Below, one piece after another: positions 1-64,000 of a DNA stretch of 64,000 nucleotides (within the stretch, counting starts at the first letter, position 1; every line of letters starts with the position of its first letter). The notes below the pieces were generated by a model. The model saw only the letters and a program-made list of their open reading frames with translations. It was not told where the DNA came from and searched no databases. Location: sequence record MW879344.1, one strand, 5' to 3'. The position numbers and the translations under genes are program-made.

Positions 1-54
1 CTTCAGCGATTCTTTATCAAGAACGGCGTTCTCGTGAAAAAGAGGAACGTAAAA

Positions 55-243
55 ATGACGAAAGCGGAACTACTGGAAATTCTTAAAGATTATTCAGATG
101 ATTCATGTATTGAAGTAGTTCATGGTGGTGCACATTTTGATATTACGTGTGTAGTACCTTATAATGATAATGGAACTATTATCGCTGAATTAGGAATTTT
201 TGATCAAAAAACTATTCCTGAATCTGCAAAAAGGGTAATTTAA
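55..243 (+). CDS. hypothetical protein
   Basis: ORF; ATG at 55 follows GAGGA SD. Confidence 0.75.
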   Translation: MTKAELLEILKDYSDDSCIEVVHGGAHFDITCVVPYNDNGTIIAELGIFDQKTIPESAKRVI

Positions 244-375
244 ATGTCAATAAAAATTGATCCAGAAACTCAAACTGCGGTAGACCCTGAAAGTATTGGT
301 AAGGGTATGTGGAAACGTGCAGTACTAGCAATTTGTGTTATTGCTGCAATTATTGTCACTGCAAAAATTCTGTAA
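244..375 (+). CDS. small protein with C-terminal hydrophobic segment (43 aa)
   Basis: ORF MSIKIDPETQ...IIVTAKIL abutting previous stop; below ORF-track cutoff. Confidence 0.55.
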   Translation: MSIKIDPETQTAVDPESIGKGMWKRAVLAICVIAAIIVTAKIL

Positions 376-454
376 AAAGTACTTGACAGATATTGATAAT
401 TTTGATATTATATCTGTCAAGGAATTTTTAATTAAGAACAAAAAAGGTACTTAC

Positions 455-670
455 ATGAAAACTCTGTATTGCTGGGTCGCTGGTTTAATTAGTGTGATGG
501 TTGGTATAATGATAACCTCTATCCGAATGGCAACATGGCCTCAAGGTAATATGTATTATCTATCATATGATGAACGGCTGTTTGTCGGTTTGTGGGGTGG
601 TGGTCTATTTTGTATGTGGGTGCTTATAATTGCACTTATTGTTTGGTTAGTTGTAAAAGGTACTGACTAA
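455..670 (+). CDS. small membrane protein
   Basis: ATG 455 after AAGG; two hydrophobic segments. Confidence 0.7.
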   Translation: MKTLYCWVAGLISVMVGIMITSIRMATWPQGNMYYLSYDERLFVGLWGGGLFCMWVLIIALIVWLVVKGTD

Positions 671-1077
671 TGAATGAAGTAATTGAAACTTGGCTTAATA
701 AGGCAAAAACGTATCCACCTGCGGAAATCTTTTTTGAAAAATACGGAAAAGAAGCAAAAGCAGAAGAACGCCTGAAAGGTGTTTGTGAAGAAGTATATCG
801 TTTCTGTTTCCCTGAAAACCAAAAAAATCCATTAGGTGATTTGGGTGCTTCCTATCGTGATTTTGAAGTAGCTTATATTATGGGTTTTGAAGGTATGAAG
901 CCAGAATATATTCAAAAAGTAAAAGATAAATTTCTCGAAGATGTGAAATTTGCAATTACTGCATTGGATAATCTGTTTAAAAAAGATCAAGTACTTCAAC
1001 AGTATTATGCACCGTGGAAAGTTAAATTCTCTGAAATTAATTCTATTGTGTTCGATATGACTAAGGATTATCTATGA
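670..1077 (+). CDS. hypothetical protein
   Basis: ORF coupled to upstream stop. Confidence 0.8.
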   Translation: MNEVIETWLNKAKTYPPAEIFFEKYGKEAKAEERLKGVCEEVYRFCFPENQKNPLGDLGASYRDFEVAYIMGFEGMKPEYIQKVKDKFLEDVKFAITALDNLFKKDQVLQQYYAPWKVKFSEINSIVFDMTKDYL

Positions 1078-1373
1078 AAAAGTTTCATCATGAACATCAA
1101 ATTCATTTAGTATCACCTTGCATTGAACTTATTACCAATAATTCAGATTATTGGGAAGTACGTGAACGCTTGGATGATAATATGAATGGTGAAGTATCAT
1201 TGGTATGGGATCAGTATAATAGAAATCTTTTAAATCTCAGTATTAAAGTACGTTCAGCCGATATTAATTATGCTGAAAAGCTTGATAAAGCTATTGACGA
1301 TTTAGCTGGGTACTGTTATGATTACGAATGTAATATCCGTATCGGCGGTGAAATTGTTCGGAGTGAAGTATGA
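1074..1373 (+). CDS. hypothetical protein
   Basis: ORF, ATGA overlap. Confidence 0.75.
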   Translation: MKKFHHEHQIHLVSPCIELITNNSDYWEVRERLDDNMNGEVSLVWDQYNRNLLNLSIKVRSADINYAEKLDKAIDDLAGYCYDYECNIRIGGEIVRSEV

Positions 1374-1606
1374 AACTTGTAGCAATCGAACGAATTGGTG
1401 ATTTTTCTATGCCGTACTTGAAATTGTTCAAAGGTTCAGAAGATTCACCATCACCTGAAGTAGTACTGGCAGAATTGGAAGCAGTTAATTATCAAATTAA
1501 TGTATTCTCAGATCAGGATGAAAAATTAGATAAACAAATGACTCGTATTCTTAACCGTAATGGTTATACGGAGTTTGAACCACCAACGGTCACGATTAGT
1601 GACTAA
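1370..1606 (+). CDS. hypothetical protein
   Basis: ORF, ATGA overlap, GGAG SD. Confidence 0.75.
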   Translation: MKLVAIERIGDFSMPYLKLFKGSEDSPSPEVVLAELEAVNYQINVFSDQDEKLDKQMTRILNRNGYTEFEPPTVTISD

Positions 1607-1613
1607 TTAATTT

Positions 1614-1729
1614 GCAGTGATCGTCTAGAGGCTTAGGACACGAAAAAGCGATTCTTGGTTAAGAATCTTACGGCATCAATAAACTTTCATTTCACGAACG
1701 TAACGCAGGTTCGAATCCTGCTCACTGCA
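1614..1729 (+). tRNA. tRNA-Glu(TTC) interrupted by a 43-nt insert (1643-1685) in the anticodon stem
   Basis: Acceptor GCAGTGA/TCACTGC, T-arm GCAGG-TTCGAAT-CCTGC; removing 1643-1685 restores CG|TTC/GAACG stem around TTC (1691-1693). Confidence 0.8.
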
Positions 1730-1747
1730 CTAATATTGGAGTAATAT

Positions 1748-2050
1748 ATGAAAAGTATTCTTCTCTTTGAGTACTTCGCAACTGGCGAAGGTTGGCGTAC
1801 TGTAATCCGTTTCTATAATCAGAATCGTATTTCTGATGAGGCTGCACTGGAAACATTAAAATCAGAATTCGATCCATATTTTCATGTAGGATTTGAATTG
1901 CATGATATTAGTACTGTCAAGGATAACGCATCATTAATGCGTACTTTGAAAGAACATGTTCCAATTTTGTACAATTATGTTATGTTACCAGATGATGAAT
2001 ATCATCCAGTAATTAATGTAAAATATGAAGGTTATGTAAACTATTCATAA
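1748..2050 (+). CDS. hypothetical protein
   Basis: ORF with GGAG SD. Confidence 0.8.
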   Translation: MKSILLFEYFATGEGWRTVIRFYNQNRISDEAALETLKSEFDPYFHVGFELHDISTVKDNASLMRTLKEHVPILYNYVMLPDDEYHPVINVKYEGYVNYS

Positions 2051-2059
2051 AAGTAATTT

Positions 2060-2185
2060 GTGGGGTTAGCTCAGTCTGGTAGAGCAGCGAAAGAAAAAAC
2101 AATGGAATCTTGAAAAGGATTCTAACAGCATTATATCTTCTACTGTAAATTCGCAGGTCGGTGAGTTCGAATCCACCATCCCACA
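2060..2185 (+). tRNA. tRNA-Tyr(GTA)-like, short variable loop, interrupted by ~51-nt insert (~2092-2142)
   Basis: Acceptor GTGGGGT/ATCCCAC, D-stem GCTC/GAGC, GCGAA/TTCGC stem and CT-GTA-AA loop after removing insert. Confidence 0.75.
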
Positions 2186-2195
2186 CAAATTTGTC

Positions 2196-2224
2196 TTGAC
2201 ATGGTGTATCCTGTGTGTTATATT
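2196..2224 (+). promoter_or_regulatory. sigma70-type promoter
   Basis: TTGACA-N17-TATATT. Confidence 0.65.
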
Positions 2225-2258
2225 ACTATCATCAATTAAACGAGATAGGATTTAAATT

Positions 2259-2531
2259 ATGGACGGGATTGCAATGCGTATTCAAGTCTTACCGAATGGT
2301 TTGATTATTGGTCATGTTGTTCCAAAAGAACATCCAGCGAATCGCTGTTATAATTTGGAACCTAACCATGTATATGAACTTCAAATTGATCTTACTTATG
2401 GTAACGATAAATTGAAAAACATTGGCGAAGCTGATTTTAAAACTTCTGATGTTGATCCTCGTGGTTGTAGTATCGACCACTTGATTGCAGTAAGCAGTGG
2501 GCGTCATTTAACCGTGAATGATGGGAAATAA
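2259..2531 (+). CDS. hypothetical protein
   Basis: ORF downstream of promoter, AGGA SD. Confidence 0.75.
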   Translation: MDGIAMRIQVLPNGLIIGHVVPKEHPANRCYNLEPNHVYELQIDLTYGNDKLKNIGEADFKTSDVDPRGCSIDHLIAVSSGRHLTVNDGK

Positions 2532-2533
2532 AA

Positions 2534-2899
2534 ATGAAAGTATTCATTGATGATATTCGTGACCCAAAAAATTACTTGACACCAGAACAGGCTGATGGTA
2601 TTATTTGGATCAAAGAGTGGTGGTCAGCAAAACGCTTTTTGATTGATCATGCTGCTGAAATTGAAGTGATTCATTTTGACCATTACATGGATGAACCAAC
2701 GTTAACTGGTAAAGATTTATTCTTTATGGTTGCTGGGGATTGTATGTGGGGTGGAAAAGAAACATGGATTAAACTACAGAAAATTTATTTACATTCTTCT
2801 GATGTTGATATGGTTGAAGAACTTGTTGAAGAATATAGTACTGAATTGGCTGAAGCTGGTGTTGAGCTTATTGATAACCATCAAGAAAGGAACTACTAA
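2534..2899 (+). CDS. cyclic-phosphate processing receiver-like domain protein
   Basis: MKVFIDDIRDP...IHFDHY...GKD...IYLHSSD matches the LDDxRxP / DHD / HS pattern. Confidence 0.7.
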   Translation: MKVFIDDIRDPKNYLTPEQADGIIWIKEWWSAKRFLIDHAAEIEVIHFDHYMDEPTLTGKDLFFMVAGDCMWGGKETWIKLQKIYLHSSDVDMVEELVEEYSTELAEAGVELIDNHQERNY

Positions 2900-3256
2900 A
2901 TGAAAGTTTATGTAGATGATATTCGTAATCCACAAAACCATCTAAGTTCTGAACAGGCAGCCGATGTAGTATGGATTAAAGAATGGTGGGATGCACGTAA
3001 CTTTATCTTTTATAATAATTTAGAAATTGAAGTGATTCATTTAGATAATTATCTAGGTGACCGTACCCACACTGGGGCTGATTTACTTCAAATGATTACA
3101 TATAGGTTTCGCCGTGGGGAATTCCCTAAGTTGAAACAAATTTATCTTCACAGTTCTGATAAAGATATTGTGAATAAACTGTATGACAAACATATTGAAC
3201 GTTGTACAGAAGCTGGTGTTGAATTAATTAAAAATTCACGTCCAAACCGTAGTTAA
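2900..3256 (+). CDS. cyclic-phosphate processing receiver-like domain protein (tandem paralog)
   Basis: MKVYVDDIRNP...IHLDNYLG...GAD...IYLHSSD; clear paralog of 2534-2899. Confidence 0.7.
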   Translation: MKVYVDDIRNPQNHLSSEQAADVVWIKEWWDARNFIFYNNLEIEVIHLDNYLGDRTHTGADLLQMITYRFRRGEFPKLKQIYLHSSDKDIVNKLYDKHIERCTEAGVELIKNSRPNRS

Positions 3257-3262
3257 ACAAAT

Positions 3263-3384
3263 GGCGAGTTAGCTCAGTTGGTAGAGCAGGAAAAAAACCG
3301 ATTCTTGTATTGAATCGTACAGCAAACAATACTATTGCACTTTTAATGCCCTTGTCGGGGGTTCAATTCCCTCACTCGCCACCA
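3263..3384 (+). tRNA. tRNA-Lys(TTT) interrupted by a 46-nt insert (3291-3336) in the anticodon stem
   Basis: Acceptor GGCGAGT/ACTCGCC+ACCA; removing 3291-3336 gives GG|GCA-CT-TTT-AA-TGCCC. Confidence 0.85.
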
Positions 3385-3392
3385 AAACATCA

Positions 3393-3444
3393 AATATTCG
3401 AACCTATATGATAAATAAAAATAAATTATATAGGTTCGAATATT
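3393..3444 (+). promoter_or_regulatory. 17-bp inverted repeat over HNH ribosome-binding region, ATAAATA in the loop
   Basis: AATATTCGAACCTATAT (3393-3409) / ATATAGGTTCGAATATT (3428-3444); ATAAATA 3411-3417; ATG 3445. Confidence 0.7.
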
Positions 3445-4056
3445 ATGAATATATGTTTACAATGTAATCAAGAAATTGATGATAAGAAAAAGTTTTGTAA
3501 TAAATCTTGTGCGGCAAAGTACAATAATTCTCATAGAATATTGTCGGAAGAAACAAAATCTAAAATTTCTAAATCTTTAAAAGATCGAGAAGCTAAATTT
3601 ATTGAAACTGAAAATGTTAAGGCTGGTAGACTTCGAGCAGGTGCAAAACGTAGTGAATATGCGATTGGAAAATTATTATCTGATGATTTTGAATCATTAA
3701 GTGTTATAAGAAAGAAAAAACGTGTAAAAATGGAACAAGATAATAAATGTTTAATATGTGATTTATCTGAATGGCGTGGTTCTTTATTAACATTGGAAGT
3801 AGATCATATAGATGGAAATAACATGAATAATAGTAGAGATAATTTAAGAGCTTTATGTCCTAATTGTCATTCACAAACTGAAACGTGGCGTGGGAAAAAT
3901 AGTAAAAAAGTTATTTCAGATGAACTTTTAATTGAGATTATTTCAGTTTCTTCATCTATTGCAGAAGTTATTCGAAATACCAATATGTCTAAATCAAAAA
4001 CTTCGTATAATAAAATCCGTGCTATTATGGAAATGAATAAACTATCATTTAACTAA
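3445..4056 (+). CDS. HNH homing endonuclease with N-terminal Zn-binding motif
   Basis: LEVDHIDGNNMNN...NLRALCPNCHSQT; CxxC...FCNKSC. Confidence 0.9.
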   Translation: MNICLQCNQEIDDKKKFCNKSCAAKYNNSHRILSEETKSKISKSLKDREAKFIETENVKAGRLRAGAKRSEYAIGKLLSDDFESLSVIRKKKRVKMEQDNKCLICDLSEWRGSLLTLEVDHIDGNNMNNSRDNLRALCPNCHSQTETWRGKNSKKVISDELLIEIISVSSSIAEVIRNTNMSKSKTSYNKIRAIMEMNKLSFN

Positions 4057-4065
4057 GGTATAATT

Positions 4066-4272
4066 ATGTTCCTTGATGAAATTAAATCTGTTCCATTCCC
4101 AAGCTATAAAGCTTTGGAAAAATCACGTAACGAATCGTCTAAGTCTGTTAATCCAACAACTTATGATCGTTATGAAAAGTACCATTATCCTGCTGGTACA
4201 GAATTACGTTTAGCAAAAGCTATTGATTCTGTAATTGTAAAAATTAAAAAGGTAATTAACTATGTCGGTTAA
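4066..4272 (+). CDS. hypothetical protein
   Basis: ORF, AAGG SD. Confidence 0.7.
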   Translation: MFLDEIKSVPFPSYKALEKSRNESSKSVNPTTYDRYEKYHYPAGTELRLAKAIDSVIVKIKKVINYVG

Positions 4273-4672
4273 ATTCACACCAGTAGTAACTACATTGAAA
4301 AATACACTTGTTGTTGAATTGGAATACGAGCATGGTGATGCAGATGCAACTACCTTTGAATATGTAAATATTCCAGTACTTCCTGAACAAAAAGAAAGTA
4401 TTGGTGTGTTACTTTCAATGATTGAGCACGGTCTTGAATGTCAAAATGCTGAACGTTATGATGAAGATAGTGATCCAGTATTTGAAGATGACACTGTTTC
4501 ATTATTAGTAATGGACGGTGGCGAAATTAGCTTTACATATAATGGTATTAATGTTAACATTGGCAATGTTGGTGATTGTACCGTTGATGGTCAATTTAAT
4601 GCATCGGGCGGTATTAATGCGGTTTATTACTACGATGAAAATGCTATTAAATACAGTGTAACTGAATATTAA
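4262..4672 (+). CDS. hypothetical acidic protein
   Basis: ORF overlapping upstream stop. Confidence 0.8.
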   Translation: MSVKFTPVVTTLKNTLVVELEYEHGDADATTFEYVNIPVLPEQKESIGVLLSMIEHGLECQNAERYDEDSDPVFEDDTVSLLVMDGGEISFTYNGINVNIGNVGDCTVDGQFNASGGINAVYYYDENAIKYSVTEY

Positions 4673-4687
4673 AATTTGCGGGAACGC

Positions 4688-4717
4688 TTGACAAACTGCC
4701 AAAGACCCCGCTATAAT
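4688..4717 (+). promoter_or_regulatory. sigma70-type promoter
   Basis: TTGACA-N18-TATAAT. Confidence 0.65.
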
Positions 4718-4730
4718 AGAGGGGTTCTTT

Positions 4731-4883
4731 ATGAAGCATTATTATGATGTATTAGTGACGGTAGTTGTCTTATTCGGTCTTGCAACTTGTTTGTTTAAAA
4801 GTATAATTGTGGCATTTATTGGAATAGCAATATTCTTTTTAGGATGCCTTGTTGAATATCTTATCAATAGGAACAAAACATGA
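4731..4883 (+). CDS. small membrane protein (50 aa)
   Basis: MKHYYDVLVT... after GAGGGG SD; hydrophobic. Confidence 0.6.
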   Translation: MKHYYDVLVTVVVLFGLATCLFKSIIVAFIGIAIFFLGCLVEYLINRNKT

Positions 4884-5221
4884 AACACTTCTTGGAAGTA
4901 CTGTTCGTAGCAATTGCAATTTTGGCGGGTTTATTAGGTCACGTTGGTCTTGCGATTTGGGCAGGTATGTTTGGTGTGATTATGTGGTTTATTATCCCAA
5001 ATCCAACGTACCAACCACAAGTTCCTGTAGTACCAAAAATTAATGGTATTGAAGTGGAATTTAAATATCGTTCAGATGAAGAAGGTAAAACGTTCACCAT
5101 CGTTGTGCCAAATAATGGTGATGAAGAAATTGTTAATGTGGTTAAGTACATTAACAATTTAACAGGTACAGAAACCTCGGCTGAACGTTTAGAGATTTTA
5201 TCTACTAGGTACTTAATTTAA
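4880..5221 (+). CDS. membrane-anchored hypothetical protein
   Basis: N-terminal hydrophobic helices; ATGA overlap. Confidence 0.75.
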   Translation: MKHFLEVLFVAIAILAGLLGHVGLAIWAGMFGVIMWFIIPNPTYQPQVPVVPKINGIEVEFKYRSDEEGKTFTIVVPNNGDEEIVNVVKYINNLTGTETSAERLEILSTRYLI

Positions 5222-5265
5222 AAGTACTTTAATAGTGAAAGCCCTTATTAAAGGGCTTTTTAATT

Positions 5266-5351
5266 GGGGATATGGCGAAATTGGTAAGACGCACCACACT
5301 CAAAATGTGGCGGTTTAATCCGTGTCGGTTCGACTCCGACTATCCCCACCA
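5266..5351 (+). tRNA. tRNA-Leu(CAA)
   Basis: GGGGATA/TATCCCC, CCACA-CT-CAA-AA-TGTGG, long variable arm, ACCA. Confidence 0.95.
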
Positions 5352-5362
5352 AAAAAAAAAGA

Positions 5363-5465
5363 TTGACAGTGCTACAAATTTTAAGTAAGATAGAGTCATT
5401 GAGTTCAGCAAGTTTAAAAAATCTTTAAAAAACTGCTTGACAAGTGATTACAAATTCGATACTAT
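5363..5465 (+). promoter_or_regulatory. tandem sigma70-type promoters with A-rich UP tracts
   Basis: TTGACA-N17-TAAGAT (5363-5391) and TTGACA-N17-TACTAT (5437-5465). Confidence 0.75.
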
Positions 5466-5551
5466 GTATCACATCGACGGATGTAAAACGTATCTCTTGG
5501 TACTCAACGTTGAGTACTGTTTTAGAAAATAATATATAAGGGCTTTAAAAA

Positions 5552-5773
5552 ATGGCTAAGAACACTATTACTGATATTGGCGAAGTTGAACGTACTGTGA
5601 ACTACATCAAGTTCCAGATCTCTCAAGCTGACGAACAGCTTGCTCCATTCGCTAACAGCGATAAGCCAAAGATCTGCTATGCACATCTGTTGGATTGGAA
5701 AAAACAGTTGCAGTCTGAACTGTATGAAATCCGTCAGGCTCAGCAGAAAGCACGTCACAACACGCACAAGTAA
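5552..5773 (+). CDS. small helical protein, probably early
   Basis: First ORF after tandem promoters; host-like codon use. Confidence 0.8.
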   Translation: MAKNTITDIGEVERTVNYIKFQISQADEQLAPFANSDKPKICYAHLLDWKKQLQSELYEIRQAQQKARHNTHK

Positions 5774-5833
5774 TGAGCCATGCCGCTAACATCGTTAGCG
5801 GCGTCTTTTAAGTGATAAAAAGAGTATAAAAAT

Positions 5834-6076
5834 ATGAAAAGTGCAACTACTTTAAAGAACATGCATACTCGCATTGAGTTACTTAAATCACAACGTGATT
5901 TAGCATGGATTGAATGGCATAAGTTAAATGATTTGGAACAGCGTAACAAAGAGCAAGGTAAAGCATTGTCTCAAACTTTCGCCCTTATCACTAAACTGAC
6001 ATATGAAATTCGCGGTCTGCAAATCACCTTTGGTGAACTGAAAGAACAAGTCATCAAAGAAATCATTTTGTCTTAA
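5834..6076 (+). CDS. hypothetical coiled-coil protein
   Basis: ORF with heptad-like pattern. Confidence 0.75.
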   Translation: MKSATTLKNMHTRIELLKSQRDLAWIEWHKLNDLEQRNKEQGKALSQTFALITKLTYEIRGLQITFGELKEQVIKEIILS

Positions 6077-6092
6077 CTAAAATGGGGTTGTT

Positions 6093-6554
6093 ATGGGTGC
6101 AATTATTCTGTACAGTATTTTAGGTTTTCTCGGTGTATTCACTTTGTATATGTTCGTTGTAACATCTGCAATGGGTACTGAACGTTTAAAAACTTCACAG
6201 TACTTTATGTCTTCATTAAGTTATAGTGAAGAAGCTACAGTAAAAATCAATCTTTTGATTGATAAGTATCAAGCTGGCTTACTTAAAGCTAAGCTTAAAT
6301 CAAATGTTATAGAATTCACCGAAATGGAAGGTAATGCACTGGCTGGTGAGATTTATATTGCAAATAAGTACTTCTCGTATGGTCAGTTGTATCGTTATGG
6401 TGCAAATGGAAATACTAAGTGGCAATGCAATAAACCAGATTTAAAAACTTTCAAGCGTATTATTAAACTTGAAAAACAACTTGATATTACTGATGAAGTT
6501 CCAGTACAAAAAAGTACTAGTAAGTCATCAGAAGAACAGGTTATTCTGGACTAA
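6093..6554 (+). CDS. membrane-anchored hypothetical protein
   Basis: N-terminal TM segment. Confidence 0.8.
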   Translation: MGAIILYSILGFLGVFTLYMFVVTSAMGTERLKTSQYFMSSLSYSEEATVKINLLIDKYQAGLLKAKLKSNVIEFTEMEGNALAGEIYIANKYFSYGQLYRYGANGNTKWQCNKPDLKTFKRIIKLEKQLDITDEVPVQKSTSKSSEEQVILD

Positions 6555-6590
6555 GGGCAGTAATGCCCTATTTTAATTGAGAGATTTAAT

Positions 6591-7274
6591 ATGAATATCA
6601 TTGAACGAGCAAAACATATTGTTTCCGTTTCTGAATTTGAAAGTAATGTTAATCCAATAGAAATGAAAAAGATTAAAGCAGTTTGTCCATACGATGAACA
6701 ATATATTTTACGTATGGTGGTAAGTACCGATGGTTTGACCTATCACTTACCTATTGAATTACGATGGATGTATCCATTGTATATTGCAGCTTTAAAACAT
6801 CAAACTGAAGTAATTGGGATAAAACATCCGTTTTGTTATATTACTGTTCGTCATGGTTTAGTTAAATCAATAACTGATGACGAATGGCACGTTGATGGAT
6901 TCAGTACTAAAATTGTTCATGTACCTGAACAGAACTACATTTGGTCTAACAGTATTCCTACCGAATACACCAATGTTTCTGTTAAGTTCCCTGATGATTT
7001 TGATTCTAATATTCATAATGTGAATCATTACTTACAAAAGTTTGTCCATAATGATGAAGTTCAGCAGTGTAAAGAAAATGTGTTGTATTGTTTAGACCCA
7101 TATATCTTACATCGTCGTCCATCATCAAGTACTGGTGAAGTACGTACTTTTGTTCGTATCTCATTTGTTCCAATTGAAATCAATGATGTTAATAACACCC
7201 AAAATAAGTTATTACCACGTACTTATAACAACGATGGGGTTCAAGTACGAAATAAATTGAGAACGTATGGCTAA
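6591..7274 (+). CDS. 2OG-Fe(II) oxygenase-like protein
   Basis: WHVDG (HxD), LHRRP (H), RTFVRISF (R) facial-triad pattern. Confidence 0.65.
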   Translation: MNIIERAKHIVSVSEFESNVNPIEMKKIKAVCPYDEQYILRMVVSTDGLTYHLPIELRWMYPLYIAALKHQTEVIGIKHPFCYITVRHGLVKSITDDEWHVDGFSTKIVHVPEQNYIWSNSIPTEYTNVSVKFPDDFDSNIHNVNHYLQKFVHNDEVQQCKENVLYCLDPYILHRRPSSSTGEVRTFVRISFVPIEINDVNNTQNKLLPRTYNNDGVQVRNKLRTYG

Positions 7275-7680
7275 AATTATTTGTGGATTTCCTGGTATAG
7301 GTAAGAGTAGTATTAAAAATATCGGCAAAGTACTTGATTTGGATAGTTCTTTGTATACCAAGAATTCTTTATTTCCTGCTAATTATATTGTTGATATTGT
7401 ATCTGCAATGGATGAATATGATTATATTTTGGTAAGTACGCATGACGTACTTAGAAAAGAATTACAATCAATGGGTATTAGTTATACTAATGTATATCCA
7501 GAGATTGATTTAGGTGAAGAATACCACGACCGTTATGTTCAACGCGGAAGTCCTGAAAGTTTTATTAATTTTATTGATGAAAATTGGGATGACTTCATAT
7601 ACGAATTGCAGTATGATGATTCTGAATATGTTGAACTGGAAAGCGGTCAATTTCTTTCAGATATTATAGCAAATATTTGA
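7267..7680 (+). CDS. small P-loop NTPase/kinase-like protein
   Basis: Walker A GFPGIGKSS; DLDSS. Confidence 0.75.
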   Translation: MAKIICGFPGIGKSSIKNIGKVLDLDSSLYTKNSLFPANYIVDIVSAMDEYDYILVSTHDVLRKELQSMGISYTNVYPEIDLGEEYHDRYVQRGSPESFINFIDENWDDFIYELQYDDSEYVELESGQFLSDIIANI

Positions 7681-7706
7681 AACGAAAGAAAAAATTGTGG
7701 TATAAT
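7678..7706 (+). promoter_or_regulatory. TGAAAC-N17-TATAAT promoter class
   Basis: Same pattern at 7862-7890, 13345-13373, 17383-17411, 26431-26459, 41636-41664. Confidence 0.7.
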
Positions 7707-7723
7707 ATAGTACATAAGGCAAC

Positions 7724-7840
7724 GGAATCTTACAGCAAAAATACTAATTTTTGATGAAAACGAAACGACGAGGTTCGAATCCTCACCCACGAATTGCCTT
7801 ATTATTAGTGGGAGCACGGTGCTGGATAAACAAAGATTCC
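7724..7840 (+). ncRNA. module-clamped, permuted tRNA-like RNA (degenerate)
   Basis: GGAATC-TTACAGCAA...GAGG-TTCGAAT-CCTC-ACCCAC...GTGGG...AAACAAA-GATTCC. Confidence 0.65.
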
Positions 7841-7861
7841 AGAATTTAAGTTAGAAAATTA

Positions 7862-7890
7862 TGAAACAAATCAAAAATTTGTGGTATAAT
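7862..7890 (+). promoter_or_regulatory. TGAAAC-N17-TATAAT promoter class
   Basis: TGAAAC 7862-7867, TGG-TATAAT ending 7890. Confidence 0.7.
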
Positions 7891-7902
7891 ATAAGAAGTA
7901 AA

Positions 7903-8010
7903 GCGGGATGGTGATTGATGAAAGCTATTATTTGATTCTAGAAAATCATAATAAGCGAGTAAGAGAACAGGGTTCTTAATATCACGAGGGTTCGATCCCC
8001 TGTCGCTGCA
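7903..8010 (+). ncRNA. tRNA-like RNA with elongated central arm
   Basis: T-arm AGGG-TTCGATC-CCCT, imperfect acceptor GCGGGAT/GTCGCTGC, long central hairpin. Confidence 0.45.
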
Positions 8011-8023
8011 CAAAGCAACAAAC

Positions 8024-8141
8024 GAAATCTCACAGCAAACAAAACAATTTTTTTCCTTGCATAGAAAAACGGTGGGGTTCGATTCCCCAACATCCAAGTT
8101 GCTTTTAGGATGTGTCTGGAAGGCCGTATGACAAAGATTTC
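8024..8141 (+). ncRNA. module-clamped, permuted tRNA-like RNA (degenerate)
   Basis: GAAATCT-CACAGCAA...TGGGG-TTCGATT-CCCCA-ACATCC...GGATGT...ACAA-AGATTTC. Confidence 0.65.
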
Positions 8142-8317
8142 AGTTCCTATCAACTAAAAAGGATAGCATATAATGAGTTCTGAAGAAAATTTAGAATTAT
8201 TAAATAAAATAATGAATGCCATTGCAAATGGTAAGTTGAATGAAACAATGACTGAACTTGGTTACGAAGTAACTAAGAGTACTGATAAAAGTACAGAATG
8301 GTCATTAAAACAATAAT

Positions 8318-8391
8318 GTTCTGTTAGACAAATTGGTAAAGTCACCACCCTTTCAAGGTGGGGTTTACGGGTTCGACCCCCGTACAGAACG
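8318..8391 (+). tRNA. tRNA-Glu(TTC), uninterrupted
   Basis: GTTCTGT/ACAGAAC, CCACC-CT-TTC-AA-GGTGG; no encoded CCA. Confidence 0.92.
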
Positions 8392-8396
8392 CTAAA

Positions 8397-8506
8397 GGAT
8401 TCGCACAGCAACAATAAAATCTTAAAATTCAATTGGTGAAAACAACCTTGCAGTTCGATTCTGCTTCCACAATGCGTGGATCTGGTCGATAGAAAAAACC
8501 GAATCC
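8397..8506 (+). ncRNA. module-clamped, permuted tRNA-like RNA (degenerate)
   Basis: GGATTCG-CACAGCAA...GCAG-TTCGATT-CTGC-TTCCAC...GTGGA...AAAAAAC-CGAATCC. Confidence 0.6.
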
Positions 8507-8545
8507 TGATTTTAATTAAGAAGTACTAAAGAATTTGATACACAC

Positions 8546-8698
8546 GGATTTATACAGCAAACATAATCCTAAAATAAAACATACGATAATGTTACTAACT
8601 CGGAATTCGTTCCCTTCGTTAGTACTTGGCAACTTGGGTACTTAAATAAGTTGTATCACCTCACGTGTATCGGATTAGAGGTGATTATAAATAAATCC
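8546..8698 (+). ncRNA. module-clamped multi-hairpin RNA
   Basis: GGATTTA-TACAGCAA...three hairpins...TAAATCC. Confidence 0.6.
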
Positions 8699-8734
8699 AG
8701 TAACACAAAAGTACCTTGAACGGTACTTTTTTAT

Positions 8735-8827
8735 GGTAGGTTGGCAGAGTTTGGCTTATTGCACTTGTCTTGAAAACAAGCGGGGGTTAACAGCCCTCCG
8801 AGGGTTCAAATCCCTCACCTACCTCCA
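8735..8827 (+). tRNA. tRNA-Ser(TGA)
   Basis: GGTAGGT/ACCTACC, CTTGT-CT-TGA-AA-ACAAG, long variable arm, CCA. Confidence 0.93.
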
Positions 8828-8838
8828 ATACAATAAAG

Positions 8839-9156
8839 GTGAACATGATGGATTCAGTTGGTTTAATCGTTGTGTTTTTAGAACAACGTGTTCGTGGTTC
8901 TAATGAAATGCATTATGTAGTACAAGTTACTGAAGAAGGAACTTGTGACGTTCATGTTACTGACTCATGGAGTTTTAAGTCATGGGAAGATTTAAAAGAA
9001 ACGCATCCTACTTTCAAAAGTTTGTTATATGAATTTTTTAATTCTTGCAATTGGGCACCTTATGTAAACGAAAAAGAAATTTGGGCTGATGAAGTAATCG
9101 GCGGCGAAGGTCTTTATGATGATGATGATTCACATGTATTAAGTACTGATTTGTAA
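8839..9156 (+). CDS. hypothetical acidic protein
   Basis: ORF with AAGG SD; start codon among GTG/ATG uncertain. Confidence 0.75.
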   Translation: MNMMDSVGLIVVFLEQRVRGSNEMHYVVQVTEEGTCDVHVTDSWSFKSWEDLKETHPTFKSLLYEFFNSCNWAPYVNEKEIWADEVIGGEGLYDDDDSHVLSTDL

Positions 9157-9164
9157 AGTTCAAT

Positions 9165-9239
9165 GGGGTACGTAGCTCAGTCTGGTAGAGCAGCCATGCG
9201 AAAACGGTGTGTCGGTGGTTCGAATCCACTCGCTCCCCA
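9165..9239 (+). pseudogene. degenerate tRNA (Phe-like T-arm, anticodon unresolved)
   Basis: Intact D-arm and GGTGG-TTCGAAT-CCACT; mismatched acceptor and anticodon stems. Confidence 0.6.
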
Positions 9240-9243
9240 CTAA

Positions 9244-9300
9244 GGAATCTAGCAGCAACCATAACCCAATCAAACTTTTAATTTGACAATTATGGATTCC
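9244..9300 (+). ncRNA. module RNA carrying an isolated Lys(TTT)-type anticodon stem-loop
   Basis: GGAATC-TAGCAGCAA...TCAAA-CTTTTAA-TTTGA...GATTCC. Confidence 0.7.
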
Positions 9301-9478
9301 CGTTATTTTTAAGGATGTGATATGTCTAAAGAACAAGATGAATTTGAAAAAGAATATCTTATAAGTAAGCGTATTGATCCAAAAGCAACATTTTATATAA
9401 AATCTCGTAGAAAGAAAAATGGTTATAGAACTCGTGAATTGAATAATAAATTTCAAGAATTTCTTAAACGATTTAAAG

Positions 9479-9570
9479 GGTAAAGTGGCAGAGCGGCTGA
9501 ATGCAACCGCTTGGAAAGCGGTCAGGTTAGGTAATCCCTAGCCTCGTAGGTTCAAATCCTATCTTTACCG
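9479..9570 (+). tRNA. tRNA-Ser(GGA)
   Basis: GGTAAAG/CTTTACC, ACCGC-TT-GGA-AA-GCGGT, long variable arm, G73. Confidence 0.92.
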
Positions 9571-9622
9571 CAAAGTAATAACTCCTTATTAAAGTGAAGT
9601 ACAAAAACAATAGGAGAATATT

Positions 9623-9979
9623 ATGTACGAGAAAGATGATGGTCCATTAACTGATGAACAAATTCGTATCATCCGTGAAATGAATAGCCATCTGAATCAA
9701 ACTGATTTAGAAATTGATTTAAATTGGTTGAACAGTGATATACAAGGAAATGCAATGTATTACGACTATTATTACAAAGTTGACGGTGATCTTCGTCGTT
9801 ATACCAGTAATCAAGAGTTAACGGATGCGGAAATCAATAATATTTTTGGTGCAAGCAAACAAGTAGTAATGCTTACTCCAATTGTATTTGAACGTGACGT
9901 AACTACTGAAGACAAATCTGGTAAAAAGATTAAAAGTACTGAAAAAGTACATGTTGGCTTCTTAGGATATGTGGAATAA
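9623..9979 (+). CDS. hypothetical protein
   Basis: ORF with AGGAG SD. Confidence 0.75.
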   Translation: MYEKDDGPLTDEQIRIIREMNSHLNQTDLEIDLNWLNSDIQGNAMYYDYYYKVDGDLRRYTSNQELTDAEINNIFGASKQVVMLTPIVFERDVTTEDKSGKKIKSTEKVHVGFLGYVE

Positions 9980-9981
9980 AA

Positions 9982-10668
9982 ATGTCAAAAAAGACTGATA
10001 AAGAAGTAAAAGATACAAAAGAAAAGTACACTGTTGTTAAACACGGTTCACTAACACTAGTGAATACACCAACAGTAAAAACTTTCTATATGAATGGTTC
10101 TATTGATCATCCTACATTAACTAAGTTCCAAAAGTTCTTAGAAGATACATGTACGGAAAATAATAAAATTGATACCGAAGAAACTGAACGCAAAGAAAAG
10201 GATGAATTTAAAAAGATTCATGATCCTGAATCTAAGCCAGAGTTTGTTCCTGCTAAACGTAAAGTTGAGCGTATCAATCTGGTTATCAATAGTGGTGGTG
10301 GTTTAGTTGCAGTAATGCTAGAAGTTGTAGCACTAATGAAAACTTCACCAATTCCAATTGATACCTACTGTTTTGGTTCTGCAATGAGTGCAGCTTTCTT
10401 TATCTTCTTACATGGCAAACGCCGTTTTGTTGGTGAAGGTGCCTCATTTATGACACATAGCATTGGTGCTATGGCATGGGATAATGTACCAAACATGACA
10501 ATTCGTATGGAGTACTTGGTTAAACAAAACGAGTACGCACAACAGGAAATTGCTAAACGTACTGGAATTCCTCTTGAAAAATTAAAAGAGAAAGAACATC
10601 TCGATTGGTACTTGACTGCTGAAGAAGCGTTAGATGTTAAAATCGGTGAATATTTGATCCGAGATTAA
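9982..10668 (+). CDS. clpP: ClpP-family protease subunit
   Basis: INSGGG, GSAMSAA (catalytic Ser), FMTHS (catalytic His). Confidence 0.88.
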   Translation: MSKKTDKEVKDTKEKYTVVKHGSLTLVNTPTVKTFYMNGSIDHPTLTKFQKFLEDTCTENNKIDTEETERKEKDEFKKIHDPESKPEFVPAKRKVERINLVINSGGGLVAVMLEVVALMKTSPIPIDTYCFGSAMSAAFFIFLHGKRRFVGEGASFMTHSIGAMAWDNVPNMTIRMEYLVKQNEYAQQEIAKRTGIPLEKLKEKEHLDWYLTAEEALDVKIGEYLIRD

Positions 10669-10714
10669 ATATAAATTCTGGATTCGAAAGAATCCTTTTT
10701 TAAGTGAGATGATT

Positions 10715-10939
10715 ATGGACAATCAACACAAACATATTAAAGGGTATCGTGACCTTTCACAAAAAGAAGTGGATGCGATGAATGAGATTAAACAACTGGC
10801 TGCCATCGTTGGAGAGTTGATAGAAAAACTTGAAAGTACTGAATCAGTAGATAAACGTTGGCTTGCAATTGCAAAGACGGATTTACAAAAAGGATTCATG
10901 TCAGCAGTACGAAGTGTGGCTAAACCAGATTCCTTCTAA
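10715..10939 (+). CDS. acb2: anti-CBASS protein Acb2 (cyclic nucleotide sponge)
   Basis: MDNQHKHIKGYRDLS...RWLAIAKTDLQKGFM...PDSF closely matches the Acb2 family. Confidence 0.9.
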   Translation: MDNQHKHIKGYRDLSQKEVDAMNEIKQLAAIVGELIEKLESTESVDKRWLAIAKTDLQKGFMSAVRSVAKPDSF

Positions 10940-10948
10940 GGAACAAAG

Positions 10949-11329
10949 ATGTATACAACGGTTAATCATGCTGATATAATTGATGATATTATAACTGAAA
11001 TACTTGAAATTTATACATGTCGAGTTGAAATTTATAAAGATGGTCATTTATTCACTCAGTACGGGTATAATACTAAACATAATGTGAATTATCATATAAA
11101 TGTAAAGTACTATAATGATAATCCAAGTAATGGTGATAAAGCGAATAGCTTAATGGTAGAATTTAAATTTACCAATAGAGTTCCGAAGGGACTGAAAAAT
11201 CATTACAAGTTATCTATACCTGAAATAACAAGTCTTACAGAAGAACGGCATTTTCAATTAATGTTTGTCACTGATGATATGTATTTGGATTATGAAGTTA
11301 TAAATAAATTACGTACACATATTGTGTAA
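10949..11329 (+). CDS. hypothetical protein, EExxFQ paralog family
   Basis: C-terminal TEERHFQL motif. Confidence 0.75.
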   Translation: MYTTVNHADIIDDIITEILEIYTCRVEIYKDGHLFTQYGYNTKHNVNYHINVKYYNDNPSNGDKANSLMVEFKFTNRVPKGLKNHYKLSIPEITSLTEERHFQLMFVTDDMYLDYEVINKLRTHIV

Positions 11330-11341
11330 AAAAAAAGTTTT

Positions 11342-11393
11342 AGAATCTAACAGCAATCAAAACTCATTGGATATATGAAAAAAGATAGATTCT
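11342..11393 (+). ncRNA. minimal module RNA
   Basis: AGAATCT-AACAGCAA...TCAT-loop-ATGA-AAAAAGAT-AGATTCT. Confidence 0.65.
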
Positions 11394-11400
11394 AGTATTT

Positions 11401-11473
11401 GGGAATATAATTCAGTTGGTAGAATGCTCGACCGATAATCGAGTCGCCGCTGGTTCGAGTCCAGCTATTCCCA
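11401..11473 (+). tRNA. tRNA-Ile(GAT)
   Basis: GGGAATA/TATTCCC, CTCGA-CC-GAT-AA-TCGAG (C33). Confidence 0.9.
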
Positions 11474-11573
11474 CGAAGTAGTTCAGTACTGAAAAATGTA
11501 CAGTGAAATTATTCAACACTATAGGTAGCACTTTGAATGAATCAGTAAGCCTATAAGTAACTACAATAAATTT

Positions 11574-11700
11574 GGAATTCAACAGCAATTCACTTACTAA
11601 AAACAGCTACCTCACGGTTTGTAGGTTCAAGTCCTACCTTGTACTTTCGAGTACATGTGGTGAAAATGGTAAACACGGCTGTCCAAAAGAAATGAATTCC
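11574..11700 (+). tRNA. circularly permuted tRNA gene, Leu(TAA)-like
   Basis: 3' half 11596-11644, T-TTCG-A linker, 5' half 11651-11682; GCTGT/ACAGC anticodon stem; flanked by GGAATTC/GAATTCC. Confidence 0.75.
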
Positions 11701-11753
11701 AGTATTAATTAAGACATAAATATTCTTATACACTTTTTTGTAAGGATATAATT

Positions 11754-12353
11754 ATGGAAATGAAAAAGTTGATGGAAGATATTTCTGCCATCATGGAAGG
11801 ACAATTACCTGGTTATTATTATCATGGAAGTTCTGCCCCAATATCAAATTTTAGTGATGAGTTTGTTGGTAGAGGAAATGATGAATACGGTCCGGGAATA
11901 TATTTTAGTTCAGTTCCAAATACTTCTATAGGTTATGCAAAAGATGGCGGTTCTAATGGAATGGTATATCAGTGCGAAATCAATTTAAGAAAAGAACTAT
12001 CTAAAAAAACTAGAGTTAATAAAGCAGTACTATTAAAATTAATGCAAAATACACCTGATGAAGATGCATATACTAACTGGAATGAAAATAAAAATGTTGC
12101 TTATAGAACAGCATTACAGGGTTATGTAGATGAAGGTAATATGTATGATGCGTTAATGGGTGTTTGGTACGATTGGTATAGAGAATATCCTGTTCAATTC
12201 GTGCGTTCACTAGTACAGTTAGGATATGATGGATACATATATACTTTTGCAAGCGGTGAACGTTTTATTATAGTATATAATCCAGCAAGTATAAAAGTTG
12301 TAAACACATTCAATCCAGAAGAAGCTATGCAGAAACTGATTGGAAGTGAATAA
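11754..12353 (+). CDS. ADP-ribosyltransferase-fold protein (ART-PolyVal-like), possibly virion-packaged
   Basis: YYHGS, GPGIYFS, YA, late E motifs; ATAAATA at 11716-11722. Confidence 0.6.
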   Translation: MEMKKLMEDISAIMEGQLPGYYYHGSSAPISNFSDEFVGRGNDEYGPGIYFSSVPNTSIGYAKDGGSNGMVYQCEINLRKELSKKTRVNKAVLLKLMQNTPDEDAYTNWNENKNVAYRTALQGYVDEGNMYDALMGVWYDWYREYPVQFVRSLVQLGYDGYIYTFASGERFIIVYNPASIKVVNTFNPEEAMQKLIGSE

Positions 12354-12361
12354 TAAGATTT

Positions 12362-12479
12362 GGAATTCAACAGCAAATCATTCTAAACCCGTAGCATGTC
12401 GTAGGTTCAAGTCCTACCAGTACTTTCGAGTACTGTAGCTCAGTTGGTAGAGCAGCCACCTTAAAAAGAAATGAATTCC
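12362..12479 (+). tRNA. circularly permuted tRNA-like gene, anticodon unresolved
   Basis: T-arm and CAGTACT, TTCG, AGTACTG and D-arm GCTC/GAGC; flanked by GGAATTC/GAATTCC. Confidence 0.7.
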
Positions 12480-12511
12480 AGTATTAATTAAAACAACATG
12501 AGTATAAATCA

Positions 12512-12961
12512 ATGTCTGATAAGCATCAATTTAAAGTAAACATCGGTGATTGGTCACAAGATGGTCATAATCAATATGATGTTTTAGTTCTTAACAGTAC
12601 TAAACCAGTAGATGAAGTACAAAAAGCATTTAAAAAAGCTGCAACTGATTTACATTTACTAGTAAATGGTCGTTTTCTAATTGCAGATGAATTTGAAGAT
12701 TGTAGTCTATCTGAAGACCATGCAGAAGTTCTTAAAAATGCAGGTGTAAAATTTGATGATTTAGTGTATAATGATGGCGATGATGAAGAACCAAATTATA
12801 TTATTGAAGGTTCAAGTGATATGACTATCCTTGTGATGCGGATCGCCCAACTTGAATTGGACTTTGAATTTGAAATTACGAATGATGCAATTCCGAACTT
12901 TAACGGGTTCTGGACAGAAGAACAAATGCCATCAATCGGATATGGTTTGTATAACATATAA
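12512..12961 (+). CDS. hypothetical acidic protein
   Basis: ORF. Confidence 0.8.
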   Translation: MSDKHQFKVNIGDWSQDGHNQYDVLVLNSTKPVDEVQKAFKKAATDLHLLVNGRFLIADEFEDCSLSEDHAEVLKNAGVKFDDLVYNDGDDEEPNYIIEGSSDMTILVMRIAQLELDFEFEITNDAIPNFNGFWTEEQMPSIGYGLYNI

Positions 12962-12971
12962 AACAAGTTTT

Positions 12972-13034
12972 GGAATCTAGCAGCACCCATAAAATGAAAT
13001 CAACTGTTAATTGAAAAATTCAAAAATGGATTCC
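12972..13034 (+). ncRNA. module RNA carrying an isolated Asn(GTT)-type anticodon stem-loop
   Basis: GGAATC-TAGCAGCA...TCAA-CTGTTAA-TTGA...GATTCC. Confidence 0.7.
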
Positions 13035-13054
13035 AGCCTATTTCGGAGTAAAAA

Positions 13055-13324
13055 ATGTATTATGCTCGATTAGAATATCCAAACAATGGATATGAGATTG
13101 AAAGAATACGTCTTAAAGCCTTAGATCGCAAAAAGTACTACCCAGTAGTTTCGATTGATATTGGTAGTTCAAGTACTCGCATATATCTTGAAGGTGATAA
13201 GAATGCATATAATAGTGTGAACTTTGAATTCTATACCAAACATGGTGATGAATATATTCTTGAAGATATTTTCGAAGACCCTGATTTAAATCCGTACTTG
13301 GATGATGATGATGAAGAATATTAA
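13055..13324 (+). CDS. hypothetical protein
   Basis: ORF with GGAG SD. Confidence 0.8.
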   Translation: MYYARLEYPNNGYEIERIRLKALDRKKYYPVVSIDIGSSSTRIYLEGDKNAYNSVNFEFYTKHGDEYILEDIFEDPDLNPYLDDDDEEY

Positions 13325-13392
13325 ATAAAAATACCACAAATAAATGAAACGCTTCAAAAAATTGTGGTATAATATAAGTAAGTTAAACAAGA

Positions 13393-13464
13393 GGTTATGT
13401 CGTATAAAGGTTATTACGGAGAGCTGTTAACTCTTTTATCTTGGTTCGATTCCAAGCATGACCG
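13393..13464 (+). tRNA. tRNA-Asn(GTT)
   Basis: GGTTATG/CATGACC, GAGAG-CT-GTT-AA-CTCTT. Confidence 0.9.
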
Positions 13465-13581
13465 CAAAAAGTTAAATTCACCAGGCGTACTATGGTGGGA
13501 AAGGTATCATGATACCAATTCGAATAGAATACGTATTAAACCCTTGAACGGTTTTCTGTAAACTCAATTTAACAAATAATT

Positions 13582-13636
13582 AAGAATCTAACAGCAATCA
13601 AAACTCATTCGATTATATGAAAAAAGATAGATTCTT
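13582..13636 (+). ncRNA. minimal module RNA
   Basis: Near-copy of 11342-11393. Confidence 0.65.
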
Positions 13637-13641
13637 GTTTT

Positions 13642-13714
13642 AGGAGTATGGTGTAATTGGTTAGCACACGTGACTTTGACTCACGTAGTTGAGGTTCGAG
13701 TCCTTATATTCCTG
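13642..13714 (+). tRNA. tRNA-Gln(TTG)
   Basis: AGGAGTA/TATTCCT, CGTGA-CT-TTG-AC-TCACG. Confidence 0.9.
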
Positions 13715-13865
13715 CAAATTAAAATTTCATTCATTTCCTTGTGTGAAACAAGCTGGTATGATTCCCCTTGCTTGTAAAATTATCGAACGGGAACCGCGTT
13801 GCACCTGTACAGGTCAGATTGTAAAGATCGAGTATGTACAGTACTGAGAGCGGCAGTACAATAAA

Positions 13866-13947
13866 GCGGGATTAGCTCAGTGGTAGAGCACTTGCCTTCC
13901 AAGCAAGAGGCGAATAGGTTCCATCGGTTCGAATCCGATATTCCGCT
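13866..13947 (+). tRNA. tRNA-Gly(TCC) with enlarged variable region
   Basis: GCGGGAT/ATTCCGC, U73, CTTGC-CT-TCC-AA-GCAAG, ~15-nt variable region. Confidence 0.85.
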
Positions 13948-14065
13948 CAAACTAAACAAACAATAAGGTGATTTTTATGCTATAGAATCCTAGTACTGGT
14001 CCTCCTAAAGAATTTAATTCTGATATAAACAACTCAAAATTAAACTACTATAGGAAGAACATACC

Positions 14066-14392
14066 ATGTTAAACAAAGAACAATATATTACTGTAAAAAA
14101 TACTTGGAAAGCTGTAAAAGAACATAACATTTTTGATCATGTGATCTATAATGTACTTCGTGGAGTCCCATCTGATACTGGTTTCGCACCAATTACAGAC
14201 AGGGGTCGTTTACACGCTAACAACAATGACCCGTTCAATATGTACAATTACGCAGTTCGTGAAATTCATTATGAATTAAACGAAAAACGGTACAATTACG
14301 AAAAGACAGTAAAGCATTATTCTGAACTATTCGGCATTGAATTTACAAAAGAACTCATCGAAGAAATTGTTTCTTTGATTAAAGTTAAATAA
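14066..14392 (+). CDS. hypothetical protein
   Basis: ORF with AGGA SD. Confidence 0.8.
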   Translation: MLNKEQYITVKNTWKAVKEHNIFDHVIYNVLRGVPSDTGFAPITDRGRLHANNNDPFNMYNYAVREIHYELNEKRYNYEKTVKHYSELFGIEFTKELIEEIVSLIKVK

Positions 14393-14400
14393 CAGAATTA

Positions 14401-14457
14401 AAGAATCCAGCAGCAACTAAAACTCATTCGCTTAATATGAAAAAGAAACGGATTCTT
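14401..14457 (+). ncRNA. minimal module RNA
   Basis: AAGAATCC-AGCAGCAA...TCAT-loop-ATGA...GGATTCTT. Confidence 0.65.
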
Positions 14458-14477
14458 GTTTTTATTTGGAAAACGAT

Positions 14478-14705
14478 ATGAAACGTAACTACTTCCATTT
14501 TGTTACTTTTACTAAACCAAAGGTATCTACAGCTAAAAGTGCAGACGATGTAGCACAATTAATTGAAGATACTATCAATAAAATGCAAGAAGATGGTGAA
14601 AAATATGGAGAAATTCATATTGATATGCCAGAAGACTTAACACCAGAAGAACAACAAATGTTCATAGAAGAAATTATGAAACGATTTGGTGGAACTGATG
14701 AGTAA
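14478..14705 (+). CDS. hypothetical protein
   Basis: ATG 14478 after TGGA. Confidence 0.7.
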   Translation: MKRNYFHFVTFTKPKVSTAKSADDVAQLIEDTINKMQEDGEKYGEIHIDMPEDLTPEEQQMFIEEIMKRFGGTDE

Positions 14706-14952
14706 TTCATTTTATGAAGATTTAAGATTTAGATATATTGAAGTGCTTGATTGTCAAGCATATTGTAATCCTGATGAACCTACTAGCAACAAACATTTAG
14801 TATGGATGTTATTAGAACTAAGTAATCCTAATATGTCTGAAACAAAGAAACACAGATGGTTAGGATACATACAAGGTTGTATGGTTTCTAAAGGACTAAT
14901 CAATGTTCAAGAAGAACGTGAATTAACCAGAGATGTATTTCAAGGTAAATAA
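14698..14952 (+). CDS. hypothetical protein
   Basis: ORF with KHRWLGYIQG motif. Confidence 0.75.
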   Translation: MSNSFYEDLRFRYIEVLDCQAYCNPDEPTSNKHLVWMLLELSNPNMSETKKHRWLGYIQGCMVSKGLINVQEERELTRDVFQGK

Positions 14953-14953
14953 T

Positions 14954-15163
14954 ATGAAAAAATATTTTGTACGCTACACTTATCCTAGTACGGAATATAG
15001 TCAAGAACTTCATGACTTTGAACGAATAGAAACAAGTGATATTATTAGTACTGAACACGAATTTGAAGATATTTCGGATGTTCGTGAAAAATTAAGAAGT
15101 GTATTTTCATGGCGTAATATTCAAGAACATGAATTTGACGTTATAGCATTGAACGTGCTATAA
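14954..15163 (+). CDS. hypothetical protein
   Basis: ORF, AAGG SD. Confidence 0.7.
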   Translation: MKKYFVRYTYPSTEYSQELHDFERIETSDIISTEHEFEDISDVREKLRSVFSWRNIQEHEFDVIALNVL

Positions 15164-15168
15164 TAAAT

Positions 15169-15240
15169 GGAGCTATCGTATATCGGTTAGTATACTCCCC
15201 TGTCACGGGAGAGAGGCGGGTTCGATTCCCGCTAGTTCCG
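15169..15240 (+). tRNA. tRNA-Asp(GTC)
   Basis: GGAGCTA/TAGTTCC, CTCCC-CT-GTC-AC-GGGAG, G73. Confidence 0.93.
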
Positions 15241-15257
15241 CAAAAATAAGGAAAAAT

Positions 15258-15521
15258 ATGAATAAGAAAGCTAAAAAACGTATTTTTAATACTGTGATAG
15301 AAACATCATCAGAACATTGTAAGTACAATTACTGGTATCATAATCTTCTTAGAAAAACAATTTTACTTATGTCTAAAGGAAAGTATCGTAAATCTGAGAA
15401 AGAGATTATACGAATACTTACTGCAAGACATGGTAAACCTAGATATAATCCTACACCAGAACAACATGATGAAATGGTTCGTTTAGAACAAAGTGTTGGT
15501 CTAATGTGTGGTGTTAAATAA
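15258..15521 (+). CDS. basic hypothetical protein
   Basis: ORF with AAGGA SD. Confidence 0.7.
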   Translation: MNKKAKKRIFNTVIETSSEHCKYNYWYHNLLRKTILLMSKGKYRKSEKEIIRILTARHGKPRYNPTPEQHDEMVRLEQSVGLMCGVK

Positions 15522-15524
15522 ATT

Positions 15525-15915
15525 GGTAATAAAGAGTGTAAGGGTTAGTACTTAGTATCATATCCCCCCCTCTACTTTCATCCCCCATAAATTGGGTTCT
15601 AGTCGTAGACACAAAGAAGTACTTTATTACCCGCGATTTTCCCGAAAGGGTGACGATGTGAATAGTGCATATCCTTGTAGTATGGGACAGTACTACATTT
15701 TTATAAATAAATTGGAATAGAGAATGAGACTGCCCTCACTATTCGACGCTTTAAGTAGCTAGCAGACGTTTACTGCATGTAATAAATATGATAGTAGGTT
15801 GCAATTCATATTGTTGTGCGGTATCATGCAACCACTTTGGATAAAGGTCAAGAAACTAGATTCTCTTTATCGACGCTTTAAGTAGCTTTCTAGAGAGTAC
15901 TTTCGGGTACTCATC
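15525..15915 (+). ncRNA. structured non-coding region with 18-nt direct repeat
   Basis: GGTAATAAAG/CTTTATTACC stem; TCGACGCTTTAAGTAGCT at 15743 and 15870; no ORF. Confidence 0.5.
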
Positions 15916-15933
15916 CCAAATAATATAAACACT

Positions 15934-16007
15934 GTTCTCGTAGCTCATTCGGATAGAGCGTCACGCTACGAACGTGAAGGTAGTAGGTTCGATCCCTTCC
16001 GAGAACG
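15934..16007 (+). tRNA. tRNA-Arg(ACG)
   Basis: GTTCTCG/CGAGAAC, TCACG-CT-ACG-AA-CGTGA. Confidence 0.9.
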
Positions 16008-16026
16008 CACATTAAAGGTCATTAAG

Positions 16027-16248
16027 ATGAAATCACTAGTAACTATGGTAAAAGACAAAAAAGTCTATTTTAGCCATTATCAAAACAACGAGTTATGGTA
16101 CAGTACTGAATGCGGATTTATGTTTCCGGTTCCGGTATCTGATACTGGTAACGCAGAATTTAAACAAGAAGATAAAGCCACTTTCTTTATGCGTTGGATT
16201 CGCAAACATCTTGAAATGATCGAGAATGAGCGAGTTCAGTTTGAATGA
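16027..16248 (+). CDS. hypothetical protein
   Basis: ORF with AAGG SD. Confidence 0.8.
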   Translation: MKSLVTMVKDKKVYFSHYQNNELWYSTECGFMFPVPVSDTGNAEFKQEDKATFFMRWIRKHLEMIENERVQFE

Positions 16249-16562
16249 GAGAACCAATGTCTGATGAGAACTGGAAAGAAGTACATACTATAATTAATAA
16301 TTACATAACCAACGGTGAAAATACCGTCTATGGATATGTAACGTATGATTACTTTCCAAAGTACTGTTATATGATGGGAACTGGCTTTAGTTTTACAAAT
16401 GAATACGTTCATTTTAACGGAAGCCGACGCATTATAGATCAAGTACTGTCAGAAGAATCTTTCTTTCAACAAAGTACAATCTATGATTTTTACGACCTAA
16501 CACTCGAAGAAATCATAGCATTAAAAGAAATCTATAAATTTATGCTAGGGGATTTTCCGTGA
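16245..16562 (+). CDS. hypothetical protein, EExxFQ family
   Basis: SEESFFQQSTIYDFYDL. Confidence 0.75.
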   Translation: MREPMSDENWKEVHTIINNYITNGENTVYGYVTYDYFPKYCYMMGTGFSFTNEYVHFNGSRRIIDQVLSEESFFQQSTIYDFYDLTLEEIIALKEIYKFMLGDFP

Positions 16563-16981
16563 GGAAAATCCCTTTTTCGTTTCTGGAGTTTATGTTGAAC
16601 AATATTAATACATTACTTAGACAATATATTAAGATTATTAAATCGTTTGACCATCCTATAACCCGCGACGAAATTGAAATTTATGGTTTTAATAATTGTA
16701 TTAGAAATTTAAGAACTACACCGTGTAATACTAGTACTGATTTGTTATTTGATTTTGGTAGATATACACATGATAAAAAGTTTAATCATATTGGAATAAT
16801 AAAAGTATCTAGTGAATTATTATGGTACATTTATTTTGGTGGAAATATAAGATTCAAAACTGACCTTACTGAAGAAGAAATATTTCAACAAAGTACTGTT
16901 AATAACTTCTATGATTTGGAACCTGATGTTGCATCAAATATATCAGAGTTGATTTCATTATTAGAACACTTATGGAAATAA
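16559..16981 (+). CDS. hypothetical protein, EExxFQ family
   Basis: TEEEIFQQSTVNNFYDL. Confidence 0.75.
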   Translation: MRKIPFSFLEFMLNNINTLLRQYIKIIKSFDHPITRDEIEIYGFNNCIRNLRTTPCNTSTDLLFDFGRYTHDKKFNHIGIIKVSSELLWYIYFGGNIRFKTDLTEEEIFQQSTVNNFYDLEPDVASNISELISLLEHLWK

Positions 16982-16984
16982 ATT

Positions 16985-17410
16985 ATGAATGTATTTGAAA
17001 CGTGTTTTTTATATGCAAGTAATGGTAACCAAAATAAAACAATTAGAAGTGTAAATGATGAAAAAATTCTATTCATGTACAAAGTCATAACCGAATATGA
17101 TTCTTCAATTGAACAGAATGTGTGTATTTTAATGATTACTGTGTTTGAGGAAAGTGAAACATTAATATTTGCCTTTGGCATATCTGAACAATATCCAGAT
17201 ATTGGAATTTCAATTATGAAAGTACAAGGTAATAAAACCTTACATTGCAGTGATGTAAGTACTGTAGAAGATTTAGAAGCACGTTTGTTTCAATTGGAAA
17301 CAGTAGTTGATGTATATGATTTAGATACTTCTTTATTGGATAAAATGAATATTATTCGTGAAGTATTTTTAAATAAAAAAGATGAAACGGTGCTGAATAA
17401 TCTGGTATAA
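16985..17410 (+). CDS. hypothetical protein, EExxFQ family
   Basis: LEARLFQLETVVDVYDL. Confidence 0.75.
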   Translation: MNVFETCFLYASNGNQNKTIRSVNDEKILFMYKVITEYDSSIEQNVCILMITVFEESETLIFAFGISEQYPDIGISIMKVQGNKTLHCSDVSTVEDLEARLFQLETVVDVYDLDTSLLDKMNIIREVFLNKKDETVLNNLV

Positions 17411-17433
17411 TATCAGTACCTTAGAAATAAATT

Positions 17434-17510
17434 CGGGGTGTAGCTCAGTTGATTAGAGTGCATATTTTGGGGATATGAAGCCGCTGGTTTGAGTCCAGCC
17501 ATCCCGACCA
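17434..17510 (+). tRNA. tRNA-Pro(TGG)
   Basis: CGGGGTG/CATCCCG, CATAT-TT-TGG-GG-ATATG, ACCA. Confidence 0.88.
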
Positions 17511-17519
17511 ATACAAAAT

Positions 17520-17591
17520 CTCCGATTGGGTCATTGGTTGATCGCATAGTTTGGGACTATGATTAAGGGTGTTCGATTCACTCATTGGAGA
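17520..17591 (+). tRNA. tRNA-Pro(TGG), second divergent copy
   Basis: CTCCGAT/ATTGGAG, CATAG-TT-TGG-GA-CTATG. Confidence 0.8.
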
Positions 17592-17658
17592 CTAACTGTA
17601 GGTTTTGAGTTCAAAACCTACAACATTGATAAATATTCCATAACAGGGAGATTTATCA

Positions 17659-18255
17659 ATGAAAATAAATTTTACGAAAGAGCAGCTTTTGAAAGCATCT
17701 ATTGGTATAACAAGAAAAGTTCATCTTTATAGGAATTTAGGTATTGCGAATACAAATAGTACAACATCTAATAAAATAAAACAACTGTGTTTAGATAATG
17801 GTATTGATATAGAACAAATAATACACGACAATTTGTATGAATATAAATCATGTCCAGTGTGTGGAAATGAGTTTAAAGTTTCTAAACAATATGAAACACA
17901 TAGTCCAAAAACCACTTGCTCACATTCTTGCTCTAATACCTACTTCAGAAGTGGTATTAATAATGGTTCTCATGCCAAAGCCCTATCAACAGATAAAATT
18001 AGGAAGGCTAAAGAAAATTCTCAATACAGAACACTGTGTTTTCATTATCATGAAAAGAAATGTGTAGTATGTGGGGAGAAAAATATAGTTGCTGTTCATC
18101 ATTATGATGAAAATCATTATAATAATGAACCATCAAATTTAATACCATTATGTCCAACGCATCATGTTTATATGCATAGTAGTTTCAAACATTTAATTGA
18201 AGAACAAGTACACCAATATGTACTTAACTGGAAAAATAACAATAATGTACTATAG
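17659..18255 (+). CDS. HNH homing endonuclease
   Basis: CVVCG...AVHHYDENHYNNEPSNLIPLCPTHH; ATAAATA 17629-17635. Confidence 0.88.
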   Translation: MKINFTKEQLLKASIGITRKVHLYRNLGIANTNSTTSNKIKQLCLDNGIDIEQIIHDNLYEYKSCPVCGNEFKVSKQYETHSPKTTCSHSCSNTYFRSGINNGSHAKALSTDKIRKAKENSQYRTLCFHYHEKKCVVCGEKNIVAVHHYDENHYNNEPSNLIPLCPTHHVYMHSSFKHLIEEQVHQYVLNWKNNNNVL

Positions 18256-18598
18256 AATATGCACAAAACCTTATTCTGACAGAGTTATTACCATGACGCA
18301 TTTGAGGGGTTTTTATGGTGACTGGATAGAAGAATTTGGAATGAATTATAATGTTGATACTAAAGAATGGATGTTATGGTATTTGGAAAACAGAGAAAAA
18401 ATTTATTTAGATTTTATATTATTAGATAAAAATATAGATCAATTTGAATTAGAAAATTATCCAGTTCCTTTAAAATCATTACAAATAATACAAGAATATA
18501 TGTTATTCTTTTTATTACATGACAATAATCCATCATTTGTATTAAATGAAAAATTACAAATTGTAAGATATAATTATAAAGAAATAATATCGGAATAA
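18245..18598 (+). CDS. hypothetical protein
   Basis: ORF; start uncertain. Confidence 0.6.
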   Translation: MYYRICTKPYSDRVITMTHLRGFYGDWIEEFGMNYNVDTKEWMLWYLENREKIYLDFILLDKNIDQFELENYPVPLKSLQIIQEYMLFFLLHDNNPSFVLNEKLQIVRYNYKEIISE

Positions 18599-18604
18599 AG
18601 TACT

Positions 18605-18934
18605 ATGAAACGCAATAGACAAATGATATTAAGTACTGATTCAGTAACTGACGTTAAAGTTACTAAAATCAAAAATAAGTACCATGCACGACTATTCGTT
18701 AATGGTATCTTATCTGATGAAATGGCATGTTCCTTACGTTCAGATATTGGTTGGATTTGTCGAGAAATGATGCGTTGGTGTGATAAGTTAGGTGCAGGTA
18801 ATGCACATACTACATCAGCTAGACGTAGACACAATGAAGATTCTGCTCCACGTGGTAAAGTATATTACTACAATGAGATTCAAAATAATATTCAAAAACA
18901 TAAGGCTAAGAATAATGGAAAATTATCTTCCTAA
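18605..18934 (+). CDS. hypothetical protein
   Basis: ORF. Confidence 0.75.
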   Translation: MKRNRQMILSTDSVTDVKVTKIKNKYHARLFVNGILSDEMACSLRSDIGWICREMMRWCDKLGAGNAHTTSARRRHNEDSAPRGKVYYYNEIQNNIQKHKAKNNGKLSS

Positions 18935-19301
18935 ATCCGAATTAATAGTTGGAAGAACTTATAGTGGTTCATGTCGTAATTCTGATACGGCTGTATGGAC
19001 TGGTACACAGTTTACTTATGAACGAGAAAAATTTGGTTCAACCTATAATGATAGTGTTAATCATCCAGAAGATGATGATAACTATGATTTGTTTTATCCC
19101 ACAGAACTTTTGAAAGAAACATATCTACCTAAGTATAAATTAGTAATAGGTGCGTGGTATCACGGATATGGTTGCTCATCACAAGCAATGTGGATTGGTA
19201 ATATGTTTATGTATAATTATGGAAATACTGAAAAAGAAGCAAAACATGTTGATGATAGTACTGAAAATTGCTTTATTCCGTACAGAAAAATAGATACTTA
19301 A
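18915..19301 (+). CDS. hypothetical protein with internal two-domain duplication
   Basis: YLPKSELIVGRTYSG...AVWTG and YLPKYKLVIGAWYHG...AMWIG. Confidence 0.75.
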   Translation: MENYLPKSELIVGRTYSGSCRNSDTAVWTGTQFTYEREKFGSTYNDSVNHPEDDDNYDLFYPTELLKETYLPKYKLVIGAWYHGYGCSSQAMWIGNMFMYNYGNTEKEAKHVDDSTENCFIPYRKIDT

Positions 19302-19308
19302 AATCAGT

Positions 19309-19386
19309 GGTGGCTATAAGCATAGTTGGTTAATGTTCCTGCCTGTGACGCAGATGACGTGGGTTCGACTCCCACTAGCCACACCA
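19309..19386 (+). tRNA. tRNA-His(GTG)
   Basis: G-1 plus GTGGCTA/TAGCCAC, CT-GTG-AC loop, ACCA. Confidence 0.88.
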
Positions 19387-19403
19387 ACAATAGGAGTACT
19401 ATC

Positions 19404-19670
19404 ATGAGCGTAGAAAAAATCCTCAGTAAAATGAGACAAAATAAAAGAGATTGGTCAATGCCGAAACTACTTACAGTAGCAAGTAAGCTGAACATCCCGT
19501 ACTCGAATCATAGATCAAGTCATTATATATTCAAGTACGAAGGTATAACAGATAATCTGAGTATCCCCGAAAATAAAAAAGATATTCATCCAGATTATAT
19601 AACAAAATTCCTGAGATTCGTAGATAGAGTACTGGAATTGCAATCAAATAATGGGTCTGTAGCTCAGTAG
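19404..19670 (+). CDS. HicA-family RNase-like protein
   Basis: SSHYIFKY...LSIP...IHPDYITKFL pattern; AGGAG SD; no HicB next to it. Confidence 0.65.
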   Translation: MSVEKILSKMRQNKRDWSMPKLLTVASKLNIPYSNHRSSHYIFKYEGITDNLSIPENKKDIHPDYITKFLRFVDRVLELQSNNGSVAQ

Positions 19671-19730
19671 GTTTAGAGCGTTGGTTTGAAACACCAAAGG
19701 TCGAGGGTTCGATTCCCTCTGGACCCACCA
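19653..19730 (+). tRNA. tRNA-Phe(GAA)
   Basis: GGGTCTG/TGGACCC, TTGGT-TT-GAA-AC-ACCAA, ACCA. Confidence 0.9.
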
Positions 19731-19800
19731 TAAAAAACTTGACTTCAGATAGTCAGTGTGATATAATTTCTACACTGATTAATGATAAAGGAAATGAATA

Positions 19801-20238
19801 ATGTCATCGCAAGTAAAAGCTACCATTGAGTTCGTTAAATCCAATTCAATTGAAAATACACGTGAAGTAGAAAGTGTATCTATTGTTGGTAAAAGTAAAG
19901 AAGCTTTGCATTCACAAGTTTCTTCCATGATCGACACGTGGGTAAGTACTATCAAAGATGATTCAGGTGCTGTTGTTTTTCAGTGTTATCTGAAAAATGT
20001 AAAATACAATGATATTAATATTGCAAGTAAACCAGTACTGGATGCTTCAGTATTAATGACTAAGGATGAAATGTTCGATTTCATTTCTAACAATCAAGTA
20101 TACATCACACCAGACACTCGTTTTTGGGTAGATGATGAAGGTAATGATGTAAAAATCACTACTAGTATTCAAATTAATAATAAGTCATATGATGGCATGA
20201 CACTTGAAGATGCGATTTTAAGCTACATCAATAGCTAA
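19801..20238 (+). CDS. hypothetical protein
   Basis: ORF after TTGACT...TATAAT promoter. Confidence 0.8.
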   Translation: MSSQVKATIEFVKSNSIENTREVESVSIVGKSKEALHSQVSSMIDTWVSTIKDDSGAVVFQCYLKNVKYNDINIASKPVLDASVLMTKDEMFDFISNNQVYITPDTRFWVDDEGNDVKITTSIQINNKSYDGMTLEDAILSYINS

Positions 20239-20427
20239 AAATGAACTTCCTCAAGCGACTGTTCTGTGGTCACTATATTAGTATGGAAGTGTGTAAGATA
20301 CAGTATCACACTTCTAGTACTGAACTAATTTATACTAAAATCTGTAAAGATTGTGGTAAAAAATTAGGAATATCCAGAACAAAAAACATTGATAAAAATG
20401 GCAATTCATGTTAGAATTGCTTTAATT

Positions 20428-20514
20428 GGGTCGTTCACTCAGTTGGTTAGAGTACCGGACTTTTAATCCGGCGGGTATATCCCATCGAAGGTTCGAATCC
20501 TTCACGGCCTACCA
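20428..20514 (+). tRNA. tRNA-Lys(TTT) with long variable arm
   Basis: CCGGA-CT-TTT-AA-TCCGG, GGG-TATAT-CCC variable hairpin, ACCA. Confidence 0.88.
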
Positions 20515-20534
20515 ATTTAAATAAGGAAACATTT

Positions 20535-21071
20535 ATGTTCAGTACTGAATTCATTCCTACTAGTATTAGCATGTCTTCACTTGTGGGTATTAGTGGTGAG
20601 TTCCCACGTGGTCGAGGAAACTATATTAGTACACGTAATAATCATACAGGCGAAAACTTTTCTATTATCAATCTAAGTTATGAAGATTTAGAAGATGCGA
20701 AAAGTTTAGGTCTTATCGGTGATACTATGCAAGCTGAAGTATATGGTGAAGGTACTGATAAAGTCGCTTTCATTATTGATGAACGTTTTCCTCCAATCTG
20801 CCTTACTCCTGAATGGTGGTATGGTAGCCGTCATCATTTCAAAATACCAGTACTTCGTCGTAAGTTTGGTGTTCCTGATGGTGTGTGTTTGTGTGAATTT
20901 GTTCCATCACGTGCTTCGGCTATTCATTTCCATAATTATGGGTACTCACAGATACCAGGGTACTTTGTTAAGAATGGTACATGTACCGAATGTAAAACTG
21001 AAGTTCGTACTGTAGACATTGATAAACGTCAATCTATGGTTGGTAACATAGTAACTATTAAAGGTGCATAA
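20535..21071 (+). CDS. hypothetical protein with CxC/CxxC motif
   Basis: VCLCEF...TCTECK. Confidence 0.8.
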   Translation: MFSTEFIPTSISMSSLVGISGEFPRGRGNYISTRNNHTGENFSIINLSYEDLEDAKSLGLIGDTMQAEVYGEGTDKVAFIIDERFPPICLTPEWWYGSRHHFKIPVLRRKFGVPDGVCLCEFVPSRASAIHFHNYGYSQIPGYFVKNGTCTECKTEVRTVDIDKRQSMVGNIVTIKGA

Positions 21072-21198
21072 TGAAACCTGAACAATGGATCATTGATGAC
21101 ATGCGTAGTATGCGTTCTATTAAGGAGCGTACTGAAATTGAACAATCATATCTTGAATTACTTCAATGGTATTGTTCAGTACTTAACGGGAAGGATAA

Positions 21199-21513
21199 AT
21201 GAATTTAACTTTAATTATCGTTGCTGGTATGTTAGTACTGGCAGCAGGATTGATATACTTAGCTAATAAAAAGATTGCAGCTAATGTATATACAAGAACA
21301 TATCTTGAAATTCATGGACAAGATCCTGCGAATGCAAAGAAAAGTCCATATAGTATTGTTCGAACATATAACCGTTGGGATGAATCTCGTTATACAGTAG
21401 TTGAGAAGGGGAAACCCGTTTCACCAGTACTGACTTCATTGAATGAAGCTAAAAAATCAATGTGGGAACTTGAATCATTAAACAATTATGATAAATCCAA
21501 GTTTAAGGATTAA
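21199..21513 (+). CDS. TM-anchored protein, tandem paralog 1
   Basis: N-terminal TM; KKSPY motif. Confidence 0.8.
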   Translation: MNLTLIIVAGMLVLAAGLIYLANKKIAANVYTRTYLEIHGQDPANAKKSPYSIVRTYNRWDESRYTVVEKGKPVSPVLTSLNEAKKSMWELESLNNYDKSKFKD

Positions 21514-21515
21514 TT

Positions 21516-21839
21516 ATGTCACTAACAACCTTAGTATTTTTGATGTTTGGTGCAGCGTGTATTACACTGATTGCAAACAAAATGATTGCAGCGACTATCT
21601 ATAATCGTAGTACTGGTAACTTTGGTAAGAAAAGTCCATATGGACTTTCTCGTGAACAAGGTGTAGATAAAAAGTGGGGATATTGCATCACTAAACATGG
21701 AAAAATCCTCCGTGGCAATGATGGTTATGGATCAGCACCAGTATATCTATCTATAGCAGAAGCAGTCAAAGACATGAATGTTATGGAAGCAATTGAGGGT
21801 TATAAACTGACCACAATTAATTTAGAGGAAAATACATGA
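21516..21839 (+). CDS. TM-anchored protein, tandem paralog 2
   Basis: KKSPYG...WGYCITK...IEGYKLT. Confidence 0.8.
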   Translation: MSLTTLVFLMFGAACITLIANKMIAATIYNRSTGNFGKKSPYGLSREQGVDKKWGYCITKHGKILRGNDGYGSAPVYLSIAEAVKDMNVMEAIEGYKLTTINLEENT

Positions 21840-22147
21840 ATATTTTAATTATTTGTACTACTATCATGTTTATTTCTGCATTAATTGCATTAATGGTTAA
21901 TCGTTCAATTGCAGCACGTATATATGAGCGTACTATATTAGATTTAGCACAATCTGATCTACCAGATAGCCCATATGGTGTTAGTCGTGAGCCACGTGGT
22001 GACGGTTCTTGGGGATATTGTATTACCAAAAATGGTAAAATAGTATTCAGTAGTGATACTGCACAAATATTTCCAAGTATTGGTACAATTATCAATGAAA
22101 TTAATAAACTTGAAAAAATTGAAGGATATAAACTAACTCGTGTTTAA
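21836..22147 (+). CDS. TM-anchored protein, tandem paralog 3
   Basis: DSPYG...WGYCITK...IEGYKLT. Confidence 0.8.
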   Translation: MNILIICTTIMFISALIALMVNRSIAARIYERTILDLAQSDLPDSPYGVSREPRGDGSWGYCITKNGKIVFSSDTAQIFPSIGTIINEINKLEKIEGYKLTRV

Positions 22148-22322
22148 ATCTAAATGCCCTCGCTGTGGCTGTACTGGTATTCATGCCTGTATGGGCGACA
22201 CAGCGAAATTAAAAAAGGTTGACATGGCCTCAATAAGCATGTATAGTACCTTGGAAGAAGCGATTGAACACATTCGACGTGAGGAAGCCAAAAAATGCAA
22301 GACCAAAAAGAAAAAACGGTAG
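22140..22322 (+). CDS. small Cys-rich protein
   Basis: CPRCGC..HAC. Confidence 0.6.
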   Translation: MFKSKCPRCGCTGIHACMGDTAKLKKVDMASISMYSTLEEAIEHIRREEAKKCKTKKKKR

Positions 22323-22513
22323 CCGTTATCGAGTATTTTGAACTGGCATATGGTGCTGAAGAACGACGATTGTTTCAAGTGTTTGAAAATACCGCTTCAT
22401 TTGAGAAGTATTGCATTGATAACAATATAGAGATCCGTAAAACTGGTTATGGAACTTATTACTCTGATGCAACTTATGCATACAATGTTAAAGTTATGGT
22501 GGTCAACCAATGA
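22295..22513 (+). CDS. hypothetical protein
   Basis: ORF. Confidence 0.65.
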   Translation: MQDQKEKTVAVIEYFELAYGAEERRLFQVFENTASFEKYCIDNNIEIRKTGYGTYYSDATYAYNVKVMVVNQ

Positions 22514-22764
22514 TTTTAAGTACTGGTGAAGCTGCATTAGCACTGTTAGTATGGCAATCGTTTCTTACCTTACTAGCTTATATGCAATATTTGGTTGATA
22601 GTTCTAAAAAAGATTATCGTGAATATCTGGCACTCGTCGAGCGTACTAAAGGTAAATTCAGAAAACAATTATATACAATTTATGATTGCATTGATAATAT
22701 TTTAGGATTTTGGATAGTTGGTTGTTTACCAAGCATAGGATTTTTGATTTATATTTTCAAATAA
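22510..22764 (+). CDS. small membrane protein
   Basis: Two hydrophobic segments. Confidence 0.7.
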   Translation: MILSTGEAALALLVWQSFLTLLAYMQYLVDSSKKDYREYLALVERTKGKFRKQLYTIYDCIDNILGFWIVGCLPSIGFLIYIFK

Positions 22765-22820
22765 TCCTTTACAGTACTGACAGTACTGACAGTTCGTAGT
22801 ACTATTTTAATTAAGAAATT

Positions 22821-22905
22821 GGCATCGTCGCATAGCGGCAATTGCAGGAGACTGTAAATCTCTCGCCTTCGGGCTTCGTTGGTTCGAGTCCAACCGGTGC
22901 CACCA
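22821..22905 (+). tRNA. tRNA-Tyr(GTA), canonical class II
   Basis: GGCATCG/CGGTGCC, CT-GTA-AA, variable arm, ACCA. Confidence 0.95.
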
Positions 22906-22931
22906 ATTCAACTCTTTATAAAGGAAATTAT

Positions 22932-23207
22932 ATGTTCAATCCATATATTTCATATGTACCAATGAGTGAAGAAGAAGCAAAAAATGTTAAACCACGAGAA
23001 ATACTGAATGACCATTATACGTGGGTACAAGGTACTTCTATGGTAGGAAGTAAAGTAGTGAAACGTTCAGGTAGGCCGTTTAAAAGTCAACTTAAATGTA
23101 ATACATGTACGGGTATAGTCCGTAATCCACACACCCATCTATGGGCATTAACATTTGCTGATGATGATAGTATTGTGGATGTTAAGCAACTAAAACTGGA
23201 GTCTTAA
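22932..23207 (+). CDS. hypothetical protein
   Basis: ATG 22932 after AAGGA. Confidence 0.75.
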   Translation: MFNPYISYVPMSEEEAKNVKPREILNDHYTWVQGTSMVGSKVVKRSGRPFKSQLKCNTCTGIVRNPHTHLWALTFADDDSIVDVKQLKLES

Positions 23208-23407
23208 TGGTTCATGTGATAAAATACACCGAATCCGAACGTGGATGGGGTGGTGAAGTATGGTATCGTGAATTCAGTACTGAAAAAGATGCACGTGCAG
23301 AAGTTATGGATACCAATAAAGATTTACCTGAAGCTGTTCCAGACTGGTATATTCAAGCTGAATATATTGGTGAAATGGAAAAAGCACCAGAAGGTTATAA
23401 GTTTTAA
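23207..23407 (+). CDS. hypothetical protein
   Basis: ORF, GGAG SD. Confidence 0.75.
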   Translation: MVHVIKYTESERGWGGEVWYREFSTEKDARAEVMDTNKDLPEAVPDWYIQAEYIGEMEKAPEGYKF

Positions 23408-23503
23408 CAATATTCTCAGGTTAAGCAGGAAACATTCGTAAAGTACTGCGTTCATACACCAATGAGCCTGAATTTTTAATTAATCCAGTGTAGGATATAT
23501 CTA

Positions 23504-23815
23504 ATGAAATATATTTTAGTACTTATCTCTGCTTTACTCATAACTGGTTGTGAACCAGTAAGTGCTGATAATACCAGTACTAACGCTCCTAAACAAAATA
23601 ATTCCAAATATGATTCTAATGAATCAAACTTCGATCCAGTTCGTCTATCTGAAAATACAGTTGTTTTGTATGGTACTAGTAACAATCAAGTACTTCTAAA
23701 ACGAGTGGAAGATGTTGATGGTACATGCTGGGTAACTTTGAATACCAAAAATTGGGATTCATCGGTTAGTTGTGTACGAAAAGAACATACACAAACAGAA
23801 ACAACTGCACACTAA
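23504..23815 (+). CDS. putative lipoprotein
   Basis: Signal peptide with LITGC lipobox. Confidence 0.7.
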   Translation: MKYILVLISALLITGCEPVSADNTSTNAPKQNNSKYDSNESNFDPVRLSENTVVLYGTSNNQVLLKRVEDVDGTCWVTLNTKNWDSSVSCVRKEHTQTETTAH

Positions 23816-23891
23816 AATTTACATCATTCATAAGTACTTCAATTCTAAATAATTAGCAGACAACAAGTTCTGTTTTTATTATGGAGTACTT

Positions 23892-24080
23892 ATGAGCATT
23901 TTAATTAAGATTTGGTCAGTGATTGTATTGGTAGTAGGTAAGATTTGGGCAGAATTGACCAAAGAGCCAGCTAATAATGTGCTAGATACTGATGCACCAG
24001 CAGATGAACCTGCTAGTGAAGAACCAGTTCAACCAGCACCGGAAGCCACCGTTGACAATACAGAGGAACCTAAGCAATAA
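23892..24080 (+). CDS. small membrane-anchored acidic protein
   Basis: GGAG SD; TM then Pro/Glu-rich tail. Confidence 0.7.
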   Translation: MSILIKIWSVIVLVVGKIWAELTKEPANNVLDTDAPADEPASEEPVQPAPEATVDNTEEPKQ

Positions 24081-24125
24081 AAAGGGAAAAGATTTCCCTT
24101 GACAGCCAAAAGGATTTAATATAGA

Positions 24126-24737
24126 ATGAGTGGATTGACAAACAGAAACAACCTTGTTGATTATTTTCATAGACATTTAAGTTCATTTGTGGTAGAATCA
24201 TCATCACCATCACAAACAGTACTCGTAAAGGGTACTGATTTGAAAATTATCAATAATATTGATGGTACGATTGAATTCTACAAAAAACTCTCAGGTGAAT
24301 ATTCATATCAATATATGGATGATTCACCTTGGAATCCAAGTAGAAGTACTTACACAAATGTTGCCAACATCGAAAGATTAGCATTAGTCATGGTTAATAC
24401 TGATACACATTTCTCAATGGTATCTGCTAGTAATGATGAATGGGCTACTGTTAATAAAAAGGTTCGAGAAGTTAGAATTAAAGATAGTTTTCAAAGTCAT
24501 TATGAAGAATATTATGACATTGATACAGTACTCAATATGAAGTACAAAAAATTACCCATCTCTGAAGAAGAACACTTTCAACGAACAGCATCTGATGATT
24601 TGATATTAGATTTGAAACAATGCTTGAAAGTTAAAGAAATGTGTGATAAGATTAAAGCTGTTGGTGAAGTTGTTGAAGTTTCACCAGTACTGAAAATTAA
24701 TTTATTGTTCGAAGAAAATTTACGCGAGGGTGCCTGA
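24126..24737 (+). CDS. hypothetical protein, EExxFQ family
   Basis: SEEEHFQRT; 3' end overlaps tRNA-Cys. Confidence 0.7.
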   Translation: MSGLTNRNNLVDYFHRHLSSFVVESSSPSQTVLVKGTDLKIINNIDGTIEFYKKLSGEYSYQYMDDSPWNPSRSTYTNVANIERLALVMVNTDTHFSMVSASNDEWATVNKKVREVRIKDSFQSHYEEYYDIDTVLNMKYKKLPISEEEHFQRTASDDLILDLKQCLKVKEMCDKIKAVGEVVEVSPVLKINLLFEENLREGA

Positions 24738-24801
24738 GATGGCTTAAAGGATCGAATTGCAAATTCGAAGATCGTGGGTTCGAATCCCACCCCTTGCTCC
24801 A
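24724..24801 (+). tRNA. tRNA-Cys(GCA)
   Basis: GCGAGGG/CCCTTGC, U73, TCGAA-TT-GCA-AA-TTCGA, CCA. Confidence 0.92.
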
Positions 24802-24816
24802 TTTAAAGGAAAGATT

Positions 24817-25182
24817 ATGCACCACTTTGCATCGCTTGATGAAATAGCTAGTTTCTTTTATAATAATTACTATCAATTCTTTAGATATGATGATAAAACC
24901 ATTGATTATGGTGGCGTAACATATATGATGGAATTTGCGGAAAGTTCACCAGTACCAGTACTGAAGCTTTCTTATATTAATCCAGATGATGATACTGAAC
25001 AAGTACTACTATGTGTAGTAGATTTCGGTTTAGTTATTCATTCGGAAAGAAGTGTTGATAATCGTCCAGATATTTTTGAGTACGTTGACATTATCAAAGA
25101 AGAATTGTTCGGCTTGAATTTGTTTGACTTAGCTAAGTTTAACACTATATTTGAGCGATACAAAAATGATATGGGCTGTTAA
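24817..25182 (+). CDS. hypothetical protein
   Basis: ATG 24817 after AAGGA. Confidence 0.75.
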   Translation: MHHFASLDEIASFFYNNYYQFFRYDDKTIDYGGVTYMMEFAESSPVPVLKLSYINPDDDTEQVLLCVVDFGLVIHSERSVDNRPDIFEYVDIIKEELFGLNLFDLAKFNTIFERYKNDMGC

Positions 25183-25249
25183 CTCAGTAGGTTAGAGTAG
25201 CCGACTCTTAATCGGTTTGTCCAGGGTTCGAATCCCTGACAGCCCACCA
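25173..25249 (+). tRNA. tRNA-Lys(CTT)
   Basis: GCCGA-CT-CTT-AA-TCGGT, ACCA. Confidence 0.95.
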
Positions 25250-25317
25250 GATTTCACTTGACAGTCGTGAAATTTCGTGCGATAATAATCGCACATTTTA
25301 AGTAAGAGGATTAAAAC

Positions 25318-25521
25318 ATGAATATTTCACGTTTGAATGAAATTCAAGTTGAATTGATGAAAATTCAACATGAGCTTCAAACCGTTATTCGAGTTGATGA
25401 TTCAATACAAAAATCAGTAAATTATGCACAGCGTTTTATCGTTGGTGGTATTGCAGACGCACGTAATGAATTGCAGTACTTAATAAAATCGATAGAAGCA
25501 ACTGGTAATCATTGTGATTAA
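25318..25521 (+). CDS. small helical protein
   Basis: After TTGACA promoter, GAGGA SD. Confidence 0.75.
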   Translation: MNISRLNEIQVELMKIQHELQTVIRVDDSIQKSVNYAQRFIVGGIADARNELQYLIKSIEATGNHCD

Positions 25522-25533
25522 TTAGTACTCAAA

Positions 25534-25606
25534 GGTCAGTTAGTTCAGTTGGTAGAACGCTTCACTCATAATGAAGAAGTCACTGGATCGTAGCCAGTAC
25601 TGACCA
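25534..25606 (+). tRNA. tRNA-CAT (Met or Ile2) with atypical T-loop
   Basis: GGTCAGT/ACTGACC, CTTCA-CT-CAT-AA-TGAAG, T-loop ATCGTAG. Confidence 0.8.
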
Positions 25607-26350
25607 CTAATTATATTTTTCATCCCAAATGCGAATTCTCTCTAAAAGTTCTTCATATGTAATACTAGAAGTACTATGCTTTATAGTATTATTAGTTTGA
25701 AGCATTATTGAGCAATTAGCAGGATGTTTAAGTATGGATGGATCTACTTTATTGTGGTATCCATCATGAACTGAATACATATGATCACGAGAAACGCCTT
25801 TTGGATTTTTCTTTGGATGAAACATACCATGTTCTTCTAATAAAGTTAAATCATATTCATTTGGATAATTTCTTAAATCATGTGTAAAATTACAAAGACC
25901 ACGATATTCAGTTATTGTTCTACAGGACGGACATAATTCATGTTGAAATCTACCTAGTGATATTTCTTCATTATTACACTTAGGACAATTTCTTATATTA
26001 ACAAATTTACGTGGACGATGTGGAGATATTTTAGTACTACAATCTTCACACAGTTTTCTTTTTTTGTCAGTACTTGTTTTTTCTAATTTACAGAATTGAC
26101 AACAAAATTGATAAATTGTGGTCATTGATTTTGAAATTGATTTAGCTCTTTTTATTTGTTGCTCTTTAGTTCTATGTAAATTATTATAAGTTGCAGCACA
26201 AGAACGATTACAAAATTCTTTTCTGAATGATATAAAATTATTACACGTCAAGCATTTTTTTTCTTGGCATTTTTCAAAATGTGAGTTAAGATTTGCGGTG
26301 GTTAATTTTATCTTGCATTTTAAACAAGAACAATATAAATGATATTTCAT
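25607..26350 (-). CDS. HNH-type homing endonuclease with several CxxC motifs
   Basis: SRDHMYS...HPANCSIMLQTNN; TATAAATA upstream (26368-26375, minus). Confidence 0.75.
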   Translation of the reverse strand: MKYHLYCSCLKCKIKLTTANLNSHFEKCQEKKCLTCNNFISFRKEFCNRSCAATYNNLHRTKEQQIKRAKSISKSMTTIYQFCCQFCKLEKTSTDKKRKLCEDCSTKISPHRPRKFVNIRNCPKCNNEEISLGRFQHELCPSCRTITEYRGLCNFTHDLRNYPNEYDLTLLEEHGMFHPKKNPKGVSRDHMYSVHDGYHNKVDPSILKHPANCSIMLQTNNTIKHSTSSITYEELLERIRIWDEKYN

Positions 26351-26475
26351 AAATTCTCCTTTTGATATATTTATAAGAATCTATAAAATATAAGTTCATA
26401 ACAAACCGCTGCAAAAAAATGAAAAAAATTTGAAACGGTAGGAAAAAATGTGGTATAATATACACATAAAGAAAT

Positions 26476-26553
26476 TGCGATGTAGAGAAACGGTTATCTC
26501 GCAGGGTTCATATCCCTGAAACAGCATGGGTTCAACTCCCGCCATCGCATCCA
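26476..26553 (+). tRNA. tRNA-Met(CAT), initiator-like
   Basis: CAGGG-TT-CAT-AT-CCCTG (three G-C pairs), TGCGATG/CATCGCA, CCA. Confidence 0.85.
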
Positions 26554-26555
26554 AC

Positions 26556-26631
26556 CTTATATAAAGCCAATGCATTTCGGGGTGTGTTACGTCTGCCTGA
26601 TAATCGACTTTATATAAGCTAGGACGTAACA
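26556..26631 (+). ncRNA. predicted H-type pseudoknot between tRNA-Met and tRNA-Ala
   Basis: 11-bp stem 26556-66/26608-18 interleaved with 9-bp stem 26585-93/26623-31. Confidence 0.55.
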
Positions 26632-26635
26632 AATT

Positions 26636-26708
26636 GGGGCTATAGCTCAGTAGGGAGAGCGTCTGCTTTGCACGTAGAAGGTCATCGGTTCGATTCCGAT
26701 TAGCTCCA
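26636..26708 (+). tRNA. tRNA-Ala(TGC)
   Basis: GGGGCTA/TAGCTCC with G3-U70; TT-TGC-AC loop. Confidence 0.93.
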
Positions 26709-26906
26709 CAGACAATATACTTATCGTCTAATATTCAGGTTGCGTATTGTCCAAATAAGGGATACAATAGCTGGACAGGATACTGATTCGCTCGCAGGAG
26801 GTTTCGGGGATACAAGTGAAATTCTTGTTGAGTATACCAATTTTAAGTAACACCATAGTAAAAAAGTAACTAAGAGTCCTAAACAAATAACTAATGAGGT
26901 ATTATC

Positions 26907-27623
26907 ATGCAAGTACAATTCCAAACCGTTCTATTTGATTCTGAAGATTATCGTTTCGCAGTAGTAGTTGAAGAAACCCTAGTGATTGTAACCTCAAAAG
27001 GTGAAATCGAGCTAGAGTTCGATTCTGAAGCGGAAGCACTAGCAGGTCAGCTAGAACTCGGTGAAGTACTAGATGCTGCTAAAGGTTCTAACATCGCTTC
27101 TGTAATTCAGGACGCTGCTGAAACTGTTTCTGGTCTAGTTTCTGGTCTAGTTTCTGGTCTATTCGGCAAAACTGGTTTCGGTTCAGTTAAATCTAAAGTA
27201 GCTGGTAAAGCTGCTAAAGCAACCGCTGGTATTGATGAGCGTGTAAATGAGTTCCTACGTCAACTTGACGAAGCGATCAAAGGTGCAGAACAAGCTGTTC
27301 CAGCTCGTGCAGATACCCGCCGTGCTTCCACCGCTGAAGCAGAAGATGTATTCGGTACTTCTCGCACTCGTCGTGCAGTAGATGCTGATGCAGTAGTAAG
27401 TACTCTATCTGATGCTGATCTACAAGCAGTTATCAGTACTAAAGCAGACCAACTAATTGCTACTAACCGTCAGGTTCAGGGTCTAGTTGCAAATCTACGC
27501 CGCTTCCATAGCGAAGAAGAAGTGCAAGAAGCTATCGATGCACACAAAGAAATGGTATTCAACGTTGCTCGTGCGAACGATGAACTAACCGTTAACGAAG
27601 TGTTCAATCACCTTCTACGTTAA
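26907..27623 (+). CDS. Ala/Glu-rich protein with strong codon bias
   Basis: GAGG SD; VSGL x3 repeat. Confidence 0.85.
   Translation: MQVQFQTVLFDSEDYRFAVVVEETLVIVTSKGEIELEFDSEAEALAGQLELGEVLDAAKGSNIASVIQDAAETVSGLVSGLVSGLFGKTGFGSVKSKVAGKAAKATAGIDERVNEFLRQLDEAIKGAEQAVPARADTRRASTAEAEDVFGTSRTRRAVDADAVVSTLSDADLQAVISTKADQLIATNRQVQGLVANLRRFHSEEEVQEAIDAHKEMVFNVARANDELTVNEVFNHLLR
27126..27161 (+). repeat. 12-nt tandem repeat x3 (GTTTCTGGTCTA)
   Basis: Direct reading. Confidence 0.9.
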
Positions 27624-27634
27624 TATCCAAAATT

Positions 27635-27657
27635 AAGGCAGCCAATGGCTGCCTTTT
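27635..27657 (+). terminator. intrinsic terminator
   Basis: AAGGCAGCC-AAT-GGCTGCC-TTTT. Confidence 0.8.
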
Positions 27658-27672
27658 GTCATTTGAGGTTAT

Positions 27673-28212
27673 ATGAAAATAACAGAGCAGTACCGAACAC
27701 TAGGTGTTCAAAATTTCTATTCATGTCCTTCTATCCAGAAAACATATCAAAACCCACACGGTCAATTCATCATCGAATGCCTGAATAACTCATTCTATCA
27801 ATACTTCACAGAAAACGCCTCAGTACTCGATCTAGGCTCAGGAAATGGCCTTATCAGTCATGCTCTCAAAACATGTGGAGTCCACAACATTGAAGGTTCA
27901 GACAAATACATGTATGAACGTTATACAGAAGAAACTGGTTTTAAATGCTATCCATATTCATTCGAAGACATTTCCGATTTTAATTGTACGTTTGAAAAAG
28001 AATATGATGTTATCATATGTAGCTATGCATTTGATCTTGTTCCTGAATCATATCGGCAAAAACTGTTATATGCATTAAGTACTTATACCGAAACACTAAT
28101 ACTAATAAGACCTAACTCACATGAGTTGATTTCTGATATATGGAAATTAGAGTATAAAAACAGAACGGGAAAATCTAGAGTTACGATGTATCAAAAAGAA
28201 AGGCACTCATAA
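27673..28212 (+). CDS. class I SAM-dependent methyltransferase-like protein
   Basis: VLDLGSGNG motif I; YDVIICSYAF. Confidence 0.8.
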   Translation: MKITEQYRTLGVQNFYSCPSIQKTYQNPHGQFIIECLNNSFYQYFTENASVLDLGSGNGLISHALKTCGVHNIEGSDKYMYERYTEETGFKCYPYSFEDISDFNCTFEKEYDVIICSYAFDLVPESYRQKLLYALSTYTETLILIRPNSHELISDIWKLEYKNRTGKSRVTMYQKERHS

Positions 28213-28226
28213 GAGTGCCTTTTTTT
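28199..28226. terminator. bidirectional intrinsic terminator
   Basis: AAAGGCACTC-ATAA-GAGTGCC-TTTTTTT between convergent genes. Confidence 0.85.
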
Positions 28227-29358
28227 ATGCCTTACCAGCGATAACAACTTTACCAGCAAAATCTTCATTGCTATATAATGTAATATTATCTGAACTATCT
28301 ACTTCTATTGTTATTGAAACCATTTCAGAACCATCATATACTGAAACGGATGGATTTGATTTATCATGTATACTAAATGGTATTTCCATTTTATATGAAG
28401 AACCATCATCAGACCACACTAAACTAGTACTGAATACTGATAATTGATCCGTTGGTCCAATTATAACAATATCCATATCCTCTGCAACTAATTGAGTTAC
28501 TGAAATGTCACCAGTACTGTTTACATGTACTTCAGGATTATATACTACCCCATTTGGATTTTGAATTTGAACTACCAAATCAGCACCACGATTATGTACA
28601 CTTTCAGGTAATGTATATGTAAATGTTCCATCACCATTATCTACAAATTGTGCAGATGCTACAGGTATATTAGTTACAAAATCAGTATCAGTTCCAGATG
28701 GTAAAACATCAAAAGGTACTGTTGCAGTATTATAATGTGGTGATGTTATTACAATAGTACCTACACCAGTATTTTCAAATACGACATTATCGAAGGTGAA
28801 TACTCTGTTAACTACATTAGTAGTATATATTAAACCTTCTGGTGTAGTTAATGTAACGATCATTCCATCTTCATTTAATGCACCACTAATTGCACTTACC
28901 GAACCAGTTACTGTAGTACTATCAACAGTAACCGTATTAACGATAATAGTTCCTAAGTCTGGAATTGGTATGTCACATTCAGGGGTATACATATCATAAA
29001 GATATGTTCCATCACTCAAAACAACTTTATTAGATAAAAACCGGATTACAAATCCTTGTTCAGATAAAGAATCGTTATAGCCACGAACAAAGAAAGAATT
29101 TTTTGGAATCATATCCAATAAATTATCATCCGATAAACTATAATCGAGTACTCTATTACTTGTGTTATAACCAGTTAATTGTACTTTTTGATACACCATA
29201 TTAGATACGGGATCAATCAAGTCGAACATATGAATAGATCTTTGCTTATATATTCGCATATTTTTTAGCTTAGTCCCATCCTTTAATAATGCTCCACTCA
29301 CAATAAATCCACATACTCCGTATGGATAATCATTTATGCCAGCAATAGGTTTAGCCAT
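28225..29358 (-). CDS. probable virion structural protein (beta-rich, Ig-like)
   Basis: Thr/Val/Ser-rich beta pattern; late-type ATAAATA at 29384-29390 (minus). Confidence 0.6.
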   Translation of the reverse strand: MAKPIAGINDYPYGVCGFIVSGALLKDGTKLKNMRIYKQRSIHMFDLIDPVSNMVYQKVQLTGYNTSNRVLDYSLSDDNLLDMIPKNSFFVRGYNDSLSEQGFVIRFLSNKVVLSDGTYLYDMYTPECDIPIPDLGTIIVNTVTVDSTTVTGSVSAISGALNEDGMIVTLTTPEGLIYTTNVVNRVFTFDNVVFENTGVGTIVITSPHYNTATVPFDVLPSGTDTDFVTNIPVASAQFVDNGDGTFTYTLPESVHNRGADLVVQIQNPNGVVYNPEVHVNSTGDISVTQLVAEDMDIVIIGPTDQLSVFSTSLVWSDDGSSYKMEIPFSIHDKSNPSVSVYDGSEMVSITIEVDSSDNITLYSNEDFAGKVVIAGKA

Positions 29359-29533
29359 ATGTACCCTCCTAGTTATTATCCTGTATTTATTTGATACCGT
29401 ATGATTTTCCTTGACTTTTCCAACTCATTGTAGTATAATCTTTTTGTAATGAGAAACCCTATTGACAGTGATTAATGGGGTTGACATACCATTCATTTAA
29501 TGTATAATGAATGAAAATTAATTGAGGTGATGT

Positions 29534-30112
29534 ATGACACGTTTAATTATCCGTGAAGAAAAAATGAAAATCCGCTTGCATCAAGATGAAGCTGAGTCAT
29601 TTATGGCTAAAGCTGCTGCGAAAGCAGAGAAGTACACCAAGCTTGCACCGGATGGAAAATCACCATATGGTTTCAATCATGCACACTCGCATCTTGTAGG
29701 AATGGCTGCTGAACATGCATCATGGGTTCTTTTTACTGAAATTGAAGAAATGTTAGGAATTGATTTAAAGATTGATCCTGCCTTTCAAGATGAACGCCGT
29801 GAAGGAGAATGTGACCTTTATGTAGGTGGTAAACGTATTGAAGTAAAAGGTATTAAGTACGGTTCATGGTTGCGATTTGGTCCATGTGTAAGTGCTCGTC
29901 AACTTCCAAAAATAAAAAAGAAAGCTGACATTGTACTGTGGGCGTTGTATAATGAACGTTGTCAGGAATTTACATTTGAAGGATACAACTTAGTATCTGA
30001 AATTGAAACTATTCCTACTATCATGACTGGTGCTGAAGGTCGTGAAAAGATTGAAAACTATCCAGTACTAAGCATTATTAAACCACTACAGGAGCTTACA
30101 TTTGATGGTTAG
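29534..30112 (+). CDS. PD-(D/E)XK nuclease-like protein
   Basis: GMAAE...CDLYVGGKRIEVKG. Confidence 0.55.
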   Translation: MTRLIIREEKMKIRLHQDEAESFMAKAAAKAEKYTKLAPDGKSPYGFNHAHSHLVGMAAEHASWVLFTEIEEMLGIDLKIDPAFQDERREGECDLYVGGKRIEVKGIKYGSWLRFGPCVSARQLPKIKKKADIVLWALYNERCQEFTFEGYNLVSEIETIPTIMTGAEGREKIENYPVLSIIKPLQELTFDG

Positions 30113-30299
30113 GGTAACAGTTATTAATAAAAATGACCTATCACGAAAGGATTACACGTTTCTAGTATTACCCCGTAAAGACGAATGGGTAGTACTAGAT
30201 AGTGGAGACTTATTTTCCGTGCATAGTATTGTACATCTATGTTCAGGGGATTCAGAATATAATCCTCCACGAACTGAAATTTATGTAATTCCAGAATAA
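30102..30299 (+). CDS. hypothetical protein
   Basis: ORF. Confidence 0.65.
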   Translation: MMVRVTVINKNDLSRKDYTFLVLPRKDEWVVLDSGDLFSVHSIVHLCSGDSEYNPPRTEIYVIPE

Positions 30300-30305
30300 G
30301 GTAAA

Positions 30306-30623
30306 TTGAAAATGAAAAGTATTGGTATTTTGTTTCTTGTATTAGTGTGTACATTTCTTTACAAAACCGCACATGCAAGTACTGTACCAGTTTATCATAG
30401 TGCGTATTGTTCAGGATACGCATCTAAGATGGCAGCGACATATCGTATGCAGTACTATTACAAAATGCAAAAGTTTTATGATAGTCAAGTTAGTTCTACA
30501 ATTGAACATGATGGTCTACTCAATGAGTACTATCAAAGTGGTTCAGAAGCAGTGAAAGATAATGTATCTATTTCTCATAACTTAAATGATAAGTGTGAGG
30601 AACAATTTAAAAGGAATAAATGA
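30306..30623 (+). CDS. exported hypothetical protein
   Basis: Signal peptide ending AHA. Confidence 0.7.
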   Translation: MKMKSIGILFLVLVCTFLYKTAHASTVPVYHSAYCSGYASKMAATYRMQYYYKMQKFYDSQVSSTIEHDGLLNEYYQSGSEAVKDNVSISHNLNDKCEEQFKRNK

Positions 30624-31105
30624 TGTGGCAAGTAATAGTATTTTTTATTTTGTTCCAAATCTTCTATTCTATAGCTAATAATGCATTTGTGTTTCGTTCA
30701 ATATATGCATTCAAATTGGCTCAGAAATTAGGTTGGAAGTCGTTTTTTAAATTCTATTTCGAATCGTACCTAGTTTATGGTGATGCAATAAATGCATTCG
30801 AACACTTCTTACCAGAAGTAAATGATAGGTTGGAAAAGTTGTTAGCACTAGCATTAAATGGTGAAGCACAGGCAACAATCTCATGGGATCGTTGGGGTGA
30901 ACAGAAATACTTGAACATCCAAGCACCACGGAATTTTGATACTAATAGTAGTTCAATTTCATTCTATTATTTGGTTGGAAAAATTAATAGTAATGAAAAA
31001 TACCTACTATCACCAAGCGTATTTTTCATTGCTAATAAATTGATCAAGAAGTTGGAAGACAAAAAGGCTCAAGAAAAGTTAGATAGTCAAAAACGTACCA
31101 TTTAA
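30620..31105 (+). CDS. membrane-anchored hypothetical protein
   Basis: N-terminal TM. Confidence 0.75.
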   Translation: MMWQVIVFFILFQIFYSIANNAFVFRSIYAFKLAQKLGWKSFFKFYFESYLVYGDAINAFEHFLPEVNDRLEKLLALALNGEAQATISWDRWGEQKYLNIQAPRNFDTNSSSISFYYLVGKINSNEKYLLSPSVFFIANKLIKKLEDKKAQEKLDSQKRTI

Positions 31106-31166
31106 CTTGACTTGTAAAAATGATAGTGTATAATACTTGTATATTAACAAATGTGAGGGTTCCATT

Positions 31167-31667
31167 ATGTCAGCAGTACTAGCAACCAATATGACCAACA
31201 ATATGTCAAACCGTGCAGGTTACCTCACCTTCAATGAAATTATGGATGAAAATTTGATGTACTATACATTCAAAGATTGTATTAAGTACAATAAAGAAGG
31301 ATTCCACAGTTGGATCTGTTATTGGGAAGGTTCACCAATTGCAGTACAATGTACAGTTAAAGCATCAGTACTTGCAAATGGTTTTACAAAGGTCGCAATT
31401 CTATCGAAAGAATTGAAAACTATTGATGAAATTGGTATGTATCCAGCTAAGCAGCATCATTGCTTAGGCCACGTAATTAATGGTCGCTTCTTAAATGAAA
31501 AAGGTGTACAAAGCTTTGTAACTAAATCAATGGTGGATGGTCTACCAGTTGAAGTTGCACAGTCAAATACAGTGCTAAAATCCTCTGACAAGAAAGTTCT
31601 ATCAGCATCTGAGGTAGATCATTTCAAAAAAGTTATGGCAGAAAATTGGGGCTGTACATTCAAATAA
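31167..31667 (+). CDS. hypothetical protein
   Basis: After TTGACT...TATAAT, GAGG SD. Confidence 0.8.
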   Translation: MSAVLATNMTNNMSNRAGYLTFNEIMDENLMYYTFKDCIKYNKEGFHSWICYWEGSPIAVQCTVKASVLANGFTKVAILSKELKTIDEIGMYPAKQHHCLGHVINGRFLNEKGVQSFVTKSMVDGLPVEVAQSNTVLKSSDKKVLSASEVDHFKKVMAENWGCTFK

Positions 31668-31706
31668 TTTGGTTGGGGCGAAAGCCCCATATTTAAATGG
31701 TGACAT

Positions 31707-32153
31707 ATGAAAAAGTCTACAATCTTTACTATAGTGTTCTTACTATTCACAATTGAAGTAGCAATGAGTTTCGCTCAACTAAACAAAACATATCATTTTT
31801 ATGCATATACAATTCAATCCAAGTATGTAGTACTATCTGTTATTTCATACTTGTTGTTCACAGCATTCTCAGGATTATACTTCATGAATATGCCTGATGG
31901 ACAGAATGCTGAACGAACACATTATCTTGAAGTTTATGGTCCAAAGAAGTTTAACCTCCTTTATACCTATCACTTCATTATATTCACCGTAATAATGTTC
32001 CATGTTGGGAATTGGCCTTGGACTATTATGGGTATCCTACTCTTTATGATATGGAACTGGATACGAGTTAAGCAGAATAACTATATTACGGCAGCTAACT
32101 TAGAACAACTCAAAGAAGCTGCAAAGCAAAAACCAACAGTTACATTAGAATGA
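31707..32153 (+). CDS. multi-pass membrane protein
   Basis: Four hydrophobic segments. Confidence 0.75.
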   Translation: MKKSTIFTIVFLLFTIEVAMSFAQLNKTYHFYAYTIQSKYVVLSVISYLLFTAFSGLYFMNMPDGQNAERTHYLEVYGPKKFNLLYTYHFIIFTVIMFHVGNWPWTIMGILLFMIWNWIRVKQNNYITAANLEQLKEAAKQKPTVTLE

Positions 32154-32163
32154 GGATATAATT

Positions 32164-32592
32164 ATGTTTTCGAATATTGTATCTAAATCATTAGCAGTGA
32201 TATATCTTTTTTTAGGAGTATCATTGTATGGAGCATTTGTTGAAATGTTTCAATGGAATACTTATCTAGCAAGCCAATGGTTTATTGTAACTAATGTATT
32301 CATGGCTCTAGTAGTGTTCTGTTCATTTTGTTCAATAATCGCATTGGGTATGGTATATTGTGAAATTGATGCAGAGGCTAAACGTTTTAAAGTACAAATG
32401 TACACACTACTATCAGACAACCTATACAGTTCATTTTGGTATATATTACCATTTATCATAACTGTAGTATGTTTCCAATTAGCTATGTATCTATTCGCTG
32501 GTGGATTTTTGATGATTGGTCTGTGTGTACTAGCATTCTATTTGTTACATAAAAACATTATCAAAAAAGCTACAATTACAGCATTAAAATAA
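32164..32592 (+). CDS. multi-pass membrane protein
   Basis: Four hydrophobic segments. Confidence 0.75.
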   Translation: MFSNIVSKSLAVIYLFLGVSLYGAFVEMFQWNTYLASQWFIVTNVFMALVVFCSFCSIIALGMVYCEIDAEAKRFKVQMYTLLSDNLYSSFWYILPFIITVVCFQLAMYLFAGGFLMIGLCVLAFYLLHKNIIKKATITALK

Positions 32593-32665
32593 TGAAATAC
32601 CAGTTGACAGCGGTCATGTCAACTGGTATAGTACTTGTATATTAAATGAGATGAGAGGCCACAAA

Positions 32666-32914
32666 ATGGAAATCCAACACCTTGTTAACACAGTAAAAGA
32701 GAATGAAATTAAAATCGAAGAACTTCGTCAGTCTATTAAAGATCTGTACGAGGATAACAGTATTCGTTTTTCTGAATCTAAAAATACTGTCACTCCTGAA
32801 ATTCAGGAAAACTATAAAAAAATTGATAGTACTTTTACTGCTAAAGCTAAACTTGAAGCAGAAGTTCGTAGTTTGCAGAAACAAATTCTATCTGTCGTGT
32901 TGGGAGAACAATAA
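32666..32914 (+). CDS. coiled-coil protein
   Basis: Heptad pattern; GAGG SD. Confidence 0.75.
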   Translation: MEIQHLVNTVKENEIKIEELRQSIKDLYEDNSIRFSESKNTVTPEIQENYKKIDSTFTAKAKLEAEVRSLQKQILSVVLGEQ

Positions 32915-33537
32915 TGGCTAAGTATAGTGCTGCTAAAATTGAAGTTGCTCGTAAGTTAAGTACTAGTAAGTATCGTTATTATAGTATCTTTCCAACAGCA
33001 TTATCACAATTAGATCATATCTTTTTTGTGATCGGCAATGGTATTGGTTTCGACCCCAAAGATGGAGTGTACTTCGAAAATCTTAGTATCGAGGATGCCA
33101 AAAAAGAAAGGGCAAATCGTATTATTCGTTGCCATGAACGCATGAAAGAAATGCGTGATATTTTCGGTGAAGGTGGTTCCCGTTTTGATGAAATTTATCA
33201 AGAAGAAATACAAGAACTGGAAAAAGATTTTGAACCAATGCCAGCCAGTTATTATTTTGATGCTGATGCAATGGCAGCAGAACAAATTGCACATAATGAA
33301 ACAGCAAAACATAAAGGACAACCATATCCTGTTTGTGGTTACTCCATCATTATGCATGTTCAACCAGATACAAACAAAACAACGTTAGCATTGGCAATAG
33401 CCTGTACTAAAGGTTGGTTGAAAGTAGTTCAACATGAACTTACTTCTGAACAGAATGACGAACAGAAAGCAGTACTTGAAAAATGGATTGCTTTCTTTAA
33501 TGAAACAATTGAACGTTTGGAGAATAAAAATGCTTAA
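32914..33537 (+). CDS. hypothetical protein
   Basis: ORF coupled to upstream stop. Confidence 0.8.
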   Translation: MAKYSAAKIEVARKLSTSKYRYYSIFPTALSQLDHIFFVIGNGIGFDPKDGVYFENLSIEDAKKERANRIIRCHERMKEMRDIFGEGGSRFDEIYQEEIQELEKDFEPMPASYYFDADAMAAEQIAHNETAKHKGQPYPVCGYSIIMHVQPDTNKTTLALAIACTKGWLKVVQHELTSEQNDEQKAVLEKWIAFFNETIERLENKNA

Positions 33538-33652
33538 ACCATTAATCCTGTTAATTGTAGTACTGGCAGTCGGTATTGGTATCGGCTATAAAATTGGTCA
33601 AAAATCACCATCAGTTGGTGACTGTGTAAATTCTATTATTGGGAGCAACTAA
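33530..33652 (+). CDS. small membrane protein
   Basis: MLKPLILLIVV... after GGAG. Confidence 0.6.
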   Translation: MLKPLILLIVVLAVGIGIGYKIGQKSPSVGDCVNSIIGSN

Positions 33653-34131
33653 TGAACATTAGTACTAATTCGTGGCATTACAAAATGAATGAGTTTGTGT
33701 ATGAGTTCTTGAACAAGAACGTAGCAACCTCACTCTGTGGTTATTTCTGGCAGACTGTGTTTGCTCCGATCATTACTCTAACGTTAGCTATTGTTGGATT
33801 GATTGTCATTTCCATTCTAAGTTGGGGTGCGTTATATCTAGTAGGTGCACTATTCTCTAACTTCTTAGTATGGATCAATGTTCTACCTGAAGCGTTCCAA
33901 CTTGTGAAAAACGTATTCAACTGGCGGTTCATTCCAATGTCAATCCTTTTTGACGTGTTAGTGATTGCAGTGTTCTATGGTAAGTACAAATACTCATCTT
34001 ACAAAGAACGTAAAATTGAAGAAGCTAAAGAAAAAGGTGCTCCGATTGATTCAAAACCACTATTGGTTATTGAGTATATCAAAGCTAAAAAACGTAAAAT
34101 ATGCCCATTGATCAATTTCACTGATGATTAA
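33652..34131 (+). CDS. membrane protein
   Basis: Hydrophobic core, basic tail. Confidence 0.8.
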   Translation: MNISTNSWHYKMNEFVYEFLNKNVATSLCGYFWQTVFAPIITLTLAIVGLIVISILSWGALYLVGALFSNFLVWINVLPEAFQLVKNVFNWRFIPMSILFDVLVIAVFYGKYKYSSYKERKIEEAKEKGAPIDSKPLLVIEYIKAKKRKICPLINFTDD

Positions 34132-34195
34132 TTGTAGTATAGTGCCAGTTAAATCTGGCACATTTTAAGTTAGTTCAATACAACAGGGGGTCATT

Positions 34196-34537
34196 ATGGC
34201 TCTATTCAAAAAAGGAGATGAGGTTTGTTTTGTATATGAAAAACAGATACTTACCGGAATCGTAAAAACTATTGGTTTATTGATTGGTATTAAAGTACAA
34301 TCAGGAGAAGTACTGTACGCATCAGAACAGTACGTTGCACCAATAGATGCAAAATTTTGTGTAGTTGAAACAGATCCAGAATATTCTAATTATTCTAAGA
34401 TTCGTTTAGATTACACTACTTATACCACAAGAAACAAAACATGGAATAATTGGAGTAATCAATCCTCTTGGATAAAAGAATCATTTGATCCAGTTGAACT
34501 ATGTTTAAAAACAACTGTCTATGGACTGGAGATATAA
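34196..34537 (+). CDS. hypothetical protein
   Basis: ORF. Confidence 0.75.
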   Translation: MALFKKGDEVCFVYEKQILTGIVKTIGLLIGIKVQSGEVLYASEQYVAPIDAKFCVVETDPEYSNYSKIRLDYTTYTTRNKTWNNWSNQSSWIKESFDPVELCLKTTVYGLEI

Positions 34538-34809
34538 TGGTTTACATTTTTAGCATTAACTTAACACCAGATGATGACTACTATGATTTTCTTGTAAGTA
34601 TTGTCCAAGAAGATTATTTCAAAGAACATGGCTGTCTAAATGATAAACATCTTGAGGATGAACTGTTTGATAGCATCCCTGATTTTTATGAAATCATGGA
34701 AAGTGTTTTTGAAACTGAATTATCATTATCTTCAGCACGTTCTGCATTAATTAATGCAGGGTTAATTGAAAGTACTGATCTTCATTCATTTATTGAATCA
34801 TGTAAGTAA
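34537..34809 (+). CDS. acidic hypothetical protein
   Basis: ATG 34537 after GGAG. Confidence 0.75.
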   Translation: MVYIFSINLTPDDDYYDFLVSIVQEDYFKEHGCLNDKHLEDELFDSIPDFYEIMESVFETELSLSSARSALINAGLIESTDLHSFIESCK

Positions 34810-34819
34810 GGGGTTATAT

Positions 34820-35365
34820 ATGTCTTTTAAAACTGGTCAGTGGATTGTATTAAAAGATCCTGATAATTTCAGCAAAGCTCACGGACAGAATGAAGAAATT
34901 GCTCGTGCTATTAATGGAGAAGCTATCAAAATTACGGTTATGGATCGTGATGGAGATGTACGCCGTTTTGTTAATGCTGATGGTAATCAGTTTGATATGG
35001 GACTATATCGTGCTGAACTTGAACGTTTTTTTGAACCGTTCGACAAGACTGAAGTATTTGGTAAGTTTAAATTGATTATTACTTATATTGAGAATGGTAA
35101 AACACTGGAAGAAGAAGGTGTTACGAACATTGAACTTACACATGATACAGTATCTTACAAATACAACCGTAAGAAAATGGGATTTTTAACCTATAAAGGT
35201 GAAGTTTCATTGAAGATCGATGAACTGAAGCAAATCACAGTCAGTACTCCAGCATCTGAACGTGTGTTTCACATCGAAAATGGTGTTGTAATTCGTGAGC
35301 ATATCATGTATGATAATAATCGTAAGTTTAAGAAATTCTCATTAAGGAGTAAAGGTGACAACTAA
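34820..35365 (+). CDS. hypothetical protein
   Basis: ATG 34820 after AGGGG. Confidence 0.8.
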   Translation: MSFKTGQWIVLKDPDNFSKAHGQNEEIARAINGEAIKITVMDRDGDVRRFVNADGNQFDMGLYRAELERFFEPFDKTEVFGKFKLIITYIENGKTLEEEGVTNIELTHDTVSYKYNRKKMGFLTYKGEVSLKIDELKQITVSTPASERVFHIENGVVIREHIMYDNNRKFKKFSLRSKGDN

Positions 35366-35499
35366 TTCATGGTGGGTTCGTTTTAAGAAAAAAATGAATG
35401 AACCTGTAACAATGTATCATTTTCATATAGCTATGGCATTCCTTATAGGGTACTTCGCAGCCACTATGGTCATGATAATTTTAATGTTGGGACGTTAAT

Positions 35500-35817
35500 A
35501 TGAGCAAATTCTTTGTTGTTCGGGTACAAACTAATTCTGATTATAACCATATCCGCATGGATAAATGGAATACGCCAGTACGAACCAATATATTTTCGGA
35601 ATGTACTAATTTTGAAAGCAAAGAATCTGCTCTAGCAATGATAGAGAAGTTCATGCTGGTTAGTACTTTCTATCCTCATGAAGTACTATGTTGTGATTTA
35701 GAAAATAATCCACCAGTATCTGTGGTGGCGATTTGTACATTTGTAAAGAAAAACAATGGTAAATTCGGATTACATGTACAGGATTTAACTGTTGGGGCAA
35801 GCCATCGATCAAGCTAA
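35500..35817 (+). CDS. hypothetical protein
   Basis: ORF. Confidence 0.7.
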   Translation: MSKFFVVRVQTNSDYNHIRMDKWNTPVRTNIFSECTNFESKESALAMIEKFMLVSTFYPHEVLCCDLENNPPVSVVAICTFVKKNNGKFGLHVQDLTVGASHRSS

Positions 35818-35896
35818 AAAATGTTTAAAATGGCTTGACAACAATGGAATTCAATGATATAGTACTTGTCATAATTTGCTTATTAAGAGGTTTAAT

Positions 35897-36307
35897 ATGG
35901 CATCAGCTTTAATCAATAAACTTTCTGAAAAAAATAAGTACGATGAACTCGACCCACGATTAAATCGTATCATGTTTTTAATCGATATTTTCAAAGAACG
36001 TGAAGAAAAGTATCGTGAAGTTATTAAAGTTCGTAAAAATCAAGAACGTGCGTTTGAATTAAGTAATTCTAAACGGCAAAACTATTCAGTAGTTTATACT
36101 GAACATACCGTTTTCGGTCGTACTATGAAGTTATGTGATAGTACTGAGGGTGATTTGGAATATAAACTGATTGAATTTGGTCGTAAGATTTCAAAGATCA
36201 TCAGTGCTACACCGGAAATGGTTCAAAATGAAAAGGTTGCAAGCTTCCTTTATAATATGGAATTCAAGTCAAACGAATATAAAAACAAGCATCAATATGA
36301 TCATTAA
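35897..36307 (+). CDS. hypothetical protein
   Basis: After TTGACA promoter, GAGG SD. Confidence 0.8.
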   Translation: MASALINKLSEKNKYDELDPRLNRIMFLIDIFKEREEKYREVIKVRKNQERAFELSNSKRQNYSVVYTEHTVFGRTMKLCDSTEGDLEYKLIEFGRKISKIISATPEMVQNEKVASFLYNMEFKSNEYKNKHQYDH

Positions 36308-36321
36308 ATAAAAAAAAAGAC

Positions 36322-36444
36322 TTGACACCACCGTTCATTATGATATACTGAACAGGCTAAGAAGGAAGTTCACCACGAAGCCATACCGAGGCTTCAAAAT
36401 AAAATAAAATAGTACTTGACAGACGAAACGCTAGATGGTACTAT
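36322..36444 (+). promoter_or_regulatory. two sigma70-type promoters
   Basis: TTGACA...TATACT (36322-36349) and TTGACA-N17-TACTAT (36416-36444). Confidence 0.75.
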
Positions 36445-36450
36445 GTAGTC

Positions 36451-37385
36451 TCTAAAGAAGACATACGATTAACTAGAAAGAGGATTGAACGCAAATGTAA
36501 CAGTTTAACTATAATCTTTTATAATATAACCTAGTCGAATCTAAAAAATTTATTCAGCAGTAACCGTTGCAGGGTGGAATGTCTCTACTCTGACAAACAA
36601 TGAGGGATACGATCATGAAGTAATTTAAACACTTTAAACATCGATCTTAAATATTGCCTGAGTTAAAGTGCAGTACGGGACGGCGATAAGCAAAGTTGCC
36701 TTCTACTATGATCTGCATGACTACATTGCAAATGAACGTGTATCCAATGAAAGGATACAAGTGGAGAGGAAACCGATTCACGTGGTACAACCAGTAATCG
36801 GCAGAGAATCGTTGAAGCTGTTCATGTTGACTTCGCCATTCAAAGTAATGGCAAGCTACTTAGTACTGGAAGTATATTTTGTCGTATCATCACATTATAG
36901 GGGACATGAAGCCCGTATAATGGGGGTTACGCGGGGATTGCCAGCAGGATTAAGTAGACAATATGAGGGAAACACTACTAACTGAACACGGTTAGATGAA
37001 GTCAATGAAGTGACTTTCCCCTGATACGTCAGTGGGTTCCGGTAGACGCAGGCCGGAGAGTGTTTCAAACAAGTGCAAGTTGTACAGCGTAGGTACAACA
37101 CCCTTTCGAGGGAAGCTGTGAGAAGCGGCACTTGTCGAACATCCCGAACGATGTTCACACAAAGACTTGCAGTACTACGAAGTTTAATGCTATAATCAGT
37201 TCGGTGAGGACTAGCATTAAGCGATTTCAACGCCCCTACGGTACGTACCATAATGTCGTACCTGTTCTGTGGCAGAGCATATCCGACTAGCTTAGAACTA
37301 GATGCTCAATTACCTACAAGGGTCAACCCAAGTGAGGTAAAGATGTTTCGGATTCCAACCCGCCGGAGGTGTTCCGGCAACTTTT
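36451..37385 (+). ncRNA. candidate large structured ncRNA (~930 nt)
   Basis: Promoter-led, GC-richer than flanks, more than 10 hairpins, terminal GCCGGA/TCCGGC hairpin then T-tract. Confidence 0.7.
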
Positions 37386-37400
37386 AATTTAGAGGTAGTT

Positions 37401-37868
37401 ATGTTTACAAACTTCCGTTATATTCGTTGGGACCGAGTTTTTTCATATATCATTCTTCCGTTTTTGTGCTGTTTAATCTTATATTTTCTTTGGATGTTTT
37501 TCACATCAATAACAAAGATACGTGAAAATTACATCAATCGTACTGAAACTTTTCACATAACAGCAAATGTTGTTAAAATAAAATATGATGAAGTTTATAC
37601 TGCTCGTCATAATAAACGCCGACATACCTATTATCCAGTACTGGTAGAAGATTCAAATGGTGTACAATATCAATACACATTTGATACTCGTACAAATGAT
37701 AACTGGAGTCCATCAATTGGTACACAAGTTTATAAAGATTGTTGGACAGAAGTTGATGGTAAAAAGTTGTGCAGTGAATATTGGAATGAAGATTTTGAGT
37801 ATGTAAAAACTAAAAAACAGCTTGACACCAACCGCCCAAGTAGTGTATCATCTAAATCAATCAATTAA
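37401..37868 (+). CDS. membrane-anchored hypothetical protein
   Basis: GAGG SD, N-terminal TM. Confidence 0.8.
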   Translation: MFTNFRYIRWDRVFSYIILPFLCCLILYFLWMFFTSITKIRENYINRTETFHITANVVKIKYDEVYTARHNKRRHTYYPVLVEDSNGVQYQYTFDTRTNDNWSPSIGTQVYKDCWTEVDGKKLCSEYWNEDFEYVKTKKQLDTNRPSSVSSKSIN

Positions 37869-38057
37869 GTGAGGTAATTATCATGAAAGAATATATTGTA
37901 GAGTACTTTTTACCAAAAAGTTCAATTCCTTTAGCAACTCGTCAATTCGCACATTCCGAAGCAAATGCACGAAGTGCTGCTAAAGCAGAAAAGGGACAGG
38001 ATATAATTATTCGTAGCACCCGCCTTGCATAATAACTATTAAGTAAGTAAAATTGAG

Positions 38058-38083
38058 AAAAAGCCAGTTAACGCTGGCTTTTT
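38058..38083 (+). terminator. intrinsic terminator
   Basis: AAAAAGCCAG-TTAACG-CTGGCTTTTT. Confidence 0.8.
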
Positions 38084-38127
38084 CTGTTGGATAAAATCAA
38101 TTGTTGTAATTTTGTACGGAGAAAAAT

Positions 38128-39120
38128 GTGAGCATCAAAAAGCTAAACTTAGATGAAATTCAGGATGAGATTCTAGATGAGTGTTTTAACAGTGAAGATA
38201 AAACACTTGACTCGTTAGTTGTCGATGAAGATGATTTCGAAGTAGAAAGTACCGAAGAAGTTATCGATACTGGTCTAACTATGGATAAGATTAAATCCAA
38301 AGTAAAAACAGAGCAGTACATCAGTAATGAAGTTTTAGTTCGTAATGTACAGAATAATATTGATGTTGAACGTTCAAAAGAACTTCTAATCATGTTCAAC
38401 AGTGGCTTAGTGTATAACGAAGCAAAGAACTGTACTTGTAACATTCCGTTCCAAGATAAAGTACAATACGGTTTTGAAGGATTAATGAAAGCTATCTATG
38501 GTTTCAATACAAACTTCAAAACAATGTTCAGTACTTATGCAACTACCGCGATCCGTCAACATATGTACCGAAACGGAAACAACGATGTGCGTATGGTAGC
38601 GTTACCAGAGCATCTATCAATGCACAATATCCGCATCCAGAGCTTCATTGAGAAGACCATGCAGGACAGTACTGGCTACCCTACGCACGAACAGATCTCA
38701 GAGGGTACGGGCATTGACATTCGTTCAGTGAAGCGTATAATGAACTACAACAGCAACACATTCAGCATCGACACCCCAATGAATCGCGGTGGGGATGAAG
38801 GGTCACAACAGACTCTAAAAGATATGATTCCTGGTGAAAGTGGGGATTACATCGTAGATGAACGTTGTGTAAGTAAAGACTTCCTAAGCACAATGGAAGA
38901 TATTATGAATGAACTAGAAGAACATGAACGTGTATTGTTAGGTTTAGTTCATGGTTTAGATGGTTATCGTATTCATACATTTGATGAAATTATTAGTACT
39001 GGATATATCGACAGTACTGGTAAGTATGTTTCATCTAAAGCAACATTATCTCGCCGTTATAGTGCTGTGATGGATAAAGTACGCCGCATTGTTGAACGTA
39101 AACAAATCAGTTTTGACTAA
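38128..39120 (+). CDS. sigma70-family RNA polymerase sigma factor
   Basis: Region 2 NSGLV..EAK, GLMKAI..F..FSTYATTAIR; region 3 PTHEQI, SIDTP; region 4-like LEEHER...TFDEI. Confidence 0.85.
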   Translation: MSIKKLNLDEIQDEILDECFNSEDKTLDSLVVDEDDFEVESTEEVIDTGLTMDKIKSKVKTEQYISNEVLVRNVQNNIDVERSKELLIMFNSGLVYNEAKNCTCNIPFQDKVQYGFEGLMKAIYGFNTNFKTMFSTYATTAIRQHMYRNGNNDVRMVALPEHLSMHNIRIQSFIEKTMQDSTGYPTHEQISEGTGIDIRSVKRIMNYNSNTFSIDTPMNRGGDEGSQQTLKDMIPGESGDYIVDERCVSKDFLSTMEDIMNELEEHERVLLGLVHGLDGYRIHTFDEIISTGYIDSTGKYVSSKATLSRRYSAVMDKVRRIVERKQISFD

Positions 39121-39132
39121 GAGAGGTTATGC

Positions 39133-39570
39133 ATGTTTTTAGATTGTCCTGATATTCTTTCAGATAAAATGATTGACAATAATGAATTAGTTCATATTGT
39201 AATTAAACAAAAACGAAATCGTAAGTTGCCACAAGAACAACGAAGTGTTTTGACTAAAGCATATAGCCGTTATGTTAAAAAATTACATAAACGTCAGGCT
39301 GAAGTACTGAAGAAAAAAGAACAAAGTAAGGCACAAAAGTATAATTCTGCACGTCCACACGGTTTTCGTTATCGTTCTGCAAAAGAAATTTCAGAATTGA
39401 TGATTAAAAATCCTGTAGTACTGGCTAAAGCAAAAACTTATCTAAGTAAGAAAGTTCGTTCTCGTGCTACAGACACATTTTTGCAAAAAATGGATTCAGC
39501 CTTAGCATTATATTGTGCAAAAACTGGTGATGTAAAAATCAAATATAAGTTGGATATTCTAAATCCATAA
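39133..39570 (+). CDS. basic hypothetical protein
   Basis: GAGG SD, Lys/Arg-rich. Confidence 0.8.
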   Translation: MFLDCPDILSDKMIDNNELVHIVIKQKRNRKLPQEQRSVLTKAYSRYVKKLHKRQAEVLKKKEQSKAQKYNSARPHGFRYRSAKEISELMIKNPVVLAKAKTYLSKKVRSRATDTFLQKMDSALALYCAKTGDVKIKYKLDILNP

Positions 39571-39581
39571 GGGTTATAATA

Positions 39582-40289
39582 ATGTCACATAAAGATAAAC
39601 GTTCTGTAAGTACTGATGCGTTAGATACGCTTGGTACTATTCATACACGCGATGAACATCGTGATGCAATCCATCTTGGAGTAGAACCAGTTATTGCTGG
39701 TGAAGATATTGCAGTTGGTGCTAATATTGGTATTGGGACTGATGGTAAAGCATATGCTACTGATTTCCGTTCAGATATTAAAGCTGTAGGTATTTCTGAT
39801 CCATTCCTACGCAATCGTATCAATGAAGGAGAAAGTTTCTGGTTAGTTGTATATCCACGTAAGATTACATCACTTCGTCATGTGTGGTCACATCCAGACT
39901 TTGATTCAGATGAACCAGTACTAGATATTTCTTCACTAAGTTCAGAAGAAATTATGGCTGAAGTACAAAAACGTTTAGTACAATCATCTACTCCACCAGT
40001 ACAATCATCTGCTGCACCAGAACTCGATGAAAGTCTTCGTATTGCGGAAGCATTTACATGGATTGACAATTATGCCGACAACTTAGGCTTAAATGTTGAG
40101 GAACTAATTGATTATGCTGATTCATGGGTGAACTCTCAAAAACGTGGAAGTTTTGGTGAGTACTTATGTAAAGGTGGATTACTAGAAGGTGAATGGGTAT
40201 CTGATGAGTTTTGGGATAACTATGATGTATATCGTAGTACTAAAACTTTAGATGAACATCGTGGTTCCTTCTTTACATGTTCATGTTAA
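39582..40289 (+). CDS. hypothetical protein
   Basis: ORF. Confidence 0.85.
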   Translation: MSHKDKRSVSTDALDTLGTIHTRDEHRDAIHLGVEPVIAGEDIAVGANIGIGTDGKAYATDFRSDIKAVGISDPFLRNRINEGESFWLVVYPRKITSLRHVWSHPDFDSDEPVLDISSLSSEEIMAEVQKRLVQSSTPPVQSSAAPELDESLRIAEAFTWIDNYADNLGLNVEELIDYADSWVNSQKRGSFGEYLCKGGLLEGEWVSDEFWDNYDVYRSTKTLDEHRGSFFTCSC

Positions 40290-40487
40290 AGGTATAATAT
40301 GAATAAAACATTATCTCCAGTATCAAAGATAATTGATTTACACTTGATGCCAGTTAAGAACTTGAATCAAGGAACCGGTAAGTTAGGTTTAGAGAATCAC
40401 AAAACTGAAACTATCATTGATACTACCAAAATGACTTCTGATGAAAAGAATGAATATCTGAAGAAGTTTAATAAATGAGGCAATAAT

Positions 40488-40706
40488 ATGAAAATCTTTA
40501 TTGCATTTATTGTATGTGTAATTTTAATATTCAGTATTTTGATTACAGTAATAGATCATAAACCAAAAATTACAGCATACGAATCTCAAGAAAGTACTGA
40601 GCAAAAGAAAGAAGATGAAGATGATTGTACCTATACGATGTGTAATTCATTCGGTGGTGGTATTGCTGGTGATACACTAGCAATCGGATTTATGTTCGGG
40701 GATTAA
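40488..40706 (+). CDS. small exported/membrane protein
   Basis: GAGG SD, N-terminal TM. Confidence 0.7.
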   Translation: MKIFIAFIVCVILIFSILITVIDHKPKITAYESQESTEQKKEDEDDCTYTMCNSFGGGIAGDTLAIGFMFGD

Positions 40707-40949
40707 TATGGAAAAAGAAAAAGAACGTATTGGATTAGTTGTAAGTATTAGTGTAGTACTTAAATTAAATCCAATACAGACTCAAGTTCAAAGCTTTATG
40801 TTTGAAGATATTGAAAAAGGTCGTGAGTTTGCGAAAAAACATACTACTTTGAGTACACAATTAATTGCAATTATTTAAAAAAAGGGTTGACTTCGGTCAG
40901 CCCTTTTTTGTACAATATGTATTATAAAAAATAAATCGAGATATTACTA

Positions 40950-41384
40950 ATGACACGTATAAACTTAGTGCACGTAAAAGAACTTTCAGACCAACATTTA
41001 ATGGCAGAATATCGTGAATTACCACGTGTATTCGGTGCAGTTCAGAAGCATATTGCTGCTGGTAAGAAGATTAAAGATTTTAAAATCAACCAAACTTATA
41101 TTCTTGGTACTGGTCATGTAACGTTCTTCTATGATAAATTGTTATTCTTATCATTACGACATGAACAAATAGTACTTGAATGTTTAAAACGTGGAATAAA
41201 AATTAGTAATATTGATAAGTATGATGTTTCTAATTTTCCTCCTGTGTGGTGTAATGATTATATTCCAACAGAAGCAGAAATAAGTATTTCACGTGCTCGT
41301 TTGATTGAAAAATTAAAAATGAAACCTTCTTGGTACAGGTTCAGTACTGATTCAGTTCCTAAGTATTTTGAAGATATGCTATAA
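40950..41384 (+). CDS. denV: pyrimidine-dimer DNA glycosylase / endonuclease V
   Basis: MTRINL...[15 protein letters not shown]...[13 protein letters not shown]. Confidence 0.95.
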
Positions 41385-41447
41385 CTTTGACTTTTTCTCA
41401 GTACGGGTAACTATACTAATTCCTGTTAGAAAAACAGTAGGTGTATA

Positions 41448-41630
41448 TTGATAAGTCAATATCTGGTAGAACACCTGAAAGAAAAAAGTTTTAAAATTGT
41501 CAATTATGATAATAGTGAAGTTGTGGTAAAAGGTAAAGCATTTCTTTCAAGGGCTGAAAAGTTTTTGGATAAAGTGAAAGATCCTCGTTACAGTACGAAT
41601 AAGAAAAACAATCTGATTATAGGTGGTTAA
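41448..41630 (+). CDS. hypothetical protein
   Basis: Short ORF with AGGTG SD. Confidence 0.5.
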   Translation: MISQYLVEHLKEKSFKIVNYDNSEVVVKGKAFLSRAEKFLDKVKDPRYSTNKKNNLIIGG

Positions 41631-41697
41631 TTAAATGAAACCACGAATTTTTTTATGGTATAATGGTGTATAGAAAGTATTATTTTAAAGGTAGCTT

Positions 41698-42295
41698 ATG
41701 ATCTACGGTATTGCAACGTATGATTCAATGATACCTACAACAAAACATCCATTATACAAAACATGGCATAATATGTTAAAACGCTGTTATTCTGCGAAAT
41801 ATCAGGAACAGCGTCCAACATATAAAGGAACTACAGTTTCTGATGAATGGCTACTATTTTCAAATTTTGAAAAATGGTGTGATTGCAAATTTATAGTTGG
41901 TTATGTTTTGGATAAGGATTTTATTGCAGGTGATTTGAAAATCTATTCACCCAAAACCTGTGCATTCATACCAAAGGAACTAAACACCTCAATTTTAGAA
42001 AGAGATTATAGTTCAGCATATCCATTAGGAGTAAGTTTAATCACTCAAAAAAAATGGTATTGCTTTTTCATCTAGAATTTCGATGTTTGGAAAAGAAAAA
42101 CATTTAGGAAATCGAGAATCAGAAAAAGATGCACATAAGTTATGGCAAATAGCTAAAAAAGATTATTTCATTAAACTTCTTGAAATTCATAAACAATTAG
42201 ATGATAATGTTTTAGATGGATTACGACGAAGGATTTCTATATTAGAAAATGATATAGAAAATGATCTGATAACAAAAAGTATTAATAAAGTATAA
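41698..42295 (+). pseudogene. HNH-type homing endonuclease split by a frameshift in an A8 run (42047-42054)
   Basis: HPLYKTWHNMLKRCY...LDKD...YSPKTCAFIP; deleting one A fuses it to FGKEKHLG... Confidence 0.7.
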
Positions 42296-42334
42296 CTCTG
42301 ATTGACAAGGGTTCCCCTTGATGAGTATATCCTG

Positions 42335-42785
42335 ATCCTATCGAAAATGTAGATGGCAGATGAGAAGTTCAATCAGTTCGGACAGCAAAAGAAACCCGTT
42401 AGATGTTGGCATAGTTTGTACCACTCACGGCAATGCGGCTGTATAAAGAAATTATTCTAGTGTATAATTTCCGTGATAGACATTTATGGCATACCCATAC
42501 TACATAAAAGGGAGAATGCTTAATTTTGGTAACAGTATAGATCCGTCCAAAATTTATGTATTCAAGTACTAGGATTGATTGTATAGTCCAAGTATTAAGT
42601 GAGCTAAAACCTCGACCGTTGTTAGAACTGAAATAGGAAGAAACAGAATAACCCGCTTCCGTACTGTAAAAGTAATTTTCAATACAATATTGCCGACGAC
42701 TATCATCGTCAGATTTCGTTCCCCTGCGGGGGGATGAAATTGCCTCAACAAATCTCGTCAGTACAATAGTATTGAACGTACATTT
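42335..42785 (+). ncRNA. candidate structured ncRNA (~450 nt)
   Basis: Promoter-like TTGACA at 42302, no convincing ORF, several hairpins. Confidence 0.4.
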
Positions 42786-42907
42786 AGAAATTGATTTTCT
42801 GTGAACGAAGTGAAAGAAAATCCTTGACTTGCTTCAGCAAGGCGAGTAAAATATCTCGTATTGAAGCAGTGAACCGTTTTATAATATTAACCAATGAGGT
42901 AATTCCG

Positions 42908-43702
42908 ATGGGCGACATTTATTTCAAATTAGCAAAAGAAGATGTAACTGGTGACAAATTACGTAAAATGGATTTGACTGATATGGATCGTCGTGATCGT
43001 GAAGACCTGTGTGAAATTCCTGGTGTACGTGAAGAACTTATTGCTATTAATATTCCAAGCCGTCTGCAAGAAACATTGCATCGCCAGAAACACCTTTCAG
43101 TAGATGAATGTATTTCTATCCTGCGTAATAGTGATCGTGTATGGGATAGTATTAGTACTATGCACCTTGATTATCCAGCAGAGGCATTGATGGAATTGGG
43201 TAACAAACTTGATTTGTACTGCATTGAGAATCAGAAAAACATCACGCCAGAATTCGTGAATAAGTTCGGTTCAAAAATGGATATTTCTACATTCATTCGT
43301 ATCCGTGAAGAACGTGGTGATATTGCAGATTTTCTTCAATGTGCACCAGTTATGAAAGTTGGGATTCAAGGTCGTATCCGCTGGACATATTCAAAAGAAA
43401 TGGCACGTAACGTTATGTTGCAGTACGCACCTAATCGTGTAGAACAAATTGATGCTGCACTTGATGAAGTCTACAGTACTATCATCAACAAAGAAACGTT
43501 GACTCGCAATTATGATATTGGTGGTTCACATAGTACTACTGATATTATGCGTTTCTTCAATCGTCACTACAACGAAGATAGTACTTTTACATGGGATGCT
43601 TTTGTAGAAAAATCTAAAGACATTGATGTTTCAGCATTGGCTGATGTATTCTGGTCAGATTTCTTACTGCCAAAATTGACTCAAGCACTCACTGCTGAAT
43701 AA
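42908..43702 (+). CDS. helical-repeat protein, paralog family
   Basis: ATG 42908 after GAGG; FxxKFxxKMD repeats. Confidence 0.75.
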   Translation: MGDIYFKLAKEDVTGDKLRKMDLTDMDRRDREDLCEIPGVREELIAINIPSRLQETLHRQKHLSVDECISILRNSDRVWDSISTMHLDYPAEALMELGNKLDLYCIENQKNITPEFVNKFGSKMDISTFIRIREERGDIADFLQCAPVMKVGIQGRIRWTYSKEMARNVMLQYAPNRVEQIDAALDEVYSTIINKETLTRNYDIGGSHSTTDIMRFFNRHYNEDSTFTWDAFVEKSKDIDVSALADVFWSDFLLPKLTQALTAE

Positions 43703-43771
43703 AAACCCCTTGACATGGCACGGTCACCGTGCCATAATGTATGTACTTTAAATGAACAGGACATAAAAATT

Positions 43772-44812
43772 ATGTTAGCTTTCAAATCAGATAAAACTAG
43801 CCTCCTTGACCTGAGTGTAGAAGAAATTCGTCGTTTAGCATGGCGTCATATGGATTTCAGCGACTTCGAAGATGAAATCAATGATAAGAAGTTTCTTATC
43901 CGTATGCGTCTTGCGGATAAAAATATGTTCTCTTATATTCTTACACGTGATGAAGTATGTTTCTTAAACAAAGAAACTATTGGATTCATGTTAGAATCAT
44001 TGGGTTCTGATTTCACTGAAGAAGTGAATGCAAACATGTTCAGGGATAATGCTCAATACCCAATCGAGTTTCTTGAGCGTTATAACCGTAATATCCCCAT
44101 GTACCATGTTGAGCATCAGAAGTGCATCACTCCTGAATTCTTGTCTAAGTACAAGAATCGCATGGATCTCAGTAACTTCTGGAGCCGTTTCAGCCGTAAC
44201 CACGATGTTAGTACTTATGCAGTTTGGGCTAACTATAACGATGGTGAATTCCGTTCTGATATGGAAGAATACTGTGTAACTCGTTACTATACAGCGGCAC
44301 AACTTGCTTCTTGTGGTATGACAGCACCTGAATACTACAATAACATCATGAATGAACAGCGTGTTATGTCAGGTGATCCGTGTTCTGATGGTCAACGCTC
44401 TTATGCTATCTGGTTGCGTAAATATCGTCGCACTTTCAAAGATGAAACGGGTTATCCAACATGGGATCAACTGCTTCAATTATTTGAACAGCATCCTCGC
44501 ATGAACAACAATGGTTATATTGATTGGTTGTTTGATCGTGCAGTTCGTCACGATGATGAATATATTTCTGAATATCGTGAAACTCTGGAAATTGGTGAAG
44601 TGTCTGAACGTGCTTACGCAAATGAAACTGGTGAGACACCAGACGGCGAAGCAGTAGATGTTGAAGAAGGTTGTCAGTGTGATTCATGTGTAGCGGATCG
44701 TGAACGTGCTCGCCAACGTCAATCACAAGAAGCACCTATCGATCTTTCAGAAGCAGTGACTGTAGCAATGTCACCAATGACTTCAGAAGTTCGTCAACCA
44801 ACCGAAAGCTAA
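43772..44812 (+). CDS. helical-repeat protein, paralog family
   Basis: FLERY...FLSKYKNRMD repeats; DPCSDG motif; acidic tail. Confidence 0.8.
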   Translation: MLAFKSDKTSLLDLSVEEIRRLAWRHMDFSDFEDEINDKKFLIRMRLADKNMFSYILTRDEVCFLNKETIGFMLESLGSDFTEEVNANMFRDNAQYPIEFLERYNRNIPMYHVEHQKCITPEFLSKYKNRMDLSNFWSRFSRNHDVSTYAVWANYNDGEFRSDMEEYCVTRYYTAAQLASCGMTAPEYYNNIMNEQRVMSGDPCSDGQRSYAIWLRKYRRTFKDETGYPTWDQLLQLFEQHPRMNNNGYIDWLFDRAVRHDDEYISEYRETLEIGEVSERAYANETGETPDGEAVDVEEGCQCDSCVADRERARQRQSQEAPIDLSEAVTVAMSPMTSEVRQPTES

Positions 44813-44831
44813 TATAATTTTAGTACTTAAT

Positions 44832-44858
44832 AATGCCGAACAAGTTGTTCGGCATTTT
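44832..44858 (+). terminator. intrinsic terminator
   Basis: AATGCCGAAC-AAGTT-GTTCGGCATTTT. Confidence 0.8.
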
Positions 44859-44882
44859 CTTTTTTATCAAAGGTAAACTTTA

Positions 44883-45407
44883 ATGACAACAATTATTGTT
44901 ACACGTAATACTAATATTGGTTCTATCAATGAACTTATTGAACTTATTAATAAACATGGTTCAGAAAATATAACTATCAAAAGTATGTATAACCTTCTAA
45001 GTTCATCCAATTGCTCAGTACAGGAACTTTATAATCTACTACAAGTACTTAATAGTGAATCAGCAGGGGTTCTGATTAACAACATCCTTGATGACAATCG
45101 ACTATACAATAAAGTACTAGAAAATTCAGAGTTCACTGAAACACAAATCAATGAACACTTATATGACATTGCTGTTGCAAAGAAAGCACACATTCAGAAT
45201 GTCCGTACCTCCACTACTATTGAACAATTGAACAAACTGGCTGAAGCTAATATTGCACCATTGTATTACGTGGAAGTACTACCTGTTATTGATCTTCCAT
45301 TCATTCAAAAATATGGTGAACAAATGGATTTATTGGGCGTAGTTCGTAATTCACGTAACCCTGCTGTAGTTGCTTTTGCACAAAACCTATTGAATAATAA
45401 GGAATAA
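44883..45407 (+). CDS. helical-repeat protein
   Basis: FIQKYGEQMD motif shared with neighbours. Confidence 0.75.
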   Translation: MTTIIVTRNTNIGSINELIELINKHGSENITIKSMYNLLSSSNCSVQELYNLLQVLNSESAGVLINNILDDNRLYNKVLENSEFTETQINEHLYDIAVAKKAHIQNVRTSTTIEQLNKLAEANIAPLYYVEVLPVIDLPFIQKYGEQMDLLGVVRNSRNPAVVAFAQNLLNNKE

Positions 45408-45410
45408 TAA

Positions 45411-46211
45411 ATGTTTAATATTTCAGTTAAATCTAATGTTGAATTAGATGAAGTTATCAAAGATATTGGATCATACACGTTTGAACGTGAAGTAATTACC
45501 AAAGAAGTTTTCGTATCAATGGTAGAAAAGTTGAATCCTACAGACTATCGTCGGTTATATTATAATAATGTACTTGAACATTTTACGGCGAACTGTGGTC
45601 AGATTGATGATGAAATTGCACAAGTACTACTATCTGGAAACATTGATCTAAATTCAGTAGTTGGTTGTACTAAACTATCACTAGAAATGATTGTAGATAT
45701 TTTGACTAATCATTTGGACGAACTATCCCCATCAGTTATGATTGAAGCACAACATATCAGTACTGAACAATTGGATTTATTACTTAACAGTGAAGACCAT
45801 GAATTAGATGTGTATTCTTTAGGTGAAGCAATTGCTACATCTGGTAATGTTGAACTGGCTAAGCATGTTGTTATGAATTGGGATAAGTTTGACAACCTAG
45901 ATGATATTGATGGTTTCCGTACTGAACTATTCAATGGTTTCGGTTCAGTTATGATTGACCATGATGATGAGCTTATTATCTTTGGTCTTAATCGCCCAAG
46001 TATGTGTGCTGAAGAACTACGTGAACATGAACCATGTTCGGAAGGTTGGAAACGTGTTCTAAAATGGACACCACGAAATGGTCAATCATATACTTGGAAT
46101 TCATTTATTGCATTCCACCTTCTTGCAAACCAAGACGATCTTGATAATGCTAAATCAGATTTAACATGGTTAGCAGAAGTAGTTGCAGATGATAATTCAT
46201 ACTTTTATTAA
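45411..46211 (+). CDS. helical-repeat protein, paralog family
   Basis: ELREHEPCSEGW...YTWNSF. Confidence 0.8.
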   Translation: MFNISVKSNVELDEVIKDIGSYTFEREVITKEVFVSMVEKLNPTDYRRLYYNNVLEHFTANCGQIDDEIAQVLLSGNIDLNSVVGCTKLSLEMIVDILTNHLDELSPSVMIEAQHISTEQLDLLLNSEDHELDVYSLGEAIATSGNVELAKHVVMNWDKFDNLDDIDGFRTELFNGFGSVMIDHDDELIIFGLNRPSMCAEELREHEPCSEGWKRVLKWTPRNGQSYTWNSFIAFHLLANQDDLDNAKSDLTWLAEVVADDNSYFY

Positions 46212-46276
46212 AATCTGCTTGACTTATGAACAATTAATGTAGTACTATGGACTCTCACATTAGAAGGGAGTCCATA

Positions 46277-46789
46277 ATGATTAAGTTAGAGTTCAATTCA
46301 GAACCAGTGGTAGCGTATCGCAACACTTGCTGCATGTGCTGTGGAATACCACAAGTGTCCAACCAGCACTTTTTAAAACCCAATGGGAAGCCTGTACAGG
46401 TCACTAGCGACCATGTGCTGCTGAAGTCGTTGGGTGGCTCAGCTAAGGCCGAAAACCTCGTGGTGATGTGCTACGATTGCAATCAGTTGAGGGCAAATCT
46501 CTTTGCTGAACTGGAACAGTTTATTGATTGGTATTGGAGTGGGAAAGAACTACCAACTGAAAAAAACTTCAGTTATATAAAAGATAATCCTAAGTACAAA
46601 CGTAATTACCGATTCACATTTGAAACTCCAGAGAAGCATGTAACACACAAGACACCATCTAGTACTGGTGTTGTGCTACCAAGCAAAAATACATCAGTAC
46701 CCCTAAATGTTATTGTAATGAATGGTGTTAAGTATCAAGAATACAAACATCCTTTATTTGGTAACAGCCTAATTAAGATAGAGGATTAA
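46277..46789 (+). CDS. HNH endonuclease-domain protein
   Basis: CCMCC...TSDHVLLKSLGGS...NLVVMCYDCN. Confidence 0.85.
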   Translation: MIKLEFNSEPVVAYRNTCCMCCGIPQVSNQHFLKPNGKPVQVTSDHVLLKSLGGSAKAENLVVMCYDCNQLRANLFAELEQFIDWYWSGKELPTEKNFSYIKDNPKYKRNYRFTFETPEKHVTHKTPSSTGVVLPSKNTSVPLNVIVMNGVKYQEYKHPLFGNSLIKIED

Positions 46790-46792
46790 AAT

Positions 46793-47029
46793 ATGACTTT
46801 TGATATATTCATGGTTATGGTTATTATCTTTGTTCCATCCATATTTTGTTTAGTACGTTATCCAAATGAAATTGTAAAGATTTTCGTACTGAACTTTGTA
46901 TTGGGTTATTTGTGGGTAATGCATCCACCTGTGTACGGTTGGTTAAATGGTGCATTTCATTTCTTAGCATGGATCGGTTGGTTCATGTTACTTGATACAG
47001 ATAATAATCTGAAAAAGGAATCTAAATGA
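46793..47029 (+). CDS. small membrane protein (T4 Imm-like pattern possible)
   Basis: IFVLNFVLG...W hydrophobic pattern. Confidence 0.6.
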   Translation: MTFDIFMVMVIIFVPSIFCLVRYPNEIVKIFVLNFVLGYLWVMHPPVYGWLNGAFHFLAWIGWFMLLDTDNNLKKESK

Positions 47030-47355
47030 CATTATTCGGATTTGTAGTAGGTACTACATTGATAAACACATTGTTTTTATTTGATGTGTATGTAACTAAG
47101 TACAGCCAACGTATGTCTCTTTGGGGAAGTACTATGGCAGTAGTACTACAACAAAGTGGATTGTTCAAATTAGTTCCAATCATTACTCTTTTAAATTTAT
47201 GGGTGATTGGTATGTTATTCAGTGATGGTATTACATTTGTACAATTCATTGTAAGTATTGCATTCTGGTGCTGGTTCATGCTATTATATGTTTCCAGTAC
47301 TTTCATGTATTATAAATGGGGTATTGATAAGATTCCTAATCCAAATAAGAAATAA
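47026..47355 (+). CDS. membrane protein
   Basis: Three hydrophobic segments. Confidence 0.75.
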   Translation: MTLFGFVVGTTLINTLFLFDVYVTKYSQRMSLWGSTMAVVLQQSGLFKLVPIITLLNLWVIGMLFSDGITFVQFIVSIAFWCWFMLLYVSSTFMYYKWGIDKIPNPNKK

Positions 47356-47406
47356 CAAAACGGGATGCTTAGGCGTCCCTTTTTTATTTGACAGAAAGAG
47401 GCAATT

Positions 47407-47661
47407 ATGTTAAAGTACAAAATAATTCTTAAAGGTTTACAACCTAAGCAGGATGATTATATTGTAGAAGAATTGTTCATTTGTGCAGAAACTGAAATTC
47501 AAATTGAAGCATTAATTGCTGATGCAATATATGAACTTCGAAATCAGAAGAAGTACTATAAGATGAAATATGTATCTAAGGAATTGTGCAATGACGATGA
47601 AAAGTGTGTATGCGGAGTTGAACAGGTACAAAGCGAATTGGAAAACCCGTCAGGACGTTAA
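47407..47661 (+). CDS. hypothetical protein
   Basis: GAGG SD. Confidence 0.7.
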   Translation: MLKYKIILKGLQPKQDDYIVEELFICAETEIQIEALIADAIYELRNQKKYYKMKYVSKELCNDDEKCVCGVEQVQSELENPSGR

Positions 47662-47851
47662 TAGTTCTTGTACAAGGATTTTAAATAAACTTACTCAAAT
47701 GCGTAGTTTACGTAGAAAAGAATTAGCAAAAGCAAGTACTGAAGCTGAAAAGACAGCAGTACATAAAAAATATGACAATCAAATTAAGTTTTATGATTTT
47801 CTGTTATATACTATTAAATTAGAATATTATGAAATTGTGGGTAAGCTATGA
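47570..47851 (+). CDS. hypothetical protein
   Basis: ORF; start uncertain. Confidence 0.6.
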   Translation: MYLRNCAMTMKSVYAELNRYKANWKTRQDVNSSCTRILNKLTQMRSLRRKELAKASTEAEKTAVHKKYDNQIKFYDFLLYTIKLEYYEIVGKL

Positions 47852-48049
47852 TATACCAAATGATTATACGAGAACTAAATCGTATCCGTAACGAAGGTAC
47901 TGATATTGGTAAAGCAATAAAGTACTGTACTGAAAATGCATTTGATTTAGTACAAATGCACGATGATGGTAAAACTGTTAATGAATTGGTGAAGATATGT
48001 TTAGCACATAAATAAAATTACCGGAAATCATTATTATAAGGATATAAAC

Positions 48050-48322
48050 ATGATTCGACCAGATATGAACGTTATTCAACGTTGGAATACCGTTAAGGTT
48101 TCTGATCTTCCAGAACTTCTAAAATCACAGGGATTTCATTTTGTAAAATCTTTTAGTACTGATGAACATAGGATTTTTGTTAGTCAAGATAATTCATTGA
48201 TGATAATCTTTGAACGTAATGTAGGGAAAGTGTATAGTACTCGAAATCGTAAACAGTCTTTACATTCATTCACTGTAGTACCAGAAGGTCCAAAGTTAAA
48301 TCAAATAAAACGTGCTGAATAA
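48050..48322 (+). CDS. hypothetical protein
   Basis: AAGGA SD. Confidence 0.75.
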   Translation: MIRPDMNVIQRWNTVKVSDLPELLKSQGFHFVKSFSTDEHRIFVSQDNSLMIIFERNVGKVYSTRNRKQSLHSFTVVPEGPKLNQIKRAE

Positions 48323-48404
48323 AAACAAAAAAGGGGTTGACTTAGGTCAGCCCCTTTGCTATTATACTAGCATTGAAACGGATAACCTTTTAAGTGAGAT
48401 ACTA

Positions 48405-49274
48405 ATGTCTACTCCAACAGTTAAAAACATTAAATTTAAACCTTCATATGTAATGAATTTCAACACTAATGTTAACGGTATTCGTTTTACCAAAAACGTT
48501 GAAAAGGTTATTGAAGTTATGAAGCGGGATGGTTTAAAGTGTCATTGTTGTGAAGAAAGTTCAGTATTTTTTAAAGTTATTGATAACGATTATATGGCTG
48601 CGTTTGTTGATCGTGATGGACAACACGTTCGCCTTACGTTAGACCATGATCATTTAGATTCAATGGGTGGTTCAGATACCATCGATAACTTTCATGTTCT
48701 TTGTGAGCAATGTAATCTTCTTCGTGATGATCGTTTTGCCGAGTACAGTACTTTTAAATCATGGTATGATGAAAAGAAATTGTCTGGTAAAAAGATTTGC
48801 AAACCAAACATGCGTAACTATTCTCGTATAGATTTTGAATACATGATCAAACATCGTTTATCTGAAATCAATTTCAGTGCTGGTGTTCCAGCACCAATGA
48901 AAATACAATTGCGTAATTATGTATTATCTCACAACAAATTGAGTGGACGCTACACCGCTAGTGCATTAAAGCGTATTAGTTCAAAGCATATGAATAATTT
49001 CTTATCTAAACTCGTACATGAAATTGCAGCTAAGCGAACTAATTCAGATATTCTTACAAATATCAGTACTCTTAATTTCTATCCTAAAGTTACTAAAGGA
49101 ACAACTTCCAAAGAATTTTTAGATAAGTTGGATAATAATTTTAAAATGCATTTGAAAAATACCGTTAAAATGTATTCATCTTCAGAAGTACAACAGAAAG
49201 TACTTAATGTACATACATCACGAACCGGAATCTGGACACGAATTACTGAAGCATTCAAAATATTGTTTTGTTAA
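48405..49274 (+). CDS. HNH endonuclease-domain protein
   Basis: CHCC...TLDHDHLDSMGGS...NFHVLCEQCN. Confidence 0.8.
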   Translation: MSTPTVKNIKFKPSYVMNFNTNVNGIRFTKNVEKVIEVMKRDGLKCHCCEESSVFFKVIDNDYMAAFVDRDGQHVRLTLDHDHLDSMGGSDTIDNFHVLCEQCNLLRDDRFAEYSTFKSWYDEKKLSGKKICKPNMRNYSRIDFEYMIKHRLSEINFSAGVPAPMKIQLRNYVLSHNKLSGRYTASALKRISSKHMNNFLSKLVHEIAAKRTNSDILTNISTLNFYPKVTKGTTSKEFLDKLDNNFKMHLKNTVKMYSSSEVQQKVLNVHTSRTGIWTRITEAFKILFC

Positions 49275-49337
49275 AAACAGCTTGACTCCCTTCGGGGAGT
49301 CTGGTATACTGTCTTCATCAAGTGAGGGGAGTAGAAA

Positions 49338-50120
49338 ATGATTGATCGTCGTGAAGTGCTAAAACTGCGTATCGCTGAAAACTTTAATGCTATGATGGAT
49401 ACGCTTGAATGTGTCCTGAATCCGTTGAATCCTATTAAGTCAATGACTGTAACAGGTGCGAGTGGTATTGGTAAATCATACAATCTGATTCTGCGTCTTA
49501 AAGAAGCTGATGAAACTGGATATTGTAATTTCCATTACCTGAACAGTAAATGTACGACTCTAGGTTTATATGAGGCGTTGTGGAATGCACGTGAAGTTGG
49601 GTCAGTACTGTTACTGGATGACGTTGACGTTTTCGATACAGAAGATAAGTTGAACTTATTGAAAGCGGCATTGGAAACTGATGAAGAACGTATTATTACT
49701 TATATGAGTACTTCACGTCATTTGGTTGATAATGATATTCCAACACAATTTGATTTTCGTGGTAAGATTATCTTTATCACGAACAAAGATCTTGTTAAGA
49801 TCTCTGAATCAAATTCATCTTTGTCTCCACATGTGGATGCATTGATGACTCGTGGTGTGTTTGTTGATTTGGAAATTCACGACAATGAAAGTATCATGGT
49901 TCACATTGAGAACATCATGAACAGTACTAACATTGTTGCTAAGTTCGGTATTGATCAAAATGGGGCAACAAGTATTTTAAACTTCATGCTAAAGAATGCT
50001 GCGAATCTTCGTAAACCGTCTTTACGTATGCCTGTTCAGTTAGCAGGGTTGTATATTCAGTATCCTGATAAGTGGGAGATACATGCAACTAAAATGTATG
50101 TAAAAACTAAGAAGGTGTAA
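49338..50120 (+). CDS. AAA-like P-loop ATPase
   Basis: Walker A GASGIGKS, Walker B LLLDDVD. Confidence 0.85.
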   Translation: MIDRREVLKLRIAENFNAMMDTLECVLNPLNPIKSMTVTGASGIGKSYNLILRLKEADETGYCNFHYLNSKCTTLGLYEALWNAREVGSVLLLDDVDVFDTEDKLNLLKAALETDEERIITYMSTSRHLVDNDIPTQFDFRGKIIFITNKDLVKISESNSSLSPHVDALMTRGVFVDLEIHDNESIMVHIENIMNSTNIVAKFGIDQNGATSILNFMLKNAANLRKPSLRMPVQLAGLYIQYPDKWEIHATKMYVKTKKV

Positions 50121-50121
50121 T

Positions 50122-50469
50122 ATGGGTGAAATGTTTTTAAATTATGCATATGTTAATGTGTCATTATGGACTATAGTAGCACTCATTATGTTCGTAGGGT
50201 ACTGGACTTATGCAGATTATTATACTAATCTTTCAAAACAGATACGTGAAGTATTTGCTGCAATTAGTATAGGACAATTCGGGTGTGGTATGTTTTTCTT
50301 ACTCATCGGTCTTGGTATTGAAGACGACAAAATGAATGCAGTGAATGTTGGTGTATGTGTGTTCACAGCAATTAGCACTGTTGTTTATTCAGTACTTCTA
50401 TTTGTATTCTTATCGAAGTACTTCGAACAATCACGTAAGTACTTTGGTCGTAAACGAAACAAAATTTAA
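50122..50469 (+). CDS. 3-TM membrane protein, array member
   Basis: C-terminal RKYFGRKR. Confidence 0.75.
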   Translation: MGEMFLNYAYVNVSLWTIVALIMFVGYWTYADYYTNLSKQIREVFAAISIGQFGCGMFFLLIGLGIEDDKMNAVNVGVCVFTAISTVVYSVLLFVFLSKYFEQSRKYFGRKRNKI

Positions 50470-50482
50470 GGGTAATGAAAAA

Positions 50483-51283
50483 ATGATTAAACTTATTCTG
50501 AACAGTACTAAACTTTCTGATCTAACTTCTGACCAGTTGAAATTTCTTGACTGGAAAGCATTGTCACGCGATGATGTAACTGAATCTGATAATGAATTCG
50601 TCGCGGCGAATCTCAATAAATTCAGTACGAACCTGAAAAAGCATCTGATTACATCAGGACGCATCAATTCGTCAGCAATGGATCATGATCAGTGGATTGC
50701 ATTCATTCAAGAACACTCGTACTACTCAAGTGATATTGACGTATTCAAACACGTTCAACTTCCGTACAGTGTAGTCAACCAACTTCTTACTGATACCAGC
50801 CATCGTTACCGTAGCCGTATCGTAAGTACACAATCATGTGTTCCTATTGAAGTGGCGATTGAGCAAGTATCCGCATCTGAAATGAATGATATTCTATTCA
50901 GCAATTCAAATCCAGCGATTGTTGATTTCATTCAAACGCCTGAAGGTGCAGAAGCAGTTAAGAAACGTGGTAAATCATTCTTGAATTCATTACGTTACTT
51001 GACCAGTGCTGAGGGTGAACGCCTTGGTGTGCGAGTTCGCAACCACACAATTAGTGTAGAAGTACTTCGCCGTGCTAATGCATGTGATGATGGTTGTAAC
51101 TATGCTCGTCGTATTTTGAAAGAACTTGATCTTCCATCCATTAAATGGGATGATGCAGTACTGCGTATTCGCAATAGTTCTAAACTTCAAGGCCGTCAAG
51201 CATTACGTAGTTACATTCAGTGGATTGTAGAAAGTCGTGATCGTGTTGAATCCGCTGCTGCTCGTGTTGAAGCTCAGGGTTAA
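50483..51283 (+). CDS. helical-repeat protein, paralog family
   Basis: LRRANACDDG...IKWDD. Confidence 0.8.
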   Translation: MIKLILNSTKLSDLTSDQLKFLDWKALSRDDVTESDNEFVAANLNKFSTNLKKHLITSGRINSSAMDHDQWIAFIQEHSYYSSDIDVFKHVQLPYSVVNQLLTDTSHRYRSRIVSTQSCVPIEVAIEQVSASEMNDILFSNSNPAIVDFIQTPEGAEAVKKRGKSFLNSLRYLTSAEGERLGVRVRNHTISVEVLRRANACDDGCNYARRILKELDLPSIKWDDAVLRIRNSSKLQGRQALRSYIQWIVESRDRVESAAARVEAQG

Positions 51284-51331
51284 CATCTAATATAAAAAAC
51301 TCCCTGCGGGGAGTTTTTCTTTGAGGTTATT

Positions 51332-51676
51332 ATGTCAGAATTTTTCATATACTTATGTAATGGAATATTAATTTCAGAATTCGTTTTCGGTGCATTGATT
51401 GCAGTTGGTTGGTTATGTTGTGCCAATTATTATTTCTACATTGAAGATATTATAACTAATGTAGGAATTGGAATAATCTATCTCTATTTGGGAATATTTG
51501 CATTCTTATCAATAGTTCTGTCTCTCATGGATGGATGGAAAGGATTTACCTTTATATCAATAATTGGAACTATATTGACTGGTATAGTACTAATTGTATG
51601 CTTTATTGTTAATGTAGTACCTACTGTACTTAAACTCCGTCAGTACTTTGCTAATAAAAGAGGTCGCCGTATATGA
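51332..51676 (+). CDS. 3-TM membrane protein, array member
   Basis: LRQYFANKRG. Confidence 0.75.
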   Translation: MSEFFIYLCNGILISEFVFGALIAVGWLCCANYYFYIEDIITNVGIGIIYLYLGIFAFLSIVLSLMDGWKGFTFISIIGTILTGIVLIVCFIVNVVPTVLKLRQYFANKRGRRI

Positions 51677-52035
51677 TAGATTTTATCGCATCTATATTCC
51701 AACAGATTGGAATGTATCCACATATTTTAAGCATCCCACTATATGCATTCACTATATGCATTGGAATGTTTATAATCGGATGGTTCTTTAGTACTGATTA
51801 TTATGATAAGATTGCTGAAGACTATGACGATGATGATATGCCAGGTATAGTATGTGTGTTATTGATATGTTTACTGACTATAGCATGGCACGTAGTTAAT
51901 TACGTATATGGACTAGATAATACTTTTAATATAATTAGTAATCTAGTAGCATGGGTAGTGTTCGTTATACCGATTGTATATGGTTCGTTAGATTCATTTC
52001 GTCTTAAAATTCGTAAAAAACGAGGTAAGTCATGA
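51673..52035 (+). CDS. 3-TM membrane protein, array member
   Basis: WFFSTDYYD; basic tail. Confidence 0.75.
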   Translation: MIDFIASIFQQIGMYPHILSIPLYAFTICIGMFIIGWFFSTDYYDKIAEDYDDDDMPGIVCVLLICLLTIAWHVVNYVYGLDNTFNIISNLVAWVVFVIPIVYGSLDSFRLKIRKKRGKS

Positions 52036-52373
52036 GTATTTGGGAATGGGTTGTACAAAATTCTATTGTGCTAACTGCACCATTGTTTTTGTATATTACA
52101 TTGTATGCATTCACAACAATAACTTGGTTGTTTGCAACTGATTTTTATGACAGTTTTAAATACAATTACTCAAATAACTTTGGGATGTTTCATACCTTGT
52201 TGTGGGGAGGATTAGCAACAATCCCAATTGGCTACTATTGGACATGGGTTAATCCCTTTACCTTTATAATCAATGGGTATATTTCATTAATACTTATAGT
52301 GATTTTTATTGCTAAGATACATTCAACAGCCAATTCTATTCACCAGTACTTTCGTTCTAAACGAGGAAAATAA
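52032..52373 (+). CDS. 3-TM membrane protein, array member
   Basis: WLFATDFYD; HQYFRSKRG. Confidence 0.75.
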   Translation: MSIWEWVVQNSIVLTAPLFLYITLYAFTTITWLFATDFYDSFKYNYSNNFGMFHTLLWGGLATIPIGYYWTWVNPFTFIINGYISLILIVIFIAKIHSTANSIHQYFRSKRGK

Positions 52374-52705
52374 TGTTAATACCAATTCTTTATACATACA
52401 ATGTTTTATTCACTGCACTAATAGTAGTACTTATTTTAGATTGGTTGTTTGCACTGGATAAAATAAATCCAGTACTAGATAAGTGGGTACATGATGAATC
52501 TTATCTATTACCAGTGATGGGAGTTGAAGTTATTGCTTTATTCTCATTAGTATTTGCACTAATCACTGATTTAAATTTGTTCATGTACTTTAGTCTAGCT
52601 TGTTCATTAATGTCCATTGGTATTTTACTAATTGGTACGTGTGGATATAGTTGTTACATCGTACTTGCTAAGGTACGTCAGTACTTTATTGAACGAAAAG
52701 CGTAA
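52373..52705 (+). CDS. 3-TM membrane protein, array member
   Basis: WLFALD; VRQYFIERK. Confidence 0.75.
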   Translation: MLIPILYTYNVLFTALIVVLILDWLFALDKINPVLDKWVHDESYLLPVMGVEVIALFSLVFALITDLNLFMYFSLACSLMSIGILLIGTCGYSCYIVLAKVRQYFIERKA

Positions 52706-52771
52706 AATGCCTTGACATGGGAGACTTTATCCCCTATAATGTACCCATCAACTGACAGAGAGGAACACAAA

Positions 52772-53065
52772 ATGCAAGAAGATATTATTGTTGAAGTAGC
52801 GAAACGTACCATTGTTGAAATCAAAGAGCAAGTGCTGTCTACCCCGTTTGTAGCTGCACCATTCGCTGTGTATGGTCTAATCGCAAGTTCATTTTTCGCC
52901 ACGTTTATTTGTATTCTGGCGATCATCGGCTTCGTAGCGTACCAAGAGTACAAACAATACGAAGAAGAATTACTTGCTGGTAATCTGGAAGTACCTAACA
53001 AGGTAGATCCTATCGAAACTGAAGTTCAGAAACAGGCCGATACTGAAAGTACGGATCAGAAGTAA
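52772..53065 (+). CDS. membrane-anchored acidic protein
   Basis: After TTGACA...TATAAT, GAGG SD. Confidence 0.75.
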   Translation: MQEDIIVEVAKRTIVEIKEQVLSTPFVAAPFAVYGLIASSFFATFICILAIIGFVAYQEYKQYEEELLAGNLEVPNKVDPIETEVQKQADTESTDQK

Positions 53066-53120
53066 TTTTCAAAATCCCCTACATCGGTAGGGGATTTTTA
53101 ATTAAGATGAAGGTGCAACA

Positions 53121-53753
53121 ATGAAGCGTACTAAAAATATTAATCATAAGCGTTTTCGTAAAGTACATAAATTCTGGAAATATAGTGCGTTGTTTGTAGC
53201 GATTGGAAGTACTTTCTTCCTAACTGCGTGTGATGATTTTCAGGAAGAAAATGTTTCTGTTTATAAAACAATTCAGGATTGTGAAAAAGGTGCAAGTACT
53301 CAAGCTGATAAAGATCGTTGTGCATTAGATTATCAAAATGCATTAGGTCAAGCTGAGAAGGTTGCACCTAAGTATGATTCAAAAGGTTCATGTGAAGAAG
53401 AATTTGGTTATGATCAATGTAAGCCAAGTTCACAAACAGCTTCACATAGTTCAGGTTTTATGTGGTTCCCAATAATGAGCGGTTATAGTTCCTCACATGC
53501 GAACTATCCAAGTCAACCATTGTATTCAAGTTCACGTTATTCATCTCCGATGTATAACAAGTTCGTTGACGCAAAAGGTAATTCGTTTGGGAACTTTACC
53601 CATGCAGGTAAAGCAAGTGTATCTCGTTCAGCATTAGCACCTAAACCTGCTATGACAACAACAACACGTGGTGGATTTGGAAGTACTGTACACGCACAGT
53701 CCTCTGCTAAATCTGTTTCTCATTCATCTGGTGGTCGTAGCTTTGGGGGTTAA
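53121..53753 (+). CDS. DUF1190 (YgiB-like) lipoprotein
   Basis: MKRTKNINH..FRK, LTAC lipobox, APKY...CEEEFG, RGGFG...SFGG tail. Confidence 0.85.
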   Translation: MKRTKNINHKRFRKVHKFWKYSALFVAIGSTFFLTACDDFQEENVSVYKTIQDCEKGASTQADKDRCALDYQNALGQAEKVAPKYDSKGSCEEEFGYDQCKPSSQTASHSSGFMWFPIMSGYSSSHANYPSQPLYSSSRYSSPMYNKFVDAKGNSFGNFTHAGKASVSRSALAPKPAMTTTTRGGFGSTVHAQSSAKSVSHSSGGRSFGG

Positions 53754-53754
53754 T

Positions 53755-54237
53755 ATGGAACACAAAATTGTTGGTCATAGTACTGATGAATCAATACAAA
53801 CAACTTTCTATATCATCAATAGTACTAATACTGATAAAGTACTGTTCGATTCTATGGGTGGATTGCAGTTTGAACCAATCACCTATAAAAATGAATGGGC
53901 TAATGTAATGAACTTTACAACTGCTAAAGCTGCTTATTCATATATTAAGCATTTGTATAGCAAAGATAGTATCATTACTAAGCATTATAACTTAGCAGTT
54001 ATGGGTCGTACTATCATCGAAACTGTAAACTCCGTGGTTTACAGTACGTACTTGACACATAAAGAACATACTGATGCACAGAATTATGGTCACATGGATA
54101 CATTTGAACATTTCTATTCATCTATACATCCTGAATGGTCAGAAAGTAAAATGCGTGAAGAACGCAGTACTGAAGCACCTGAGTATATTTCTTCAGTACT
54201 TCAAAATGCCTTCGAGTTGTACAAGCAACTGTTGTAA
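53755..54237 (+). CDS. hypothetical protein
   Basis: ATG 53755. Confidence 0.75.
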   Translation: MEHKIVGHSTDESIQTTFYIINSTNTDKVLFDSMGGLQFEPITYKNEWANVMNFTTAKAAYSYIKHLYSKDSIITKHYNLAVMGRTIIETVNSVVYSTYLTHKEHTDAQNYGHMDTFEHFYSSIHPEWSESKMREERSTEAPEYISSVLQNAFELYKQLL

Positions 54238-54240
54238 TTA

Positions 54241-54266
54241 AAAAAGCCCCAATAAGGGGCTTTTTT
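54241..54266. terminator. bidirectional intrinsic terminator
   Basis: AAAAAGCCCC-AATAA-GGGGCTTTTTT between convergent genes. Confidence 0.85.
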
Positions 54267-55401
54267 ATGATAATGAAGGAGTAACTAATGGTTGGAAACC
54301 AATAACTACCTTACTACTTCCATAATTTGGAAGTAATGAATAATTGCCACTATTACCACAACCATATATTTTAAAATCGGTTATAAAATATGTAGTACCT
54401 GTACCGAAATGAATAATATCTTTGAGTTGGGATATTATAGCAGGATCAGTACCAGGAACTTGTGTAAATGAAGACATATAATTATTCCAAGGTGCAGCAA
54501 TAGTATTTGCTCCACCAATTGGATATGTCGAAGTTTGATAACCACTGAAATAAAGATTATTATCTGTACCAATTATGTGAGTACAACTTTGATAACTATG
54601 TATTGATTTTATAGTTGACAAATTAAATGGAAGTACTATCCAGTCGGTAACACCAGAAGTTAAACCATTACCTAGTTGACCATTAGAATTTTGTCCTTGT
54701 ACATACCACGTACCATCACTTTTCTTTACAAATAATGCACCATACATTACGTATACATCAACAACATCTGTGTTTAATGTTATAAATGATGGATTAGTCG
54801 ATGGATTAGCTGAACCTAATAAATTTGTTCCATTATATCCAGAACCAACTATTGTACCATCATTTTTTAATACAAATAAGTTATCAATAATATCATCTTT
54901 TGTGAATATATCTTTCACATTAGTCAATGGTAGTTTAATAAAAGATTGACTTGTTGTAGTAGTTCCATTTCCATATGAACCATATCCATTTCCACCAACT
55001 GCCCAAACTTCACCAACAGTATTCAAAACAAATATAGAACTAGAACTTACACACATTTTTTTAACAATACCAAATGAGTTAAAACTTGAGCTAACATTGC
55101 TCCAAGGTACGGTTGTACGTATTCCAAATGGATTTGATGATCCGCTCCACCAGTAAGTACCATCATTCTTGAGTACAAATGACCAACTAGTATTACTCCA
55201 TACATCTTTAACATCTGAAATTGTTTTTACAAATCCAGTAAATGGTACACCTAAACCTAACCTAGAATCATCACCCATTCCATATAACGAATTTGTTGAA
55301 TCCTGAGAAAGTAGCCCTAAACTAATTCTACTAGTAACAAACTTTTTATAGAATCTTTTTTCGCGTATTGTAGTATTACTTATTATTGGGAAAGGTAACA
55401 T
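54265..55401 (-). CDS. MLPFP-family, RCC1-like beta-propeller protein
   Basis: VWAVGGNGYGSYG, GQNSNGQLG repeats. Confidence 0.8.
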   Translation of the reverse strand: MLPFPIISNTTIREKRFYKKFVTSRISLGLLSQDSTNSLYGMGDDSRLGLGVPFTGFVKTISDVKDVWSNTSWSFVLKNDGTYWWSGSSNPFGIRTTVPWSNVSSSFNSFGIVKKMCVSSSSIFVLNTVGEVWAVGGNGYGSYGNGTTTTSQSFIKLPLTNVKDIFTKDDIIDNLFVLKNDGTIVGSGYNGTNLLGSANPSTNPSFITLNTDVVDVYVMYGALFVKKSDGTWYVQGQNSNGQLGNGLTSGVTDWIVLPFNLSTIKSIHSYQSCTHIIGTDNNLYFSGYQTSTYPIGGANTIAAPWNNYMSSFTQVPGTDPAIISQLKDIIHFGTGTTYFITDFKIYGCGNSGNYSLLPNYGSSKVVIGFQPLVTPSLS

Positions 55402-55412
55402 ATATATTCCTC

Positions 55413-56255
55413 TTATTGATTATTTGTTAATTGATTAGGGAATGATCTACCTGCACCCCATATAACTCGTACTCCACCTTGGCATGTAGTAGAATTTGAA
55501 CCCCCTGCACCACGATAGTTAGTACTTCCCATATTTGAAGAACCAGCAGCACCTTCATTTCCCCGACCTCCACCAGTACCATTGTTACCTTGACCATACA
55601 TAGCAGTTCCACCACCTGAACCACCATATGACTGTGAACCTAGACCAGAACCGCCACCGCCGCCAGCACCACCAGCACCAGTTCCTCCTGATCCTCCTGA
55701 ATATACACCACCATTTCCTCCTGAACCAGAATATCCTCCAGCACCACCGGAACCACCTCTGCCGTTTCCATATTGTCCAGCACCACCGGAACCACCATTA
55801 GCACCCCCATCATTTATAGTACTTGCAGATTTACCACCTGTACCACCTGTACCTGCATATGGTGTTGTACCACCCGTACCACCATTCGCTATAACTAATG
55901 TATCAGTATTTCTTCTAATTGCACTTAATGTTCCACCGCCCCCAGTACTACCTATTGAATTAACTGGTGCACCTCTAGAACCAACAATTATTGTTAAGGT
56001 TTCGCCTGGAGTTACAGGAATATTATTTCTAAAACTTAGTCCACCGCCTCCGCCTCCGCCACCAGCAGGATATGAACCTGATCCACTAGGTGGACCATAA
56101 TATGTATTTGAACCACCACCACCACCGATAACAACTGCACTGATAGAATAAACATCATGAGGTACTGTAAAATTAAATGTTCCAGTACTAATCCATTCTT
56201 GTTGACCTTTAGGTGGAAGTTTGTTAGTATTACTTATTATTGGAAATGGTAACAT
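55413..56255 (-). CDS. MLPFP-family, glycine-rich fibre-type protein
   Basis: FTVP..VYSISAVVIGGGGG...GGVRVIWG. Confidence 0.8.
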   Translation of the reverse strand: MLPFPIISNTNKLPPKGQQEWISTGTFNFTVPHDVYSISAVVIGGGGGSNTYYGPPSGSGSYPAGGGGGGGGLSFRNNIPVTPGETLTIIVGSRGAPVNSIGSTGGGGTLSAIRRNTDTLVIANGGTGGTTPYAGTGGTGGKSASTINDGGANGGSGGAGQYGNGRGGSGGAGGYSGSGGNGGVYSGGSGGTGAGGAGGGGGSGLGSQSYGGSGGGTAMYGQGNNGTGGGRGNEGAAGSSNMGSTNYRGAGGSNSTTCQGGVRVIWGAGRSFPNQLTNNQ

Positions 56256-56269
56256 TTTTTTCTCCTTAA

Positions 56270-57433
56270 TTAAAATGGCATCCCATTCATTTTTGTTAAT
56301 GTAGTTCGTACTATATTTCCATCAGGCAACTGTGTTCCGTTACCAGTAGCTCCCCCCGCACCCCATAAATCACCAGAATTTGTTAATATTAATATCTTGG
56401 ACCAATCTTTTGAAATAGTATTAATATTATCTATACCTCCTAATGCTGTAAGATTTAGAGTATATACTGAACTTATTGGTGTAGTTGTATTACCATTGCC
56501 TATTTGTCCATATTCATTTCGACCACAATGACGTATTGTACCATTGCTTAAATATAATGGTGAACCTGAATTAGCATTAGTTGTATTACATTGAGTATAA
56601 AATCTTTGTACTGGATTAAATGATATAGAATTATTAATTATAGGAACAGTACTTGACGTTGGTGAAAGACTACCAACACCAGCTTGACCAGAACCATTAT
56701 TACCAGACCAATATATTTGCCCACTCAATAAGTAATACCATGTTGTAGTATATGTAGCTCCAATTTCAAAAACACCGGTTCTAGATTGTGTTGGTGTAGT
56801 TATAATTGCAGTACTTCCTACCCCACCTTCCCCATAGCTATTTTGACCACAAAATAAAACATTGTTAAATGAATCAATAAAATGTGTCCCAACAAAAGAA
56901 CAACGTAATTTTTTAATTCCATTAAGAGTACTATGTATCGTAAGACTTAAAATATCTGAACCTGAACTACCATTACCAATTTCACCATATGTATTTCGAC
57001 CACAATAAACATATTGACCACTTGTAGTTAAAATTCTAATACATTGACCAATATAACAATCTGCAATATCATATACACTTACACCAATTGCAGAAAAATA
57101 TTGTGTTACGTTTAACCATGTAGTAGTATTAGTACCAATTTGTGGAAATGCAACAGCACTTCCAGAATAATAAATTTGTAAATCAGTTCCTAAAACTAAT
57201 GTTCCATGTACGCCTAAAAAATATTTCCATACTCCATTTTTACATACTGTAAAAGTAGGAACATTTGAAGTTGTACCTAAACCTAGTTGTGAATAATTAT
57301 TTTGACCATATCCATATAATGTATTATCTTTTAAAAACATTGTGTTAGTATAATTCGTTTGAAGTGGTCTGTCAAACGGTTCTAATGGAGGTCTTGTATT
57401 TCCATATACTACTAGTACTGGACTCGGAAACAT
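56270..57433 (-). CDS. MLPFP-related (MFPSP), RCC1-like protein
   Basis: GQNNYSQLG, GRNTYGEIG, GRNEYGQIG. Confidence 0.8.
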   Translation of the reverse strand: MFPSPVLVVYGNTRPPLEPFDRPLQTNYTNTMFLKDNTLYGYGQNNYSQLGLGTTSNVPTFTVCKNGVWKYFLGVHGTLVLGTDLQIYYSGSAVAFPQIGTNTTTWLNVTQYFSAIGVSVYDIADCYIGQCIRILTTSGQYVYCGRNTYGEIGNGSSGSDILSLTIHSTLNGIKKLRCSFVGTHFIDSFNNVLFCGQNSYGEGGVGSTAIITTPTQSRTGVFEIGATYTTTWYYLLSGQIYWSGNNGSGQAGVGSLSPTSSTVPIINNSISFNPVQRFYTQCNTTNANSGSPLYLSNGTIRHCGRNEYGQIGNGNTTTPISSVYTLNLTALGGIDNINTISKDWSKILILTNSGDLWGAGGATGNGTQLPDGNIVRTTLTKMNGMPF

Positions 57434-57480
57434 ATTAAATCTCCTTTGTAAATTAATATCCAGTATTTACCTGTGTAATA

Positions 57481-57507
57481 AAAAAAGCCCATCCGTAGAT
57501 GAGCTTA
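57481..57507 (-). terminator. intrinsic terminator (minus)
   Basis: rc AAGCTCATCT-ACG-GATGGGCTTTTTT. Confidence 0.7.
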
Positions 57508-57510
57508 AAT

Positions 57511-58239
57511 TTAAATAGGATATATGTTGTTAATATCAAAGTTCTCTGTCCATACTGCTCCAGTTCGGAAACGCACTCTCTCGACAATACTATGTACTGT
57601 TCCAGATGGTGAGTTTACATGTCCACCAACACCACAAATAGTTGCAGATGCTGGAGATGCAACAGTGTAAGTAAATGAATCAACTAATATACCATTAATA
57701 AAAAAATAATTCATATTAGAAGTACTATCATATACATATGCAATATGTTTCCATGTGCTGGTGAACAACGATGAATAATTAGATTTAGGTCTAATAATAT
57801 TAGCACCGTTATTTTGATACCTCATACCTTGAGTATCTACACCATAAAACCATAATAAGTACTTGTTGTCATTTGGAGCTAATTGTCTATACATACCATA
57901 AGGTATAAATTCTATACCAGCAGTACTTGATTGTGAATACCACATATCTATAGTGAATGATGAAGTACTAAATGATGGTGGTATCTGTGAACTACCAGCC
58001 ACTAATAATGCACCATACAGTGCTATACCACTTCCATATGGAGAAGCAACACCAGTATTAAGAGTGGGATTAGGGGAGCTTGCATTTTGTTTATCTATAC
58101 TAATTATTTTACTTTTGTAGTCATTGAAATTGGTATTAGGAATAAAATTATTTGAATCAAATGCAAGTACTACATTGGAACCTGTGTACCAATTTTTGGC
58201 AACATTTCCATATTCCGATATTCTTGGAAATGGTAACAT
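57511..58239 (-). CDS. MLPFP-family, LamG/ConA-like lectin-fold protein
   Basis: FTIDMW, WKHIAYVYD, FFINGIL, VERVRF. Confidence 0.75.
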   Translation of the reverse strand: MLPFPRISEYGNVAKNWYTGSNVVLAFDSNNFIPNTNFNDYKSKIISIDKQNASSPNPTLNTGVASPYGSGIALYGALLVAGSSQIPPSFSTSSFTIDMWYSQSSTAGIEFIPYGMYRQLAPNDNKYLLWFYGVDTQGMRYQNNGANIIRPKSNYSSLFTSTWKHIAYVYDSTSNMNYFFINGILVDSFTYTVASPASATICGVGGHVNSPSGTVHSIVERVRFRTGAVWTENFDINNIYPI

Positions 58240-58248
58240 ACTATATCC

Positions 58249-59046
58249 TTATAAATCTGTTGTTTTTGAACTAGGAAATGCCCTTCCATTTCCCCATATA
58301 ATACGAACAGCCCCTGCTCCACCAGGACATAATGCAGTACCTCCACCACCTCCACCATATAAGCCGCCCCTTGATACTGTTGTACTTGTTGCAACACCAT
58401 CGGTTCCACCAGAACCACCTCTACCTACTGAACTCGATGCATTAGATGGAGAACCAGTTCTTGCCGCTCCACTTGCACCTTCACCAAGTAAACCAACTCC
58501 ACCACCAGAACCACCATAGAAGGTTGAACTAGATGTAAAAGCTACACCTGCTCCCCCTGCTCCACCCGTACCTGCACTAGATATAGTACCATTACCAATA
58601 CCACCATTACCAGAATATCCTCCAGCACCGCCACCACCACGTGATGAAGTATCGAATCCACCATTACCACCACCAGTACTGTTAACACCAATAGTACTAC
58701 TAGTGTCATTGTTATTACCACCTTTAGCAATTAATAATACTTCTGAAGTGCTAGCTCTTACTATTTTAGATGATACTGATACTGACCCAGCATTTGTTTG
58801 ATTCGCTGCGGTTATATTAAGTACTTCTCCTGGTGTTACTGGTATATTGTTTCTCCAGCGGAGATCACCACCAGCACCACCAATTACTGTATTTGAAATA
58901 TATCTACCTGAACCAGCACCTACGCATACGGCACATATACTATGAACTCCAGCAGGAACGGTAAAGGTTGTTGTTTGTGCAGTCCATTGTTGTTGACCAG
59001 TCGGTACTGATACTGTTGTGTGACTGATGATTGGAAATGGTAACAT
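58249..59046 (-). CDS. MLPFP-family, glycine-rich fibre-type protein
   Basis: FTVPAGVHSICAVCVGAG...GAVRIIWG; paralog of 55413-56255. Confidence 0.8.
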   Translation of the reverse strand: MLPFPIISHTTVSVPTGQQQWTAQTTTFTVPAGVHSICAVCVGAGSGRYISNTVIGGAGGDLRWRNNIPVTPGEVLNITAANQTNAGSVSVSSKIVRASTSEVLLIAKGGNNNDTSSTIGVNSTGGGNGGFDTSSRGGGGAGGYSGNGGIGNGTISSAGTGGAGGAGVAFTSSSTFYGGSGGGVGLLGEGASGAARTGSPSNASSSVGRGGSGGTDGVATSTTVSRGGLYGGGGGGTALCPGGAGAVRIIWGNGRAFPSSKTTDL

Positions 59047-59103
59047 ATTGAATTCCTTATTTTAAAATATTTACCCAAAATAATATTAATTTGAGTTAAG
59101 TTT

Positions 59104-60237
59104 TTATACACTTGGAAATGATGTTTGTCTTGAACCAAGTACAACATTCGTGGTAGTACTTCCTAATCTCCCATCAGCACTATAACCAGATGCATATTTC
59201 GTGTTATCAATCAAGTTTATAATTAACATACCAGCACGTATATTATCTGAATAATCACTAATTGTGGTAGGGAATGTATATGAAGTAAACACTGGAACAA
59301 TAGCAGTACTTCCAGTAGTACTTAAACTAGAATATGAATTTATTCCAGCGAACCATAAAGTACTAGGATCTGATTTAAGTACATAATATGTATTGTATTC
59401 TGAATCAACTGCGGATAATACGTTTGATGCCATTAGATAAGGATCACTGTAATATACATTACCTGTATTATTATTCCCTGCTTGTGCTTGTGACGAATTT
59501 CCAATAAAATATAAATTATCATTGGAATCTATATAGTTCAAATGCTTTCCACCAACTGAAAAAGATTTAACACCATTCAAAAATGGAGCACTTGTCCATA
59601 TTCTTTTAGTACTGTCAGTTGCATTCATTGGTATACCTGTAGCACTTACTGCACCACATGCTTGATAACTTCCATCCATCATCTTTGCATATGTACACAT
59701 ACCAGATGAACCAGTACCATAAGCATATCCAACTTCTTGAACTGAACTTAATGTCTTGGTTAAAGTACTGTACGAAGATACAGTAGTACCAAATTGATAA
59801 CTTGTATTATTTCCTATAAAATATAAATCACCATTCTTTAGAAGTACACAGGCACTTTGAAAAGAAGCACTTTTAATAGTCACTATATCACTTATGTTTG
59901 TTATACCAGCAGACCTAAATTGAGAAGTCAAATCTAATTTTTGATATGATGAACCAGTCATTCCCCAAAAGGAGTTATCACTACCGTATCCGTAAATTTT
60001 ATTACTTGCATAACATAACATGTAAGTGATATACTGACCAGTAAACACAGCATCTACCGATTCACCTGGTGGGGTTTGTTCGAACCATGCAGTACTGACT
60101 GGTGCATTTGACCAATATCTACCACGCACAAATACTCTTTTGTTTATAAAATATAATGTGTCAATTAACCCATTAAGTAATGGTTCTATTGGCTTATATC
60201 TACTATTCGTATTACTTATTATTGGAAATGGTAACAT
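59104..60237 (-). CDS. MLPFP-family, RCC1-like protein
   Basis: LYFIGNN repeats. Confidence 0.75.
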   Translation of the reverse strand: MLPFPIISNTNSRYKPIEPLLNGLIDTLYFINKRVFVRGRYWSNAPVSTAWFEQTPPGESVDAVFTGQYITYMLCYASNKIYGYGSDNSFWGMTGSSYQKLDLTSQFRSAGITNISDIVTIKSASFQSACVLLKNGDLYFIGNNTSYQFGTTVSSYSTLTKTLSSVQEVGYAYGTGSSGMCTYAKMMDGSYQACGAVSATGIPMNATDSTKRIWTSAPFLNGVKSFSVGGKHLNYIDSNDNLYFIGNSSQAQAGNNNTGNVYYSDPYLMASNVLSAVDSEYNTYYVLKSDPSTLWFAGINSYSSLSTTGSTAIVPVFTSYTFPTTISDYSDNIRAGMLIINLIDNTKYASGYSADGRLGSTTTNVVLGSRQTSFPSV

Positions 60238-60246
60238 TTTTTCTCC

Positions 60247-60504
60247 TTAATTAAAATCTGGTATTACTAATGGCCTATAAACACTATCATTTTGTGGGAA
60301 CATTAATCCTAAACCCCATACCTCTTGATAATCTGCACCTAAACTGTACGTAGTATCACCAAGTTGTCCGTACTGGTTATTGCCTCTAGTATATAATTGT
60401 CCATTTGTTCCAAGTACTGCAATGTGGGATGATCCAGCTATAAACTTTTGAATTCTGTAATTACTTTTTTGACGTAAATTACTTATGATTGGAAATGGTA
60501 ACAT
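60247..60504 (-). CDS. MLPFP-family, truncated single RCC1-like repeat
   Basis: GQLYTRGNNQYGQLG; only 85 aa. Confidence 0.65.
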   Translation of the reverse strand: MLPFPIISNLRQKSNYRIQKFIAGSSHIAVLGTNGQLYTRGNNQYGQLGDTTYSLGADYQEVWGLGLMFPQNDSVYRPLVIPDFN

Positions 60505-60518
60505 TTGTTGTTCTCCTA

Positions 60519-61676
60519 TTATTCTGGAACCTCTTGTGGTAAAAAATTATATGTAGTCGCATCTAACCACGTTACATTACCACAGGCATATAATATATTA
60601 TTCTGTACAACAAATGTAACACCTGTAGTATCAGCATTACCCGCTGAACAAAATGATGTAATTCCAGTACTAGGCAATGGCATAATAGTAAATCCAGTAC
60701 TCTTGTTAGTACTTGAACCTAAACTTGGCCCAGCACTTCCCGCTGAATATAAATTTGTACTACCTGCATCAGTATAAAATGATTGGTGACCAATTTCTAA
60801 ATATCCAGTACCAAATGAACTAAATGAATTTCCAGTTCCTCCAGCACCAACCCTAAACGTAGGTGTGTAGTTAGAACCATAAGGAGGTATAGCACCACCA
60901 GGATTCGTAGATGTGTATCCACAATATAATATTGCAGTATCATTCAATGTACTATCAGATGCAGCATATATTAATGTATGAATGTATCCCTCAAAGGCCA
61001 TGACAGGATATGTGTATCCAGCAGGTAATGTTATAGTAGTCCATGAAGCCATGTCAGTATTACTATTATTTCCCATCTTATAATTCTGTGCTAAACCCCT
61101 TGCATACAATATATTATTTGTACCTATACAAAACGTTCCAGCTAGATTACTGTGAACGTACTTCACCGATGAACGTGTTAACGTAAATGCAGTACTAGTA
61201 CTATTCAAGGCACCAACTCCTAAAGTATTATATGCGTTAAATCCTAAAGCATATAAGTTGTTATTCGTATTCAATAATACAAATGTTCCATATATGTTTA
61301 AACATATCTGCTTAACTGTCGTTGCAGGTGTTGAGGTTAATGTGTATAATCTATCATATACCGTCCACAAATAACTCGTACCACCATATCCTAATGCTCT
61401 ACCATATCCAGCACATAAGAATTGATCATCATATGTTTGTATTATAGTGTGATAATTGTTTAACCAAACCTCTTTAACATTCGTCCGTACTAGTACCCAA
61501 TTCTTATAATCACTAGGTGAAGCTATTCCAAAATTAGTATATTGATTTGAACCCCGCATGTATAAATTACCATTATCGTATAATAATGCAACAACTCTAC
61601 CTGATCCAAGTACTTTCTTTATTTTATTTTTTACTACTGTATTCCCATACTTATTCATTATTGGAAAGGGTAACAT
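60519..61676 (-). CDS. MLPFP-family, RCC1-like protein
   Basis: LYMRGSNQY, LYALGFNAYNTLG repeats. Confidence 0.8.
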   Translation of the reverse strand: MLPFPIMNKYGNTVVKNKIKKVLGSGRVVALLYDNGNLYMRGSNQYTNFGIASPSDYKNWVLVRTNVKEVWLNNYHTIIQTYDDQFLCAGYGRALGYGGTSYLWTVYDRLYTLTSTPATTVKQICLNIYGTFVLLNTNNNLYALGFNAYNTLGVGALNSTSTAFTLTRSSVKYVHSNLAGTFCIGTNNILYARGLAQNYKMGNNSNTDMASWTTITLPAGYTYPVMAFEGYIHTLIYAASDSTLNDTAILYCGYTSTNPGGAIPPYGSNYTPTFRVGAGGTGNSFSSFGTGYLEIGHQSFYTDAGSTNLYSAGSAGPSLGSSTNKSTGFTIMPLPSTGITSFCSAGNADTTGVTFVVQNNILYACGNVTWLDATTYNFLPQEVPE

Positions 61677-61781
61677 GTAAAATTCTCCTTATTTTTTACT
61701 ACTGTGTAGTAGTCACCTATAATCATCAGTATTTACCTCATTAAACAAAAATAGCTCAACCTAATATTGAGCTATATGTCG

Positions 61782-61880
61782 TTACACTAATTGTCTTATA
61801 CTTAGTTTCTGAATGTATCCATAAAATGTAGATACAGATGCACCACGTACATTATTACTTATTATTCGTAGTGGTAACAT
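61782..61880 (-). pseudogene. MLPFP-family relic (32 aa, MLPLRIISN...)
   Basis: Family leader with GGAG SD, early stop. Confidence 0.6.
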
Positions 61881-61889
61881 ATATCTCCC

Positions 61890-62555
61890 TTAACTTAATT
61901 TTGTTATCTTTATATATGCTAATGATCCTGAACTATAATAGTACTGACCACTCGCCGCATCTACATAGCCACCACCTATACTAAAGTAATCACCTCGACC
62001 AAATGCATATGCAGGATAATTCTGTGTTACTCCAGTACGTGCATTGTATATGCTCCAACCAATCCCACGTATGAATGTTATCTTTAATGTCTCCCAACCT
62101 AATGTATTCGCCCCATTCATCAGTACTCTATTAAAACTAGAACCCGTATCACAAAATATTTGAAAGTACGTGCTCGGATACTGATTCGCACTACACGATA
62201 TTCCCGCAACCCTGCGTGTACCATAATTTCCAGTCTGCCATAGTACCTGTAATGTTCCCGTATTACACTTGAACATGTAATCTATCTCGAAATCGATATT
62301 CCTTAAATCTAATTGTGAACCATCAGTAATTGCAGGTGATAAGTAATATCCATTGTTGAATACCATTACATTTCTATCTACTTCAGAATCATATTGTACT
62401 ATTCCCGCTGAACCACTCGATAACGGAAACTGTACCCCAGTACTGTCTATCATAGATGTACTTCCTATATCTTGTCTATCAAAATCTATATCCAATAGTA
62501 TATTAGCCGCTGGTGCAACATTTCCGTACTCGACTATTCTCGCAAATGGTAACAT
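61890..62555 (-). CDS. MLPFP-family (MLPFA), LamG/ConA-like protein
   Basis: FEIDYMF, WETLKITF, GSLAYIKI. Confidence 0.7.
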   Translation of the reverse strand: MLPFARIVEYGNVAPAANILLDIDFDRQDIGSTSMIDSTGVQFPLSSGSAGIVQYDSEVDRNVMVFNNGYYLSPAITDGSQLDLRNIDFEIDYMFKCNTGTLQVLWQTGNYGTRRVAGISCSANQYPSTYFQIFCDTGSSFNRVLMNGANTLGWETLKITFIRGIGWSIYNARTGVTQNYPAYAFGRGDYFSIGGGYVDAASGQYYYSSGSLAYIKITKLS

Positions 62556-62599
62556 CTCTATTCCTCTCCTTGAACCTAGTGTTAGGTCACTCCATTATT

Positions 62600-63682
62600 T
62601 TATTTCGGCTGCTCTAACTTATAGTACGATATAGAAGTACCCTGATTAACTAATAAATCAGAACCAGCTCCATATATCCCCGTACTCGTGTGCAATACCG
62701 TACTCGTGTTTGTACCTGTTAAATCAATTAATGATCCACTAAAAGATGTAATAGGATAATACTTCGTCCAGACCGTCTGATTCGATGAAGAACTTCCAGA
62801 ATATAAAGTCTGCCCACATCCCCATATACCATCACTTCCAATCACCGATGCTCCATATCCCCAACAATGTATCTTAGCAGGTAACAGTATTAAAGTATTC
62901 ATTAACTTCGTTAAACCCCTATTACCTGTACTTCCACTTAAACCTAAAGATATTAATGCATTCTGACCCCTGCCCCATATCTCTCCATTAAGAAGTACTA
63001 TATATACATTGTTAATTCCTCCTAATGCAAATGATACAGAAGTCGTTATACTAGTGTAAGTACTAAATGATGTACCACTGTTAGAAATCTGTAACTGTGC
63101 ATTTGAACCAGTACCAAATAATTCTGAACCCCGTACTATATAAGTGTTGGTACTGTTAATACTAAATGAATCTACATTACTAGAACTCAACGTTAGTACT
63201 GGACTTATCGCTGTACTTCCTGTACCTAAATTTGTACCAGTTAAATATAAATTCTTATTACTTAATAATACTCCTATACTACCAGTACTACTCTGTATAT
63301 CTGTAACAGTACTTCCATCTGAGGTTAAGGTGCTTAAATCATAAAACTCTGTCCATGTCAGTACTTGAGTAGATACAGAACTATCACCTATTATTGCTCC
63401 CCTCTTACCACTGTATAGGAGCTTCTTCCCCTTACGTATTATAGATGTGTATGTGTTGGAGTTCCTATTCAAATATATATCATCCACTCCAGTTGCACTC
63501 AATGTCCATGTAGTCCTCTGTGTGGTATCACCTAATCCTAATTGACCATTGGAATTTGTACCATAAGAGTATACATTTCCTGTGTTACTTAAAGCAAGAT
63601 AATATCCATTAGCACCAACGTATTTTACAATAGATACCTTCAATATTATATGTGTATTACTTATTATTGGAAATGGTAACAT
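62600..63682 (-). CDS. MLPFP-family, RCC1-like protein
   Basis: VYSYGTNSNGQLGLG, IWGRGQN. Confidence 0.8.
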   Translation of the reverse strand: MLPFPIISNTHIILKVSIVKYVGANGYYLALSNTGNVYSYGTNSNGQLGLGDTTQRTTWTLSATGVDDIYLNRNSNTYTSIIRKGKKLLYSGKRGAIIGDSSVSTQVLTWTEFYDLSTLTSDGSTVTDIQSSTGSIGVLLSNKNLYLTGTNLGTGSTAISPVLTLSSSNVDSFSINSTNTYIVRGSELFGTGSNAQLQISNSGTSFSTYTSITTSVSFALGGINNVYIVLLNGEIWGRGQNALISLGLSGSTGNRGLTKLMNTLILLPAKIHCWGYGASVIGSDGIWGCGQTLYSGSSSSNQTVWTKYYPITSFSGSLIDLTGTNTSTVLHTSTGIYGAGSDLLVNQGTSISYYKLEQPK

Positions 63683-63758
63683 TAATTATTCCCCCTTACC
63701 ATTGTATTCCGCGTGTAGCAGTCACTAGTCAATTATAATTATGTACTATAATATCTAA

Positions 63759-63765
63759 TATTTAC
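63759..63765 (-). promoter_or_regulatory. late-type promoter core GTAAATA
   Basis: Same core upstream of array genes at 57464-70, 59068-74, 61730-36; resembles T4 late TATAAATA. Confidence 0.6.
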
Positions 63766-64000
63766 CCCATAGAACTGCGTAGGAAGCTCTTAGAGAGCAT
63801 TAGTTTGATTCCTGTAGTATCGCAGTGCGATATCGAAAGGATTCAAACACGCCAAAATAGTGCTTTCTAAAAGTACTGGTTATTATTATAGTACTATATA
63901 TTTGTACAACATGTGGATGTTTACAGGTGTAAGTAGGTACAGTACTATAATACATTATCCAGTATATTCTAGTACTGTCAAGTACTACCCCCTGCCGCTA

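What the first reader, a model, noticed from the sequence alone, without database searches (positions are those of the whole stretch)
3263..3384. tRNA-Lys(TTT) with a 46-nt insert at position 28/29 and encoded CCA
Seen: the cleanest case. Removing 3291-3336 yields a perfect GG|GCA-CTTTTAA-TGCCC arm, with intact D/T arms and ACCA. The break is at the same position as in tRNA-Glu. Established: tRNA-Lys(UUU) is cut by PrrC, RloC and PARIS AriB. Inference: a protected precursor or decoy; the intact exons argue for selection.
Basis: partly seen in the sequence, partly recalled or inferred. Interest (0 to 1): 0.87.

Follow-up and report, generated by a model that had tools for sequence, protein, structure and literature searches.

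The report
tRNA-Lys carrying a Y-RNA arm
A jumbo-phage gene that looks like a lysine tRNA split by a 46-base insert is most likely a stable tRNA-shaped RNA with a docking arm for the phage's own Ro60 protein, not a spliced tRNA precursor, which ties phage "pseudo-tRNAs" to Y RNAs and RNA repair.

Summary
Window 3263-3384 (Erwinia jumbo phage pEa_SNUABM_49) is a complete tRNA-Lys(UUU) cloverleaf with encoded CCA. A 46-nt insert (3291-3336) splits the anticodon stem between nt 28 and 29.

It belongs to a family. The window has two sisters, a Glu(UUC) copy at 1614-1729 and a Tyr-anticodon copy at 2060-2185. Related jumbo phages and metagenomic phage contigs carry more. Compensatory changes support both the split anticodon stem and the insert hairpin.

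The intron reading is not supported. The insert is a conserved module: an A-rich strand ending in AAAC, a helix, then 1-3 nt and CRGCA(A). No BHB, group I or ribozyme signature was found.

The same module, circularly permuted, forms the terminal stem and internal loop of a YrlA-like Y RNA at 12361-12480. That is where Y RNAs bind Ro60. The phage encodes a Ro60-fold protein next to an Rnl2-family ligase, plus Rnl1, Pnkp and a CCA-adding enzyme. Two cREC genes end 6 nt upstream of this gene.

Best reading: a tRNA/Y-RNA chimera that tethers Ro60 to a tRNA mimic, possibly as bait or a repair handle against anticodon nucleases. Neither excision nor Ro60 binding has been tested.

The parts
3263..3290 (+). 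5' part of the tRNA-Lys-like body: acceptor 5' strand, D arm, nt 26, and nt 27-28 (GG) of the anticodon stem
   Evidence: Sequence; Rfam tRNA hit 3263-3381 at 46.5 bits; pairs 27:43 and 28:42 are kept in 12 of 12 homologues, with 5 double changes at 27:43
3291..3298 (+). A-rich 5' strand of the insert (AAAAAAAC). It corresponds to the A-rich ..AAAC strand that precedes the helix in every family member and in the YrlA-like RNA
   Evidence: Alignments A2 and A4; Y-like RNA sequence; the Rfam YrlA consensus has aAaAcUuG at the matching place
3299..3317 (+). Insert hairpin: CGATTC (3299-3304), loop TTGTATT, GAATCG (3312-3317)
   Evidence: 6 of 7 aligned hairpin pairs show compensatory changes across 12 homologues; RNAalifold predicts the hairpin independently
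3318..3336 (+). 3' strand of the insert: TA, then CAGCAA (3320-3325), then an AT-rich linker up to nt 29
   Evidence: C.GCA is invariant in all 16 aligned members and CAGCAA in all 12 Lys-body members. The same CAGCAA lies 2 nt after the terminal helix of the Y-like RNA
3337..3384 (+). 3' part of the tRNA body: nt 29-31 (GCA), anticodon loop CTTTTAA (anticodon TTT at 3342-3344), nt 39-43 (TGCCC), variable loop, T arm, acceptor 3' strand, A73, CCA
   Evidence: All three pairs 29:41, 30:40 and 31:39 show double changes in homologues. The joined flanks are called tRNA-Lys(ttt)
1614..1729 (+). Sister chimera: tRNA-Glu(UUC) body with a homologous 43-nt module (1643-1685) after nt 28
   Evidence: GenBank mislabels it tRNA-Phe(aaa)
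2060..2185 (+). Sister chimera: class-I tRNA body with anticodon loop CTGTAAA (GUA, Tyr) but no long variable arm. The module spans about 2090-2141, with hairpin 2103-2124 and CAGCA at 2126-2130
   Evidence: Found by the module scan; sequence; orthologue in Yersinia phage fHe-Yen9-04; joined flanks are called tRNA-Tyr(gta)
12361..12480 (+). YrlA-like Y RNA carrying the same module in permuted form: TGGAATTC, AA, CAGCAA ... T arm, closed acceptor hairpin, D arm ... AAAAAGAAAT, GAATTCCA
   Evidence: Rfam YrlA 40.5 bits, E 8e-8 locally, below the gathering score of 69; sequence; conserved in 5 relatives with compensatory changes in the terminal helix and the anticodon-like stem
2534..3256 (+). 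Two tandem cREC_REC genes (2534-2899 and 2900-3256), ending 6 nt upstream of the chimera. A promoter-like site at 2196-2224 may drive them together with it
   Evidence: Pfam PF20274 at 33.7 and 43.7 bits, cut-off 27; the same synteny in GAP32, CBB and Yen9-04; promoter scan, consensus match only

Best explanation
The locus encodes a stable RNA of about 122 nt. It is a complete tRNA-Lys(UUU) cloverleaf, and its anticodon stem carries, as a side branch after nt 28, a Y-RNA-type stem and internal-loop module: an A-rich strand, a helix, and CAGCAA. The module is most likely kept in the mature RNA and serves as the docking site for the phage's Ro60 (TROVE plus vWA) protein. The RNA would then work like a Y RNA. 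Its tRNA part, with a real anticodon arm and CCA end, engages proteins that recognise tRNA-Lys. Its arm tethers Ro60, and through Ro60 possibly host PNPase or the phage ligase and end-healing enzymes. The likeliest use is counter-defence: bait for, or a repair handle on, anticodon-loop nucleases. What is shown: the anatomy, its conservation and covariation, the identity of the module with that of the YrlA-like RNA, and the presence of the Ro60-fold protein and RNA-repair genes. What is inferred: retention of the arm, Ro60 binding to it, and the bait or tether role.
For: (1) The insert behaves like a conserved functional RNA module. The hairpin covaries and C.GCA is invariant in 16 of 16 members. 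Between phages BF and Yen9-04 the 17-nt 3' flank is identical, while the anticodon arm has been wholly replaced.
(2) The same module, circularly permuted, forms the terminal helix and internal loop of a YrlA-like RNA at 12361-12480. That RNA is conserved in GAP32, XbC2, Kaldavass, Yen9-04 and CBB, with a compensatory C:G to T:A change in the helix. In Y RNAs this stem-bulge region binds Ro60 (PMC4201824; PMC12135203). The Rfam YrlA consensus likewise has an A-rich aAaAc strand before the 3' strand of the terminal helix, and mycobacteriophage Lumos YrlA has ACAGGAA where this family has ACAGCAA.
(3) The phage encodes a Ro60-fold protein, QXO12426.1. It is 100% identical to the BF protein whose AlphaFold model (pLDDT 79) has Ro60, Rsr or TROVE structures as its 12 best PDB matches, E 2e-9 to 5e-7. 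An Rnl2-family ligase lies one small gene upstream of it.
(4) Three family members put Tyr or Ser anticodons on class-I bodies without a long variable arm, beside normal tRNA-Tyr or tRNA-Ser genes. Orthologues also switch anticodon, UUU to GAU and UUC to UCA. This fits mimics better than decoding tRNAs.
(5) Metagenomic loci hold arrays of the same module with strand-swapped helices and no tRNA 3' half, so the module exists outside any exon context.
(6) RNA-repair context: two cREC genes sit immediately upstream, and the genome has Rnl1, Pnkp and a CCA-adding enzyme.
Against: There are no RNA data, so retention of the arm is inferred. The motif CRGCAA differs from the published Rsr motif GNCGAA or CGAA, so the match is one of position and architecture only. 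The window's Y-like RNA scores below Rfam's gathering threshold for YrlA. The chimeras lie about 200 kb from the Ro60-like gene, and no modules were found beside Ro60-like genes in 41 other viral loci. The flanks restore a flawless cloverleaf in every member, which is also what an intron would predict. The bait or tether function is speculation built on the Y-RNA paradigm.
Confidence: 0.5

Rival explanations
1. A true tRNA intron of a new kind. An unknown endonuclease excises the 46 nt and leaves a nick inside the anticodon-stem duplex. The phage healing enzymes (cREC, Pnkp) and an RNA ligase seal it, the Rnl2 family being suited to nicked duplex RNA, and the product is a functional tRNA-Lys(UUU).
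For: The joined flanks give canonical tRNAs in all 12 cases tested. The insertion point is fixed at 28/29 in unrelated tRNA bodies (Lys, Glu, Thr-like). The Lys and Glu bodies resemble host-type tRNAs more closely than the phage's other Lys(UUU) and Glu(UUC) genes do (and own knowledge of E. coli tRNA sequences). Ligases, Pnkp and cREC are present, with cREC adjacent. Lak megaphages were reported to have unexplained tRNA introns (PMC6784885).
Against: No BHB can form: at most 3 of 4 central pairs, and in inconsistent registers. No group I, ribozyme or other Rfam match. The splice-junction nucleotides are not conserved, whereas the interior of the insert is. The same module is the terminal stem of a non-intron RNA and occurs in arrays. 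Members with Tyr or Ser anticodons lack the long arm needed for charging. No uninterrupted orthologue was found. The Lak inserts sit at 37/38 and look different.
Confidence: 0.2
2. The arm is retained but binds a factor other than Ro60, such as a cREC protein, a ligase, or a host nuclease or RNA chaperone. Alternatively it only shields the anticodon stem from tRNA-cleaving defence enzymes.
For: Conservation of the module says only that something recognises it. The cREC pair is the tightest gene neighbour in most genomes. The same phage also adds unusual long variable arms to its other tRNA-Lys(UUU) and tRNA-Gly(UCC).
Against: The module matches the Ro60-binding region of a Y-like RNA in place and architecture, and a Ro60-fold protein is encoded. 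In XbC2 and Kaldavass the Lys chimera has no cREC neighbour. An arm in the middle of the anticodon stem would probably clash with the ribosome, so a shielded but still decoding tRNA is unlikely (inference from established ribosome-tRNA contacts).
Confidence: 0.17
3. Decaying pseudo-tRNAs disrupted by a small mobile or palindromic DNA element, or a DNA-level signal such as a protein-binding palindrome or a minus-strand terminator.
For: Several records annotate these genes as pseudo or 'OTHER' tRNAs. BF has a perfect 22-bp palindrome in the insert. In this copy the minus strand reads as a hairpin followed by a T run. An HNH homing endonuclease gene lies next door.
Against: Compensatory changes maintain every helix across genera, which decay would not do. 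The T run is specific to this copy; relatives have GAAACC there. The element always lies in the same orientation and at the same structural position of the RNA.
Confidence: 0.04

Closest known systems
Bacterial and phage YrlA-type Y RNAs (Rfam RF02553; Chen et al. 2014, PMC4201824; Thermus phage phiLo Yrl1 and Yrl2, PMC12135203)
   Same: Both combine a tRNA-like domain (the D arm GCUCAGUUGGUAGAGC, a T arm) with a stem and large internal loop that carries a short conserved motif. Both are encoded by genomes that also encode Ro60, and both occur in RNA-repair contexts. The window itself holds a YrlA-like RNA with the identical module.
   Different: Topology differs. YrlA has its ends in the Ro-binding stem, a closed acceptor stem and no anticodon arm. 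Here the tRNA is complete, with an open acceptor end, CCA and a real anticodon loop, and the stem is a closed hairpin branching from the anticodon stem. The motif is CRGCAA rather than GNCGAA or CGAA. The genes lie in the tRNA cluster, not next to the Ro60 gene.
Archaeal and eukaryal tRNA introns (BHB, splicing endonuclease) at non-canonical positions, and split or permuted tRNAs
   Same: A short insert in a tRNA gene at a fixed structural position, and exons that restore a perfect cloverleaf. Permuted and split-looking relatives exist (the Y-like RNA and the arrays in L162).
   Different: There is no bulge-helix-bulge. No splicing endonuclease is known in bacteria or was found here. The insert interior is strongly conserved and the host is bacterial.
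Bacterial group I introns in tRNA anticodon loops
   Same: An insert in a bacterial-type tRNA gene.
   Different: 46 nt against more than 200 nt; located in the anticodon stem (28/29) rather than the loop; no match to an Rfam intron model.
Phage tRNAs that evade or replace targets of anticodon nucleases (T4 Pnkp/Rnl1 repair of PrrC damage; T5 tRNA-Lys against PARIS) - own knowledge, not tested here
   Same: A phage-encoded tRNA-Lys(UUU) variant in a genome with Rnl1 and Pnkp. The anticodons represented (Lys, Glu, Tyr, Thr, Ile, Arg, Ser) are typical nuclease targets.
   Different: Those tRNAs are normal-sized decoders with point changes. This one carries a 46-nt protein-docking arm and probably cannot decode.
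'Enigmatic' tRNA introns of Lak megaphages (PMC6784885)
   Same: Oversized tRNA genes in a huge phage, with unexplained and highly conserved inserts. Lak-A1 also has a distant homologue of the Ro60-like protein.
   Different: Lak inserts are at 37/38, about 90 nt long, some are themselves tRNA-like, and they lack the CAGCAA motif.

Membership tests
tRNA (canonical cloverleaf, Rfam RF00005) | Acceptor, D, anticodon and T arms with conserved D-loop and T-loop nucleotides | tested here: met
   Rfam 46.5 bits against a gathering score of 29; all helices kept with covariation; joined flanks are called tRNA-Lys
tRNA (functional decoder) | Uninterrupted 5-bp anticodon stem, length about 76 nt, aminoacylation and ribosome use | tested here: not met
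   As encoded, the stem is interrupted by 46 nt. Whether a 76-nt form is ever made, and whether it is charged, cannot be tested with these tools
BHB-type tRNA intron | Two 3-nt bulges separated by a 4-bp helix at the two junctions | tested here: not met
   Exhaustive register scan in 10 members: the central helix never reaches 4 of 4 pairs and the best registers differ between members
BHB-type tRNA intron | A splicing endonuclease (EndA/Sen) encoded or available | not tested
   Only a handful of ORFs near the locus and a few elsewhere in the genome were screened with Pfam; none was found. The whole genome was not screened
Group I intron in tRNA | Catalytic core (P3-P9), more than 200 nt, inserted in the anticodon loop | tested here: not met
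   46 nt, in the stem; no Rfam intron hit at E<=1 in window 1-30000
Small self-cleaving ribozymes (hammerhead, twister, pistol, hatchet and others) | Match to the family covariance model | tested here: not met
   No Rfam match at E<=1
Y RNA / YrlA | Stem, large internal loop, stem, with a short conserved motif in the loop next to the stem | tested here: met
   Hairpin 3299-3317, flanked by an 8-nt strand and a 19-nt strand that carries CAGCAA, then pairs 27-28:42-43. The same module forms the terminal stem of the window's YrlA-like RNA
Y RNA / YrlA | The published Ro60/Rsr contact motif GNCGAA(N)G or CGAA | tested here: not met
   The motif here is CRGCAA. Lumos YrlA has ACAGGAA at the aligned place. 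The resemblance is positional only
Y RNA / YrlA | tRNA-like domain with a closed acceptor stem and RNA ends in the Ro-binding stem (the Rfam YrlA topology) | tested here: not met
   The finding has an open acceptor end with CCA and a closed hairpin. Only the RNA at 12361-12480 has the YrlA topology (40.5 bits against a gathering score of 69)
Y RNA / YrlA | Genome encodes a Ro60/TROVE protein | tested here: met
   QXO12426.1 is identical to the BF protein whose model matches Ro60, Rsr and phage phiLo Ro60
Y RNA / YrlA | The RNA is bound by Ro60 | not testable with these tools
   Needs pull-down or gel-shift experiments

The most novel reading that the evidence does not exclude
Jumbo phages make a previously unrecognised class of composite RNA: complete tRNAs, possibly chargeable, with a chosen anticodon loop (Lys, Glu, Tyr, Thr, Ile, Arg, Ser) and a Ro60-docking Y-RNA arm. 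They could act as Ro60-tethered baits or sentinels for tRNA-cleaving defence nucleases, or feed broken tRNA into a Ro60, Rnl2 and cREC repair particle. The non-permuted chimeras, the permuted YrlA-like RNA and the strand-swapped arrays would then be living intermediates showing how Y RNAs arose from tRNAs by insertion, tandem duplication and permutation.
Probability: 0.3. Interest if true: 0.85.

Novelty: new variant of a known kind. Interest (0 to 1): 0.68.

Why it matters
Genome records for at least 18 jumbo-phage entries label these genes tRNA-Lys, tRNA-Phe, 'OTHER' or pseudo-tRNA, and the literature on them simply counts them as non-functional.

If the arm is a Ro60 dock, three things follow.

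- It gives phage Ro60 proteins, which have homologues in 709 phage records, a concrete set of RNA partners with built-in specificity through their anticodon arms.
- It makes directly testable the long-standing question of what the tRNA-like domain of bacterial Y RNAs is for: tethering Ro60 to tRNA-binding proteins.
- It offers a visible evolutionary path from tRNA to Y RNA.

It also warns annotators that oversized phage tRNAs are not necessarily intron-containing or dead.

Tried and rejected
- The first IMG/VR pattern (GAAACC..CAGCAA..GGTTC) was too loose. A tighter pattern worked.
- A search for an uninterrupted orthologue (an empty site) using the joined flanks found only unrelated phage tRNAs.
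- BHB motif: none. Group I introns and known ribozymes: no Rfam hits. A hammerhead-like CUGAUAAG in some loops lacks the catalytic G and is specific to one lineage.
- Hfq (A-R-N)n reading of CAGCAACAAUAAC: it fits BF and Yen9-04 but not pEa49, XbC2, CBB or the Glu copies, so it was dropped.
- Pairing of the insert flanks with the D loop, T loop or anticodon: nothing conserved.
- The insert hairpin as a second anticodon arm: loop size is not conserved.
- Minus-strand terminator: seen only in this copy.
- Modules next to Ro60-like genes in 41 other viral loci: at chance level, 8 found against 6 in shuffled sequence.
- Lak megaphage tRNA introns: different position and sequence.
- Felixounavirus was checked for similar chimeras, but the two regions fetched contained no tRNAs, and the check was abandoned.
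- Single-sequence MFE folding of this copy does not give the cloverleaf. Only the comparative evidence does.

Full report
**Source.** The window is 100% identical to Erwinia phage pEa_SNUABM_49 (MW879344.1), a 358-kb jumbo phage of the species Eneladusvirus BF. The window covers the last 64 kb of the record, which holds its large tRNA cluster. ARAGORN finds 21 tRNAs in the window but not the gene in question.

**Observation.** Positions 3263-3384 read as a complete tRNA-Lys(UUU). They contain the acceptor stem, D arm, nt 26, nt 27-28 (GG), then 46 nt (3291-3336), then nt 29-31 (GCA). These are followed by the loop CTTTTAA, TGCCC, a 5-nt variable loop, the T arm, the acceptor 3' strand and ACCA. 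Rfam's tRNA model scores it 46.5 bits against a gathering score of 29. With the flanks joined in a script, ARAGORN calls tRNA-Lys(ttt). GenBank already labels it tRNA-Lys(ttt). A module scan then found a third copy at 2060-2185. It has a class-I tRNA body whose anticodon loop, CTGTAAA, carries the Tyr anticodon GUA, but it has no long variable arm.

**A conserved family.**
- Orthologues of the Lys copy, all with the insert, occur in Serratia phage BF, five other Erwinia phages, Yersinia phages fHe-Yen9-03 and -04, GAP32 (two copies), CBB, Xanthomonas phage XbC2 and Erwinia phage Kaldavass.
- An IMG/VR scan added metagenomic phage contigs of up to 425 kb. They have the same insert at the same place but other anticodons: CCU, GCU, UGU and UGA.
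- On 12 distinct sequences, 95.5% of cells in the cloverleaf plus insert hairpin form standard pairs, against 72.9% after shuffling and 35-45% with slid partners.
- 19 of 28 pairs show changes on both sides. These include all three lower anticodon-stem pairs (29:41, 30:40, 31:39), the 27:43 pair and 6 of 7 hairpin pairs.
- RNAalifold finds the same helices on its own.

So the split stem and the hairpin are both under selection as RNA structure. Decay or a DNA-level accident is excluded.

**What the insert is.**
- All copies share one plan: an A-rich strand ending ..AAAC (or AAAAGC), a 5-10-bp helix of variable sequence, 1-3 nt, then C-R-G-C-A(-A), then a 9-15-nt AT-rich linker to nt 29.
- C.GCA is invariant in 16 of 16 aligned members.
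- Between BF and Yen9-04 the 3' flank CAGCAACAATAACTCAT is identical, while the whole anticodon arm has changed from ACA-CTTTTAA-TGT to ACT-ATGATAA-AGT. The insert is therefore better conserved than the anticodon.
- Junction nucleotides are not conserved, except G28.
- No bulge-helix-bulge can form.
- No intron or ribozyme family matches at E<=1.

**The key link.**
- Rfam gives a sub-threshold YrlA (Y RNA-like) match at 12394-12456 (40.5 bits).
- Read in full, 12361-12480 is TGGAATTC-AA-CAGCAA-(25 nt)-T arm-closed acceptor hairpin-TA-D arm-A-GCCAC-CTTAAAAAGAAAT-GAATTCCA.
- Its 5' and 3' ends form an 8-bp helix. That helix is followed by AA-CAGCAA and preceded by an A-rich strand. This is the same module as the tRNA inserts, circularly permuted.
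- This RNA is conserved in GAP32, Kaldavass, XbC2, Yen9-04 and CBB. The terminal helix shows a compensatory C:G to T:A change, and the anticodon-like stem shows compensatory changes too.
- In Y RNAs this terminal stem and adjoining internal loop are the Ro60/Rsr binding site, marked by a short motif, GNCGAA or CGAA (PMC4201824; PMC12135203).
- The Rfam YrlA consensus also has an A-rich strand (aAaAcUuG) before the 3' strand of the terminal helix. Mycobacteriophage Lumos YrlA reads ACAGGAA where this family reads ACAGCAA.
- The resemblance is one of place and architecture. The motif sequence differs.

**The protein partner exists.**
- CBB_183 (DUF2828 plus DUF7788; PHROG 'RNA-binding protein') has an orthologue in BF.
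- An AlphaFold model of the BF protein (pLDDT 79, pTM 0.79) has Ro60, Rsr or TROVE structures as its 12 best PDB matches. These include Ro60 of Thermus phage phiLo, with E 2e-9 to 5e-7 over the full length.
- pEa_SNUABM_49 encodes an identical protein, QXO12426.1.
- One small gene upstream of it is an Rnl2-family RNA ligase, and nearby is a CCA-adding enzyme.
- The genome also has T4-type Rnl1 and Pnkp.
- Two tandem cREC genes (PF20274) end 6 nt before the Lys chimera. The family is predicted to process cyclic phosphates and is linked to RNA ligases (PMC7824862).
- This synteny holds in GAP32, CBB and Yen9-04, but not for the second Lys copy type in XbC2, Kaldavass and GAP32.

**Against a decoding precursor.**
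- Three members carry Tyr or Ser anticodons on class-I bodies without the long variable arm that bacterial TyrRS and SerRS need (established knowledge). Each sits beside a normal tRNA-Tyr or tRNA-Ser gene.
- Orthologues switch anticodon, Lys UUU to GAU and Glu UUC to UCA in Yen9-04, while keeping a 7-nt loop with U33 and A37.
- The phage has other Lys(UUU), Glu(UUC) and Tyr(GUA) genes.
- Metagenomic loci L162, L172 and L139 show a tRNA 5' half followed by arrays of the module. In these arrays the helices pair between neighbouring units, and no tRNA 3' half follows. The module therefore exists outside any exon context.

**Most likely mechanism.** The RNA is processed like a tRNA at its ends and keeps the arm. 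The arm docks the Ro60-like protein. The tRNA part, with a chosen anticodon arm, engages tRNA-binding proteins. By the Y-RNA paradigm of gates and tethers, this would bring Ro60, and possibly PNPase or the ligase and healing enzymes, to whatever grips tRNA-Lys, tRNA-Glu or tRNA-Tyr. Host anticodon nucleases are the obvious candidates. All of this step is inference.

**Main rival.** The main rival is a new protein-dependent tRNA intron whose nick in duplex RNA would suit an Rnl2-type ligase. It is not excluded, because every member restores a perfect cloverleaf and the repair enzymes are present. However, it lacks any endonuclease or junction signal. It also does not explain the Y-like RNA, the arrays or the class-II anticodons.

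**Verdict.** I class this as a new variant of a known kind: a Y RNA or tRNA mimic in a non-permuted topology that keeps the full tRNA. I found no paper describing it. The CBB paper merely counts 31 of 33 tRNAs as functional.

Noticed in passing
window 12361-12480 (+): A YrlA-like Y RNA: terminal 8-bp helix, CAGCAA motif, T arm, closed acceptor hairpin and D arm. It is unannotated in all records and conserved in GAP32, XbC2, Kaldavass, Yen9-04 and CBB (CBB has a longer acceptor hairpin).
   Followed up: yes
window 2060-2185 (+): A third interrupted tRNA-like gene with a Tyr anticodon (GUA), no long variable arm and a bulged T stem. It is not annotated in MW879344.1. The orthologue in Yen9-04 is labelled tRNA-Pseudo-GAA.
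   Followed up: yes
window 20428-20514 and 13866-13948 (+): The phage's other tRNA-Lys(UUU) has a 15-nt variable arm (CGGGTATATCCCATC), and its tRNA-Gly(UCC) has a variable region of about 15 nt. Both are unusual for these class-I tRNAs. They may be another way of altering recognition near the anticodon stem.
   Followed up: no
window 9166-9238 (+): A degenerate tRNA-like sequence (Rfam 36.4 bits; acceptor stem mismatched). It lies between tRNA-Ser(TGA) and tRNA-Ser(GGA), the slot that the interrupted tRNA-Lys occupies in XbC2 and Kaldavass.
   Followed up: partly
window 3385-4060 (+): A free-standing HNH/NUMOD3 homing endonuclease gene (3445-4056), preceded by a long inverted repeat (about 3393-3443), is inserted just after the chimera. 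It is absent from BF and four sister Erwinia phages. The adjacent tRNA is only 80% identical to BF's although the flanks are 97% identical. Its T arm resembles the Yen9-04 version, which suggests co-conversion during homing.
   Followed up: partly
L162 4080-4480 (IMGVR_UViG_3300010365_000426); also L172 and L139: A tRNA 5' half followed by four or five tandem units: (strand A') CUGAxAAG (strand B) UACAGCAA...AAAAC. Each unit's helices pair with the neighbouring unit. These look like arrays of permuted mini Y-like RNAs. One unit contains a T-arm hairpin, and the array ends in a terminator hairpin.
   Followed up: partly
MW879344.1 99701-102909 (locus L223 3702-6910): An Rnl2-family RNA ligase with an N-terminal PHA02142 OB domain lies one small gene upstream of the Ro60-like gene. 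CBB and GAP32 have a similar ligase-then-Ro60-like order. In CBB the Ro60-like protein is annotated as a virion structural protein.
   Followed up: partly
window 2196-2224 (+): A near-consensus sigma-70-type promoter (TTGACA, 17 nt, TATATT, with TG) between the Tyr-like chimera and ORF 2259. It could drive ORF 2259, both cREC genes and the Lys chimera as one transcript. This is a consensus match only.
   Followed up: no
window 17434-17510 and 17520-17592 (+): Two adjacent tRNA-Pro(TGG) genes 9 nt apart. The second is a weaker match (44.3 bits).
   Followed up: no
phage collection: 709 phage records have homologues of the Ro60-like protein. They include Felixounavirus, mycobacteriophages, Listeria, Staphylococcus, Campylobacter and Vibrio phages, and Lak-A1. 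Whether these phages also carry tRNA/Y chimeras was not examined.
   Followed up: no

What the first reader, a model, noticed from the sequence alone, without database searches (positions are those of the whole stretch)
7714..8509. Three degenerate permuted tRNA-like RNAs keeping T-arm plus acceptor minihelix
Seen: copies at 7724, 8024 and 8397 run helix-ACAGCAA, T-arm (GTTCGA loop), acceptor 3' strand, linker, acceptor 5' strand (CCCAC/GTGGG, ACATCC/GGATGT, TCCAC/GTGGA), shortened D region, A-rich, closing helix. In two, the linker also pairs with the upstream leader (ATAAGGCAA 7714 with TTGCCTTAT; AGCAAC 8014 with GTTGCT). Inference: elbow/minihelix mimics, or diverged permuted tRNAs.
Basis: partly seen in the sequence, partly recalled or inferred. 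Interest (0 to 1): 0.7.

Follow-up and report, generated by a model that had tools for sequence, protein, structure and literature searches.

The report
Permuted tRNA-mimic RNAs of jumbo phage
The three copies are real, conserved RNA genes of an Erwinia/Serratia jumbo phage: each is a tRNA body in rearranged order, closed by a terminal helix next to an invariant ACAGCAA, and they belong to a large, apparently undescribed family of structured RNAs that sit between the tRNA genes of big phages.

Summary
The window is the tRNA-rich end of Erwinia phage pEa_SNUABM_49, an Eneladusvirus close to Serratia phage BF. Orthologues in related phages keep these helices and the leader/acceptor-loop pairing through compensatory changes.

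The three copies are part of something larger. At least 16 elements in the window share one constant module, and many more occur in unrelated large metagenomic phages. The module is a covarying 7-10 bp helix ending in an invariant C:G pair, then ACAGCAA, with an A-rich return strand. Its cargo varies: a permuted tRNA body (the three copies, YrlA-like), an anticodon stem-loop copy (mostly Lys CUUUUAA), or a whole tRNA with the module inserted in the anticodon stem. Covariance models built only from metagenomic members find the three copies at E 1e-7 to 6e-5.

They are not functional tRNAs. They are not YrlA members either: the Ro60 motif and a Ro60 gene are both absent.

The most likely role is stable tRNA-mimic RNAs processed together with phage tRNAs, acting as decoys or adaptors. 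That function is inferred, not shown.

The parts
7677..7706 (+). Sigma-70 promoter (TTGAAA-18-TATAAT with TG extension) driving copy A
   Evidence: 11 of 12 matches plus TG. It is conserved in all orthologues, about 7 nt upstream of the leader.
7714..7722 (+). 5' leader of copy A (AUAAGGCAA), pairing with the acceptor-cap loop at 7794-7802
   Evidence: Nine bp. The ninth pair is AU, GC or UA in different phages, with one mismatch.
7724..7840 (+). Copy A. Helix H 7724-7731/7833-7840; ACAGCAA 7732-7738; T arm 7770-7784; capped acceptor hairpin 7786-7790/7808-7812; D-like hairpin 7813-7823; A-rich strand 7824-7832
   Evidence: Model R2 gives 48.1 bits, E 1e-7. It is the only stretch of 7600-9400 that megablast still finds in Pectobacterium phage CBB.
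7861..7890 (+). Second sigma-70 promoter (ATGAAA-18-TATAAT with TG)
   Evidence: In CBB-like phages the same promoter sits directly before the copy-B leader.
7893..8010 (+). Degenerate tRNA-like stretch between the promoter and copy B. It ends in a T-arm-like AGGG-TTCGATC-CCCT plus GTCGCTGCA. Whether it belongs to the family is uncertain.
   Evidence: The Rfam tmRNA hit is only 7.7 bits. It is absent from CBB-like orthologues.
8012..8019 (+). Leader of copy B (AAAGCAAC), pairing with the acceptor-cap loop GUUGCUUU at 8098-8105
   Evidence: The pairing is 6-8 bp across orthologues. One pair changes on both sides (A-U to U-A) and one is broken. GUUGCU is invariant in the loop while the stem below it covaries.
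8024..8141 (+). Copy B. H 8024-8030/8135-8141; ACAGCAA 8032-8038; T arm 8073-8089; capped acceptor hairpin 8090-8095/8108-8113; D-like region with UGG
   Evidence: the T arm and the acceptor hairpin each show three pair types. R2 gives 35.1 bits, E 6e-5.
8396..8507 (+). Copy C, starting 3 nt after tRNA-Glu. H 8396-8403/8500-8507; ACAGCAA 8405-8411; T arm 8450-8464; acceptor hairpin 8466-8470/8476-8480; D-like hairpin 8481-8493
   Evidence: H is AGGATTCG in Eneladusviruses and AAGAATCG in CBB-like phages, with matching 3' strands. R2 gives 37.1 bits.
8546..8698 (+). Family member with a 153-nt non-tRNA interior
   Evidence: CBB orthologue. Short contigs of runs X12, X17 and X18 cover just this stretch.
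9244..9300 (+). Short member with an inner hairpin UCAAA-CUUUUAA-UUUGA (tRNA-Lys anticodon loop)
   Evidence: Model R1 gives 28.4 bits. Also.
11342..11393 (+). Short member ending 7 nt before tRNA-Ile
11574..11700 (+). Permuted tRNA-body member with a UUCG-capped acceptor hairpin
   Evidence: R2 gives 55.8 bits. Also.
12362..12479 (+). Permuted tRNA-body member with a canonical D arm and a UUCG cap
   Evidence: R2 gives 71.6 bits. Rfam YrlA gives 40.5 bits over model positions 24-84.
12972..13034 (+). Short member with inner hairpin loop CUGUUAA (tRNA-Asn loop)
13583..13635 (+). Short member ending 6 nt before tRNA-Gln
14402..14456 (+). Short member
1614..1729 (+). Unpermuted form: Glu-like tRNA (loop AUUUCAC) with the module inserted between nt 28 and 29. 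The motif variant here is ACGGCAU.
2060..2185 (+). Unpermuted form: degenerate Tyr-like tRNA (loop CUGUAAA) with the module inserted
3263..3384 (+). Unpermuted form: Lys-like tRNA (loop CUUUUAA, ACCA end) with the module inserted in the 5' strand of the anticodon stem
   Evidence: Rfam tRNA gives 46.5 bits with a long insertion. The homologous locus in Serratia phage BF, which differs in the module hairpin, is annotated tRNA-Pseudo. Sequence read.

Best explanation
SHOWN. The three copies are paralogous genes for structured noncoding RNAs of one family. Each RNA has two modules.

The constant module is a 7-10 bp terminal helix (H) made from the RNA's two ends. H ends in an invariant C:G pair and is followed within 0-2 nt by single-stranded ACAGCAA. 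An A/purine-rich strand returns into the 3' arm of H.

The variable module, in these three copies, is a circularly permuted tRNA body: variable region, T arm, acceptor stem closed by a loop, and a reduced D hairpin that keeps UGG. That is enough to build a tRNA elbow.

Copies A and B are transcribed from their own sigma-70 promoters. Their 5' leaders pair with the acceptor-cap loop, which locks a pseudoknot.

Sister members carry an anticodon stem-loop copy instead of the tRNA body, or are whole tRNAs with the module bulging from the anticodon stem. Many members lie 6-7 nt upstream of a tRNA 5' end.

INFERRED.
- The RNAs are cut out of tRNA/mRNA polycistrons by the tRNA-processing enzymes. RNase P cleavage of the next tRNA would set the 3' side.
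- They persist as stable small RNAs because H and the tRNA fold protect their ends.
- They work like bacterial Y RNAs. The constant module binds one unknown partner or acts as a processing handle, while the tRNA-part module engages proteins that recognise tRNA.
- The most likely use is to soak up or misdirect tRNA-directed host enzymes during infection, including anticodon nucleases of anti-phage defence.
For: - Identity of the window: 100% match to Erwinia phage pEa_SNUABM_49 and 99.3% to Serratia phage BF. It holds 21-22 tRNA genes.
- Folds.
- Orthologue covariation in the T arm, acceptor hairpin and leader pairing.
- Family: model R1, built from 14 metagenomic short members, finds all 5 short window members on the + strand only. 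Across 46 distinct matches, helix H is 98.4% paired, with compensatory changes at 6 of 7 pairs and an invariant C:G pair. Model R2, built from 15 metagenomic tRNA-body members, finds the three copies at E 1e-7 to 6e-5.
- YrlA-like order and conserved nucleotides: Rfam YrlA gives 40.5 bits on 12394-12456 and 27-36 bits on metagenomic members. The described YrlA anatomy is in PMC4201824.
- Anticodon-loop cargo: 7 of 28 short members carry CUUUUAA as a 7-nt hairpin loop on six different stem sequences. Shuffling expects 0.31, and 0 of 2000 shuffles reach 7. Asn, His and Glu loops also occur.
- Whole tRNAs with the module, mostly with an anticodon stem that is intact across the insertion (the Tyr-like window copy is degenerate).
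- Spacing of 4-8 nt to the next tRNA for about 24 elements.
- Promoters.
Against: - No transcript data exist for this phage. No RNA run was listed for the region. The runs that were laid are contigs that do not show transcription.
- No binding partner was found. The only proteins shared between the window and the metagenomic loci are HNH endonucleases.
- The invariant ACAGCAA is unexplained.
- Single-sequence fold energies are unremarkable, especially for copy B (z -0.8).
- Helix H never varies within an orthologue group; its covariation is seen only among paralogues and distant phages. The alignment used for that count was fitted to the model.
- The set of anticodon loops (Lys, Glu, Gln, Tyr, Asn, His) also fits plain codon-usage compensation in an AT-rich phage, so it does not by itself point to defence nucleases.
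- The collection search that gathered relatives required AATC..ACAGCAA plus a T loop. This biases at least one element per locus.
Confidence: 0.5

Rival explanations
1. The elements act only in cis, as punctuation or insulation in long tRNA/mRNA transcripts. Helix H loops out each spacer. This brings the 3' end of one tRNA next to the 5' end of the following one. It leaves a 6-7 nt leader for RNase P and prevents neighbouring tRNAs from misfolding together. The excised RNA would be a by-product.
For: About 24 elements end 4-8 nt before the next tRNA, including six in a row in L023. Several begin 1-6 nt after the previous tRNA. All lie on the transcribed strand, between genes.
Against: Copies A and B have their own promoters and are not followed by a tRNA. 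Simple spacers have no need for an invariant 7-nt motif, exact anticodon-loop copies or conserved tRNA bodies. Whole tRNAs carry the module internally.
Confidence: 0.22
2. The module is an intron-like handle for a phage protein-based splicing pathway made of an endoribonuclease and a ligase. Insertion-bearing genes would be spliced into normal tRNAs. Permuted genes would be joined at helix H into circular RNAs, as with permuted tRNA genes of red algae and split tRNAs of archaea.
For: The unpermuted and permuted forms are circular permutations of one three-way junction. In most insertion-bearing tRNAs the anticodon stem is perfect once the 45-50 nt insertion is ignored. Serratia phage BF is reported to encode a cluster of PIN endoRNase, 2H phosphoesterase and sirtuin, predicted to process RNA ends for ligation (PMC9503650).
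Against: There is no bulge-helix-bulge motif. The three copies and most other tRNA-body members have no anticodon loop to rebuild, and their acceptor stems are 5-6 bp or UUCG-capped. The phage already encodes ordinary Lys, Glu and Tyr tRNAs. No joined form was seen (uninformative).
Confidence: 0.1
3. They are true YrlA-type Y RNAs that bind a Ro60 (Rsr) protein of the host and tether it to PNPase.
For: The tRNA-like domain has the same order, and there are partial Rfam YrlA matches. Enterobacteria such as Salmonella have rsr with YrlA (PMC4201824).
Against: The GNCGAAN0-1G motif near the 5' end is absent and ACAGCAA stands in its place. All scores are below the Rfam gathering score of 69, and the three copies give no YrlA hit at all. 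tblastn with the mycobacteriophage Bxz1 Ro60 finds 358 phage records, and none is listed under Erwinia, Serratia, Yersinia, Pectobacterium or Klebsiella. Known YrlA genes lie within 4 kb of rsr.
Confidence: 0.05
4. They are decaying tRNA pseudogenes or DNA-level repeats (recombination or homing sites) with no RNA function.
For: HNH homing endonuclease genes lie nearby. D arms and acceptor stems are degenerate. RefSeq labels the unpermuted form a pseudo-tRNA.
Against: Compensatory changes preserve the RNA helices. G-U pairs occur in them. All members are on one strand. The conserved promoters and the leader pseudoknot argue for a product. The family is conserved across very different phages.
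Confidence: 0.05

Closest known systems
YrlA, the bacterial Y RNA-like tRNA mimic (Rfam RF02553; Chen et al. 2014, PMC4201824)
   Same: The RNA's two ends form a stem. Inside it, a tRNA-like domain runs in the order variable region, T arm, loop-capped acceptor stem, D arm, and keeps the tRNA-invariant nucleotides. The build is modular, and sister RNAs lack the tRNA domain (YrlB there, the short members here). Some bacterial Y RNAs (D. radiodurans Yrn1 and Yrn2) are co-transcribed with a tRNA.
   Different: The conserved 5' motif is ACAGCAA, not GNCGAAN0-1G. No Ro60 gene is found in these phages. There are a dozen or more copies per genome, in tRNA arrays. Cargo also includes anticodon stem-loops and whole tRNAs. 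Scores are 27-40 bits against a gathering score of 69, and the three copies of the finding do not score at all.
Circularly permuted tRNA genes (Cyanidioschyzon merolae) and permuted two-piece tmRNA genes
   Same: The 3' half (T arm, acceptor 3' strand) is encoded upstream of the 5' half (acceptor 5' strand, D arm). Leader and trailer pair with each other.
   Different: There is no bulge-helix-bulge motif, no anticodon loop, no tag reading frame and no CCA. The acceptor caps are tight (UUCG in two members). No evidence exists for circular intermediates.
Dictyostelium Class I RNAs (Rfam RF01414; PMC7919456)
   Same: A short stem joins the 5' and 3' ends. A conserved motif sits directly beside the 5' strand, and the two consensus sequences share CUUACAGCAA. 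The interior is variable and AU-rich, with an A-rich run before the 3' strand. Size is 42-65 nt, like the short members.
   Different: Those RNAs are eukaryotic and reported as confined to dictyostelids, with a DUSE promoter and no tRNA parts. Matches here are below threshold (24.3 and 30.7 bits against 41.5; E about 0.1). Homology is not shown.
Functional RNAs derived from tRNA-operon spacers (for example 3'ETS-leuZ of E. coli) and phage T4 stable RNAs species 1 and 2 (rnaC, rnaD)
   Same: They are stable small RNAs encoded inside tRNA clusters and released by tRNA-processing nucleases.
   Different: T4 rnaC and rnaD do not carry the helix plus ACAGCAA module. The spacer-derived sponges act by base pairing and have no tRNA-mimic cargo. 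This comparison rests on my own knowledge.

Membership tests
YrlA (RF02553) | tRNA-like domain in the order V, T arm, capped acceptor stem, D arm, enclosed by a stem made of the RNA's ends | tested here: met
   Folds. YrlA model positions 24-84 align to 12394-12456. R2 matches the three copies over their full length.
YrlA (RF02553) | Reaches Rfam's gathering score (69 bits) | tested here: not met
   The best score in the window is 40.5 bits, on a sister copy. The three copies give no YrlA hit at E up to 10.
YrlA (RF02553) | GNCGAAN0-1G motif near the 5' end (the proposed Ro60 contact) | tested here: not met
   The position is occupied by the invariant ACAGCAA. The motif definition comes from PMC4201824.
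YrlA (RF02553) | Encoded near, and on the same strand as, a Ro60/TROVE gene | tested here: not met
   No ORF of matching size exists in the window. tblastn with Bxz1 gp220 finds 358 phage records, and none is listed under Erwinia, Serratia, Yersinia, Pectobacterium or Klebsiella.
YrlA (RF02553) | Bound by Ro60/Rsr in cells | not testable with these tools
   Needs immunoprecipitation.
Functional tRNA | Cloverleaf with an anticodon loop and a 7-bp acceptor stem with free ends | tested here: not met
   ARAGORN and Rfam tRNA give no call at 7724-7840, 8024-8141 or 8396-8507. There is no anticodon loop, and the acceptor stems are 5-6 bp and capped.
Permuted tRNA gene (red-algal type) | 3' half encoded upstream of the 5' half | tested here: met
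   Read from the sequence.
Permuted tRNA gene (red-algal type) | Bulge-helix-bulge at the leader/trailer junction, so that joining rebuilds an anticodon loop | tested here: not met
   Helix H is flanked by ACAGCAA plus about 20 nt on one side and an A-rich strand of about 10 nt on the other. No 7-nt anticodon loop can be rebuilt in the three copies.
Permuted tRNA gene (red-algal type) | Circular RNA intermediate | not testable with these tools
   No RNA run of this phage was listed.
Permuted (two-piece) tmRNA | Tag reading frame with a resume codon and stop; reaches the Rfam model threshold | tested here: not met
   There is no tmRNA_permuted hit on the copies. Read from GCA of the motif, the frame reaches the loop UAA in only 3 of 8 CUUUUAA-loop short members examined, which is the chance rate (my reading).
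Dictyostelium Class I RNA (RF01414) | Terminal stem plus the conserved 11-nt motif beside its 5' strand | tested here: inconclusive
   The consensus sequences share CUUACAGCAA in the same place. Scores are 24.3 and 30.7 bits against a gathering score of 41.5.
Dictyostelium Class I RNA (RF01414) | Dictyostelid gene with a DUSE promoter about 60 nt upstream | tested here: not met
   This is a phage of enterobacteria with sigma-70 promoters.
The family proposed here (helix H plus ACAGCAA module) | Covarying terminal helix with a C:G closing pair, ACAGCAA 0-2 nt from the 5' arm, A-rich strand before the 3' arm, on the transcribed strand of a phage tRNA region | tested here: met
   All three copies meet it. 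Helix covariation is and the position profile. Models built without window sequences detect the copies.

The most novel reading that the evidence does not exclude
The helix plus ACAGCAA module is the recognition handle of a phage-encoded, protein-based RNA cutting and joining system. That system would splice the module out of insertion-bearing tRNA genes and circularise the permuted genes into exonuclease-proof tRNA-mimic rings. This would be the first tRNA splicing and permutation system in bacterial viruses. The rings and the anticodon stem-loop members would serve as decoys for tRNA-cleaving defence nucleases.
Probability: 0.1. Interest if true: 0.92.

Novelty: new variant of a known kind. 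Interest (0 to 1): 0.75.

Why it matters
tRNA-cleaving systems are a major branch of bacterial anti-phage defence, and large phages carry big tRNA arrays whose spacers have been ignored.

This work shows that those spacers hold a conserved, modular RNA family. The family displays tRNA bodies, exact anticodon loops or whole tRNAs on one invariant scaffold. It occurs in phages of distant hosts and has no Ro60.

That gives a second, independent case of the YrlA design. It also supplies a directly testable set of candidate RNA decoys or adaptors, and an unexplained invariant 7-mer whose partner can be fished out. It may further explain pseudo-tRNA calls in phage annotation. The phages concerned are biocontrol candidates against fire blight.

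Tried and rejected
- Rfam at permissive thresholds gave only sub-threshold YrlA and Dictyostelium Class I hits. No ribozyme, riboswitch or tmRNA family matched the copies.
- A Ro60/TROVE gene was looked for and not found.
- Mini-tmRNA idea: the frame from GCA of the motif reaches the loop UAA in 3 of 8 CUUUUAA-loop members examined, which is the chance rate. Rejected.
- rrn/lambda boxA antitermination: the part that resembles boxA lies in the covarying helix. Rejected on inspection.
- K-turn and box C/D readings do not fit across members.
- T4 rnaC and rnaD lack the module.
- Antisense target: the complement TTGCTGT is not enriched in the window.
- Partner protein by co-occurrence: blastp of 372 ORFs from unrelated loci against 208 window ORFs shared only HNH endonucleases. 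Pfam on 30 window ORFs found no RNA-binding or RNA-processing domain except a methyltransferase.
- Transcription: no RNA run was listed. The laid runs are contigs that do not cover the three copies.
- Bacterial and archaeal genomes: 18 pattern hits, mostly chance or tmRNA. Three look real and lie on MAG contigs.
- Literature searches found no description of the family. It may sit unnamed among the 10,006 candidates of PMC10690425.
- The idea that AGCAA and NGAAA form interdigitated T-loops that dock a tRNA elbow could not be tested.
Full report
WHERE WE ARE. Window 7600-9400 is 100% identical to Erwinia phage pEa_SNUABM_49 and 99.3% identical to Serratia phage BF, both of genus Eneladusvirus with genomes of about 357 kb. 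The window is the last 64 kb of the pEa_SNUABM_49 record. It contains 21-22 tRNA genes, all on the + strand and interspersed with small ORFs. In the BF record the stretch matching 7690-8170 carries no annotation.

THE OBSERVATION. RNAfold on each copy returns the same picture. A closing helix encloses a multiloop with a 4-5 bp T arm bearing a UUCGAWU loop. Directly after it comes a 5-6 bp hairpin in the acceptor position, then a small hairpin whose loop keeps UGG, the G18/G19 equivalent needed for an elbow. The z-scores are modest (-2.3, -0.8, -1.9), so single-sequence energy is not the argument. ARAGORN and the Rfam tRNA model do not call any of the three.

CONSERVATION.
- Orthologues of each copy exist in Yersinia phage fHe-Yen9-04, Pectobacterium phage CBB (Mimasvirus) and several IMG/VR contigs of 355-378 kb.
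- Copy A with its promoter is the only part of the 1.8 kb query that megablast still finds in CBB.
- For copy A, 96.4% of cells pair, against 41-51% when partners are slid. The T arm switches A-U to G-C. The ninth pair of the leader/acceptor-loop helix is A-U, G-C or U-A in different phages, with one mismatch.
- For copy B, 97.3% of cells pair. One T-arm pair shows G-C, C-G and U-A, and one acceptor pair shows G-C, A-U and U-A. GUUGCU in the cap loop is invariant while the stem below it changes. Read directly from the sequences, its leader pairing is 6-8 bp, with one compensatory pair and one broken pair.
- For copy C the closing helix is AGGAUUCG in Eneladusviruses and AAGAAUCG in CBB-like phages, each with the matching 3' strand.
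- A conserved extended -10 promoter (TGTGGTATAAT) lies about 7 nt before the leader of copy A in all phages, and before the leader of copy B in CBB-like phages. The leader is therefore the 5' end of a primary transcript. These are dedicated RNA genes.

A LARGER FAMILY. The helix plus ACAGCAA is not special to these three. On the + strand the window also holds the following members:
- tRNA-body members at 11574 and 12362;
- a 153-nt member at 8546;
- five short members of 52-63 nt at 9244, 11342, 12972, 13583 and 14402;
- three unpermuted members at 1614, 2060 and 3263.

An exact-pattern scan of IMG/VR returned 27 loci from phage contigs of 45-378 kb. These hold many further members with quite different helix sequences.

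Model R1 was built from 14 short members of metagenomic phages only. It finds all five short window members (E 0.001-0.1, + strand) and nothing else convincing. Over 26 sources it gives 48 matches. Helix H is 98.4% paired, six of seven pairs change on both sides, and the pair next to the motif is always C:G. That alignment is fitted to the model, but slid partners pair at only 35-57%.

Model R2 was built from 15 metagenomic tRNA-body members. It finds 12361-12480 (71.6 bits), 11573-11701 (55.8), 7723-7841 (48.1, E 1e-7), 8396-8507 (37.1) and 8023-8142 (35.1, E 6e-5), all full length. The three copies are therefore diverged members of this family. The E-values come from shortened calibration and are rough.

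ANATOMY OF THE FAMILY. The constant part reads A-RRAAUC-WW-ACAGCAA-W ... A-rich-GAUUYY-G-U, with ACAGCAA invariant in 58 of 58 scanned elements. The scan required the motif, so that invariance is by construction there. The model-based alignments agree with it. The cargo comes in three forms.

(1) Permuted tRNA body. The best copies match the tRNA-like domain of Rfam YrlA, including UAGCUCAGUUGGUAGAGC and GGUUCRAnUCC, at 27-40 bits.

(2) One hairpin. In 7 of 28 short members its 7-nt loop is exactly CUUUUAA, the tRNA-Lys(UUU) anticodon loop, on six different stem sequences. Shuffling expects 0.31, and 0 of 2000 shuffles reach 7. Other loops are CUGUUAA (Asn), UUGUGAU (His) and CUUUCAC (Glu). 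That these equal E. coli anticodon loops at positions 32-38 rests on my own knowledge.

(3) Whole tRNAs. These are Lys, Glu, Tyr, Pro and Gln types. A 45-50 nt block of A-rich linker, H hairpin, NN-ACAGCAA and about 10 nt is inserted in the 5' strand of the anticodon stem between nt 28 and 29. In most of them (not the Tyr-like window copy) the stem is intact across the insertion.

The three forms are circular permutations or deletions of one three-way junction formed by helix H, the anticodon hairpin and the tRNA body. A tandem duplication of an insertion-bearing tRNA followed by loss of the outer halves would produce the permuted form. That origin is an inference.

POSITION. With ARAGORN calls on all loci, about 24 elements end 4-8 nt (mostly 6-7) before the next tRNA, including six consecutive units in L023. 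Several begin 1-6 nt after the previous tRNA; copy C starts 3 nt after tRNA-Glu. Many members are thus structured spacers of tRNA arrays. RNase P cleavage of the next tRNA would define their 3' side (inference).

WHAT IT IS NOT.
- Not a working tRNA: there is no anticodon loop and the acceptor stem is capped and short.
- Not a YrlA member. The Ro60-contact motif GNCGAAN0-1G (PMC4201824) is replaced by ACAGCAA. Scores are far below the gathering score. Ro60 homologues are found in 358 phage records, mostly of actinobacterial hosts, and none is listed among the relatives of this phage.
- Not a tmRNA, since there is no consistent tag frame.
- Not a known ribozyme or riboswitch family.
- T4 rnaC and rnaD do not share the module.

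HOW IT PROBABLY WORKS. Three things are shown: modular structured RNAs, dedicated promoters for two copies, and integration in tRNA arrays. The rest is inferred. I propose that the RNAs are released by tRNA-processing enzymes and stabilised by helix H and the tRNA fold, which is the stabilising role proposed for YrlA in PMC4201824. They would then act like Y RNAs, with a constant handle for one unknown partner and a tRNA-part module that engages tRNA-recognising proteins.

The cargo anticodons (Lys, Glu, Gln, Tyr, Asn, His) are the classes attacked by known anticodon nucleases. PrrC and PARIS target Lys, and Septu is reported to cleave tRNA-Tyr (PMC13096335, abstract seen). This makes a decoy role attractive. 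The same set is also what an AT-rich phage would need for codon usage, so the argument is weak.

A pure cis-punctuation role is the main rival. A splicing and circularisation role is the boldest reading that remains open. BF is reported to encode a PIN endoRNase, 2H phosphoesterase and sirtuin cluster predicted to prepare RNA ends for ligation (PMC9503650). I have no evidence linking that cluster to these RNAs.

LIMITS.
- There are no transcript data. No RNA run was listed for the region. The laid runs are assembled contigs that miss the three copies. They cover 8533-8764, the 153-nt member, including one 211-nt contig at 100% identity in a small run labelled RNA. That is only a hint.
- No partner protein was found.
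- The relatives were gathered with a pattern that demanded part of the module. The many additional members in the same loci were not demanded.
- I found no paper describing the family, but the searchable library is incomplete.

Noticed in passing
window 8024-8182; L018 7924-7996: The Rfam Dictyostelium Class I RNA model is the only non-tRNA family that repeatedly touches these elements (24.3 and 30.7 bits; gathering score 41.5). Its consensus and the phage consensus share CUUACAGCAA directly beside the 5' arm of a short terminal stem, followed by an A-rich run before the 3' arm and then UG. Whether this is chance, convergence or common descent was not resolved.
   Followed up: partly
window 8546-8698: This family member has a 153-nt interior that is not tRNA-like (conserved blocks ACUCGGA...CCCUUCGU...CUUGGCAACU). 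It is conserved in CBB. Short contigs of three runs cover just 8533-8764 and nothing else nearby, including a 211-nt contig at 100% identity in a small run labelled RNA. It may be an abundant RNA.
   Followed up: partly
window 7893-8010: A promoter-driven degenerate tRNA-like stretch lies between the promoter at 7861-7890 and copy B. It is present in the Eneladusviruses and in L004 but absent from CBB-like phages, where the promoter abuts the copy-B leader.
   Followed up: partly
window 11754-12350: An ADP-ribosyltransferase gene (Pfam ART-PolyVal, E 2e-11) sits between two paralogous tRNA-body members that share the same closing helix and the same 3' flank AGUAUUAAUUAA. In locus L029 the two members are 118 nt apart with no gene between them.
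   Followed up: partly
window 3445-4053; also 46247-46786 and 48312-49271: HNH homing-endonuclease genes. The first lies directly after the Lys-like tRNA that carries the module, and its homologues are the only proteins shared with the unrelated metagenomic loci (L005, L009, L025).
   Followed up: partly
L014 4162-4492, L017 6897-7359, L026 7805-8320, L024 417-609: The metagenomic phages that carry the family also encode tmRNAs (Rfam 60-99 bits; one permuted type at 65 bits). In L026 a tRNA-body member lies immediately upstream of the tmRNA.
   Followed up: no
downstream of the elements, e.g. window 7841-7855, 8508-8522, 11701-11715, 12480-12494: A recurrent flank follows the 3' arm of the helix in the RaK2-like phages: (A/U)G then UUUUAAUUAAGA or UAUUAAUUAA. 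Its meaning is unknown.
   Followed up: no
window 9166-9238, 13866-13948, 20428-20514: Unusual phage tRNAs. One is missed by ARAGORN and scores 36 bits in Rfam (annotated tRNA-Ser in BF). tRNA-Gly and tRNA-Lys(UUU) have long variable regions (83 and 87 nt).
   Followed up: no
window 38128-39117: An ORF with sigma-70 region 2 and region 3 domains, so a phage-encoded sigma factor.
   Followed up: no
L043 (Carnobacterium MAG), L044 (Akkermansiaceae MAG), L049 (contig binned as Methanobrevibacter): Real-looking family members occur on contigs binned to distant hosts. Some are permuted forms that keep both the anticodon hairpin and the tRNA body. These may be phage or prophage contigs.
   Followed up: partly

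Follow-up and report, generated by a model that had tools for sequence, protein, structure and literature searches.

Positions 9244-9300 of the window (the whole stretch of DNA that was analysed, 64,000 nucleotides) raise the question of what an anticodon stem-loop of tRNA-Lys(UUU), standing apart from any tRNA, is doing in the tRNA array of a large phage. Positions 8700-9700 are 100% identical to positions 302749-303749 of the Erwinia jumbo phage pEa_SNUABM_49 (Eneladusvirus BF, 358 kb), and Serratia phage BF shares more than 99% identity with the same interval. A tRNA array on the + strand, with 21 ARAGORN calls and 22 Rfam tRNA matches, fills the first 27 kb of the window. The segment 9244-9300 is not a tRNA by the usual criteria (RF00005): it is called neither by ARAGORN nor by Rfam, and it has no D arm and no T arm. 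No Rfam family covers it, either at gathering scores or at E values up to 10, YrlA (RF02553) included.

Anatomy of the element and its paralogues

The element is enclosed by a terminal helix, P1, which is formed by GGAATC (9244-9249) and GATTCC (9295-9300) and can be extended to 9244-9251/9293-9300. The 5′ strand of P1 is followed by the sequence CAGCAA (9253-9258) and by a second helix, P2 (CATAA, 9260-9264; TTATG, 9290-9294). Inside P2 lies the 5-bp helix P3 (TCAAA, 9270-9274; TTTGA, 9282-9286), whose 7-nt loop CTTTTAA (9275-9281) is the anticodon loop of tRNA-Lys(UUU). The element thus has the 5-bp stem and the 7-nt loop C-U-UUU-A-A by which we define a mimic of the tRNA-Lys anticodon stem-loop. 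The stems and the loop described in the initial annotation are all present at 9244-9300, and its claim that the loop is identical to that of the Lys(TTT) genes was confirmed for both: the regular tRNA-Lys(UUU) at 20428-20514 (+ strand, 87 nt, regular anticodon arm, variable-region hairpin) and an insert-bearing tRNA-Lys(UUU) at 3263-3381 (+ strand, 119 nt, 46.5 bits).

The heptamer CTTTTAA occurs in the window at chance frequency (24 found, 23 expected), and a perfect 5-bp stem lies under only two of these 24 copies, that of the 9244-9300 element and that of the true tRNA-Lys. Anticodon-like 7-nt loops on non-tRNA hairpins number about 10 per strand of the window. The 57-mer alone gave no thermodynamic signal when compared with shuffled sequences (-6.7 kcal/mol, z -0.78). 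The heptamer count and the fold of the single sequence are uninformative, and the real support is comparative.

Comparison revealed that 9244-9300 belongs to an extensive family of phage small RNAs that had not been described before. The family layout consists of the terminal helix P1, the invariant motif (A)CAGCAA right after it, and a variable inner module. Paralogues were sought as terminal helices whose 5′ strand ends 0-5 nt ahead of CAGCA. The window contains about 12 members, all on the + strand, and the motif CAGCAA-M-CA-WW-A is enriched in it (12 matches against 3.9 expected; 0 of 100 shuffles). The P1 sequence varies among the paralogues, and its pairing is kept. A covariance model built from ten uncultured-phage sequences only placed 9243-9301 first in the window, listing the mini Y-RNA-like element of lysine type (9244-9300, + strand) at 37.8 bits; 12971-13035 followed with 31.5 bits, and then came other short members and the tRNA-Lys insert.

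The second-ranking paralogue (12971-13035, + strand; TCAA-CTGTTAA-TTGA) carries an Asn(GUU)-type loop, which is the loop of the same phage's tRNA-Asn, and is located upstream of an ORF and of tRNA-Asn. It is kept upstream of tRNA-Asn in XbC2 and CBB; the Yersinia phage and an IMG/VR contig of 371 kb have it as well. Three further mini paralogues on the + strand were detected by the handle search and the covariance model: 11341-11394 (loop TGGATAT; tRNA-Ile begins 6 nt downstream), 13582-13636 (tRNA-Gln begins 5 nt downstream) and 14401-14457. Other members, also on the + strand, are longer. In 11573-11701 P1 and the ACAGCAA handle are combined with a T-arm and a closed acceptor-like hairpin, and 12361-12480 contains a YrlA-type tRNA-like domain (T arm, closed acceptor hairpin, D arm). 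T-arm-like hairpins are present in 7724-7840, 8024-8141 and 8396-8507, the last lying directly 3′ of tRNA-Glu, and 8546-8698 is a long paralogue of 153 nt. The region 7700-8700 is altogether abundant in tRNA-like fragments.

Some of the neighbouring tRNA genes are themselves unusual. In 3263-3381 an insert of 46 nt separates positions 28 and 29 of the anticodon stem and consists of the handle in permuted form: a 3′ A-rich strand, a loop-closed P1, CAGCAA and a linker lead to the Lys anticodon loop (3340-3346). Kaldavass and XbC2 have 122-nt tRNA-Lys genes with the same permuted insert, and an insert-bearing tRNA-Lys, of which only the 3′ end was seen, appears to exist in GAP32 as well. A tRNA-like body (9166-9238, + strand, 36.4 bits), in which the anticodon loop is replaced by ATGCGAAAAC, ends 5 nt upstream of the lysine element; it is labelled tRNA-Ser(cga) in GenBank, and ARAGORN makes no call there. 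An archaeal-type bulge-helix-bulge intron was considered for 3263-3381 and 9166-9300 and rejected, since the splice product would be inconsistent (8-bp anticodon stem) and no endonuclease candidate was found. The interpretation as split or permuted tRNAs failed in the same way, on the 8-bp anticodon stem and the endonuclease candidate.

The family element lies inside a same-strand tRNA array at 23 of the 25 loci checked. The spacers between element and neighbouring tRNA measure 0-8 nt, with 0 nt ahead of tRNA-Lys at locus L304, which suggests release by ordinary tRNA end processing. This tight packing between tRNA genes also suggests that 9244-9300 may be a discrete RNA of 57 nt. CCA is encoded in none of 55 copies. 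Around the lysine element there is no conspicuous signal resembling a promoter or a terminator. The window copy has a T-run behind it, and an intrinsic terminator was considered and rejected: the scan of 8700-9700 returned 0 terminator-like sites, three of the six P1 pairs are G-C, and paralogues are followed by tRNAs 5-6 nt on. HNH endonuclease genes were observed near the elements.

Conservation and covariation in other phages

Phages of Yersinia, Xanthomonas and Cronobacter retain the lysine stem-loop. Yersinia phage fHe-Yen9-04 has an identical lysine element despite diverged flanks, and Xanthomonas phage XaC1 has two copies with differing P1 helices and identical lysine stem-loops. The copies of GAP32, Kaldavass and XbC2 read TCAAA-CTTTTAC-TTTGA. 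A specific pattern with 22 fixed bases (CAGCAA, a gap of 9-15, and the 17-nt stem-loop) matched 94 viral loci in IMG/VR, on contigs of up to 413 kb. In 596 Gb of bacterial genomes the same pattern matched only seven loci, mostly in MAG contigs, with two isolates of gut Clostridia in addition; each of the seven has a proper P1 helix. The lysine loop thus reaches phages of enterobacteria, Xanthomonas and gut Firmicutes. Two looser IMG/VR patterns returned mostly chance hits among the matches listed, with few jumbo-phage loci of use. Matches to RAGATH-34 and freshwater-1 in related loci represent different RNAs.

The IMG/VR lysine copies comprise 57 distinct sequences with 40 different P1 strands; the P1 sequences are fully turned over and CAGCAA is invariant. 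At least seven Watson-Crick pairs were found in P1 of 55 of 64 copies, compared with 2% after downstream partners had been exchanged among loci. A P2 of 3 bp occurs in 64% of the IMG/VR copies and in 22% of the controls. The near-invariance of the stem-loop in this set is partly a matter of construction, the collecting pattern having fixed it. Independently of the pattern, the lysine loop was also found on CAAAA/TTTTG and (C)TAGA/TCTA(A) stems, that is, on three different stems in all.

Covariation was assessed on 144 matches, 85 of them distinct, in an alignment fitted to the covariance model itself. Across the 85 distinct relatives 96.9% of the pairing cells are paired, against at most 48% in slid controls. 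Double (compensatory) changes occur at all 16 base pairs of the three helices, and the 308 compensatory cells compare with 74 in shuffles, none of the 500 shuffles reaching the observed value. All eight pairs of P1 covary, with 96% of their cells paired. Conservation of the loop in homologues, one of the points on which the initial annotation had staked its reading, held: XaC1 and the majority of the IMG/VR copies have the identical loop. These data support selection on the lysine anticodon stem-loop.

Lysine is one of several identities displayed by the family. Beside the lysine copies there are hairpins with the loops CTGTTAA (Asn), CTTGTAA (Thr), CTGTAAA/C (Tyr), CTGATAA (Ile), CTTCTAA (Arg), CTCATAA (Met or Ile2), CTGAAAA/T (Phe), CTGCAAA/G (Cys) and TTTGGGN (Pro). 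The anticodon-loop pattern YU-NNN-R-N fits 22 of the 43 non-Lys family hairpins, compared with 24% of all such hairpins at the same loci. About half of the family hairpin loops are not anticodon-like (the YGG(A/T)TAT class, for example, is recurrent), which counts against the function proposed below. Anticodon display is frequent in the family, not universal.

A Ro60-like protein encoded near the elements

Candidate partners were sought by clustering all ORFs located within 5 kb of an element. The dominant neighbour is a protein of 458-598 aa encoded on the same strand as the element. It combines the Pfam domains DUF2828 and DUF7788, contains the DxSGS MIDAS motif typical of vWA domains, and belongs to PHROG 850 (phrog_850, 'RNA-binding protein'). 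A same-strand DUF2828+vWA gene was found at 31 of the 92 element loci (0.79 Mb; redundant lineages) and at 0 of 237 other viral loci (2.0 Mb). In several lineages this gene starts 80-460 nt 3′ of the element. An AlphaFold model was obtained for an IMG/VR homologue (21-sequence alignment, pLDDT 76.7). Its two best fold matches in the PDB are the full-length Rsr of D. radiodurans (2NVO, E 3e-7) and Xenopus Ro60 (1YVR, E 9e-6, TM 0.47/0.42); the TM-scores of the fold matches are moderate (0.38-0.47), and all matches beyond these two are to vWA domains only. A PDB search with the sequence of the Ro-like protein alone returned nothing, and a literature search for DUF2828 yielded nothing relevant.

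Matches to the Ro-like protein were found in 382 phage records. The Eneladusvirus homologue (pEa_SNUABM_12, 101508-103034; DUF7788 8e-41, DUF2828 4e-33) follows an RNA ligase at a distance of two genes, with a tRNA nucleotidyltransferase close by. About 200 kb separate the Ro-like gene from the elements in the window's own lineage, which counts against a partnership, and no family member adjoins the Ro-like gene in the window's own genome. No TROVE domain (Pfam) was detected in the large ORFs of the window and of the 50 kb upstream. A 595-aa ORF (L128:13456-15243) examined as a Ro-like protein proved unrelated, and an ART-PolyVal gene located between two long members was dropped as a partner because the Yersinia phage lacks it at the corresponding position.

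The gene kit of Serratia phage BF includes Rnl1, Pnkp, Thg1, TyrRS and a Sir2/Nudix cluster, and the lineage also has a second RNA ligase and a CCA-type enzyme. Pnkp and Rnl1 form the T4-type tRNA repair pair, which in T4 repairs the damage done by PrrC. The presence of this pair makes a conflict over tRNA cleavage a realistic setting.

The Ro-like protein family is present in Felixounaviruses (tblastn). In the Felixounavirus HY02 the tRNA array lies directly 3′ of the Ro-like gene (L349:4497-5912) and contains three short members, at 6251-6317 (covariance model E about 3e-5), 6723-6789 (about 8e-5) and 6418-6471 (0.05), and a long YrlA-like member at 6809-6945. All four have a P1 of the form AGACC.../...GGTCT and the motif ACAGCAA or CAGCAA; they lie between the annotated tRNAs and are not counted among these. 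The Ro60-like protein gp130 of the related phage Bas63 was reported to counter the Ppl defence system, and the authors guessed that Y RNAs are hidden among the neighbouring 'tRNAs' (PhageMaP preprint, PMC11482910). Bas63 gp130 belongs to the same protein family, and its gene too is located directly upstream of a tRNA array. The RNA partner was not identified there (PMC11482910), whereas HY02 offers candidate partners between its annotated tRNAs. Ppl, the only defence that a Ro-like protein of phages is known to counter, has no known action on tRNA, which counts against the function proposed below.

Proposed function and comparison with known RNAs

With somewhat more confidence than doubt, we interpret 9244-9300 as a Y-RNA-like ncRNA that combines a handle for the phage Ro60-like protein with a Lys(UUU) mimic as its working end. 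The RNA would probably be cut from a polycistronic transcript of the tRNA array by the ordinary tRNA end-processing enzymes. P1 and CAGCAA would then bind the Ro60-like DUF2828+vWA protein in the way the stems of Y RNAs bind Ro60/Rsr. The inner module may serve as the variable working end, and its lysine stem-loop could engage a protein that reads the anticodon loop of tRNA-Lys, most plausibly a host anticodon-directed defence nuclease. The mimic might compete with the real tRNA-Lys or tether the Ro-like particle to the nuclease. A candidate for such a target is the PARIS nuclease AriB, which cuts Lys(UUU), Thr(UGU) and Asn(GUU) tRNAs sharing U36AAU39 (PMC12409363). This motif is present in both the Lys (9244-9300) and the Asn (12971-13035) elements of the window. 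AriB also reads the D-loop (PMC12409363), and for this reason a bare stem-loop would be an incomplete AriB mimic.

A bolder version of this interpretation, which we regard as doubtful, would see in the family a plug-in library of anticodon baits on one handle, with the Ro60-like particle finding and neutralising anticodon-directed nucleases by means of its lysine, Asn, Thr, Tyr, Ile, Arg and other mimics, or, bolder still, a source of replacement anticodon arms for tRNAs that have lost theirs to cleavage. In the latter case the insert-bearing tRNAs and the body at 9166-9238 would be traces of arm exchange.

The initial annotation had proposed a minimal anticodon decoy or sponge. In its free-standing form, which seems to us unlikely, the RNA alone would soak up PrrC, RloC or PARIS nucleases or be cut in place of tRNA-Lys, and the outer clamp would only stabilise it. 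The conserved lysine loop fits such a decoy, as does the phage's own tRNA repair kit, and work from the Kaufmann laboratory is said to have shown that PrrC cleaves isolated tRNA-Lys anticodon stem-loops. Lys and Asn tRNAs are both targets of AriB, U36-A-A-U39 is kept in both window elements, and competition by overexpressed viral tRNAs was raised as a possibility by the authors of the AriB study (PMC12409363). The conserved loop is the part of the proposal that stood; the free-standing part did not, because the loop is one module on a P1 and CAGCAA handle that is shared by about 12 paralogues in the window and by hundreds of relatives, many with other loops or a tRNA-like domain, and that is linked to the Ro-like gene. 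A decoy acting alone leaves unexplained the invariant CAGCAA, the presence of the handle on tRNA-like or non-anticodon members and the linkage, and the D-loop contacts that AriB needs are absent from the element. It is also at odds with C38 in the GAP32-type copies and with the stem of the lysine element, which presumably differs from that of E. coli tRNA-Lys.

That the element is debris of an insert-bearing tRNA-Lys, retained as a processing or stability hairpin (cis punctuation) of the array transcript and with an incidental loop, is improbable in our judgement. The stretch from CAGCAA through the linker to the loop is clearly homologous to the insert-bearing tRNA-Lys genes, one of which occupies the syntenic slot in Kaldavass and XbC2; the wealth of tRNA-like fragments in 7700-8700 and the abutting tRNAs point the same way. 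Yet the loop and the stem persist across many lineages while P1 and the linkers turn over, the loop sits on covarying stems, and a 7-nt loop would not have survived as debris in phages whose hosts are unrelated. We consider it very unlikely that the element is an armless tRNA that is charged, with P1 as acceptor stem, or an anticodon-arm spare part to be ligated into damaged tRNA bodies. A P1 of 7-9 bp followed by 1-3 nt, a canonical 5-bp/7-nt anticodon arm and the slot in tRNA arrays would suit these roles, and so would the anticodon-less tRNA body 5 nt upstream, the tRNAs with the handle inserted beside the anticodon arm, and the RNA ligases and CCA-type enzyme of the phage. Defence nucleases that amputate the whole anticodon arm do exist, P2 OLD being one (PMC12445682). 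The lack of CCA in all 55 copies and of a T arm for EF-Tu argues against charging; grafting of the 17-nt stem-loop into 9166-9238 would produce an 8-bp anticodon stem, and no endonuclease for the exchange was identified. Hardly any credence is left for a DNA-level repeat (miniature inverted-repeat element, recombination site or homing target) or an intrinsic terminator, which the terminal inverted repeats, the many copies, the nearby HNH endonuclease genes and the T-run might suggest. Every copy points in the direction of transcription, the invariant motif lacks symmetry, the helices contain G-U pairs and the inner ones covary too, P1 is AT-rich, and the terminator scan of 8700-9700 was empty.

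On the preferred reading as a Ro60-associated RNA, members of this family are likely players in the fight between phages and bacteria over tRNAs. If that is true, they would add an RNA-based layer to the tRNA-cleavage conflict, beside the supply of phage tRNAs and the repair by Pnkp/Rnl1. The family also provides concrete candidate RNA partners for the Ro60-like proteins, which are widespread in large phages. The phage "tRNA arrays" hold unannotated, tRNA-sized non-tRNA genes together with tRNAs that have a handle insert in the anticodon stem, and annotation pipelines miss such genes or mislabel them, as with 'tRNA-Ser(cga)' and the 119-122-nt 'tRNA-Lys/Leu'.

Among known RNAs, armless nematode mitochondrial tRNAs resemble the element: they are of similar size, and two connectors link their terminal stem to a canonical anticodon arm. 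The phage element differs from them by the missing CCA, by the invariant CAGCAA connector and by its setting in bacterial translation, which needs the T arm. Self-cleaving ribozymes, considered for their association with tRNAs, were set aside: there were no matches to known ones, and their core motifs are absent from the element. Phage tRNAs that evade or replace cleaved tRNAs (T5 tRNA-Lys/Thr/Asn versus PARIS; tRNA-Thr versus P2 OLD) concern the same identities, Lys UUU, Asn GUU and Thr UGU, and the elements are likewise located in tRNA clusters of phages, against a background of tRNA-directed defence. Those tRNAs are complete and translating and carry escape mutations, whereas the element, which is devoid of D arm, T arm and CCA, cannot simply stand in for a tRNA in translation.

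The closest comparison is with YrlA and Ro60. In Ro60/Y RNA complexes the stem binds Ro and another module recruits a partner, and the Ro/Rsr-binding motif near the YrlA 5′ end is GNCGAAN0-1G (PMC4201824). The phage family has (A)CAGCAA at the same place, not this motif, and exists in many copies embedded in tRNA arrays. Its minis (55-70 nt in total) carry a bare anticodon stem-loop where YrlA has the tRNA-like domain, and the phage protein is of the divergent DUF2828+vWA type, unlike Ro60/Rsr without a Pfam TROVE match. The Rfam YrlA model scored 40.5 bits (E 2e-6) on 12361-12480, below the gathering score of 69, and the match covers model positions 24-84, that is, the tRNA-like core only and not the handle. 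The family is best filed as a variant of the Ro60-associated Y-like RNAs, from which it departs in the motif and in the fit to the Rfam YrlA model and with which it agrees in architecture and, at part of its loci, in linkage: its 5′ and 3′ ends form a terminal stem flanked by a conserved motif, a large internal loop leads to a second, tRNA-mimicking module (in 9244-9300 only an anticodon stem-loop), a Ro60-type gene lies within a few kb on the same strand at 31 of 92 element loci though not in the window's own lineage, and the long members (12361-12480; HY02 6809-6945) share with YrlA the order T arm, closed acceptor, D arm.

tRNA genes carrying modules of the family

In the tRNA-Lys(UUU) gene at 3263-3381, which ARAGORN did not call, the 5′ strand of the anticodon stem is interrupted between positions 28 and 29 by an insert of 46 nt, made up of the handle of the Y-RNA-like family. 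The gene is directly followed by an HNH endonuclease ORF (3445-4056; Pfam HNH, 7e-5; NUMOD3). In uncultured phages 'tRNAs' of 112-124 nt with the same kind of insert form clusters, which adjoin the gene of the Ro-like DUF2828+vWA protein (loci L289, 9201-10359; L291, 9017-9784; L311, 9381-10131); the L311 cluster includes a tRNA-Tyr(GUA). The phage studied here has an insert-bearing 'tRNA-Leu(taa)' of 119 nt as well, 16 kb upstream of the window (locus L128, 33282-33400).

Immediately before the lysine element (9244-9300) lies a tRNA-like gene (9166-9238; Rfam, 36.4 bits), labelled tRNA-Ser(cga) in GenBank. Where the anticodon loop would be, it has ATGCGAAAAC, which is the Y-RNA-like family's A-rich 3′ motif. 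Over 9166-9300, which comprises this gene and the lysine element, the sequence of Yersinia phage fHe-Yen9-04 is identical.

The tRNA-Lys(UUU) at 20428-20514 measures 87 nt, its variable region forming a small hairpin; the tRNA-Gly(UCC) at 13866-13948 measures 83 nt. Unrelated phages in IMG/VR repeatedly have Lys(UUU) tRNAs of 83-86 nt too (L250, L252, L255, L308), so a tRNA-Lys with an enlarged variable arm seems to be a trait conserved among phages.

Long family members and a recurrent loop class

Four long family members are packed into the dense segment 7900-8720, which has no annotated genes and contains further T-arm-like fragments (e.g. around 7985-8010). The segment looks like a graveyard or a nursery of tRNA-derived modules. 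An ADP-ribosyltransferase ORF (11754-12353; ART-PolyVal, 1.8e-11) lies between two further long members, which are YrlA-like (span 11573-12480). These two RNAs are only ~270 nt apart in the Yersinia phage, so the ADP-ribosyltransferase gene looks like an insertion between them.

The loop class YGG(A/T)TAT recurs in family members on covarying stems, in the window at 11341-11394 and 13582-13636, and at loci L124, L134, L250 and L304. Its G at position 33 sets it apart from canonical anticodon loops.

Genes and RNAs in the neighbourhood

The ORFs around the tRNA array (window 9982-10668; L128 15983-16912, 20692-22534, 26638-27468 and 33850-34638) include those for a Clp-protease-like protein, an ADP-ribosylglycohydrolase, a NadR-like enzyme, an NMN transporter and two R2K ATP-grasp proteins; NAD/ADP-ribose functions are thus interspersed in the tRNA region. 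At other loci, a RAGATH-34 RNA with the CUGAUGA...GAAAC core (77.9 bits) is located just upstream of the Ro-like gene (L306, 4467-4574), and a 'freshwater-1' RNA (74.3 bits) lies within the tRNA array of another element-bearing phage (L256, 9512-9573).

Distribution of the lysine element

Genome assemblies of two cultured gut Clostridia, Hominicoprocola fusiformis and Dysosmobacter segnis, contain identical lysine elements (genome contigs L345, L347), which are presumably located in prophages or co-assembled phages. The Y-RNA-like family therefore reaches well beyond the jumbo phages of enterobacteria.
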